A stretch of DNA of 64,000 nucleotides. Source: Amphiscolops sp. MND2022. Lineage: Eukaryota. The notes under the pieces are model-generated. The model made no database searches, was not told where the DNA came from, and saw nothing but the letters and a program-made list of their open reading frames with translations. Numbering within the stretch: position 1 is the first letter of the stretch; each line of letters opens with the position of its first letter. This document shows, piece by piece, positions 1-64,000 of this stretch. The DNA lies in NCBI GenBank assembly GCA_964187785.1, contig OZ076419.1, positions 34,410,001 through 34,474,000 of the forward strand, in the 5' to 3' direction. Position numbers and translations under genes: made by a program.

Positions 1-559
1 CCGTCGATGCAACTTGAATGCATCACACACTACTTCATCTACAATCCAATTATTGACCAACTCGATCATTAAGGACCAACTGTATCATTTTTGACCAAAT
101 CGATCATATGACTCGATCCTATTGAGCAACTGTCAGCAATACAGTCGGAGAAGGCAACATCCCGAACTGCGCTGCTGAACATGTTCCCGTTACCACAACG
201 CCGTCACTGCCAGACAATCAATCAACGCCAACCCACTTTCCCAGCAAAGATCCGCAAATATATTCCTACAAACAGCTATGATTACTGTCGGCAATAAAGT
301 GGAATTTGTTTTTAAATACAAATGCAGTAGTGGGAAATGTAATGTAATTGTACATGATTTACTACACGAAGCTCACTGAATTTTCTAGGTTTCAAGAAAA
401 ATTACCCACGTATGCAGGCCTGTAGCATGTAAAAAATTTATACAGTTTCAACTAGGGCACTGTCTTCAATTTTGTTCATTTTTAAACTATTCAGTTCAAT
501 AGTTTCCATTTCCCATTTTCTTTTTTGTAGTTATCGAAAACACCTCGGTCCACTACAAT

Positions 560-1260
560 AGACAAATAACTCCTGCTTCATCGCTTGCCATAACTGATGA
601 TTCCTTACCCTAGTGGCACTGTTTTTCGGTTTCTTTACGAATATCAACAATCAGGAGACGAAGGTGACTCAATATGTGTAAGTGGTAGCATTCAATTCCG
701 GAAATGTTGTTATAACAGCCTTGTTTTTGTGTTAACTTTAGTACCATGCGTCGGCCGCTCGATAAGTCTTTTCAAATTTTCCGGTTGAAACTCCCAATGA
801 CCAGGTAAGTGGGTCAATAGCATACCAATTCAACTGTATCTCGAAACTCTGGAGGAAAGATCATCTTGGACTATGCATTGCAAGCGCTCACATCTACAGA
901 GTGGCTGCATCAACTCTACAAAGAACTGTTGCTCGATACCCATTTGCAAAACATCTTCATCAGCCTTTCCTAAGGTTTCTGTGCTGTTAAGGAACTGAAA
1001 AAGGTGTAATGTTTTGCTAGTGATGATATGCTTCTCATCAATACGACTGACAGCTATAAGCAAAATGGGCGCATGTAAAGTGTTGCGATATTCAGCGAGG
1101 AGCAAGAACCAGGCGCGAACGTTTTTCTTCTCAAAGGTGATTTGTGCAGCTGAGAAAGCATGGGTATCAATAACAACTATTGGTGTTATTACCTGTGTGT
1201 TTACTTAGTGGAGTCTTGGTTCTAATCCTCTCATTGCAAAGTGTGTTCGACATGAATCTC
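560..1260 (-). mobile_element. Decayed Ty3/Gypsy-like integrase C-terminal remnant
   Basis: Broken minus-strand reading gives FRTHFAMRGLEP and WFLLLAEYRNTLHA, resembling Gypsy integrase LRxxFARxGLP and FLLxYRNTPH, plus an RNRKTVP tail; many stops. Boundaries approximate. Confidence 0.45.
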
Positions 1261-2043
1261 AACATCGATTGATGAAAATTAGACTTTCAGAGGTACCAAT
1301 TTTTTTGTAGACGATGACCTTACTCCCCACCGCGATATCAAAACACGAATGTTGAGAAAAATGTTTTTTCAAGTCGGCAATAGTCTATAGATTTAAAAAA
1401 CCAAACCGGTTTTTGGCGCATGGCTTGCCAAGGTAAATGGTAGTGTTAAGAGTAAGGTAAATGGTTAAGAGTGTCGAAAGAAGCATCAGGAGCATGACTG
1501 AGAACATCAAACAAGCATAGTTAGCAAAACTGGGAAAACGAACTGTCTGCAAAAGACTGAAAAAGAACTTCTATTAGATCTTTGGGATATATTATGAATG
1601 AATTTTCATTCCTTTGTATGCTAAATTTTAAATGACCTGCAGCGGTGACTACGAAATAAATCCAGTTGACTAAATCACAAAAATGGACAACATTTCTACC
1701 TCATCGTCTCAAATTTAGATCCGTTTTTTGGTGAAGAAAATAAAATGAGCTCCGTTTCGCTAGGCAGGTGACGCGTCGTTCAGCTTCTGGCAAATGACAG
1801 AAAAAAACAGTTGTTGTCTTGAAAAAATTCTAATTACAAATTGGTCTTTGTAACGTATCAACAGTCGATAACTCATGGTAGATCTTCTGATTTTCATTTT
1901 GATTGATTACATCAAGATTGTGTGTTCTAAACTCCATGAAATGCGTTTCCAAAAACAATTAATAGCTTACACTAAGAGTGCAGGAATACAAAAACCCTAG
2001 AAAATTTTTAAAAAGTGACAACATTCAAAGGCTGTAAAGATTA

Positions 2044-2545
2044 CCAGAAATTTCGTCGTCAGAAATTTCGTCGCAAGAAATTTCGTCGTCGGAAGATTCG
2101 TCGTCGGAAATTTCGTCGTCGGTGATTACGTTCTATAAAACGTCGCATTTTCTTTAATCTATTAGGAAATTATGTCTATTATTCTGACAAAAAAGCAAAA
2201 ATTTCCCTTGGAGCAAGCTTGAATTGTATTGTAAAGCCCCGGTAAGTAGTTCCACCGGTAGGACTGAAAATATACCATTGCTTAATAAGCGTCTTGATGA
2301 GTTTATTGAATGCAATTAACTTTTTGACTCAATTTTGGTGTCAAAATGAAACTTGTTCTTAAGATCTCATTTTAAGAATTGTATAATTCAAATGATATCT
2401 TTTGGTGAACGCTGTTATTCTAATCAATACGACGAAATTTCCGACGACGAATTTTCTGACGACAAAATTTCTGGATTTGCTAATACGACGAAATTTCTTA
2501 CGACGAAATTTCTGGCGACGAAATTTCCGCCTCCCGGTAAAGCAA
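2044..2545. mobile_element. Foldback/MITE-like element with inverted arrays of a ~15-nt GAAATTTCGTCGTCN repeat
   Basis: Left array (gaaatttcgtcgtc)n at 2044-2125 and inverted array (gacgaaattt)n at 2425-2535 ending gacgaaatttccgcctcccgg. The same family occurs at 24058-25592 and from 32041. Confidence 0.7.
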
Positions 2546-3327
2546 TTTGAAAGAGGGCAGTATGTGATCTCACTTGGGCATTATAAATGCTCAAACAAGG
2601 CGCAATTCCTCTCAATTTCTATGCGGAACTCACCAAATGTTTTGTCGGAGAATATGTTTTGATCACGCGTTGCAAATTGGTGACGCAAACTAAACTCGGC
2701 TTCCAATGAGATACCAAAAACAAAATTTTTGAAAGTTCAATTTCTTTGCAATTTCAAAAAAATTCTAGTCGTTGGATAGACACGTCGTTACAATCAATCA
2801 AACCTTATATTTTGTTGCAATGATTGTTTGAGTTCTTGGGAAAATATGCATACCGATGACACAGAGCTCGAACCATCTCTTCTGTGCTCGTATCAAACAA
2901 TCCTATCTTTTGTTTGCCTAATTTCATTGCATGTCCCTGTCTTGAGATTTGAAAAACGTTATTTTTTTGGGGGGGGGGGGGGTGGTTGTCTTGTATTAGC
3001 GAAAGAGTACTGGCAAGAAGATGAGAACTTTTAATCAACTGAATTCCCGATAATTTATCAAATATTTCAAAAAAGATAGGGGGAAAAGACTGTTGAAAAA
3101 CCTTTGCGGAAGAGGATCTCATTCCAACGTGGCAAAAGTATAAAGAAATAGATGCTCAATGCCAAATAAAAAAATAATCATACTATTTTCAGTTCTATTG
3201 AAGTTAAATTTAACCCGCGCCGTCGAAAACTTCACCTCGAACAAACGTGAGCACCAAGAAATCTGGTTTTATTTCGTTCCAGCAACTGATTACTTCAAAT
3301 CAGGTTTTTCTTCACCAAAAACATTTT

Positions 3328-3751
3328 TCAATGATTGTGTTTTTCCCGGCGTGTTGTTCTCCACAGCCAATTTCGGAATTCGGCAGCTGTTGTGAAAATA
3401 CCGGGAAAATGAGCATCCATGCAATTCGGCGCAATGTAGCTGGAGATACCCATGATGCATGATGCCTTGTCTGGTGGTTTATATACAATGGGTCCCCCCG
3501 CGTCCCCATGGCAAGCATAGGTCCGATGTGGGTGACCGAAGCAAGATTGAATTTCAGGGATGATTAGAGGATTCACTCGCTGATAAAACCCGCAATCATA
3601 GATTCTAAACAAGGTTGCTTCCATCAGTTGGTTAGGTTGTAAGTCCGGGGTTTGGCTAACCAACCCTAGGCCGAGGAAAATCCCAAAAGTATAGTTTGAT
3701 CTCTTACACAATGGTAAAGCAGATCTGCTAGAACTCTTATCCACCTCAAAC
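3328..3751 (-). CDS. Trypsin-like serine protease homolog, last exon (non-catalytic, GDAGGP)
   Basis: ALPLC...CFG...ACHGDAGGPIV...CIMGISSY...C...PGIFT is the chymotrypsin-fold C-terminal half. The acceptor gatag|G at 3751 is phase-compatible with the upstream exon; alternative acceptors are possible. Confidence 0.85.
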
Positions 3752-4009
3752 CTATCGCTAGGGCAACCCAAATTAATATCTGATGCAAGACTTCACTTGC
3801 ACGCGAGACAAGGGTTTTGTTAGCAAAATTCACTACAAAACGGCACAATACTGTAACCTGGAACATACTTTTTCGTGGTTTCGAGAAAAAAAACTTTTGG
3901 TACTCCTGACTAAGTTTGATCACAAGCGATTTCTCCTTACTAAGTGTGGTCCTTATAATGTGAGTGTGGTCCCTGCTTATTTTGTCGGAATAATTATTAT
4001 AACGTAGTC

Positions 4010-4140
4010 AGCTATGTTCACATACCCATAAATGCAGGAAATGCAGGAGCGGAGCGACGTGCCATATGACCATGCCTCAAAGTTGCTACTTGGCGAAGGG
4101 AGCGAAGCGACCGAGCCATACAACAAATATGCTAACCTCT
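4010..4140. repeat. Interspersed repeat with GCAGGAGCGNAGCGACGTG motif
   Basis: tcagctatg...aaatgcaggagcg(g/a)a..gcgacgtg recurs at ~52225-52290. Confidence 0.5.
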
Positions 4141-4269
4141 TCAAATCAAGTTCCATACATACTGGTTGTAACAGCACGAAAAGCTACTAAATTGAATTCT
4201 GCTGGTGTGAACATGTAATTCAGCAATTCTAAATTTGCTAGGGACCACACACAGTCAGGAGTTTTTAGG

Positions 4270-4718
4270 CCGGCTGCATAAATTTTGTAGGGACCACACT
4301 TACGCAGTGCAGCAGTTGAAAAAACCGGCATTATTGGCTGCCGATGTTCAAACCAGCACATCTGACGTCTTTGCAGGAGATTTTCTCAAAAAAAGACGCA
4401 TTGAAAATAAACTGTTTTGCCAGAAGCTATATGTCTACCAAGTTTGTTTTGCCAACTTCAAATTTGGTGGAAAGATTGTTCAGCACGACCGGAATGGCTC
4501 TTGACTCTTTTAGGGCTAACATCAATCCGGTGAATCTTGAAATGCAGATTTTTCTTAAGATAAATAAGAAGTTCTGGGATCAAGAACTCGTAACAAAATG
4601 CGCCAATTAATTGCAATTAATTGCAATAAATGATTGTTACAAACTAGCAATTACAATTATTTGATTGGTAAACCCTATACTTGATTGTTGTGAAAAAATT
4701 AATTTTTGACAGCCCCTG
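4270..4718 (+). mobile_element. hAT transposon right-end remnant with dimerisation-domain fragment
   Basis: PTSNLVERLFS...NLEMQIFLKINKKFW is the hAT C-terminal dimerisation motif; caatt-rich subterminal repeats; end ...acagcccctg. Confidence 0.75.
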
Positions 4719-5211
4719 ACAATAGTTGGATATGAGTGCTCACATGAATACGGACTGTTCCAAAGAGGAGATCGTTAGAAAATTTCCTTCGCTTAACTAA
4801 TAATTGGTTAACGGAAGCGAAATTGATTCCAATAGATCTGAGAAAACTATCAAGCTATAAAGTTAAAAAGCTCATCACAAGTATAACTTCGAACTATGTA
4901 GTCGATAACAAGCATCTCTTTGCATATTACTTTGAACAAGAATCATGCTGATAATGAAGTTTTTTTCGGTAGTAGTGCTTGAGGTAAGCAAAGTCCTTGA
5001 GGGAGGAAATAATTTTAAAATATTTTTGAAAAACATTTCTGATTTTGGTTCTTCATACAGGACCTTTGACGAGCCAATAGGCTCTTTTCCTGTCCAGACT
5101 TCTTTTCTTTTCATGAATCAGTTGATCATGACTAGGAAATCAAACACATTGAAACCAAGGTCTTTCCGTGTTCAAAAATAATATATAGCTGACTTTTTTG
5201 GATTGCCCCAC

Positions 5212-5467
5212 CTTTCATATAGCCTTATCAATGCTATATCAAATGGTGCTGGTAAGCCATCCATGTTGTGATGATTTTGTTCGTGAATAGAATAAAAATG
5301 AACAGAACGCGAAACGCCTCGCCAACTGTTTGGAGTTGAAAAGTTTCCTTGAAAAACAGAAATTTCCTTGTCGAAAGCCCATCTGTTTTGTTCTTGATTG
5401 TACAAGCAGCTAGCAGCTGTCACGAGAGTTAATTTGAACACAAAAGTACCGCCACATCGGTTGGTAC
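5212..5467 (-). CDS. Serine protease homolog, internal exon (CGG...TAASC, DIAL)
   Basis: Acceptor aacag|GT; translation RCGGTFVFKLTLVTAASCLY...PFDIALIRLYE; donor AG|gtgggg. A further upstream exon probably lies at ~5520-5620 but was not resolved. Confidence 0.8.
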
Positions 5468-6088
5468 CTGTTCGTAGGGGTGTAAAAAAACTTCGAATTT
5501 AAAGAGATTTGTGGTAAATACAACAATGTTCGTCGGCGAGGTTCATGCAATAAACAGTGCTGTGATAAAAGAATGGAATCACTGTTTGGTTATGGCGTTC
5601 GGAACGTCTTATGATTTTATAAGCTCCACAAAACTGATAATTCTGAATTCTGAATATTATAAAACCAAAAGATAATCGGATATTTCTCTAGTTTCCGTTT
5701 CTCTGTTTTTAGAATTCTTGCCACCAGAATGAGACAAGTTTGCAAAAAATGAATTTCTTAATGTAATAAATGAGAAGATCGTCTTCAGTGCATAAATTAA
5801 GAGCAGAAAGCTATTATTTTCAAGCAGCTTCTTGAAATTCTTCAAGATGTTCAACATTACCTAATTACACTTCAAAATTTTGAGCGCCCTCGTGTTTAGA
5901 TGTAAAGAGTTGATAAACAATCCCCAAGATGCAGTTCTATACTCAATCTTAATTCATAAAATGATATTTTTTTTCAATTTTTTCGGACATGTAAAAACTA
6001 AGGATCTCGAAATTTGACAGTGCAATCAGTAGAAAATGATGAATTCGAAGATTCAAGAACACACAACTGAACGTGTCGCTAAAAAACA

Positions 6089-6612
6089 CAACAAGCCGGG
6101 AACGGCCCAAGTCGGCGCCATATCTAAGGCTCAAAAATAGCAAAAGGACTTCAAAGTGTCAAGTACTCTCCTCTACAGTACCCAAAAAAAATTCCAAAAA
6201 TTTTTTGAATTTTTTTGAAGTTTCTGGTAAGTCGCATTGTACCGAAAAATGTAAAAGGGGCCCTTTGGCTGTTTTTCAACATCCATTCTTTTGCAAAATA
6301 GGAAAAAATGAAGGGTGGACCCTTCGGAGACATTAAAAAAATTGCGAAAAAAAGTCTCACAAAGCCGAAAACAATCTACACAAAAAAAATTTGGTCAAGG
6401 GCGGGACTCGGACCCATGTCCTTCCGCTTGGCAGACCTCAAAAAGCCGTAGCCTCTATGCCAGTGTGGTTTAGTGTTAGTGCCAGACAATGTTAGTGCCA
6501 GACAGCAGTGTTAGTGCTTACTTATAAAATTTATAAAATCTGTCAGTTCGTTGGTCTTAAAAAAAGTCACTACTATAGTCTGCGTTTTTCTTCGAAAAGC
6601 GCCGACTAAAAA
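6089..6612 (-). mobile_element. Helentron-associated non-autonomous element (HINE family 1) with internal tRNA-like module
   Basis: On the minus strand the 5' end is TTTTAGTCGGCGC and the 3' end is GCGCCGACT-TGG-hairpin GCCG-TTCC-CGGC-TTGTT. Paralogs at 40658, 42775, 43700 and 49364. Confidence 0.7.
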
Positions 6613-7253
6613 TCGGAATCTCGTGACACAACCCATTCTTGAATCACAGGTCTGAAGTTATTGAAGGAGGTCGAGTAGTGGCCAAGCAACTAATACATTG
6701 TTTAGCGTTTGTAAACGCAGGAAAGAATAGTTCAACCCCGTCTAGTCGATTCACCCGCCTAGTCGAGACAGTTGGAAGTTTTTCCATACTGCCTGCTGAG
6801 TGTTACTTTTATGTTTATAAAACATAGAAAATTCAGTGAAGTTCTGAGCGTAAGCCTTGTGAAGTTACACTGCAGTTTACACTATTGTATTTGAATTGCA
6901 ATTTACACGTATTGTAATTGAAATAATTTTCGTTGCCGACACCATCATGTGGTATTCACACTTCGTTTTCTCAGCTTTTCATCTCATGGGATTACGCTAA
7001 ACATGTTATTTTACAGTATAATACGTGAATGAAGTTCTTTTGCAATAAAATGGCGGCAAGATTGACAGTTACTTAATTACTTTTTAAATTAGGACTGTTT
7101 CTTAATGAACCTGCGAACCTTCGAAGCCTACAATAGCCGTCAAGTTTTGTATGTTTCTCTCCAGTATGTTGTATTTCATCAGAATAAGTATCAATAAGAT
7201 GCAGTTCGCTCGTAAAAAGGTATTCTTTCGTGTGGACTTAATAGAATTATAAT

Positions 7254-8169
7254 CAGGGGTGTTAAAAATAATTGTAGGTCACAATAATTGCAATAATATT
7301 GTATACAATATTTGTTTTCACAACATTATCAAATACAAAATATTGTATGATTTTTTGCAATAATTGTTTTACATTAAGTATAATGTGTACACAACCACCA
7401 CACAACCACGCCATGACACGCTATGCGCACACGCGGCCGCGGAAACACAGTATTTGGCTTTTCTAGCAGCCGACAACGAAAATCTCAACAAAGCCATTGC
7501 CAATGAACTGAATATCCCACTTCTTGGATGCGATTCCCATCGAAGAATTCAAACAAAGGATCTCTTTCACTATGCCCCCACCCTACACTCTTTCACTGGT
7601 TACACTATGTCCACCCTAGATAAAAGAAAGATTTGTGGCTCATTTACATTTATCTCTTCGTCATTAAAATATGCAATACATGTATTCAATGGTGTTTCAG
7701 TTCGTCCCCCTTTTTTGCTCTAGGGGGGACATAGTGAAAGAGATCCCAAAAAATTACATCACGTGTCCTTTCGATGAACGTTGCATGAATTATCCTGAAC
7801 TTGAACATTATCTTGGGCAACCAGCTTCAAGAATTGTGCATTCTCTTGTTCTTGAAAGAGCGATGTGCAAATACTTTACGACAGATCCCCTCAGCTACGA
7901 TGAAAAATTGATTTTGAGCAAGAGCTTTGGGGGAAGTGCAACTGAAGAAGCGCTGACAACTTCAACCACCGTTGAAGCCACTTCTTTTGCGGAACCAATA
8001 CTTAAGGCCAAGGCCCCGAAGATCTGTCGCGTAGAATTGATTTTTCAAACAAACTTTTTCATAGACAATAATTGCAATTATTGCACTCATTGTTCTACCA
8101 AAATCCAGAATAACAGTATATTGTTTTATGTCTCACAATAGTATTGCAATACAAAATTTAACACCCTTG
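7254..8169 (+). mobile_element. Internally deleted hAT transposon
   Basis: TIR CAGGGGTGTTAAA / TTTAACACCCTTG; perfect 8-bp TSD ATTATAAT (7246-7253, 8170-8177); transposase relics ADNENLNKAIANELNIPLLGCDSH; empty-site paralog at ~21395-21570. Confidence 0.9.
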
Positions 8170-8454
8170 ATTATAATGGATGTTCAAGAATATACAAGAG
8201 TCAATGGTTTAACTAAAAGGTTGGCAGGTACTTTGCCGTCTATATGTAAGTCTGACATTTACGGTCTGATCTTAATTGAATGACATCTATCACATAACAG
8301 CGTGATGAAAGTCGAAAACAACGGGAACGTTTTCGCCTGAGTTTCCATAAGAGTTTTAGAAAAGCACAGGAAATGTTGCTGGCAACATTAAGATGCAGTC
8401 AAAAAGTTGAAGCAATTTCAACAACGCCCTATATTCATTAGACAACACATTTAA

Positions 8455-8750
8455 ACACAGAGGCGAAGCGGTGCTTCGCAACACATGACGAAGACAACGA
8501 TTATTTTAATATGCGTATATATATTATTTTAATCGCATGCGTATATATTCAACAGTTCAACTTTATTCAATAACGTCCTTATGGCACAGTGGTTAACACT
8601 TATGCCGCGCAATCGGGAGGCTGCAGGTTCGAATCTCTCTGGGGTTTTGGCTTTTCTCTAAAAGGCGCTTATTATGAAGTTGGCTATTGTGGAAAAAAAA
8701 CTTTCTTAGCTGGACTGCAATGCACATTGACTTCGTCATGTGCAATATTC
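8455..8750 (-). mobile_element. HINE family 2 with antisense tRNA-like module
   Basis: Inverted 12-mers CACATGACGAAG (8482-8493) and CTTCGTCATGTG (8731-8742); hairpin GCGAAGC-GGT-GCTTCGC (8463-8479); related end at ~42640-42680. Confidence 0.65.
8575..8646 (+). other. tRNA-derived Pol III A/B-box module (SINE head or tRNA pseudogene)
   Basis: TGGCACAGTGGTTAA A-box and GGTTCGAATC B-box; acceptor and anticodon stems do not pair properly. Confidence 0.7.
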
Positions 8751-8973
8751 ATAAATGTCTCACCCGAATCAACAAAATAACAAATAAAGTTGACTACCTT
8801 CTGCCTAATTTGACTCCGCTTCAATTTGATTGAAAGGTTAATGCCATAAAATGAACAGTTGTATAAACAGTTGTCATTAACCTGTGGGAAGAAATTAGTT
8901 CGGGATGAAATGAACATGTGGTGAAATGATACTAAACCAAGAAAACTTTTGATTGTCTTGTTAACAATTTATT

Positions 8974-9781
8974 CCCATGTTGAGCACTCCCAGTGAATCT
9001 GTACAGATTTGTACACATCCTGACAGATATTCAAGGATTTGTCGAAAATTTACTAATCATAAATACAGTTTTGAAAAGGAAATTAGTTGATTAAAAATTA
9101 CTTTACAAGATAAAAACGTCTCTTAATTGGAGTTTTGAAAAAATTCTGTGCGAATCTGTACAGATCTGTACAGATCCTGACAGATGTTCCAGGATTTGTC
9201 GAAACTTAACCATACGAAAACGGCCAATAAAATACTATAACGTATTCCAAGTTTCCACCAATTACTAAAACTACTCCAGCAAACCATGTTTCCGAAATAT
9301 TACAACAACAGCACTTTATCAACACCTCTACCAACCCAAATAGTGGCCGCGAGTCTAATTTCATCCGTCAAAACGAAGTCAATATGGCAGACGAGCCTCT
9401 CAAATTTGAACAATCACTTCTGGGAAGTACGAGTGAAATAGATAAATTAGTGTGTGGCCAACACCAAATATACCCAGACACCAAAACTACCGTGTTGGGG
9501 ACAAGCTTTCCTGCTCAAGAATTTTGAGTGTTGGAGAGTTTCAACTGACTGAACTTTGATCAGCAAAAATACTTGTTGAAAAAGCCCAAAAATGCAATAC
9601 ATTATTTCCCAGAAGCTCCAGAGAAATTTTCCTGAAAAATCTGTACACAAAATCTTTGAACATCTTCAAAGATCCTGGCAGATCTGCAGTTGTCCTTACG
9701 TAGCAGTGGCACGATCTTTACAGATCCTCAAAGAAAAAAGGCTCAGATCTGTACAGATTCTCAAGGAAAGCTCAACATGGG
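8974..9781. mobile_element. ~810-bp MITE with CCCATGTTGAGC TIRs
   Basis: cccatgttgagc (8974-8985) and gctcaacatggg (9770-9781); internal gatctgtacagat subrepeats; TSD not clear. Confidence 0.65.
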
Positions 9782-9966
9782 TTACAATTGAGATGAATTA
9801 AAATTTTTGTTCCGTTCTCGTGGTTCGCGTAGCAAGCATCGTTTGATCATCAAATTGGTAAGAGACACGTTTTAATAATTAAAATCTGAGTCGAAATGAA
9901 TGTGGGGTGAAATGATGGTGAACATAATTTCGCTTCTATTCTTGCATCAATTTTCAATGAAAAACA

Positions 9967-10199
9967 GGATCTTTTCTGTTAATTCCCCCCACCACCACCA
10001 ATTCAATCCCCAACCCCCCCCCCCCAACCCCCCCCCCCCCCCAGTTAAGCGGTCAAGTGAAATTATCATTGAATTAATAGTAACAACCAATCAAATTGCA
10101 GTATTTTATAACTCTAACTGCAACTGAAACTCATCGCTGATAGTGGTGGGGAATTAAAATTTATGCGCTTACTGTGGGGGGAATTGACAGAAACGATCC
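9967..10199. mobile_element. GGATC-terminal MITE with 8-bp TSD
   Basis: TIR GGATCTTTTCTGTTAATTCCCC / GGGGAATTGACAGAAACGATCC; TSD GAAAAACA at 9959-9966 and 10200-10207; further copies at 24850-25058 and ~13975-14140 (partial, inverted). Confidence 0.9.
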
Positions 10200-11899
10200 G
10201 AAAAACAATATTAATCCCTGTTAGTTGGTCCCACTTGGACTTTGCTTCAATTGGATTGTTTGGGATGTTTCTATGGGTTATATGATCCATTTATTTTATG
10301 CCAGCGCTTTACGTCTTGCAGTTTTCATCTTTTCAACTATTTGATTATTTTTTGGTACAATATTCTACACCCCTGCCTCTGAGCACCAGGGCAAAAAAAG
10401 CGTAATCAGGCGCGGGTTCTCCTCCTATAATTCCCAAAACTATCAGTAACTTTGGGGCTAAAAACAACAAAATAAAAGACAATAATAATAAGTTGACCAT
10501 ATTGTTTTACAAAACTAAAGTTTCAAGCAATCGAAATGGCTTCAAAGTAATATATTATTGAACAAAATACAAGAAAGTCTTAGCTGATTCTTTTCAAATG
10601 TTCGTTTGTTTATTTCCTGCAAAATTCTACGTTAGCAAAATTAAACAACTGGGACCTACATCAACTCTTTCAGTGATTCTAAGTGTCTTAGCTATTGAAG
10701 GACAACAAACAATCTAGAGTAAACCAATCATTCAGCAGTCTTTCCTCGTAACCAAGGTTTTTAATTCGAGGTGCTGTATCGCAGGAAAAGATTCACAAAA
10801 GTGTAAGAAATTTTCTGGATTGCTGACACGGGGGTTGGTATGGAAATACGACACATGGTCCACATTGACTGCCAGTTAAAAGTTAAAAGTTGCTCATTAG
10901 ATTTTATCGCGGAGAAAATTCGTGTTGAAATAGGGACCTTTTCATACGATTTTAGCTGGTTCTAAACGTGAATTTTTGCTCTTTTGGACAAAAATATCAA
11001 GAAAAATAGTCATTTTTTTCTGCTGGAAGTGTCAAAACAGCTGTAACAGGGCAAATAAGACACATGGTCCAAACAATTTTATATGGTTACAAATTGAGAA
11101 CGAAAAGTGGAAAAGTGTTTTCGTGTGTATTACGGGACAAGGTGTGCCAGGGAAATAAAAAACATCACAATTTCCAACCACTTTTATAGGGGGAACTGGA
11201 AAAACGTCTAAAGCCCCTACTTTTATATGTGGGGTAGTGACTCCATTACCAAAATACATGTGCATGTATTTGATTTTAAATCAATGAGACAACTCAGCAC
11301 TCGGCCCCTCGATATTTGTGCATGTATAAAAGAACATGTGAACATGCATGCAAATTGAAAGTCACTGAATATTATGCTGTTACGCCACTGGCCACTGAAC
11401 AGCTTCTGAATTCTTAACCAATGAGAAGAGATGAAACAGAACTCGTGTGTCATTATTCTTCTCATGGCATACTGCGTGGTGAACTTATTTCAGATTATAA
11501 TAACTCAGTCGTTGGCAGACAGGAATAAAGCAATTGCACTGCAAAATGAAAGTAACCGAATAGAATGCAGCTTCAATACAGGTCATAAAAGCAGAATCAT
11601 TGTAGATTATCTCTGAGACTGAACACTTAAATAATTGAAAAAATTGTGGCATACAAAATGGAATTACAAATGAAAAGCCACATTCAAAAAGTAATGATCG
11701 ATGGTTTGTATAACTTTAAGCACGTTGGGGTTATTGAGATGACACACACCGTGGTTCACGGCAGACGCCGTGAAATACAATTTCTGATGCAACTAGGGGA
11801 CACTCTACGTTGCAAAAATTTCGAACGCTTATCCTTGAGAGCTTATCCTTGCCACATAAACCTTTAAAAGTACATGTAGTTCCACCATCAGCGGGAAGA

Positions 11900-12198
11900 A
11901 TCTAAAATAATTCCCCACTTTGCACAATAAACTGGAATTGCAGTTAAACTATGGGAAAATGTTTCTTCTTTCAACTGTAATTCTTTCCCCGGGTAATTTG
12001 GAAATGCAACTTTTTCTCAATATGAATAAGGATCTATGGAACGAAGAAGTGGTCAGTCAAATCGGAGCAGGCATTTCTTCAAAGACAAATGATAGCAATT
12101 AATTGCACAATTAATTGCAACTGTTTCAACTATCAATTAATTGATTGTTGTTCAAGTTAAATAATTTTTGCACGTCAATTAATTTTTTTAAATCCCTG
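11900..12198 (+). mobile_element. hAT right-end remnant
   Basis: LSPGNLEMQLFLNMNKDLWNEEVV parallels the 4344-4610 dimerisation fragment; caattaattg repeats; end aaatccctg. Confidence 0.65.
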
Positions 12199-12237
12199 CT
12201 GTGCAATCAATGTTAAAGATTTTATTGCGGGCGATAA

Positions 12238-12490
12238 AGAAACAAGACGCCCGCTAAGCATCGGGATATTTTCCGTCTTCTTCGCCTTCACCAACTGAGC
12301 CATAGCTATTTTGCGAGGGGGGGAATAGGATTTAAAGTATAAGATCTAAAACTTGATGGTTTTAGATCTTATTCCGTTTAGGTATTATTCCCGTCCTGAA
12401 ATTTTAGATCTTACTCCCTTTAGATCTTATTCCCATTTTTACTTTAGATATTATTCAATTACTTTAGATATTATTCAATATGTGTTCAAT
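12238..12490 (-). mobile_element. HINE-like end with hairpin plus TTAGATCTTATTCC minisatellite
   Basis: aacaag followed by imperfect cccg...cggg hairpin, then about six degenerate ttaga(t/c)attattc(c) units. Confidence 0.4.
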
Positions 12491-15199
12491 CCCCTCCCCA
12501 GGTACACCTTGTTGGGAATTTATCCCCCAACACGAAAGCACATTTTGTTCTTGAATAAAAATATTTTACAAATTAGAAAGTATTATATGAATGTAAATAC
12601 TTAGAGGATAGAGGATTGTCTCTACAACTATTTTGACATTTCAGGCAAAAAATTTCTCTTGCTTTTTTGATATTATTGTCCAAAATAGCAAAAATTCACC
12701 CTTGGAAAAAGATGGAATAGTATGAAAAGGCCCCTATTTCAACGCAAAGTTTCTCCATGATAAAATCTGATGAGCATCTTTCAACTGACAGTCAATATAA
12801 TGTACAGTTTAACTTCAGTATTATACACCTCGTTGGGAGAAAACGCTCAAGTATGTTATTCTGAAATGTGTGTTATAAGCGAAAAAGACCAAATGATGAA
12901 AACCAAACACGGGGGCACAAAATATGTGCGTTATTCTGAAGGTTACACTATAGTGCACGTGTGTGATACTGAAGTTAAACTGTATATGATTTAGTCGACA
13001 TCAATTATTTTATTTAACCAAATTTTCATCTCAAACGATGTCGACACAACCACACAAGCAGAACATTGACCGCACAAACTCCAATGCCAACTTCACCGAT
13101 CGGCTGCAGTACCGCACACAGCATCCGCACTAACAGCCGAGACCTCACGGCCACACCGACAAGACCGTCCGATGAAACAGTAGAAGCGGCAGAAGGAGGT
13201 AAATACACGGTAATGGCATAATAGGATTTAGAGTCGGTAGGGGAGAAAATAAAAGTACAGTTAGCTTCAGAGAAAAATGCAATAGCGTTCGAAAGGTCTA
13301 ATAGAATAAGAACCGCAAAACGGGAGGTACAGAATACTTCTAACCACGTTTAACTGGTTTAGACAAGGAAATGACATCACCGAGACGCATCATGAGCACC
13401 TACAAAAAGCCCAACCTACCCGCATATCCGAAGAAACCCAAGAATGGTACCCCTATTCTCTCAACCCGCAGAGGTGGAAATGTAGAGGAGAGGAAGTCAG
13501 CTACGGTTAGACATGTTTACAGCCACCTGCCACACAGACATTGACCTGTTAATGTAACAATGAAGTGTGCTAACATTTGAGTTCACATCGATACATGATA
13601 GATACGTTTTATGCGCTTTCTTAGAACCCTGATTTAATACAGCCTTTCTTAGCCAACTGCTCCGTTAGTCTATTACATGGTATTTGAACATTGTGTCTTA
13701 ATTCCCCCCGTTGTCGCTTGGGGGGATTGATCACATGGTCCTTATTCCCCCTCTATGCTTTTTTAGTTACCTCACTATTTTGGTTACTAGTAATTAAAAT
13801 AGTCAAGTAGCTATATAAAAAAGTCAAGTAGTTAAGTCGAATGAGAACCTCGGAGCAGCTTTGGCAGAATTTGGAAGAAAAAACGCAACACAGATCATGA
13901 TTTTCCTCCCCCATTACATGAGCGGAAACAAGGTTAAAATACTAATATGTCATTATGTCGACAATGTTTAGGATCACTCCTGTTGAGCGCGGAAGTTTTA
14001 ATTCCCCAGCACTATCAGCAATGAGTTTCAGTTGCAGTTAGAGTCCTGAAATACTGCAATTTGATTGTTTGTTTGCTATTAATTCAATGATAATTTCTCT
14101 TGACCACTTAACTGGGGGAGGGGGGAATTAACAGAAAAGATACATCGTTTGTGTTGAAAATTTGGTCATATAGAATAACTGATGTCGACATAATCCTATC
14201 TTTTACCTTGACTGCCAGATTTTATGGCGGAGCAAATTGCGTTGAAATAGGGGCCATTTTATGCGATTTTTGCTTTAGTTAAAGAATTGTTCCAAACGCG
14301 AATTTTTCCTATGCTATTTTGGACAACAATACAAAAAAATTAGGGTCAAAGATTAAAAGTTCCTTCACGTAGGGGGGAAATTGGAAGCAAGGTTTACCGG
14401 AGCAAGGAAAATCGGCAAAAATTGAACCTGATTTTTTGATATGGTATCATTTAGATTTTATCGCGGAGAAAACTTGCGTTGAGATAGGGTCTAATTTATA
14501 CGATTCTAGCTTGATCCGAACGTCGATTTCTGCTATTAAAGACAATTTTATCAAAAAATTTAGGTACGTTTTTGCCTGAAGTATCAAAACAATTGTAAAG
14601 ACAATCCTTCAAGTTTTTACATTGATGTAATATCCCCTTCTTACTGAAATAATTTTATTGACAAACAAAATGCGCTTTCGTGTTGGGGGGGGGGGGGTAT
14701 TCGCAACAGGGTTTACCTGGGGTGATTGAAAACATGGTCCTCCTTTTCTACTAATTTCAGTCGGCGCTTTTAGAATAAGAGAGCCTGACTATTACAGTCA
14801 CTTGTTTTTTAAAGACAATCTCGAATGCTACGAAACTTTGTTCAACTAAACGAATACCTCGGAAACCCATCTAAGTAGGAGGAGGAACAACACTTTATGT
14901 TCTGTCTGTTGTCAATTATATAAACTGTTTTGCGAATAGTTGAGTTTACAAGTAGTTACATTGGAAATGTATCTATGATCATCAATGAGACAACAATTTA
15001 TCTGCTACATGTTATTCGAGCGCTTTGTTTTTGTACGTCTTCAGTAAGTGTTTTGATGGTTTCAAACGGGTTATACTTTAATCGATGCTTTGTAGTGGAA
15101 GTGTTAGATCTTTGAATTTTCTTATTGTGACTGAAGCAAATGATATTTTTTCAAAAGCATTGGACTTCGAATTGCTAGAGATTCCGAGTTATGGTTGTT

Positions 15200-16900
15200 C
15201 CGGGTTTTCAGTGCGATTGATGTCGTTTGGTAGTTTCATTTGATGTTTGAAAGCAGGTACTAGATTCAGAAAGTATTCTTAGTCCTGTAAAAGGCAGCAT
15301 TTTTCTACGATGTTCGAAGAGTAAAATGGTTTGCCAAGTTTGGTGAGCGAAATTCGTTCTTTTTGCTTTTGAAGACACATACTCGCATGACACATTGAAT
15401 CTGTTTGTGAATTTGATTCTTTTGACTGACTGTTGCTGATGTTAATACGCACAATGGATTTCGTAAATGAAACAAAATCAATGCTTTGAGACGCGATATG
15501 CGAGCTTTTTGGGGTATGGTGCGGCACCAATTCAGTGATTCGAATTCCAGCGCTCATTTTGCAGCGAATGGGATTCAGATACTTGTGAAAATCCAGATTG
15601 TGATGCAGATATATTCTCAGAAACCTTGCAATGTCTGATGAAGTTATATGTAGTCCATCTATAGCTTTTTGTAAGGTTTTCTTGACACTGAGAGATTTTT
15701 TTTGCAAAAAAATTGATCTCGTTAACGTTCCGTTTCAGTTCTTTATTTCTGAAAAGCCAATTTTTGCATAGTTTCCTCAACTGGGGCTCTGCTTTTTGTT
15801 ATGGAAGCATCTGATGTATAGAAAGGTGTGTCATCTGCAAAGAGTATTCTGGGTCTGTTTATAGCGTCCGCAATATCATTGATGAACCGAAGGAACAAAC
15901 ACTGGCCAAAGATTGTACCTAGAGGAACACCTTGTTGCGGAACATATTTCTTGATGATTAGTTGTAAACTTTAGTACTTTGTTCACGGTTTTGTAGGAAA
16001 CCCACCAAGAGGTAACACGTAACACTTTGGGTTTCCAACTGTTCGATAGGTATTTTATGTGACAAACAATCAAAGGCTCTGAATAGATCTAAGAAAGCTG
16101 TTGTTACGTATCTGTTGTAATTTTTGTTGTTGTGAATTATTTAGGCGATATGCAATAAGGCATTTGTGGTAAAGAACCATGTTCTGACTCAAAATTGTTT
16201 CTCGTTATATAGTTTTTATCACTCATTTGTTTTGCAAACAGACGTGTTATTGATATTGGTCGGTATTGTCTGGTTCTAGTTCATTCTCAGGTTTGTATAT
16301 TGGAGTAACTGCTGACTATTTCAAGATTTGCTTTGAAAAGCCCTTTGATTGCTTCGTTAAACGTGCGTCTAAGATATTATTCAATGGTTACAGCCAGGTC
16401 TTTGATAGGCTAAATAGGTATGATGTTCTGTCCTCATGGCTTCTTTGGCAGGTTTGTTTATGCATTCTTTTGTCTTTTCGTGTAATCGAAACTCGAAGAT
16501 TTCATCTTTTTCATTGAGCAGTTTTATTGCTTCATCTGTTTGATCATCAGAGTAAAACTGTTCGAAGGTAGAAATTCATAGTTGAGAAGGTCGGCCATCT
16601 CTTTACAATCCGTTATTCTAATACCAAAAAATGTTAAACCTTCAACTTTTTCCTTGTTTTCTTCAGTGAATTCGTTGATGTTTCAATTTGCTTTCTGGTG
16701 CTCTGAAAAAGAGATATTGATAAAGTTTTTCTGTCTTCTCAGGATCGTTTCATCTCTCTACAGTGGTTGAAACGTCTACCAATTTGTCCATGATCAGCAG
16801 CAGGCAGGCCTTTGTAGGAATTTACGTAAACTTCGTCTGTATAGAGTTTTTTGAGTTTTTTCTAGGTTACTGATTTTTGAATATATGAGATCATTTAAGT
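15200..16900 (-). mobile_element. Decayed CR1/L2-type LINE reverse transcriptase
   Basis: Minus strand, broken frames: ITDCKEMADLLN, YRPISIT, FLDLFRAFDCLSH, QGVPLGTIFG, FINDI, LFADDT, WLFRNK. Boundaries approximate. Confidence 0.85.
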
Positions 16901-17479
16901 ACGTTCAATGCCATCAATACTGAACAAATTAATTTAGGAGCTCGTTGATGTCTTCGACCCTTTTGCCGGTATCTGATCTGGAGTTACTGAAAAAAATCGA
17001 AAAATTTTTATGAAATGATTTTAATGAATAATTTTTAATAAAATCTGCGTTTTTCTTGAGTTTTTCTGTTAAAGTTTACCGATTTGCGGTCTTAAGGTTG
17101 ACCTCCTCGGTTAAAAGTGGCCTCTCTAGGACTGATGCCCCCTGGGAGTTTTTCTGTTCAACAGAAACAAAATGCCAAAACATTGATCCATTTTAGCAAA
17201 GCAAGTAGGCTTTAGAATCAACAAAATTCGCAAAGCGGTTTTTCCTCAGTCATTGAATCATTCAAACATTCATTGCCACAAACTGAATTACATTCAAACT
17301 CGGTACTTTGTAACGTTTTCACGCCCTTTCGGCGTAAAAAAGTAACGAACTGATTCATCATTCATCAGTGATATAGAATTCGAAATTTGACTGCAGTTTT
17401 TGTTCTTTTTGATCTGCGAGAACAATTGATTGGTGTTGTTGCAACGTACAAGAAAGCTGGTTAGCAACGAGTTCTCACA

Positions 17480-17558
17480 ATGCCGAGAGATGACGCGTTA
17501 TCTACAAAGAGAGACATGCGGGAGTGTGGTTGGATTTGTGCCTGCACTCTGGCTTTGG
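17480..17558 (+). CDS. Tetraspanin-like paralog A, putative exon 1
   Basis: MPRDDALSTKRDMRECGWICACTLAL aligns with paralog B exon 1 (KREVREWAWVCSCTMAI); the homologous donor position reads G|GACAGG (non-canonical). Confidence 0.55.
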
Positions 17559-18475
17559 GACAGGGATGAACAAATAACTGTTCTGAAAAACAATTGAATT
17601 TCCAAAAAAAACGAAGGCAAATCGTTTTTAGACATGCGACAGGAGTAACGTCTAAGGAATTAAAATTCTAAATTAATAACGGTAAAAACGTATAAATTTA
17701 AAATAATTTTTTGAAAGATTTTCAATCAAGAAATATAGACGCTATTCTTCAGGTGTTATTCAAAGAACCTGAATTCCTCCATCTAATTTGAAAATTGACA
17801 CGTTTTGTGTAATGTTTTTTGGTATAATCATTATAATTACTTTTTCATTCAAAATTCTGATTTACACAATAATCAATTAGGCTGTCAGACATGAATTGAA
17901 GATTTAACTACAAGTTGCAGATTTAAAGGAAAAAGAAGAAATACATGTATTCCGACACTATTGAAAGGCGCAACTACTTTTTCCAAAATTGCCCAACAAT
18001 TTTAATGATTGGTGTTGCTGAAACGACTGGTCATATTTTTGATGTACAGCTACTGTACATCTCTAACATATATGCCCGAACTCGGCTCTTTTCTGCATCA
18101 CCCCGCCATCAAAGTTTTTGAATTTTTTAAAGTTTTTAAAACTGGGTTAATTAAAGTGAAATCTTTTTCCATAACTGGAAGTTATTTTCTATCAGAACAG
18201 TTTTTCGTTTGAACAAAACTTTTTCACACATTTTAACTGCGATTATGTTCGAATTAACGGTTTTATGTGACTCAGAACAGGAAACTGTTGATTTCATAAT
18301 CAAGAATGCGTGGCTTTATGGATAAAAATAATGTGAACAAAATTTGTTACTGGAGCATAAACTGTCACTCTGGAATTAAATTCGGAATTGAAGGTTTCTA
18401 GTTTGGTTTTTATTAGGAGTCGGAAAAAACTTTCGACTACTTATGCAATCGTGCTGTTTTTTATATATCGTGCTG

Positions 18476-19090
18476 TCCTATATGTGCAATGGCATCAAAA
18501 TCGTATGGCTGGGATGTGAGAAACATAGCCAAAATTAGCCCAAAAATGGCCAAAAAACAGTCATTTTTCGATTTTTTTTTCGATTTTCTCAAAAACTGTC
18601 CATACGATTCGAACGAAATATTCTACAGTCATTCTACACCATATTATGGTCCTTTATGTGCAATTTCATTAAGTTCCTAAGGCTGGGATGTGAGAAACAC
18701 AGCCAAATTTAGCCCAAAAATGGCCAAAAAAGTCATTTTTCATTTTTTTTCGATTTTCTCAAAAACTGTCCATACGATTCGAGCGAAATTTTGTAAATCA
18801 TTCTACACCATATTATGGTCCTTTATGTGCAATTTCATCAAAATCGTATAGCTAGGATGTGAGAAACATAGCCAAAATTAGCCCAAAAATGGCCAAAAAA
18901 CAGCCATTTTTCGACTTTTTTCGATTTTCTCAAAAACTGTCCATACGATTCGAACGAAATTTTCTACAGTTATTCTACACCATATTAGAGTCCTATATGT
19001 GCAATGGCATCAAAATCGTATGGCTGGGATGTGAGAAACATAGCCAAAATTAGCCCAAAAATGGCCAAAAAACAGCCGTTTTCGACTTTT
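18476..19090 (+). repeat. ~172-bp tandem repeat, about 3.6 copies
   Basis: Unit starts gtcct(a/t)tatgtgcaat at 18476, 18649, 18818 and 18990. Confidence 0.9.
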
Positions 19091-20464
19091 GATGGGGGTA
19101 AAAGAAAAGAACCCTGAAGTCCTCGAATTGTTCACCCCTGCTGATTGTGACAGTGTTTGGCAGTGCTTTTCTATGGCTTGTACCTCACCGTCAAATTGAC
19201 GAGTTTACCAAGACACATGGGCACTGAAGGTCCACCAACTGTCATCTTTTCCCTTTTTAAGCACCTCATCATCGATGTTTCATGGAAAATTTGCATGTTG
19301 CCTTCAATGTGAACTATTCGGTGCAAAGCAAAATCTATGCACGAAAAGCTAGGGAAGTTGCATAGATTTTTTCGCTGGAATTTCATGTTTTAGAACTGTC
19401 ATGAACACTTCGGTTAGTGAACTCACCGGTGCGGTGGTCACCACATTGTTCATTTCCGAGATTAATTTTCACGTTGGAATTGGGCTGAACTTCGGAGTTA
19501 ATTTCCGGTCTCTCAACAGAAGTTTCCCCATCTTCTTCTAGTCTCGCGTCCTGGTCCGGCCATTATAACATTTTGAATTTGAGACAAGACTTGAGTGCTT
19601 ATAGCCTCATTTATGGCTCTCTGGATTTGGGAACTGACGTTACTCATCATCTCATCCATTTCTCTAGATATTCTAGAGTTTAACTCACTCGACAACCTGT
19701 TAATTTCAGCCTGAGAATTCATGTCTGCTGAGTTTTGGCCGTAATTGGCATTTGACCTTACATTGGAATTTCTATGATCAGAGTAGGGGTTTTCCTCCCC
19801 TTCATTTAAGATATTACTCATGACACTTTCATGCCTTCTAACTGAAGTACTATCAAGACTTCCGTCCCTTTCGGTTCTATTGGAATGATTTTCACCCAAC
19901 ATGATTTCAAGATTTTCAATGTCAGATAACTTTTCTAAACCTCTTGACTTTCTCGCTTTCTTTTGTTTCCTTGTGGTAGGCAATAAGACAGAACCGGGTT
20001 GAATATTCCAAATATTGAAACCGGAAAACTAACAGAGTAACTGTATTTTGAGAATTTTGAGTATCTTTACTAGTACAAGACCAACTGACTTAATGACTCT
20101 CCCCAGCAGGGTGGTACTATTTGTACTGCTCGGGAAATGACAATCACATTTTTTACATGACTAGTTAAGAAAATAGGAATCATATGATTTACAACTTCAT
20201 AGGAAAAATGTCCCGACAACTAAATGTTATTAGGGGACATCTAAGGAATGGCATCTAAAAGTCATCTGATAAAACAGCAGCTACAAACAAATTACCGACT
20301 AAGGCAACTGTATCAAAGTGTCAACAAATACCTCCGCTGACATATTTTACAACGGAATGAAGTGAAGGCACGTGCCGACACAAGACTACTGCTGACCACA
20401 TCAAGAATGGAGTGTATTATTGCATGTAGGAATTTGATACAACTCAAATATGTGTGAAGGTACA
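19090..20464 (-). mobile_element. Truncated LTR retrotransposon: 5' LTR-like segment plus leader ORF
   Basis: TGTA...TACA-bounded ~340-bp segment (20464-20122) followed by aatagtaccaccctgctgggga and an open ORF; no pol remains. Confidence 0.55.
19513..19983 (-). CDS. Coiled-coil-rich ORF of the putative LTR element (gag-like/ORF1, truncated)
   Basis: MPTTRKQKKARKSR...EINRLSSELNSRISREMDEMMSNVSSQIQRAINEAIS; ATG start, 156 aa, downstream of the LTR-like segment. Confidence 0.55.
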   Translation of the reverse strand: MPTTRKQKKARKSRGLEKLSDIENLEIMLGENHSNRTERDGSLDSTSVRRHESVMSNILNEGEENPYSDHRNSNVRSNANYGQNSADMNSQAEINRLSSELNSRISREMDEMMSNVSSQIQRAINEAISTQVLSQIQNVIMAGPGRETRRRWGNFC

Positions 20465-21049
20465 TTTTCATGTCAAGGCCGGAATGGGCTCAAAACCATA
20501 AAATAAACGGCACATTAAGGGGACATGGTAAAATGGAAATGGCCTTAATCGTCCATTGTTTTTTGGTTGGGGATATTTGGGTATCAAAGTGATACAAATG
20601 CTTCTATTTAGTTTAAAATCATGAATTTACTAGCTCCGAGTAAATACAAGTCTAATTAAACAACAAAGTACTATAATGCATGAATTGGCCGGAACCGGCC
20701 ATTTGACCGAAGTGCTCGTGAAGGCAAGCTACTTTAAGTCAAAAGGCCTTACTCGGCCATTATAGCATAAAAGCACCTATACAACAAAAGAAACGATTCT
20801 GATTGGTTGATAAATGCGCAGCAAGTCATATCGCCGAGAAAGGACGTTTTCGCACTTGAACACGTTTCCTTATCGCGATTAACTTGCTTATTGTTTGCTA
20901 TTGCATCAATTCAACTTCACAATCTACTTTCACCTCTCAGTATACTGCATCAACGAATTGATTTGGCTAATCCCAAATCGTAATATTACAGACTAATATA
21001 AACTGCAACATATTGAAAAATATAACGGTTTGAAAACAAATAGTATTGC

Positions 21050-21570
21050 TACATGTGAGTTTTTAAAGTTCAACAGTGTACTTGCTCAAAACGTAGGTAG
21101 AGTTCCGGGTACCATTTCTTGGTTTGTTGCCGTTGTCGTTAGTTATCAGTGTGCCATCACAGGCCGCAGCCTGCGACAAGAACACTCAAGTTACTCGCGA
21201 TTCATTGGTTTTAGACAAACTTGCATCATGTGACAAGAATATAACGGGGTTCAGAAGGTCTTCGGCAAACGCTCTGGCACTGTGGATAAAACCCTTGAAA
21301 AAGAACTGGGCTATCAATTTACAGTCTTATTCTTTAAAAAAGCTTTTAATCATGGTCGGCGATTAGCTTGACGCGAAACGCTGGATGTTGTATTCTATCA
21401 GAATAGGTATTAGTAAGAAACAGTTCGCTTGTAATATTGTATTCTTTCGTGTAGACTAAATAAGAGAATTATGGATGTTCACGAATACACAAGCGTCAAT
21501 GGTTTAACAAAAAGGTTGGCAGGTACTTTGCCGTCTATCTATGCAAGTCTGACTTTTACGGTCTGAACTA
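21050..21570 (+). mobile_element. Highly degenerate LINE RT fragment; also empty-site paralog of the 7254 hAT insertion
   Basis: GTISWLLP..., NITGFRRSSANAL and FFKKAFNH echo RT motifs (RPISLL, QxGFR..ST..AL, KAFD); 21395-21570 matches 7178-7253 joined to 8178-8300. Confidence 0.45.
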
Positions 21571-23825
21571 GATACATTGACATCTGTCACACTGGAAAAG
21601 CAGTATTGGTGAACGAACTTATTTACTGGGTTGATTTCGAAAAACAACAAGTACGTTGCCGTTGTGTATACAATAACATGAAAATTTATTGAAATAATCC
21701 TAAAACAGAAAAAAACAAAGTTTGAAAAACAAATTATTCACAAATAGAAGCTGCTAGCTAGGTGTGCAATTTTCATTTTGCGATGGTTTTGTTATTACTT
21801 GGTATTCGTTAGAGAATGGTTGTACAATCGAGGTTGTGCTCGAGGTTCGGATTTTCCTCCGAAAGCATTGAACAACTGTTTCCCAACCTACTTTGAGCTT
21901 GTATGAGATATCGAAATTTTGCTCTTAATAGAAGGCCCTTTTAAAATTTTGAAAAATTACTCGTATCTCAACAATGAGAGCTTGCACTATTGTATCATTG
22001 AAGGTGGTAAGCACCTTTGAAACATGATTTGGGGCAACATCAAAGCACCACAAAAAATTGTAGTCAAAATAGGGAAGCAAAACGCTAAAGACGCTCAATT
22101 TCGCAACCGAAAAACTTCAAATGGCAAAAGCAATAAATCAACAATAATCAATAGACACAAAAGTCCCAAGAGCAAACCGCTGTTCATAACAAAGAAAATG
22201 TTGTTACAAAAAGGAGAGTTCTTCTTGATTAGTACTTGTTGAGATATTGCCTAATCAGGTTCGAAAAAGTCCAAGATTCCTCAAATAAACAATTATATAA
22301 AACTTTTGATTTTTACTCAAAACTACTGTGTTATGTGATTAAAAAACATGACCGTTGATTCCTCGAAATGTTCTGTATGGAGGAATAGTGTGAACAGAAA
22401 TTGCGTCCGATGATTTGCCACCCCCCTATACAGAATCATAAAATAGAAGCTTTATAGTTTGAGTTCAATTCATTTTTGGGATAATTCCTTTTTTGTTCGC
22501 GGCAATTTCCTTTTGCGGTGAAAACATTTTGGGAAAAACAAAAATTAAGCCTTTTATGAAGAGCGACAAGAATATGTACGATCTTGTAAGATCTTGCCAA
22601 GATCTTGAAAAGAAAAGCTGAAAAATTTGAATAGAAAGAAACAAAAACTGTTGCCAACTGCACCTTGATCAGCTTACCTCTTATTCCGCAGCCGCTTACG
22701 CTACCAATCAAGCTTTCACGTCGTGAAAAGAATTCCAGTACTTTCTATTGTCCTATTATCAACACTTCACAGAATGACGGTGTAGCTGGTAGTGCGTTCA
22801 ATAGCGGAAGTAACTTTAAACAAAAATGGTTTTGTTGCGGAAGTTAGCTATTTTCATGAGACTCTTGATAGGACTGTTGCCAAGACTCTCAGTAGGAAAT
22901 TCAATATGTTTGTTTGAATGCAAGAATAAACTAGATCTCATAAAGACTATCAAAAGTAAACGGGAATATGTAAGATCGCGGCAATAGTTTCGGGAGCTCA
23001 GTAAAAACATAGTAATAAGAGTGTGAATGAGCTCAAAGAAAAGGAGCTTGTTTTTTGTTTAGGAGGTTGTAGGTAGTATGAGAGAGGTAGTATAGAGAGG
23101 TCGTATGATCAACTCCTTGATCAAGGTGTACCCCTTGAACTTGAACATGAACCCAATTGTGAGACTGTTCTGAGCTCTAAGTGGAGTTAATGAAGCTGTT
23201 AAAGTAGGGGTCATAACTGCTACGTATTCCGTACTGAGACTCTGTCCATGTTTATCGATGACCATTGCAATGGCTATCGATGAGCTATAAATTGAAGCCG
23301 AAAATCTGTCTGATGAATTTTTTTTGGAAAATAAGATGAATTTTGACACCGGGAAAACGTAGTGAGACCTAATAGGTAATGCCAACGTGTGTTTACTACA
23401 AAAGTTTCTTTCCTAGAAAAAAACATGGACTTTCGAAAAGGTTATTTTGAACTTTCGAAAAGGTTTTTTTTGAGCCTTAGAAAAAAAATGATTTCTTCGA
23501 AGTCCTGTTCGGACTCATGCTCTCTTTTTTGTTATGAAGGTTGTTTTTTTCTATGAATTTTTTCGACTTGGGTGACCATTTAAAGCTTGATGAATGCATC
23601 CATTCCGGGAATTTTTTCGTTTGATTATTGTTTCTGACTTACGGAAAAGGTTAGAGACCCTTTTATGCATGCATGCTCATTAAATCGAACTCATTTCGAA
23701 GTCCTTTGTACCATCGGCGTTAATGTTGCAGAAATAAAATCATGCCTTGTCCCTCGTTACAATAAAAGTTACTAGAAGTTAGGCTGATTTTATTGACTGA
23801 AAGTGGGAAAAGATGAGGTGCTAAG

Positions 23826-23951
23826 GTTTGATGTTGCTGGCATTCAGCTCGTTTGGCTTCATTGCACCTACTGGGGGGTGTCTCATTTGTGCTACCATCT
23901 GGTACAGGGTGCGAAGAGACATGGAGTGGGCACTCGTCTGCTGTGTGGGAG
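23826..23951 (+). CDS. Tetraspanin-like paralog A, exon 2 (TM1-EC1-TM2 start)
   Basis: GLMLLAFSSFGFIAPTGGCLICATIWYRVRRDMEWALVCCVG aligns with paralog B exon 2; acceptor taag|, donor G|GCAAGA (GC). Confidence 0.7.
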
Positions 23952-24057
23952 GCAAGAGTGTGGAAATTCTACAGAAAATAGATTGAAAACAAAAGCAAAA
24001 GACCCAAATAAATTTTAAAATGTTCCAAAAGTAGTACCAACGACGAAATTTGACAGA

Positions 24058-25592
24058 GAGGCGGAAATTTCGTCGTCAGAAATTTCGTCGACAGAAATTT
24101 CATCGGCAGAAATTTCGTCTTCAAATTTCATCGTTGTAATTAAGAATCGTCATTTATTATTGACTCTATTTATCCTAATAATTATTGTTAATTTGCGACA
24201 ATTGCGACCATTTTAAGAATGGTTTTTGTAGAGAAAGTTTTGCAAACAAAATTTTAACTATTCTTAGAAAATATTCCACTTTAATACATTTTCATATACA
24301 GTACTGTGATTGAGAAATCGTCCCCCTATGTGCTGAGCGTCGTTATCAACCAATTAGAATTGCTTATTTGCTCTCACTTTCAATTCTTATTGGCGCATCA
24401 AGTGAAATCTCCGGCGCAGAAAGAACACTTCTCCTATTTTCACAGTTTTGGGCACGTTTTTTGCAAAATTTTGCCGAAAATTTCAAATTCATCGAATTTT
24501 GCAGATTGTATAGAATTTAATGATATATTTTTTGCATCAAAAACATTCTAAATAAAAAATAATTGCAGTTTTTTTTGCCTCGAAACGTTCATTTCCTATC
24601 TTAGTACATGAAAAACGACGAAATTTTACCTTTTGAGTATGATATTTCGATAACGGTTGACAATTTTTGAAACCTAAAAACATCCATAGATTCAGTAGCT
24701 TTGTGGGAGTTATTTGAGCATAAAACTTGCCAAAAAAACTGTCGATAAAACGGTCAAAAATTGGAAAAACTGACAAAAGTCCCAAATTTGCTCAAAATCA
24801 GTTATTTGTAATTTTTTCAATTTTTATCCCACAAAAATTATAAAACCACGGATCTTTTCTGTTAATTCCCCCCACCAATTTAATTCCCCCCCCCCCAGTT
24901 AGGCGGTCAAATGAAATAAGGATTGAATTAATAGTAACAACCAATCAAATTGCAGTATTCTATAACTCCAACTGCAACTGAAACTCATCGCTGATAGTGG
25001 TGGGGAATTAAAATTTCCGCGCTTACTGTGGGGGGGGGGGGATTAACAGAAAAGGTCCAAAACCACTATTAAAAACTAGATTAAATTCGAAGAAACTTTT
25101 ATTTCTGATGTTTTTCAAAATTCCCAACAGATTTCAAGAAAATCGAGCCTAAAATTGTCCCGGGGACGTTTTCTTAATCACAGTACAGTATTTCCTGCAA
25201 CTTTTAAACATGTTTTTGAAAGTTGCTTGGTAAAATACTTCAGGACTGAATATATCACATTGTTCAATACATAAGCGTCTTGATGAGTTGATTGAACGCA
25301 ATCAACTTTTTGACTCTTTGTGCAGAACTTATAGTAACCACTACAGAAATTATAGTCTAGACGGATTTCTCAAATATCGGAGCTGTAGTGTAATGGTCAG
25401 CACGTCAGGTCACGACGTCAGGTGCTAATACGACGAAATTTCCCACGACGATGTTTCTGTCGACGAAATTTTTGGATGTGCTAATACGTCGAAATTCCCC
25501 ACGACGATATTTCTGACGACGAAATTTTTGGATGTGCTAATCCGATGAAATTCCTCACGACGAAATTTCTGATGACGAAATTTCCATCTCCC
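24058..25592. mobile_element. 1.5-kb foldback-like TIR element (GAAATTTCGTCG family) with nested MITE
   Basis: Left gagaggcggaaatttcgtcgtcag, right gacgaaatttccatctccc; interior 24310-24830 homologous to ~32360-32850. Confidence 0.7.
24850..25058. mobile_element. GGATC-terminal MITE, second copy
   Basis: Same TIRs as the 9967 copy; 8-bp TSD AAAACCAC (24842-24849, 25059-25066). Confidence 0.9.
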
Positions 25593-25921
25593 GCTTTTTG
25601 ACGCTTTTTAAAGAAAATGAAAATACTATTCTAATGAAAAAGTGTTCTATGTCTATGTTTTAAACTGTTCTCATGAATAACTATTCAAAAACCCCTTTTG
25701 TAAAATTTCTCGGAAACTCATTCAACATCTTTAAGTGTGTGTTTATGAAATTAGTTTTTGAAGGGTTTTCGTCGAGTTTTCTCTTTTGGAATCATTTCAA
25801 TCTAGAGTTTTTTTGGCAGTGTAAACCTCAAACAACTGCCACACAGAAACATCGTTAGAGTCAAATTTTCTTCGCATTTTAATCACGTGTTTTGAAGCCC
25901 CGTTTTGTTCACTCGAAAAAG

Positions 25922-26126
25922 TTTTGAGTCTACACCCTTTGGTCGAGGCGGTGCTATGGGCGTGGTTTTGGGGTTCATGGGTATCTGTGTGTTTTGTGTT
26001 GCACCTATCACTTTAGAGAACGCCCAGCATAGAATAGATGCTGCTATAAGGGCGGAGTTCGAAAACTACAACCGAGACGTGAATGCGCAAAATGACCAAT
26101 CCAACCAATTTGACGAAACCCAACAG
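25922..26126 (+). CDS. Tetraspanin-like paralog A, exon 3a (TM3, EC2 start)
   Basis: TPFGRGGAMGVVLGFMGICVF...EFENYNRDV...FDETQQ aligns with paralog B; 5' boundary uncertain (apparent frameshift versus the homologous acceptor). Confidence 0.7.
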
Positions 26127-26638
26127 GAAAGTTTCTTCATTCTCCCTCGAAGTTTAAATTTGAAAAAAATAATGGTGAAACTTAAAAACTTGACTTGGTA
26201 GTTTATAAGATTTCAAATTAGCATTTAGTCACAACAATTGTTTTTTTATCGAATTATTTTTTTCTTTTCGAGGAACTGGGATAAAAATACTCTGAACGTT
26301 CTCTATAAATATGGAGAAACTAGGTCATTTTCGTTCTCCATATTTATAGAGAACGTTCAGAGTGTTTTTATCCCAATTCCTCGATAAGAAAAAAATAATA
26401 CTCGGAGTTGAAAAAATTCCTTAGTATGTATCCCTGTTAGTGAAGCACTGTTGAATAATTATATTAATCGAGTATTTTTCACTAATGCTCAGTAGCAGAA
26501 AAAAGCATCTGAAACTTGGGATAGTAAAAACTTAGTCATAATCGTTCTGGCCAAAAAATCACAAGAATTACCTCACGGTTATATTTATTTCCTTGGACTG
26601 TTTCGGGGAAAGTGAAGAGAAAACCATTTCTCCAACAG
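26127..26638. mobile_element. 512-bp insertion in the tetraspanin A coding exon (candidate TE-derived intron)
   Basis: CCAACAG duplicated (26120-26126, 26632-26638); imperfect terminal inverted similarity; absent at the homologous position of paralog B. Confidence 0.8.
26254..26398. repeat. Near-perfect ~65-bp-arm inverted repeat (hairpin)
   Basis: Arm 26254-26318 versus 26334-26398 with a 15-nt loop actaggtcattttcg. Confidence 0.9.
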
Positions 26639-26690
26639 AATTGGGCTTGCTGTGGCGTCGCTGGACCCGGAGACTATCCATACTACCATG
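26639..26690 (+). CDS. Tetraspanin-like paralog A, exon 3b (CCG motif)
   Basis: NWACCGVAGPGDYPYYH; acceptor ttctccaacag|, donor G|gtgtcc. Confidence 0.8.
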
Positions 26691-28416
26691 GTGTCCCGTG
26701 TCGAAATAATCGGAGAATCTTTTCACATGTTGTTCATCTTGGCGGGCGTTTATTTAAAAAATCACCAGTGAACAAAACGTTAAAATTGAAAAAAAATGTC
26801 AAGCAACATAATTGTAAAGATGAATTGACGTCGTGAAGCAAATTCCAATACTCTATGACTTTGAAAATTGCACTATTTTGGAATGCATTTTCCAAAGCTC
26901 ATTGAGTTTTATTTTCAGTCGGTTCTTTTTACCAAAAAACCAGACTATTGCAGTGACTTGCTCTTTTTGTTCTTTTTTCTTCGGAAAATCCCGCATTGAA
27001 GTGTCCACTTTTTTATTCGGCACATTTGATAAGGAAATGGTCCCGACTATTACAGTGACTACTAGTTTTTGTAAGACCATTGAATATATGCGAATGGTTC
27101 ACTTTTCAACAGTTTAGAGTTTGTTCAAGTAGCCATCCGAGCTTCCCAAGCAGATGGCCATAGGTTCGATGTCTGCCTAGCGCTAAAGATCTGTTTGCAA
27201 ATGCTTGACATGTCAAAGGGTCCCCCTTTTGTTTCAACATTTAAAAAAGAATTTTTCAAACCTAAAGGTCCCATTTTTGGGTTTGTGGAACTGTGCGACA
27301 TTTTCCGAAAAAAAATCATCAATTTGGATATTTTTTGATGTTTCCGGTGAAAGGAAAGCGTTTTTCTGGGCCGTTTTTTGGATGTCCCTTCTGATATTTT
27401 AGCCACTCTGAAAGTTATGAAAACATCCCAAAAGCCAACCTGATCATTTTATTGAGATTTTGAGCTTTTTGAGCTTTAACAGGGGCCTTCCTGTCGTTTT
27501 GTTCACCTTCGTTAGCGGTTCAATTTTGCTGTAGAGCAATTGTAAAATATATCTAGAGCAATTTTTCCAAGCTAAACAAATAACAAAAAGCCCGCCTTTG
27601 AGGTATTTCAGCACTATGCGAAATTTTTAAATATCAGTGCTGTTGAATATCATACATAATTGCGTGGTTAAGCTCGTGAACCGAAGTTGCGATTATATAC
27701 TATTCCCTTTCACGCTGTGCTTGTCCTGTTTTGCAAAAATGACATAATTTTTCTTGGCATCGTTTTTAGAGACTATCGTAACCGTGGTTTTCGGTTGGCG
27801 GAATACTTGCTACTTTAGCAATAAAGGACTTTGACTGATCGGATGATATCCATGAGAAGCGGGACCTTCTCCCCACGTGACAACACTAAGGAGCCACCAA
27901 GAGCCTATTGAAAGATGCGAGGCCGTTCAGTATGAAAAGCAGTGCCCATCCCTCTGGGTATCTTTAGCTCACAATTGCAAGCCACGCGGCAGCTTGTCGT
28001 TACATTGCTTCTATTGGTTTCTTGGACCTCGTGTATTTACAGTTTTCAGCAGTTTAGCGTTTTTGGCTACAAACTATTCGAGACTTCAAAAAAGTTACCT
28101 GAAGTCATTAGGCTTTCATTTGGCCGCAGAGAGTCATTGTTCCAGAGACTGTAGCTTCGAACAACAAAAATGTGCCAAGTTATCGCACTTTCAAGCAGTA
28201 AACGCCAACAGTAGAATTGAAATTTCTCGAATTTTCTCAATGAAGGAAACAAAGCCAAGGATCCCAATGAGGATGTTTTCAGCCCACGAAATTTGTTCGA
28301 AAGTGTTGGAAAACTTGAATAACAATAAGAAGATAACAATAACACTATTTCAAGCAACATTTCAAATAAATGTTTTCTCAATTTGTCCAAAAATTTTGAT
28401 TTTAAAATTCGACCAG

Positions 28417-28703
28417 GGATCGACCCGCCCCCCTCGTGCTGTGGGAAACCCCCTTGCAGAAACAGAGAAGGCTTATTCAACAAAGGGTGTCGCTTCGTTA
28501 TGACAGACGTGTTTTTCGTGGCCAAAGTGATCTACGGGATTCTGGGAATCTTAACTGGCGGAGTTGTGATTTTATGGTTTTTCATAACTATCAAGTTGAT
28601 TGATTATAAACACATTTTAACCCGAGAACCCGAAGTGAATACTCTTGACGCTGATGAAGATGACGAACATGAAATCGATGTCGAACATTTGAAGATGGAC
28701 TGA
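28417..28703 (+). CDS. Tetraspanin-like paralog A, last exon (PxSCC, GC, TM4, acidic tail)
   Basis: IDPPPSCCGKPPC...NKGCRFV, TM4, ...EHLKMD*; acceptor ccag| in compatible phase. Confidence 0.85.
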
Positions 28704-29692
28704 ACGAAAAGTTAAAGCAAGCATTTCAGAGTAATCAAACGTTTATGACAAATAATTTCATTTTCCCCATTTGCACGGCTGACTTCCAAATTTTTGGAAT
28801 TTTTTTTTCAAAAGGAAGCCACCAACTCCTCTGACTGGCCAATTTTGCAAATTATTCTCACGTCGTCTCAGTAGGCCTCATATATTTAGCTCATTGTAAT
28901 GTTTCGAGATGATTCATAATTTGATCGATTTTGAATGGTTGATTTCAATATAATTAATACTTACACTGATGTTTTAATGTGTATATGAAGTATAGATGGA
29001 ATTCCCAATTATTATCTGTTTCATTGGTCTCAATGTACAAGAATTCACCTTCTAAGAAGAATTTATCACTAAATGTTGATGGGTATGCACATTTGATCAA
29101 GTGACTAAAACGTCAAAAATGGCTTAACACTGTAATTTTAAGCTGGTCCTTGAAAAAAAGTTTCGAAAAGGAAAAATTTCGTTGACATGCCTGATGAAGG
29201 AGTAAAGAAATGTTCTGGAATTTCTGAAGACACACACAACACAAAAAAAAACGAGAAAGGGAGACATAACTGTAAATAAAACTTTCGGGGACCCATATCC
29301 TAAAGATTTCTTGCGTTCCAGATACTGTAACTTGACTTATATCAGATTTATCATCTGTACCCCGTCGAAGTAAGGCAATTTGAAGTGGTTTTTATAATTT
29401 ATCCGTCATTTACTTAGGTCATTTCTCTGAATATCCAAGTACCAAGAACAAAGAACTCTCTTACTCGTTTTGAAAGACTACTCAAACGTTGGATCTGATA
29501 GCTTATATTGCGTAATTTGTGGCAAATGCACACTGAAAGGTACGATATAAGATTTCGAAGGATCCCCAAAACTTCTTTTTGGACAATGTGCCTGAAGCGT
29601 ACATAGTCTTCAAGTCCTGAAATATTCTGACTATTTACACTTTCCCAGCCGTTGTAGCGTCCTGCTCTAGGTTTACGTTACACATGTAGCTA

Positions 29693-30780
29693 CAACAGTG
29701 TAAGAAATAAACTGAACCTACAGTGGTGTGAAGAAAGAATGCGACCTAGAAATTTTGATGCGCTTTGCAAAACCTTGATTAACCAAGTAAAGAATAGGAT
29801 CTCAGACGGAACAAACATATCTTCAGAAAGATTTCAGCTGATTCATTTCAAGGGCTTTCAGCTGATTCATTTAATTACATGAAATGATGCCCCAAACCAG
29901 CAAAAAATAATAATCTAAACTTGCAAAATCTTCCTGTTTGTCAAGTTTCCAATTTGTACATAAATCAACTGTTTCAAGAATTATAATTTGATACAATGAC
30001 CAAGGACATATTAATAACAATAAAAGTCCCAGTCGGCTGAAACAGTCATCCAAAGAATAGAAGGAATTGTGATTAGACCTTCAAAAAAGACACTTTTTGA
30101 ACCCTTCACAAATAAAAAAATTCCAGACATTTCAAATTGTACCAGTTACATCAGGGAAATATCGATCAAGTGTTGATCAGCATTCGTTGAGGGCAAAAAA
30201 TTGCCAAGAAACACTCAATTTCTGGGACAAATCGACAGAAAAACGGGCGAAAAATATTTTGTTCGAAGATAACGCAATTTTCTGGAAAACAGTCGTTTTT
30301 TTGGACGAGACTATGCTTGAACTGAACAGTAAAGGAAAGGATCCTGTGAGAATACTCAGAAAAAAACGTTTGGATAGTGACTTTTTCCAGAAAAACAGTT
30401 CATTTCTCGAAAAAAATGATGATTTGGGGATGTATTCGATCGAATGCCGATAGATTGCTGATACCTATTAAAAACATGGTGGATTCAAAAAATACACCAA
30501 AATTATTAAAGATCATAGTATAGACTTCCTACATATGCATGAACCATTCCAACAAGACGACGCCCGGCTCATACATCGATGAAAACCAATTTTTTAGGGA
30601 AAATGGGTTCACTTTACTGGAAAATTGACCTGCACGGTCTCCTGATCTCAACATTATCAAAAAGTTGTGGAATGGTCTGTAAAAAACTTCCAACGAACCT
30701 AGAAAAACTTTAAAAACTTAACGACTCCATTCATCGCCGATTACATGTAGTCGTTGCAAAAAGGTATCCGATGAAATATT
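29693..30780 (+). mobile_element. Decayed Tc1/mariner transposon
   Basis: FWKTVVFLDET, FQQDDA and SPDLN-like relics; left TIR ta|caacagtgtaagaaataaactgaacct shared with the 36395 element. Confidence 0.75.
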
Positions 30781-32040
30781 TGGTTTTTTCTGCGTAATGG
30801 TAAGTTTTGTATTTTTTTTTAGATATTTTATGCTGTATTTTTGATTTGATTTCATTTCAAAAAAATCTTACGGAGTCGCATTTCTTCTAAGCAACGGGAT
30901 TTTTCCGCCAAAAACAACGCTTCAGCGCGGGTTCCAACCAATGACTTTGTGTTTGTCAGGCAGGCGCACTACCAACTGCGCAACGGTTACTAAGTTATCT
31001 AAATTACTATTTCTTAAATGGAGTAATAAAGTGCAGATTTCGCAGAATTTGGAAAACAAAACTCAACACAGATTATGATTTTCCTCCCCCATACACAATA
31101 ATTTTGTGGGGGCGGAAAATAGAAAAAGAATTGGATTAAAACGGGGCCTTGAAAAAGGTACTTTTTAGGTGGGGTGATTTAAAAATAGACAAACAAATGA
31201 AGCTGTCACCTATCCAAAACTACTTCAGACAGTCACCGAGCTAATTTTATTTGCGAAAGAGGCCTCGACAACAATGTGATATGAAAACTGAAATTGCGAA
31301 GTTTGGCAATACACCTTCATCTTTTTGTGAGAAAATTATTGGGGGCTATATTTAGTTTTATGTTTCCATGATGCTGGCATGACATCAGATATTTTCTCAA
31401 AGACCAAGCGAGAGCCAAGACGTTTTGTCGAAGGAATTAGGTTTCTTAGCGTGAATTTGGGTAAAAATCCCAACTTGCTGGTTTGCAAGAAATGGATAAA
31501 TAATTAGTGAAAAAATTCAAACAATTTTATGTAAAGTAAAAAAAAAACAATTCATCATTATCCTAATTGCAGATATTCTGTTGAATTGAAGGTCTTTCGT
31601 CCAGACAGGCACAAGCTCCTAACGTTCCAGAGTCTGTTTGGATAATAAGAAAAAATCAACGTTAGGTTGATTCAACCCTCACCTACTGTCAGCCAAAAGA
31701 CTGAAAAAAGTGCTTCTTCCGATTTCTTTAAACATTGTCGTTTTTCTAGACAAGTTCAACTGGAAGAAAAATGAAAATTCGGCATTCGTCAAATTTGAAC
31801 CCCCGTCCTCTCATCTTTTTGTAAACAAGACTTGAATTAAAAACGACAGAAAGGCTATCTTCGAATGATTGACGATTTAATCGAGTTTCAATACGTTGTC
31901 AAAAAACGGTAATATCATAGCTCAATTGGGAAATACATTTAAAAAACCATTCAGTTGAGCTTGATTCAAACTCTCTTGTTATTGTTTCCAAATCTGACAC
32001 ACTGTCAAAGTGTTAAGCCAGATGACCGTTCCGATAAAAG

Positions 32041-33000
32041 GGAGGAGGCGGAAATTTCGTCGTCAGAAAATTCGTTGTCAGAAATTTCATTTCGTCGTGA
32101 CACGTTTCGTTGTATTAGCGAATCCTGAAATTTCGTCGTCAGAAATCTCATGGCCAAATATTTCTTAACAAAATTAATAGCGTACAAAACCGGAACGCAC
32201 AAAATATAGCGTCTTCAAAATAGTTTAATTTGTAACTATTTCCTGTTTCAGGATTCGATGTCCCTGTTTCAAAACCACTCCTTTTCTTTAGACAATGGTT
32301 GTCTCGTATTTCAAGTTACTGGAGAAATTCAATTTTGGGCCCTTTTCGGAGCTTTCAAAGACAGTTTTGTGATTAAGAAATTGTCCCGCTATGCGCTGAG
32401 CGTCGTTATCAACAAATTAAAATAGCTTATTTGCTCTCACTTTCAAATTTGATTGGCGCATCAAATGGAATCTCAGGCGTAGAAAGAATACTTCAGTTAT
32501 TTTCCCTGATTTTAGCAGGTTTTTGAAACTTTTTCTGACAACTTTTAAATTCCTCGGATTCTGTAGTTTGTATAAATTTCAATAATATATTTTTTGTTTC
32601 AGAAACGAAGCATTCTAAACGAAAATTTCCAATCTTAATACATGTGAATCGACAAAATTTCATCTTTCGAGTATGATAATTCGAAAATAGTTAATCATTT
32701 TTGAAATTAAAAGATATCCAGATTCAGTAGTTTTGTGGATTTAATTGAGCATAACACTTGTCAAAAAATCTGTGGATAAAACTGTCAAAAATTGGAAAAA
32801 CGGAAAAAAGTCCCAAATTCGCTCAAAATCAGCTATTTGTAACCTTCTCAATTTTTGTCTGAAATTTTAAAAAATTCTAATGTAAATTAGATGATGTTCT
32901 AAGAAATTTCCTTTTCTGACGTTTTTTAAAATTTTCAATCGATTTCGAGAAAATCTAGCCTAAAATAGCCCGGGGGATGATTTCTTGATCGCAGTGCTGT
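32041..33000. mobile_element. GAAATTTCGTCG-family element, partial copy
   Basis: gggaggaggcggaaatttcgtcgtcag start; body homologous to 24310-25200 without the nested MITE; right boundary approximate. Confidence 0.6.
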
Positions 33001-33750
33001 ACTTTTGGGCTACTTGGTTTTGACTTCCAACACATGAACTAAAACTCACATCCTGTTTGATTCGAGGAAAATTCCATGCTGTCTTTAAAACTCAACAAAA
33101 AGAGTTCACACTTTGTTTCAAAAGAATATGCTTCAGATTTTGCTTGAGTTCTAAATTTATTGGTCAGTTAGATTTTAAAAGCACTTTCTTACAGACAAAA
33201 CTGCCACTGTCGCTAAAGGTAACTCGATTTTTGAGTAATTCAGAAAAAAAACGTCAGACCAATTTAATGTGATCAATGAAATTAGGTTTAGACGTACAGA
33301 AAACTTTTGAAAGAATTTAAATGCCTTTTTTTAAAAAAATTTTTATGTTTAGTTTTTATGAGGTTCTCCTCATTATCGGTTTGGACGTCAGAAACATCAA
33401 GCAAGCAAGACCAGACGTTATCAAGTTAAACAAGTCTACTTCCTTTCCATGATGCTAAAGACACCTATGCCAAACGGGAACTTGAATAAAAGTTGGATTT
33501 GAAAAAAAAAACAAAGAATTCACTTGAATTATTGTATTCCATCAGCCCAAAACTTAACATGATTCACACATTTTTATTCATTTCCAATATTTATCCTGTT
33601 TTTTAAGCTAAAACACCCGGTAATTTGCTTGATGTGAACTTTGATTCTTTCAAACGTAACGTTTTTGCCCGTTTTGAATCCAAGTATCGGCAGGGAAAAG
33701 TTTAGAAGTTATATTTCAGTTGCACGAAGTTAGCGAAGTGAACATTGAAA

Positions 33751-33817
33751 ATGAGAGATAGAAGGAAAAGGGAGGTTCGAGAATGGGCGTGGGTCTGTTC
33801 TTGCACAATGGCGATTG
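33751..33817 (+). CDS. Tetraspanin-like paralog B, exon 1
   Basis: MRDRRKREVREWAWVCSCTMAI; donor G|gttcct inferred from phase and homology with paralog A. Confidence 0.65.
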
Positions 33818-34759
33818 GTTCCTGTTTAGCTGTCTTGATTCACTGTATTTACTTCGTCATAAAATCCGCAGCTTTGCCAAAGCATGTGGGAATAGAAGGA
33901 CAGTGGAACCACCACTTTTCCCAGACTAAAAGAAAACGAATTGAAAATTACAATATTGAATGTAATTACATGTACATGTAGCTACATGTGGTAGAGGCAT
34001 TGTCTTATCTTCATACTTTGTACAGTGTAACTCGCTTAATTTCACACCGGTTAATTTCACACCTCGGTTAATTTCACAACTAATCAAATCCCCTCCCCAA
34101 TAGGTGTGATTTCCCTAATCAAATCCCCAATGGGTGCGAAATCAAGCGAGCTACACTGCAAAAGCTATTGTGAGAAAATAGTTAATTATGCGTATTTACT
34201 GACAACCTGCCAAAATGAGCTAAAGTGGCAATATTGAAGTCAGCCACAAAATCAAGATGCGTCACAAAAGTTTTGACACATTCAATCTCTTCTGATTACA
34301 ATGGCTAGTTCGAGTTGCAAGACTACACTACATGTAAAGTTTTCAAAAACCGGAACACAGAAAATACTGTGACCGGCGAGAATTTTGAACATCTTGAAAG
34401 TTTGAAAAACATTCGAAAATTGAGCAATACAATCTCATACTGAATTTCACTTGAAAAATAAACGTCTACTTAGGTGTCTAATAAAAATCTATGAATTAAC
34501 TATAAAACAATCATTGACAACGATTGCAATCCGTTTTGTGAAAACAAAAAACTTGAAGCCAGTCCTAGATATTTTTTCAGAAAATTCAAGGTTTCAATAC
34601 CAATTTCACTGTAAATGTTGTAAATGATCATAGCGTACAATAATGCGCATTGATTTTGGCCTCCGAAGGATATATAATTCATATAAAATATTTTTAAAGC
34701 AATGTTCAAGTGATGTTTTGTGCTAAGATTGAGCAAATGGGAAAGGAGACTCACTGCAG

Positions 34760-34882
34760 GTTTAATTTCGCTGAATTTATGCTCAATGTTGGTTTCTTTG
34801 ACTGGTGCGTGTCTCGTTAGTGCAGCTGTTTGGTACCGAGCACGGAAACGACTAGAATGGGTTCTGGTTTGCTGTGTCGGAG
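34760..34882 (+). CDS. Tetraspanin-like paralog B, exon 2
   Basis: ctgcag|GT...GLISLNLCSMLVSLTGACLVSAAVWYRARKRLEWVLVCCVG G|gtagga; TM1-like with conserved Asn. Confidence 0.8.
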
Positions 34883-35563
34883 GTAGGATGTAGCAGTGAA
34901 AATAATTTCCGTTATACTTCTCGTGATCTGGCTAGCGATCAACAAAGTGTTTTTTAAAGTTTTCACGATTAGTAGAGAAGTTTCTGGAATAAAATTCTGA
35001 GTGGCAATTTTGCAAAAGAAGTGCTGCTGAACTTGAGTTTTTCTCAAAGTATCCATTGAAATATGAACTTTTTTCCTTAAATGTAAGAGAAAACAATGCC
35101 TGGCGCGCTAAAATGGGACCCTTTCGGATTTTTAACACCCCATCTGTTGCAAAATATCAAAAAATGAAGGGAGCCTTTTGAAGACATAAAAATATTGTGG
35201 AAAAAAAGGCGCACAATGCCGAAAAAAACTGAGAGGGACCCTTTGGGATTTTTCAACATCCATTCTGTAGCAAAACATCAAAAAAATGAATGGGGGACCA
35301 TTTGGAGGAAAAAATCTTCGACGAGTTTGCGCCCACTTAATAATCAGTTAGTCAGTTTAACCGACTGACGCCACTTCTAAGACTTGAAAAATCTAAAGTT
35401 TTTGATTGTGATCATTGTGTCACCAACACGGTGTTCAAGATTATTCTGTGAGTCAAAATGAATTCAAAATGAAGTTCTGTGAAACCATAGAGGTTTTGCT
35501 TCACCTAGAAAAGTAAACCGAAAACCTTTATATTAGCGGAATCCTTATCCATACATTTTACAG

Positions 35564-35824
35564 TTACTATCCTATTTACACCCTTTACTCGAGGTGGAGC
35601 CATGGGCGTTGTTTTGGGGAGTTTTGGAGTTTGCACTTTCTTCTCTGTTCCTTCAAACACGGACGATGCACAAAAGAGATTGGATCCATTGCTAAGACAC
35701 GAACTTGAGAGTTATGACAAAAATGTTGTCATTCAAAAGAAGCAACAAAATGTTTTCGATGCCACTCAGCAAAACTTTGCTTGCTGTGGAGTGGCAGGAC
35801 CGGGAGATTGGCCCTTTTACCATG
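35564..35824 (+). CDS. Tetraspanin-like paralog B, exon 3
   Basis: ttttacag|...TPFTRGGAMGVVLG...QQNFACCGVAGPGDWPFYH G|gtattt. Confidence 0.88.
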
Positions 35825-36394
35825 GTATTTAGTGTCGAAGTTTTTTATTTGGCAATTTTGCCAATTTTTCACAGTGACTTTCACTTGACCAGAATTGTAA
35901 GTGCGAATTGTGGGTATCGTTCAACAATGCTAAAATCGCATGAAAACGCTTTTCTGGGCAGAACAGTACATCCAAAAACTGAACAATATTGAGTGAAAAA
36001 TTGAAAATTCTGATTCAGTAGAAATAGAAAAAGTATTCAGTCATTGATACTTCAACGACGGTTTTTTTTCAAAATTTTCATCCTACTGATTGTTTCTTTA
36101 ATATTTGAGGTATTTTGGTAGGAATGGAATGATATTTTTCAAATGTTGAAGAAATTTTCTGATGCTTGTCATTCACGTGACCTTTCCATTGACAAGTTGA
36201 ACAAAGTCAGTCATTCCCTGGTATTCCATCTGCTTCCAAATAGTTTCATCAGCACATGAAATTATGGAGTCTCGATGAGTGAGCATATGCAACACTGCAT
36301 TTCATCTGGAGCCTATACAACTGGCCTGGAAAATGCCAGCTTAGATAATCATTTGGCTTTCGATACCTCGTACGCTGATTACACTTTTCACTAC

Positions 36395-37054
36395 TACAAT
36401 AGTGTAAGAAATAAACTGAACCTTAATTTGTAAAAAAAAAAGAATTGGACCAAAACAAAACTAGCTCTGATTTCTGCTATGATCCAAGTTATTTGAAAAT
36501 CAAATGAACCAACATTCTAAAGTTTTGTTGGTCACTTGAAATGTAGGTTTGCAAATAATCGGAAAACGTCCAAGTTTAATATTTCATTGATTGTATTTAC
36601 TACTGAATTGGCATATGGGACATCATTTTAGACAATTTTGTATCATTTGGCACCTAATTTTAACTTTCGTTTTTGGACGTACTTCTTCATTTCCTGAAGA
36701 CATTCAGTTGTTTTACATCAAGGTAATTGGTATTATATAGTTTTTGATGAGGGTTTTCTATTATTTCATTTCATTTACTATCTTAATACGTGGGACTTAG
36801 CTACTTTCGCAAAGATTGCGGATTTTGTTTTCGGTATAAGGATTTTTACCAATAAAAGTAATATCAGGAGAATCTGTTAATTGAGGCGATTGTGTACCCA
36901 TTATCTTAAACATTCAATTTGCCTTTCCAGTCCCTTAAATTCATGGGTGAAATAGAGATTGAAAGAAATCACCATGTAAAATGCTAGCTTTGTTTACATG
37001 CAGTCGAAATATTTCTTATAAATAAGGGTTCAGTTCTTTCCTGACAATATTGTA
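36395..37054. mobile_element. Tc1-family non-autonomous element
   Basis: TIR tacaatagtgtaagaaataaactgaacct / agggttcagttctttcctgacaatattgta with TA ends. Confidence 0.65.
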
Positions 37055-37227
37055 CCTAGCAAAACATTCCTAAAAAATTGATTCCTAAATGATTGTTTCT
37101 TTTGGTTTTCTCAAGAAATGAAAAAAAAAATTAACACGGGATTTTGATTCCAGTATTTCTACCAATAGCGACTAGAAGTAGTGGAAAGCTGGAAAGTACT
37201 TTTTACTTGGCCTAGAGGTTAAAACGA

Positions 37228-37295
37228 GTTTCTCTACCTCTAAGCAAGAGTCAATAGGTTCGGTCCCGCACTTGACCAAAAAAACTTTAATCCTT
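37228..37295 (+). other. tRNA-like module of HINE family 1, isolated relic
   Basis: TGGCCTAGAGGTTAA...AGGTTCGGTCCCGC then ttgaccaaaaaaa, as in family-1 copies. Confidence 0.5.
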
Positions 37296-38003
37296 GCGAA
37301 GGTAAAAGGTTTTTTCACATTTTTGTCTTTCAAAAAGTTTCCCAATGGTTGATTCTCGCGAAATTGTGTTTTCTGTTTTCAGTTACAGATGAACGGTTTA
37401 CGAGCCTGTGGAATTCCTTTGTTGGGTTTTTTGGCATTGTGGACTTTTTAAATATATATTTTTCAATGTAGAGTTTTCTTTCAATTTTTTTTTCATTTCA
37501 GAAGACTTTGAGCCTTCACCGGCCACCGACTTGGACCGTTTCTTTTTCTTTTAATTGAACCATTATGAACAGAGTGGGGTATTGACATTTTTTTCCATTA
37601 CGTTTTGGCGAACGGAAGGCAATGAAAATACTCATCATGAAATTATCACTTTGGAACTCTATTTACATGAATTTTTGTCAGATCTGGAATCTGGAGAGGT
37701 CCTTGTACTTGAGATTATTCCGTTAGTTTTTTCCGAACAACTGATGCTTGAGAGTTCGAGTTCTTTCAAAGGAACCTTGTAACAGTATTTAAAAATATTG
37801 GTACCACCGCACCTCTCGTTTTCAATAGTTTTAGGCTGCTGCTGCATTTCGAAGTAATTGAATCTTCCTCTCGGTTAAAGTCCCATCATTAAGGCATTTT
37901 CGAGTTGTCGAAATTTCATTTTATATAATTTACTGTGAATCTGTTACTGAAAATCATTAGCTCCATTTACCAACTTAGTAAAACGTTCAAAAATTTCGAC
38001 AAG

Positions 38004-38287
38004 GCATGGACCCACCCCTTTCATGCTGTAGCAAGTCCAATTGCCCCAATAAAGAAGAATTATTCAACAAAGGGTGTCGTTTCGTGATGGCCCAGGTAAT
38101 ATCTGAGACCAAGACTATAGTAGCTGTCTTGGGATTTTTGGCTGCCATAGTAATGACTGTGTGGTTAATAATAACTATCCCACTAATTGACTACAAGCGT
38201 ATACTGACGGAAGAACACGAATTGGACTCACTTCAAGACGGAGATGATACAAATGAAGGTAGTACGGAGCATTTAAAAATGGATTGA
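38004..38287 (+). CDS. Tetraspanin-like paralog B, last exon
   Basis: MDPPLSCCSKSNC...NKGCRFV, TM4, ...EHLKMD*; the four exons join into a 244-aa ORF. Confidence 0.88.
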
Positions 38288-39731
38288 AGATGTTTTGATG
38301 CCTACTTGTCGTCACTTTGCGAAAGCTGCAAATCCAAATTGCGGAAACTTGACCAGTGTCTGGAAAACGGAGAAACAAGGTGATGTTTTACAGGAAGAAA
38401 GTAAACAAACTTCTTGCAGCAGATTATCTACAACTGAATCTTCATCACAGAATTGGGATTTTGGATTATCCTGTTTTATAACAACTGAACCCACAAATTT
38501 CCTGCAGAAACATGCATGTCCTCTCACATAAAAAATTCGCTTCTCGAAAAATTTATTTGTGCAGCAAAATTGACAATTCAAAGTAGTTTGATCAGTATTT
38601 TAAAATATCATTGAAATAATTTACACGGTGAAGCAGGAAAAGGGCCAAAAATATATTCAGAAAATATATATGAAAATAAGAACTTTGTAGCTGCGAATAA
38701 AAGGAACAACAACACAAAAGATTGATTTAGTTGTACAACCAATTTATAAATGAGACATTTGTATAGAAGGAGATTTACCCCTGAACATAAGACTGGACAA
38801 AAGATTGCACTGCACGAAAGGTTTCGAATTGGTAGAGAGAACCTCAAGCCTTCGATCGCTACCCAGAAAATTACTGACTTTAACGGTGCTCTAGAAATAC
38901 TATCTTCCATAAATTCGACGAGCTCCCAAGATCACATCAAGAAACGAGCGTCATTTTTATTGAAGCCGCTTTTACACTATTGTAGCAAAACGCTGAATGC
39001 GTTTGAAGCTGCATAAAACATGTTGAAACGAAAACTTAGTAAGAAATATGGCCAATTAAACTAAATGTAATGATTCGCTTATTTTTTGCTTTTTGGTACC
39101 ATAGTGAAGTCACTTTGCGAGCACATTAAAATGAAAACGGTACTGTTTCAATTAACAACAACTTGATCGGAAATAAGACCGAAACACATACAGTCTGGAC
39201 CAATTAAAATTTTGGCTTAACCGATAAATAGTTTTATATAACCAAAGAAAGGAATAACATTGTTGCGATGAATCGTTTAACTGAAATTCAATCGAATTGC
39301 ATCACAAGTAGCTTCCGCAGATTTTCAATTTGACCAAAATATACGTCTGAACCAGCTCTGGTAGCCTTTAATTGTTTCAGTTTGATTTTGAGAACTATGT
39401 AGAGAGCATCCGTTCATCAATTGGGCTTGGGTCTAGCTGTCAACTAATTTTTAGCTTCAACCCGTTAAAATTTTTCAAACGATTAAGAATTTACAAAACC
39501 GGTTATTCGTTTAATCGGTTAACTGGTCCAGACTCTAAATTTAGCACATTGTGATTCCCTTACAGAGAATTAACCTCATCATTTCAACATATACCAGAAA
39601 TAAAACTATTCCATCTCATAAATGGTAGAATTATGGTGAAAAAATCTCAAAACTGCAACAAAAACAAAACAACGAGTATAACGGTAATAAAACCAACAAA
39701 TCTTTTCAAGTCAGCCGATTTTGGTGGTGAC

Positions 39732-40301
39732 TTAAACCACAGGTGAAATAGTGCCTGCCGAAAAATCGATTTCGGATTGCCTCCGTTTTTTACTAGGCGA
39801 GTTTTTCACGGGTGACAGATTCGCTAAATTCGAGTTTTCATCGAACGCCGCCGCCGGCGAGGGCGAATCGGCGCTCTCTTTCTCAGCCTGCACCTTTCGT
39901 TTCTGATTGGTAGTGTTTGCGGAATTGGTAGAAAATACGTGCTTCCTCAGAAACGTTTCAGCAGCTACAACTTCAGGCCCTGCCATCTGCAAATGTTGCT
40001 GGCGCTCATCTCGCTGTCGATTGCATCTGGAGACGTATTCTTGTTGTCGTACAGTCGGCATGTTTTTCCACAAAGCCGCCACTTCCTTCATTTTTTGCTG
40101 CAGATTCGTGTTCTCGTCCTTTTGGGTACCACTGAGCACTTCGGAAACATAGAGCCCGTACCCGCTAAAAGGGAGTTTGTCGAAGCCGTTGTGATGCAGG
40201 AATAGCTCAAGGTCCTTTTTCGTCAAGCTCACGAATGGCGGGGGAATTTCAATGCTTTTGTCATTCAGAGTTTTCAGCTCCTGTTGGAATCGAAGATCGT
40301 C
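39732..40301 (-). CDS. UBTF: UBF/UBTF-like HMG-box protein, last exon
   Basis: tttcag|DDLRFQQEL...LTKKDLELFLHHNGFDKLPFSGYGLYVSEV...AALWKNMPTVRQQEYVSRC resembles the UBF linker plus HMG box (LTKAERQLKDKFDG...NSYSLYCAEL, recalled). Confidence 0.7.
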   Translation of the reverse strand, partial: DDLRFQQELKTLNDKSIEIPPPFVSLTKKDLELFLHHNGFDKLPFSGYGLYVSEVLSGTQKDENTNLQQKMKEVAALWKNMPTVRQQEYVSRCNRQRDERQQHLQMAGPEVVAAETFLRKHVFSTNSANTTNQKRKVQAEKESADSPSPAAAFDENSNLANLSPVKNSPSKKRRQSEIDFSAGTISPVV

Positions 40302-40657
40302 CTGAAACATGTCGAAATAGAAGACTCCCAGAAAAGGAAATTTCCAATCAATTGGCCATTTTGACAAGCCCCCTCTGTAACCTGGGCCATACATACGTAG
40401 ACCATTACCTTTTTGGTTTCGAGGCGCACGGTCCATTTATTATATCAATTGGCTATAAAATTTTCTTCATCATAGAAAATGTGTACCTTCTAGTAGAAAA
40501 TACCAAGAACTGACATTGAATGACACGTCATTTGAGTATCCTACTGGATTGTATTCATGTTTGAAATGAACGATTCAGTTTATGGAAACATTTTGGAAAA
40601 TGTAACGAATGTACCCATTATATTCCTGATTCGTCCATCAAATGTTAATTTTAGTTT

Positions 40658-41222
40658 AAACAAGCCGGGAACGGCCCAAGTCGGCGCCATATCTAAGGCT
40701 CAAAAATAGCAAAAGGACTTCAAAGTGTCAAGTATTCTCTTCTACAGTACCCGCGTGAGGAAAAATTTAGAAAAATCCGAATTTTTTTGAATTTTTTTTT
40801 CGAAATTTTTTGGTCTCCGGTAAGTCGCATAGTGCCAAAAAATTGTAAAAGGGGCCCTTTGGGAGGTTTTGAACATCCATTCTTATGCAAAATAGAAAAA
40901 AAAATGAAGGGTGGACCCTTTGGAGACATTAAAAAAATTTGCGAAAAAAGTCTCACAAAGCCGAAAAAAACCTGCACAAAAAAATTTGATCAAGGACAGG
41001 ACTCGAACCCACGTCCTTCTGCTTGGCAGACCTCAAAAAGCTTAATTAACCTCTATGCCAAGTGCCAGCAGTGATAGCTAGCGTTGCGGTTACTGTTAGT
41101 GCAGTTACTGTAAGTCAGCTCAGCTATTTATAACTCTTTATAAAATCTGTCAGTTCGTTGGTCTTGAAAAAAAAGTCACTACTATAGTCTGCGTTTTTCT
41201 TCGAAAAGCGCCGACTAAAAAT
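40658..41222 (-). mobile_element. HINE family 1 copy
   Basis: Same termini as the 6089 copy; A/B-box module at ~40996-41062. Confidence 0.75.
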
Positions 41223-41545
41223 TATTTGATCATCACGATTGTTCACAGGATACCTTCATGAAATAAAATTTTGCAATATTTTAAGTGCGAACAAGCTAAA
41301 AACGGTTTAAGACCCCGCTCAATGTCAACAAAATCCAAATCGCATTAAAATATTGGCAGTACTGAGCTTAAAGCAACTTTCAGAAATAGGTTTATTCAAG
41401 TACAAATTCATTTTTGATCAATACAGTTGACGGGCCTGCAAACAATTTTCGTTAAAAATCAGCAGCATTTGAATAAAAGTTGCGCAAATGACCTGCGTAC
41501 TAACTGCGTAATAATAAAAGTGCGCAAATGAGCCCAAGTACTAAC

Positions 41546-41686
41546 CCGAATGGCAAGCTTGATGTACTTGACCTTCTTCTCAGGCTTGAGGTTGGCGTAC
41601 TTCTCCTTCCACTGCAGCTTGGATATGCTAGATTCGTCAGCCTCAGTGCGCTCACACGTCTTGGAAATGAAGATCTGCAGGGGACC
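41546..41686 (-). CDS. UBTF: UBF-like gene, exon 3 (degenerate HMG box)
   Basis: atcag|GPLQIFISK...WKEKYANLKPEKKVKYIKLAIR|gttagt; 141 nt, phase 0/0. Confidence 0.7.
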
Positions 41687-42538
41687 CTGATAATATCGAC
41701 ATAATACATCATAGGGGGCAGCATGATGACTCAAGTGAGGTACAAATGAAAAAGCCACAGAACCCAGATCTTACACATCGTGGAACCCAAAAGGATTTCA
41801 TACATGGTGAAACCATATATGGAAACTCATGGAAAGCACGGTTCCCTTTACAGGAGACCACGTTAAATTGCACTGACTATATGGTTTCATAAAAGGAAGT
41901 CTATGATTTGCTTTGTGGAAGCAGGGGATATCAAATGCATGAAGATCACAAGGATGTTTTGAAAGGTATGCGGAAAAGTGGTTGAATACAACTCGTCGAA
42001 ATTGAAGGCGGAAATCTGATTGAAAATTAAGACGTCGATTATTAATTAAGAGCAAACTTGTCAAGTTGCTTTTCGACGAGCTTTCCGCCTTGTAATTCCG
42101 ACAAGTTGTTTTCGGCAAGTTATTTTTCACGAGTTTTCCTAGATTCGTCTTGAAAAAGCAAATATTAACAAACAATGAATGGCCAGGGTGTCGTTGCGAA
42201 GAAACGTAATGGTCATCAAACAATTAATACAATACCAAAATTTGGACCATATCCTTTTCCCCCTAAAGTTAGTGATGATAATTTTTTTCATTATCGGATA
42301 GATAAATTTATTTTTTAATTCACATATATCGAAATACTTGCTTAATTTTATTTCCTAATCGTCATGTATATTCTCCTCAAAAAGTCGACCAGTTTCAGCT
42401 CAATGCCTCAATTTTCAATTATTTTGATGTGATAGTACTTAACTATGCAAAAGCATGTTTGAGTGTTGGCACCTGAGGGGGAGAGATGGATGGTGGCAAT
42501 GCATTCATGGTCTTCTTGTTGCTGGCCGCGCCAGATAC

Positions 42539-42614
42539 CTTGGAGCCTTGAGAGACGGACTTCAGGGGTCCCACTTGGCTAGTCTCGTCCAAAGTGTCAG
42601 AGTCGAACTTGTAA
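42539..42614 (-). CDS. UBTF: UBF-like gene, exon 2 (linker)
   Basis: ttttag|T YKFDSDTLDETSQVGPLKSVSQGSK|gtatct; phases match exons 1 and 3; GC-richer than flanks. The 3' end could extend to ~42473. Confidence 0.55.
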
Positions 42615-42774
42615 CTAAAAGACGGGCAGAAAAGTTACACAGAGGCAAAGCCGTGCTTCGCAAACACTCGCGAAGAAAGTTGCGAACTTTTGGAGAGAAA
42701 ACCAAATAAGCAATATCATATGTAGAACTAAGGGTTAAGGAGTCGGGCAATTTTTCTACTACTTGATCAATTTA

Positions 42775-43438
42775 AAACAAACCGTTAACGGCGCAAATCG
42801 GCGCCCCGCTCAAGTTTCAAAATACCAAAATCCTTAAATATGTAAAGGACACTATTGTTAAAATTCGAAATACTTTTCGATTAAGGTGAAGGTCTCCAGT
42901 AAGCCGAAAACCCTAAGGAGTCCTCTATACTCGCAAAACGTTTCATTTCTAGTATAAATCGAGGGGGGCTTCGATAAAAACAAATTAGGAAAAAGTCGCA
43001 TAGAAAAAACACCGCTCTTGGAAAAACGAAATTCGAAAAAGACAAAAAATAGAAAAGACAAAAATAATCATTTTCAAAAATCTCACAATGCCGCAACTTG
43101 TAAAAGGGGGAGGACCCTTGGGGCTTTTTTAAAATCCAATTTGTTGCAAATTATCAAAAATTGAAGGGGGACCCTTTCGACCCATTAAAAAATTTTCGAA
43201 AAAAGTCACAAAGCCAAAACATACATAAAAAAGTTTGGTCACGTACGAGACTCGAACCCACGTCCTTCTGAATCTCAGACCTCAAAAAACCCGCATCAAC
43301 ATCTTTGCCAAAAGGTAGAAATACAAGTTACTAACCAATAGCTTATAAAATAAAACCAGACAGTTCGTTGGTGTTAAAAAATTTTAAAAGTCACTACAAC
43401 AGTCTGCTCTTTCTACGAATTCCCCGATTTAAAAAAAA
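42775..43438 (-). mobile_element. HINE family 1, diverged copy
   Basis: Hairpin ccg-ttaa-cgg, subTIR atcggcgcc, tRNA-like module ~43240-43320, end cccgattt. Confidence 0.6.
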
Positions 43439-43699
43439 CGTACGATATCTAGTACTCTTTTGGAAAACCTTTCCCTCGGCTATAAAAATCAAAAGCGAAA
43501 TGAATATAAAATTTCACGACGATATAAATCACTTCTCGTTATGAGCCATCAAAGGAACCACGATGAAAATAGTTAAGCTCAGGGGTGGTAACTAGTTTAA
43601 AAATCACAGTGCCAAAAAGTAGGACCCTTCAAAGTTTGTGCTCGAAAAAAACCTTTCGTAGCAAGGCGCATAAAACACCAAAGGTGGAGACTCCTTGGT

Positions 43700-44298
43700 T
43701 AAACAAGACGGGAACGTCTGAAGTCGGCGCCATATCCAAGGCTCAAAAAGCGCAAAGTTTTTAAAATTGTAGAAGGGGGGACTCTTTGGGCTTTTTGAAA
43801 ATTCAGTTTTTTGCAAAATATCAAAAAAATGAAGGAGCGACCCTTCGGAGACATTGAAAAATTTCAAAAAAATTAAAATTTTCCAAAACAAAACGAAAAA
43901 TGAGAATTTTTAACAGTCTGATAGTGCCGAAAAATGTAAAAGTGGGCCCTTTAGGCTTTTTCAACATCCATTCAGGTGCAAAACACCAAAAAATAGAAGG
44001 GGGACTCTTTGAAGACTTTAAAAAATTTCGAAAAAAATCTCACAAAGCCGAAAAAGGGGCGGGGAAAGTCTCATAGCGCCGAAAAATTGGAAGGGGGGAC
44101 CCTTCTGGGTTTTGCATTTCAAGGTAGAGGCCTTTGGAGGCGTTCAAAATCAAGAACTGAGTACTTTTGGTAAAAGGGAATCTTTCACAAAAAGTGGTAC
44201 ATACGCGATGAGTGAAAAGTCTGACGAAAAAAAAAAGAAAACAAAGTAGCCACTGTAATAGTCGGGCTCTTTTCACTAGAAAAGCGCCGACTAAAAAG
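43700..44298 (-). mobile_element. HINE family 1 copy
   Basis: aaacaag GACG-GGAA-CGTC tgaagtcggcgcc ... aaagcgccgactaaaaa. Confidence 0.7.
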
Positions 44299-44399
44299 GG
44301 CACAGTGTCGACAAAATCCAAAGGGGCCAGTATGGACTCATACAGCTTTGTCATTCAAGTGAAAATATAAAGAAAATTGGACACTAGTGGGAATGGAAC

Positions 44400-47300
44400 T
44401 TTGTCATGTTGCTCCGGAAGCTAATGCTCTAACCACCAGGCCAAATACAATATCGGCCGCCCGATCCAATTTGTCGTATTAGAGTTTGTCTTGGATAAAA
44501 GAGGGGCCGTAATTTTTGGGCGACTTTAGCCTTAAGACGCAAGCTAAAAAATGACTGTAGAAATGGGTCAATTTTGTTCCTAACTGAAAGCGCCGGCTGA
44601 AAACATTTAAGGACATTCAGGAAATGTATCTCAAACGAAAGGTTGGAACAAAATTAGACATTTCAAACTTATTGAAGCTTTCAAGAATTAGGTCACCAAC
44701 TGCCATCGAAAAAGCTCAATAATAAACAAAATACCTCTACTTAATGAAAATGATACCAAACATGAGCACAGAATCAGTTCTGTTTTTCATCAAGTTATCA
44801 GCTTAACGAGATTATCAACATCACATGATCAAGAGTAGACTGTAAGTCCTGCAAGATTGAAATTCTCGGAACTCGATATTTCAGTTTGGTTTCAGTATAT
44901 CTGGGGATTCAGGGAACTAATTTAGAAAATCGATGCCTTCGGGGCTCAGCAATAATTCTACAATCGCAAAAAATTCTCACCAAGCTATCATTTTCGAATG
45001 CAATATTCCTTCTAAAAACGTCCAAAGCAAACCTTTCAATGCCAGAGATCAGAAACACGCATATTACGTAAAAAAACGTACGCATCAAGTTATATGTGAC
45101 TAAACCAAACACTGTTGAAAAAATCATAGAAGGATCAGATCGTGTAAGTTTCATAGACATCAAGACCTCCGCCATCATCCAATGATCGCAAGAAAAACTC
45201 CCGCAGTTCATCAAATGAAGGAAAGATCTCTCGCTCAAACAAATGCCTCAAGTCATCATTATTCAGCATTTAATGTATCAGAAACTCCACCAGACAAACA
45301 TTTCTGATCAATGAAATTTAGGAAGGATCGAATTAGAAGAGCAGAAAATAGCCAGAAAGGTCAACTGAATACGAAAACAGAAGCTTCATGCAATTCGGGG
45401 ACAAGTAGTAGGATCACGTTGACATCAGGTAAAAAATATATATCATATGAAGGTCTCTATGTCATTGAAACTCTAGAACAGAGTTCAGCAACAATTGAGT
45501 CCTTTTCAACCCAAATGCCGAATCATCATGAAACATGTTCCAGACAACTCCAAATAGACATCACTTGATAACAACACGAAGCTTTTTTAGATCCACTCCA
45601 CCAACGAAGTCACTACAATCTTTAACCAATGCAAAACCGAACAGAAATACTTGTCACTATCATCACAAACCGAGACTTCCAATAATATCAGCGCGATAAT
45701 AAATCAGTACTTTGATGCATCAGTTGTTCAGGAATACGAGATCTCCATCACAAGAATAGTATGATTGAGAAGGTTCATACAAAAATACCTCCTGCTAATG
45801 ATAGATGATACAAAACATAAGCGCAGAATCAGTTGTGTCTTTCATCAAGTGATCAGCTTAACGAGATTATCAACATCACATGATCAGAACTAGAGACAAG
45901 TCCCACAAAATTGAAAACTTCAGAACTCGGTTTTTCAGTTTGGTTTCTATATCTGGGGATGTAATTTAGAGAACATCAAGACCTCCGCCATCATCCAATG
46001 ATCGCAAGAAAAACTCCCGCAGTTCATCAAATGAAGGAAAGATCTCTCGCTCAAACAAATGCCTCAAGTCATCATTATTCAGCATGGAATGTATCAGAAA
46101 CTCCACCAGACAAACATTTCTGATCAGTGAAACTGAAATGACCGAATTAGAAAAGCGCAGAAACTAGCCAGAAAGATCACTTGACCACGAAAACAGAAAA
46201 ACAGTATCACAAGAAGGTCTCTGTCTAGTTCAGCAACAATTGAATCCTAAACCAAAATCCCGAATCATCATAAAACATGTTCCAGGCAATTCCAAATAAG
46301 CAGCACTTGATAACACGAAGTATTGTTAGACTCATTCCACCAACAAGTCGCTAGAATCTATAACCACCGCAAAACAAAAAAACTCGACAATTACAACAAA
46401 GCAAGACTTTCAAGGAGATCAGCGCGAAAATGAATCAGTACTTTGATGTATCAGTAGATTAGGTATCCGAGATCTCCATCATCAGTCGGAACGAAAAAAA
46501 AACACACACGTCAGAAATATTGAGGGATTCGAAAGTTAACGCTCTAGCTACCAGGCCAACGGCAATATCGGCCGCCCCATTCAATTCATCGTATTAGCGA
46601 TTGTCTTTCTTAAATAAAAAAGGGACTGTAATTTTCAGGCAATTACAGTCTCAAGTAGAGGCTGACTAAAAATTGACAGTAGTAGGAGGCCAATTTTATT
46701 CTCAACGGAAAACGCCCACTGAAAACATTTAAAGACATTTAGAAAAGGTATATTACACGGAATGTTGAATCAAGAATAAGACATTTCAAAGTTATTGATG
46801 CTTTCGCAAATTAGGTCGCCAACTGCCAAAGAACAACGCCAAAAATGAACGAAAATACCTCCACTAATGATACAAAACGAAAACGAAATCAGATCTTTCT
46901 TTCATCATTTGATCAGCTTAACGAGATTATCAACATCACAAGGTTGAAATGAAACGTTGTCTTTTGAGATTGAAATTTTCGTAACCCGGTAGTTCAATTT
47001 GGTTTCTACATGTAGGGATGTTATTGAAAAACAGATTTAGAGAATCGGTGCATATCAGAAAAACGAAGTATCATATGAAGGTCTCTATGTCATTGAAACT
47101 CTAAAACAGAGTTCAGCGACAATTGAGTCCTTTTCAACCCAAATGCCGAATCATCATGAAACATGTTCCAGACAACTCCAAATAGACATCACTTGATAAC
47201 AACACGAAGCTTTTTTAGACCCACTCCACCAACGAAGTCACTACAATCTTTAACCAATGCAAAACCGAACAGAAATACTTGTCACTATCATCACAAACCG

Positions 47301-49260
47301 AGACTTCCAATAATATCAGCGCGATAATAAATCAGTACTTTGATGCATCAGTTGTTCAGGAATCCGAGATCTCCATAACAACAATAGTATGATTGAGAAC
47401 ATTCACAAAGACTCATTCCACCAACAAGTCGCTAGAATCTATAACCACCGCAAAACAAAAAACTCGACAATTACAACATAGCAAGACTTTCAAGGAGATC
47501 AGCGCGAAAATGAATCAGTACTTTGATGTATCAGTAGATTAGGTATCCGAGATCTCCATCATCAGTCGGAACGAAAAAAAACACACACGTCAGAAATATT
47601 GAGGGATTCGAAAGTTAACGCTCTAGCTACCAGGCCAACGGCAATATCGGCCGCCCCATTCAATTCATCGTATTAGCGATTGTCTTTCTTAAATAAAAAA
47701 GGGACTGTAATTTTCAGGCAATTATAGTCTCAAGTAGAGGCTGACTAAAAATTGACAGTAGTAATAGGAGGCCAATTTTATTCTCAACGGAAAACGCCCA
47801 CTGAAAACATTTAAAGACATTTAGAAAAGGTATATTACACGGAATGTTGAATCAAAAATAAGACATTTCAAAGTTATTGATGCTTTCGCAAATTAGGTCG
47901 CCAACTGCCAAAGAACAACGCCAAAAATGAACGAAAATACCTCCACTAATGATACAAAACGAATACGAAATCAGATCTTTCTTTCATCATTTGATCAGCT
48001 TAACGAGATTATCAACATCACAAGGTTGAAATGAAACGTTGTCTTTTGAGATTGAAATTTTCGTAACCCGGTAGTTCAATTTGGTTTCTACATGTAGGGA
48101 TGTTATTGAAAAACAGATTTAGAGAATCGGTGCATATCAGAAAAACGAAGTATCATATGAAGGTCTCTATGTCATTGAAACTCTAAAACAGAGTTCAGCA
48201 ACAATTGAGTCCTTTTCAACCCAAATGCCGAATCATCATGAGACATGTTCCAGACAACTCCAAATCGACATCACTTGATAACAACACGAAGCTTTCTTAG
48301 ACCCACTCCTCCAACGAAGTTACTACAATCGTAACCAATGCAAAACCGAACAGAAAAACTTCTCACAATCATCACAAAGCGAGACTTCCAATAATATCAG
48401 CGCGATAATAAATCAGTACTTTGATGCATCAGTTGTTCAGGAATCCGAGATCTCCATCCCAAGAATAGTATGACTGAGAACATTCACAGAGATCAAAACC
48501 AGGAGCGAAGTTTTTTACAGATTCAATATCAATGCCTCAGAACTAGGGCCCATGTTAAAAGATCATCGATGAAACAAGATCGTGTACTTTTTCTCGTGAT
48601 CTCAGTGAAATTGAGAAAAGATCGAATTAGAAAAAAGCAGAAACTAGCCAGAGAGATCAACTGACAACGAAAGCTTCATGCAGTTCAGGGACAAGTGATT
48701 GGTTCAAGTTGACAGGTTCAGAAAAACGGAGTATCATATGAAGGTCTCTATGTCATTGAAACTCTAAAACAGAGTCAAGCAACAATTGAGTCCTTTTCAA
48801 CCCAAATGCCGATCATCATGAGACATGTTCCAGACAACTCCAAATCGACATCACTTGATAACAACACGAACCTCTTTTAGACCCACTCCACCAACGAAGT
48901 TACTACAATCGTAACCAATGCAAAACCGAACAGAAAAACTTCCCAAGGATATCGGCGCGAAAATCAGTATTTTGCTGTATCAGTTGTTCAGGTATCTGAG
49001 ATCTCCATCACAAAAAATAGTCTGAACGAGAAAGCATGCACAGGTTAGAAGTATGCACGAGTTTTTGCAATGTGCAAAGTTTTTGTTAGATTGAACTTCA
49101 AAATCACAGAACCAGACATGATTTAAGAGATCAGAGCATTTACTTTTTCATCTATATCGAGACGTTGACCATCATCCAATAAACTCCAGCATCTCATCAA
49201 ATGAAGGAGAGATCTCTCGCTCAAGCAAATGCCTCAATTCATCATTAGTGTGATTGGGAA
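44400..49260. repeat. Mosaic tandem array with ~1.06-kb periodicity in UBF-like intron 1
   Basis: atcagcttaacgagattatcaacatcac at ~44795, 45853, 46913 and 47995; 46328-47408 nearly identical to 47409-48490; a ~310-bp module at ~45440, 47070, 48150 and 48730. Confidence 0.9.
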
Positions 49261-49363
49261 ACCAATAGCAACCTCGTGAAATATTTCCTGCGTCATTACA
49301 CTTCATCCGATGTAGTTTCGATTCAGGTCTTTTTGACTTTCAACTTTCTGACCATTTGATTCC

Positions 49364-49773
49364 ATTTTTAATCGGCGCTTTCTCAAAGAAAAGAGTCCAC
49401 TATAGTCATGGCTTTTCGTCAGTGTTTTTTCGAAACACCTCAAGTAACCAAAATAGTTCTACCAAAAGTTATACAAAATTTTAAATTGTACCTGTTGGCC
49501 TAGGGAAGTGAACCAAAAAGGTTATTTTTATTCTGCGTAACATACAACACCGGGCGAGACTAAAGGGTCCCCCTTTTCCTTCTTCGAATTCAATTTCAAT
49601 TTTTTTGATGATTTGCGACAGAATTGATGAAAAATCTCAAAGCGTCCCCCCTGGCGCGCCAACTCGGTCCAACTTTTGGGTGCTGTAGAAGAGAATACTT
49701 TGACACTTTGAAGTCCTTTTGCTATTTTTGAGCTTTAGATATGGTGCCGATTGGGACGGTCCCGGCTTGTTTA
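49364..49773 (+). mobile_element. HINE family 1, internally deleted plus-strand copy
   Basis: ttttaatcggcgc ... ggtgccgattgggacggtcccggcttgttt. Confidence 0.65.
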
Positions 49774-50012
49774 AAATAATTTCCATCAGAATTATCTGCA
49801 ATCAACCAAGCCACGCTTGTACATCCAATTCAACAAGATCAACATCATTCGAAACTGCCGTTGCGTAATAAGAATTGAATTTTTAAAAAATGACACAAAT
49901 TTTCACAAGCTTGTGTTTAAAAAAATTCAGCAGTGTTTTTATAAAATTCCGTTTCAAGGACGCAATTAATGTTTCATCATTTTTTGGAAAACAGTTTCTC
50001 AAGCCAACTTAC

Positions 50013-50275
50013 TCGACGTGTTTTGAAGGCTGCAAGCGCGACTCAGCAAGCGACAGAATCTCATGCGCATTTCTATGCGGACTGATTTCGAGGATGTAGG
50101 CTGCAAACGCGTTTCTGCACTCCTGGGCCGAGCGACGACAGTCGACAGAAACTGAGTTCCAGTCTATCTTCTTAAAGTCCATGCAGGCTGTGGTCTCGGA
50201 GCCTGGGTTGAAGCTTCGTTTCAGTATCTGCAGCATGTGAAGCAGTTCTTGGTTGGAGAATTCAGATGACATCAT
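50013..50275 (-). CDS. UBTF: UBF-like gene, exon 1 (N-terminal dimerisation-like domain)
   Basis: MMSSEFSNQELLHMLQILK...KIDWNSVSV...RSAQECRNAF...ISPHRNAHEILSLAE parallels the UBF N-terminus (WSQEDMLTLLE...MDWEKVAF...SGDMCK...VRKFRTLTELILDA, recalled); donor GA|gtaagt. Confidence 0.7.
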
Positions 50276-50872
50276 CTCTGAAATATGACTGCATTTCAAG
50301 GTAAAACCAATACAATGATCAACACTCGTTCACTTCATCTCAATTCAAGCGATGCCTCGCTGCTACGAGAATTAAATAAACTAGCTAAGACGTGGAGTAG
50401 TGCTGCATCGCTGCAACCAGAATTGTTGACCAAAACGAGACGACACAAGTCTGGAAAAATATAATATTTCAGCTTACGAAGAAATTGTAACAAGAGAGCG
50501 TGAATGATTCAAGCAACCACTATTTTGTTTCTACCTGATGTTTCTATTTCTGAGACATTGTTTCCACAGAAAAACCGACAAAACCTCAATTTTGCAAAAT
50601 ACATCTTTGCACGCTTCGTACGAAAAGCTCGAATATTCCCGGATTGATGCTTAGTATTGGTTCACTATATATTCAAATCGAATCTACTATTCACATATCA
50701 ACAGACGTACAAGCATTGAACATGTTGGTTACCGCGTAGTTGTTCCTAATTCCGATTATCATTATCTTAGTTAATTGATCAAAACTGCCTCAAATAGATC
50801 GATATAATTTGATCGTGCTATAATTTGGTTACATGACATGGGATGTGAGACGTTGATGACATGGGATGTGCG

Positions 50873-51387
50873 CAGGGATGCCAAAATATATATTGCAATA
50901 GTATTTTAACAAAAAATAAATAGATGAGAATGACATGCAACATGAAATAAATACTTATTATTGCACGTTTCAAAAAATAAATAACACAATTATTGCTAAA
51001 TTTCAAAAAATATCGAAGAATAAAAACGAATAATGAAAAGCCTAGACAATTTCACAAATAGAGGTCAAATCCCAGAATTATTTGTTCAATAAAAGAAAGC
51101 AATTTTCCTCCAGGTCATTTACAACTCATTTATATACTCGAATTTGATTGACTTCTTTGAATTTTGATCAACTCAAAAGAATGAAGTTGTGATCACGTGA
51201 CTAGACGTTCATAAATTAACACAACTTGATTAATCTAGTGCATGAAATATATTTTTGGCTTGCAATAAATAATCAATATTTTATAACCTAAAAAATAAAT
51301 AATTGATATGGTGTGATTCAAAAAATGAAATATTTTTGATTATTTATTGCAATTATTTCAAAAGCAATATATTTTTTGGCATCCCTG
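50873..51387. mobile_element. hAT-type MITE
   Basis: TIR CAGGGATGCCAAAA / TTTTGGCATCCCTG; TSD GATGTGCG / GATATGCG (7 of 8). Confidence 0.85.
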
Positions 51388-62124: not shown

Positions 62125-63034
62125 TTTGAGAGTGTTGGAACAATTTTATACTAAAGGCAGTGCTGCATATGGAAGAATCGACAACCTACAAAACGCAACA
62201 AACGTATCAAGAAAAAAAGTAGAGACGTTTTCGCAGGCAAAAAATGCCCACACGAAATATAGACAAAATCGGAGAAACTTTCCTCGTCTCAAAGTATCTG
62301 CTTACGACATTAACGAAATTTGGTCAACCGATGTTGCTTATGTCGACAAGCTGGCAAAATACAACAATGGTGTGAAATATTTGCTTGTAGCAGTGGATGT
62401 TTTGTCACGATATCTCCGAGTTTCACCAATGAGGTCAAAGAGTGCCGAGGAAACGGCTCGAACCTTTGGAAAAATGATTCAAAAACAAAAACCGCAAAAA
62501 GTTTGGACGGATAAAGGCACAGAATTCAAAGGAGCCTTCAAGAACCTTTGCGATAAAGAAGGAATAGAGACGTACACAACTCAAAGTGAAACAAAGTCAG
62601 CTTACGCTGAAAGGAACATTAGGTCACTCAAAAACATTATTTATAAACATTTGGAACACAAATGGACTTATCATTACATAAACAAGTTGAGCCAATTTGT
62701 TGACACCATCAACTCGCGGGTTAATCGTGTGAAAAAGTTGCCACCAAACAAAGTTAGCAAAAAACACGTACCTCAGTTACGATCTCTTGCGGCAGAAAAA
62801 TCAGCTAAATTGGTCAAAAAACCTCAATTTCAAGTTGGAGACACGGTTCGGATAGCTAAGCAAGATTTACCATTCAAAAAAGGGTACAAACAAAACTTTA
62901 CTGACGAGATATTCACCATCAGAAGAATTGCAACATTCAATCCACCCACATACAACCTGACGGACGCTGACGGTGAAACTATCCAAGGCAAATTTTACGA
63001 GCCAGAATTGACCAAGACAAATGGACGAGTTTGA
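62051..63034 (+). CDS. Retroviral-type (rve) DDE integrase of Maverick
   Basis: WSTD, AVDVLSRY, WTDKGTEF, AERNIRSLK, INSRVNR, FQVGDTVRI, KGYKQNFTDEIF, GKFYEPEL; true start uncertain. Confidence 0.93.
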   Translation: MSSNLAKILKQKKKLRKAGKVSQNDLRVLEQFYTKGSAAYGRIDNLQNATNVSRKKVETFSQAKNAHTKYRQNRRNFPRLKVSAYDINEIWSTDVAYVDKLAKYNNGVKYLLVAVDVLSRYLRVSPMRSKSAEETARTFGKMIQKQKPQKVWTDKGTEFKGAFKNLCDKEGIETYTTQSETKSAYAERNIRSLKNIIYKHLEHKWTYHYINKLSQFVDTINSRVNRVKKLPPNKVSKKHVPQLRSLAAEKSAKLVKKPQFQVGDTVRIAKQDLPFKKGYKQNFTDEIFTIRRIATFNPPTYNLTDADGETIQGKFYEPELTKTNGRV

Positions 63035-63322
63035 CATTTATCTCGAGTCGACAGGCTCCATGAACATATACAAAGATAACACAATGTCCGTTTTTAGAAA
63101 CTTGCTGGCTCATCCAATAAACTTGGAAGGGGATTGGAGAGTAGCATTGGCCGAAATTATTCACCCAACCAATGTAAAAAACATCACGACAACTGCTTAC
63201 ATGATTTACACTCCTAAAACTCCATATGACAGCACCCCTGTGACAATGAGGGGGGATGGAGCAGGTGTTGTGGTGAGACAAGAGGATTGGTCTGACAATG
63301 CCGAATTTGAAGCAGGGGATAC
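63021..63322 (+). pseudogene. Minor capsid (penton-like) gene, 3'-truncated
   Basis: MDEFDIYLESTGSMNIYKDNTMSVFRNLL...LEGDWRVALAEI matches the Maverick mCP N-terminus; interrupted by the LINE copy. Confidence 0.75.
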
Positions 63323-64000
63323 CGAACTACTGGTGAAATGCCTTAGACGGTTAATAATGGATACATGTTTAGCTAATTTATTCAGTACTCGTTTGACGTG
63401 GAAACCATAAGTTAAATTTTTATCAAGTAAGATACCCAGATATTTAACGTATTCAGTACATGTTATTTCAGTATTTTTCAATACTTTGTTTTCATCTTTG
63501 CAGTTTAAAAAATGGACCAATTCAGTTTTAGGAATATTTTGACTGAGTTTATTCAGAGCCATCCATCCAGGAATGTGTTCAACTTCATCCTGTAATGTAG
63601 ATGTTTCATTTTTGGGTCTCGCGTAAACGCAATTAGCATCATCCGCAAAGAGAAACGGAATAATGTTTTTACACGAGTTCGGGAAATCATTTACATAAAT
63701 TATAAAGAGCAGTGGGCCAAGCTTCGCTCAGGCTGCATAGAACACAGGCTGCATTGCCGATCTGAAGAGCCATTGAAATCCGTTGCTTCAAAAGCTGCCG
63801 TTGATCGTCGTGCAAACGACAGAGCTTTTAAGAGAAGCGTGATGAAAATCTCACTGCTCTCGCCTAAAGTTCAGGAAAATAAAAACAAGTGTTTAATTGA
63901 GAAGCTTTTCGAATGTCATCATTCATTTTCAATCATTCAATGTATCCTAAAAAAATATAAATACAACTTACAGTTAAAGAAACAGAAACATAGATCACTG
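63323..64000 (-). mobile_element. Second copy of the LINE-RT plus Penelope composite (runs off the window)
   Basis: Collinear with ~56630-57295, including the same RT/Penelope junction gggccaag|cttcgctcagg. Confidence 0.92.

Follow-up and report, generated by a model that had tools for sequence, protein, structure and literature searches.

A transposon-like insertion in a tetraspanin exon of the acoel Amphiscolops sp. as a candidate GA-AG intron

The window analyzed in this study, a stretch of 64,000 nucleotides from Amphiscolops sp. MND2022 (contig OZ076419.1, positions 34,410,001 to 34,474,000), contains two tandem tetraspanin genes on the forward strand. Their exact models were built on relatives that an HMM search had returned (P0002, P0003, and P0004) and on tblastn. 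Paralog A (17480–28703), modeled by tblastn with P0002 and P0003, encodes 267 aa in six coding exons (17480–17563, 19154–19229, 23826–23951, 25948–26126, 26639–26690, and 28417–28703), and paralog B encodes 261 aa in the coding exons 33751–33898, 34760–34882, 35594–35824, and 38004–38287. Each model is a complete ORF and contains the CCG, PxSCC, and GC signature; in the 267-aa model of A, the EC2 cysteine signature reads CCG, PPSCC, and KGC and is accompanied by four hydrophobic stretches. The Pfam domain Tetraspanin (PF00335) was detected in exon 3 of B (E = 3.7e-7, profile positions 99–152), in exon 4 of B (E = 5e-4, profile positions 160–219), and in the full-length relatives P0002 and P0004. 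The exon pieces of A, scanned singly against Pfam, gave no match. Apart from A and B, the 1.07-Gb genome has no member of this subfamily.

A preliminary description of this DNA had proposed that 512 bp are inserted in A between the peptides FDETQQ and NWACCG, and the translations of the exons on either side place this insert at 26127–26638. Exon 3a of A (25948–26126), which encodes TM3 and the start of EC2, ends with ...FDETQQ, and exon 3b (26639–26690) reads NWACCGVAGPGDYPYYH(G) and is followed by the donor ATG/GTGTCC (a slash marks the splice junction). As was also described, paralog B is uninterrupted at this point. Its exon 3 (35594–35824) reads FDATQQNFACCG straight through, the A and B proteins align gap-free over the junction, and the point homologous to the insert site lies between positions 35772 and 35773.

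The CCAACAG duplication reported to flank the insert is exact (7/7 bp), with its copies 512 bp apart; the chance of a 7-mer repeating at a fixed spacing in the window is 1.7e-4. The left copy (26120–26126) is coding (T-Q-Q) and its AG forms the obligatory exon-end AG, while the right copy (26632–26638) is the putative source of the CAG acceptor. The candidate 512-nt intron (26127–26638) is thus made up of a transposon-like body of 505 bp (26127–26631) and the right copy of the duplication, all on the forward strand.

The imperfect inverted ends noticed earlier proved to be stronger than first thought. The ungapped detection of inverted repeats found 13 nt only, and the gapped alignment of the ends spans almost to both termini: it takes in the first base of the insert and, on the other side, leaves out just the one base adjoining the right repeat. 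Its score was matched in 0 of 1000 shuffles. The 5' terminal inverted repeat arm occupies 26127–26171 and the 3' arm 26581–26631, with the gapped alignment reaching position 26630. As RNA, the segments 26131–26171 and 26581–26621 are predicted to form a duplex of -27.0 kcal/mol (z = -4.96, the top z of the 51 introns tested). None of 1500 genomic decoys equaled this value, and the end-to-end pairing was retained in the minimum-energy fold of the entire 512-nt intron. A duplication of 7 bp, an inverted repeat, a second inverted repeat, and again the 7-bp duplication, in this order, match the build of a small DNA transposon. The assignment of the insert to the hAT superfamily is not supported: hAT elements have an 8-bp duplication and YARNG ends, whereas the insert has a 7-bp duplication and the end GAAAG (CAGGA if the exonic CAG is counted).

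An internal near-perfect palindrome of 147 bp (26253–26399) with 66-nt arms that are 95% complementary sits off-centre in the insert and may represent a foldback element nested there or give rise to hairpin RNA. The Rfam search with this palindrome gave only sub-threshold generic miRNA-hairpin matches, which do not support a known RNA family. Its right arm differs between the two haplotypes by a 2-bp indel and one substitution.

The search for sequencing runs found four for the source, all DNA-like and from one sample, and no RNA run that contains the locus; the four were used to confirm the DNA. The short-read unitigs of this sample cover 25504–27628 with zero differences and at single-copy depth, indicating that the assembly is correct here. 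No joint skipping the insert was present among the best-supported unitig joints listed, and the unitig that spans the insert is unbranched and single-copy. Searching the genome with the insert, entire or in parts, returned self-matches only, and the scan of the window for look-alikes of the insert found none elsewhere in the window. As the insert is single-copy, it does not belong to a multi-copy introner family; of the earlier label "introner-like", the mechanism stood and the multi-copy family did not. Since a second copy of the element is absent from the genome, the assignment to transposons is made from the anatomy of the insert.

Removed exactly, the insert leaves a complete 267-aa ORF in A, with the frame and the colinearity with the homologues restored. 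Retained, it introduces a stop after 24 codons, ahead of the CCG motif. The repeat permits eight excision offsets, all of which give the identical mRNA and none of which is GT-AG, GC-AG, or AT-AC. The best of these non-canonical offsets is GA-AG, and the set also includes AG-AC, which is the same excision slid 2 nt to the left. This agrees with the earlier proposals that exact removal requires a CAG/GAAAGT donor and that the acceptor comes from the duplicated CAG, which the right copy of CCAACAG indeed supplies. The features of the GA and GG donor class are present at the insert, namely the exon-end AG, the A at position +3 (G-A-A), and the lineage-specific position. The acceptor context is weak (polypyrimidine tract 0.45), and no obvious branch point was found in the candidate intron.

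Taken as a whole, the reading that the insert arose in A by insertion after the A/B split and is removed as a 512-nt intron with a GA donor seems to us probable, though by no means certain. A non-autonomous DNA-transposon-like element of 505 bp with terminal inverted repeats of ~45 nt would have landed in exon 3 of A after A and B separated, duplicating 7 bp of its target (CCAACAG). The element together with the right copy of the duplication would then leave the pre-mRNA as a 512-nt intron. Its acceptor CAG would come from the duplicated target and its donor would begin at the first base of the element, directly after the CAG of the left copy (CAG/GAAAGT, a GA donor); written as AG...AC, the excision gives an identical product. 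The ~40-bp helix of the inverted ends, which begins 5 nt inside the 5' end and ends 17 nt before the 3' end, may bring both weak splice sites together. The junction of the spliced mRNA would read ...CCCAACAG/AATTGGGC. Splicing itself, the pair of boundaries in use, and the role of the helix are what we infer here from the sequence.

For the survey of donor usage in this genome, the introns of HSP70, actin, and tubulin genes were resolved against intronless paralogues. Among ~56 introns, ~51 were GT-AG, three were GC-AG (found in L046, L055, and L064), and two were GG-AG, so that about 90% were strong GT-AG introns. One GG-AG intron lies in the alpha-tubulin gene L064 after residue 269 (GAACAG/GGATGTTC). 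The other lies in the actin-like gene L046 at 1044–1414 (AAAAG/GGATTTTT), where it is the sole choice that restores the invariant LNPKANRE. An exonic AG precedes all five non-GT donors of the survey. A GA donor was found in none of the ~56 introns of these genes and nowhere outside the tetraspanin pair. Within this pair, the non-GT donors are CAG/GGATGA in intron 1a of A, GAG/GCAAGA in intron 2 of A, and AAG/GACAGT in intron 1 of B. As judged by homology, bases other than T at +2 are tolerated after AG in the case of G and C, and support for the tolerance of A at this position comes from inside the tetraspanin pair. With the exon-end AG, the A at +3, and the GG-AG and GC-AG introns of conserved genes, GA-AG appears to be a credible splice form for the insert.

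The other introns of the tetraspanin pair also differ between the copies. Intron 1 of B (33899–34759) has the GA donor GAAG/GACAGT at a position where A has GT (GAAG/GTCCAC), and complementary arms near the intron ends are kept in both copies. Intron 2 of A (23952–25947) has the GC donor GGGAG/GCAAGA, and B has GT there. A second A-specific intron, 1a (17564–19153), interrupts exon 1, a coding stretch that B and the related gene L005 have in one piece. This intron begins with the GG donor given above and ends with ...GTGACAG/, and its start CAGGGATGAAC pairs with the reverse complement CAGGGGTGAAC near its 3' end. We take this start to resemble the terminal repeat of maize Ac. The GG-AG introns of L046 and L064 and intron 1a of A have a common start (AG/GGAT...) and a common end (...(T)GACAG/), which points to shared membership in an element family or to a shared signal. 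The ends of the GG-AG intron of L046 form 15-nt inverted repeats (13/15 matching).

Introns are lacking from the BiP gene of this genome, as they are from several of its HSP70, actin, and tubulin genes. Among named taxa, BiP (L013, G000:C6:37258596-37260410) is closest to that of the acoel Convolutriloba macropyga, at 91% identity, and the others reach at most ~83%. A copepod origin of the DNA, considered in view of the GA/GG rule and of relatives from marine metatranscriptomes, was rejected on these identities. Logan contigs of 2.2–2.3 kb match BiP at 96–99% and represent public transcriptome-like data from this or a sister species; the tetraspanin was found in none of them.

The main competitor of the GA-AG intron is a gene broken by the transposon insertion, in which the insert is kept, translation stops at 24 codons, and the ORF is still intact for lack of time to decay. 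In its favor, no RNA run with the locus was found, and the matches in protein databases are only genomic ORF calls (P0005, P0001, and the cluster-mates P0008 and P0009), of which P0005 runs into the insert. No transcript-derived protein turned up when 1.8 billion representatives were searched with an HMM, or in two word-based searches. The lack of GA donors among the introns of conserved genes and the weak acceptor context point in the same direction, and B could take over the function of A. The comparison of haplotypes argues against it. The insert is present in the second haplotype too (L006), which is 97.6% identical to the window over 4.6 kb. The two haplotypes show 2 differences per 351 nt in the exons, both synonymous, 9 per 510 in the insert, and 76 per 3718 (about 2%) in other non-coding DNA (exon versus non-exon divergence, Fisher p = 0.064). 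No nonsynonymous change was seen where ~5 were expected (Poisson P ~0.005, a hand estimate and not the output of a tool). L006 also keeps the GA of the donor and the A at +3. Between A and L005, dN/dS is ~0.07, with dS saturated. Moreover, the junction has the form AG/G-N-A...AG/ seen in the homology-verified non-GT introns of essential genes of this genome, and the GG-AG intron 1a, also specific to A, would need to be a disruption too, although all six exons are open. Taken together, these observations make a broken gene unlikely.

The junction occupied by the insert in A is contiguous in B, in L005, in L009, and in the mRNA-derived P0002. L005 is a gene 76% identical to A, a distant, orthologue-like copy whose source is a different, metagenome-style assembly from a related animal, and L009 is a further relative that serves as an outgroup; the metagenome scan for more relatives found no additional loci. 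The position being empty in B, L005, and L009, and the duplication and the inverted ends being the marks of an insertion, a gain in A after the A/B split, as originally suggested, is the simplest reading. An intron ancestral to A and B that was lost from B and L005, by which we would see loss and not gain, draws on the tree, which prefers ((A,L005),B). This preference is weak, as L005 as the outgroup to A and B is not rejected (AU test, p = 0.09). If ((A,L005),B) is true, L005 has lost three introns common to A and B. All three may have gone through a single cDNA-mediated event, by which the insert would have been erased too, so the empty site of L005 no longer counts as independent evidence. 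Nevertheless, such a history is improbable: the 7-bp duplication and the terminal inverted repeats are intact, the outgroup L009 is without the intron, and B retains three neighboring introns, so that one precise single loss would be required. Even then the intron would still be insertion-derived and merely older.

Both L005 and L009 contain private introns, which differ between them. L005 is without all five introns of A and has two of its own, at 6485–7242 and 7393–7843. The first is a GG-AG intron directly after CCGI (TAG/GGATGT...GGAATAG/). The second, in TM4, is of the GT-AG type and lies between the copies of an imperfect ~19-nt direct repeat (ATTGCCG/GTATC versus ATTGCAG/GCATC). Intron turnover in this tetraspanin gene is high, judging from these comparisons.

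Finally, the canonical splicing offered as an alternative in the preliminary description, with the donor GAAA/GT after 26130 and the acceptor ...GAAAG/TG before 26613, is indeed GT-AG and in frame and would add EMKRKPFLQQ before CCG, but it is very improbable, as its GT (26131–26132), the sole canonical donor in the vicinity, reads AA in the haplotype L006, its donor AAA/GTTTCT and purine-rich acceptor fit the strong GT-AG consensus of this genome poorly, and the addition would fall at a conserved spot where no relative has an insertion.

The creation of introns by transposon insertion, with one splice site provided by the target duplication, is established, and introners or MITE-derived introns are known in Micromonas, Aureococcus, dinoflagellates, and others (PMC11282704). 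Like the insert of A, introners are short non-autonomous elements that lie in exons, carry terminal inverted repeats, and have a target-site duplication; one of their splice sites is taken from the element and one from the duplicated target, and their removal restores the mRNA. They differ in having many similar copies and GT-AG borders, whereas the insert is a single copy with a GA donor. The A locus is therefore neither a member of a multi-copy family, as introners are, nor an intron following the GT rule of canonical introns.

A closer parallel for the donor is the copepod Eurytemora affinis, in which GA and GG make up ~12% of the donors; these always follow an exonic AG, have A at +3 in nearly all cases, and occupy positions specific to the lineage (PMC5714493). 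These introns (Robertson 2017) share with the insert the non-GT donor, the exon-end AG, the A at +3, and the lineage-specific position, and in both cases the full-length protein requires constitutive removal. In contrast to this acoel, where GG and GC prevail in our sample, GA predominates in the copepod, which belongs to a different phylum, and no transposon anatomy is described for its introns.

The larvacean Fritillaria borealis has young MITE-derived introns with non-GT-AG borders (Henriet et al. 2019, via PMC11282704). As far as they are summarized in that review, they resemble the insert of A in being young, species-specific, transposon-derived, and non-GT-AG. Slid by 2 nt, the insert and the GG-AG introns of this genome become AG-AC or AG-AT, which are the commonest Fritillaria types according to the same summary. 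It also gives nearly all Fritillaria introns as non-canonical, unlike the conserved genes of this genome with their large majority of strong GT-AG introns. The nonconventional introns of euglenids, too, lack a polypyrimidine tract, have inverted repeats that join their ends, and carry duplication-like junction repeats, but their borders are pyrimidine/purine, they are not thought to be under G...AG rules, and the lineage is unrelated (PMC11282704).

No paper on such introns in acoels was found in our literature search. Clear cases of intron gain are rare in animals. At the A locus, the empty site, the target duplication, and the inverted ends are all still legible, and it thereby shows how an exonic insertion may survive as an intron; taken alone, it is a single instance of moderate individual weight. 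Should RNA confirm the GA-AG removal, the animals in which the +2 position of the donor is relaxed would come to include acoels, next to copepods and larvacean tunicates, and gene prediction in acoel genomes would overlook introns of this kind. A testable idea for the pairing of weak splice sites is offered by the terminal helix.

The end-to-end duplexes of the introns tested had a mean z of -1.86 for non-GT introns (n = 9) versus -0.09 for GT introns (n = 42; Mann–Whitney p = 0.0015). Good pairing is also seen in those GT introns of the tetraspanin genes that are lineage-specific, and it is not seen in the old introns of the actin, tubulin, and HSP70 genes. Pairing thus tracks the youth of an intron, i.e., its transposon origin. 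A tentative extension, which we hold to be possible but rather doubtful, is that acoels have a whole class of young transposon-made introns in which any base at +2 is accepted as long as AG closes the exon and the inverted ends zip the splice sites together. If so, structure-assisted pairing would allow an exonic insertion to be tolerated at once, and the A locus, with its empty paralogous site, would be a cleanly datable example.

Several introns of A contain high-copy repeats. A very high-copy repeat is nested in intron 1a at ~18402–19090 (135 matches scored; 6025 first-look candidates). In intron 2, the read depth over 24042–25580 is 10^4 to 10^5, which marks extremely high-copy nested repeats, and short repeats of the CGACGAAATTTC type are present at both ends (~24040–24110 and 25400–25590). 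Another high-copy repeat, with a read depth of up to ~10^4, lies at 26949–27461 inside intron 3/4 of A.
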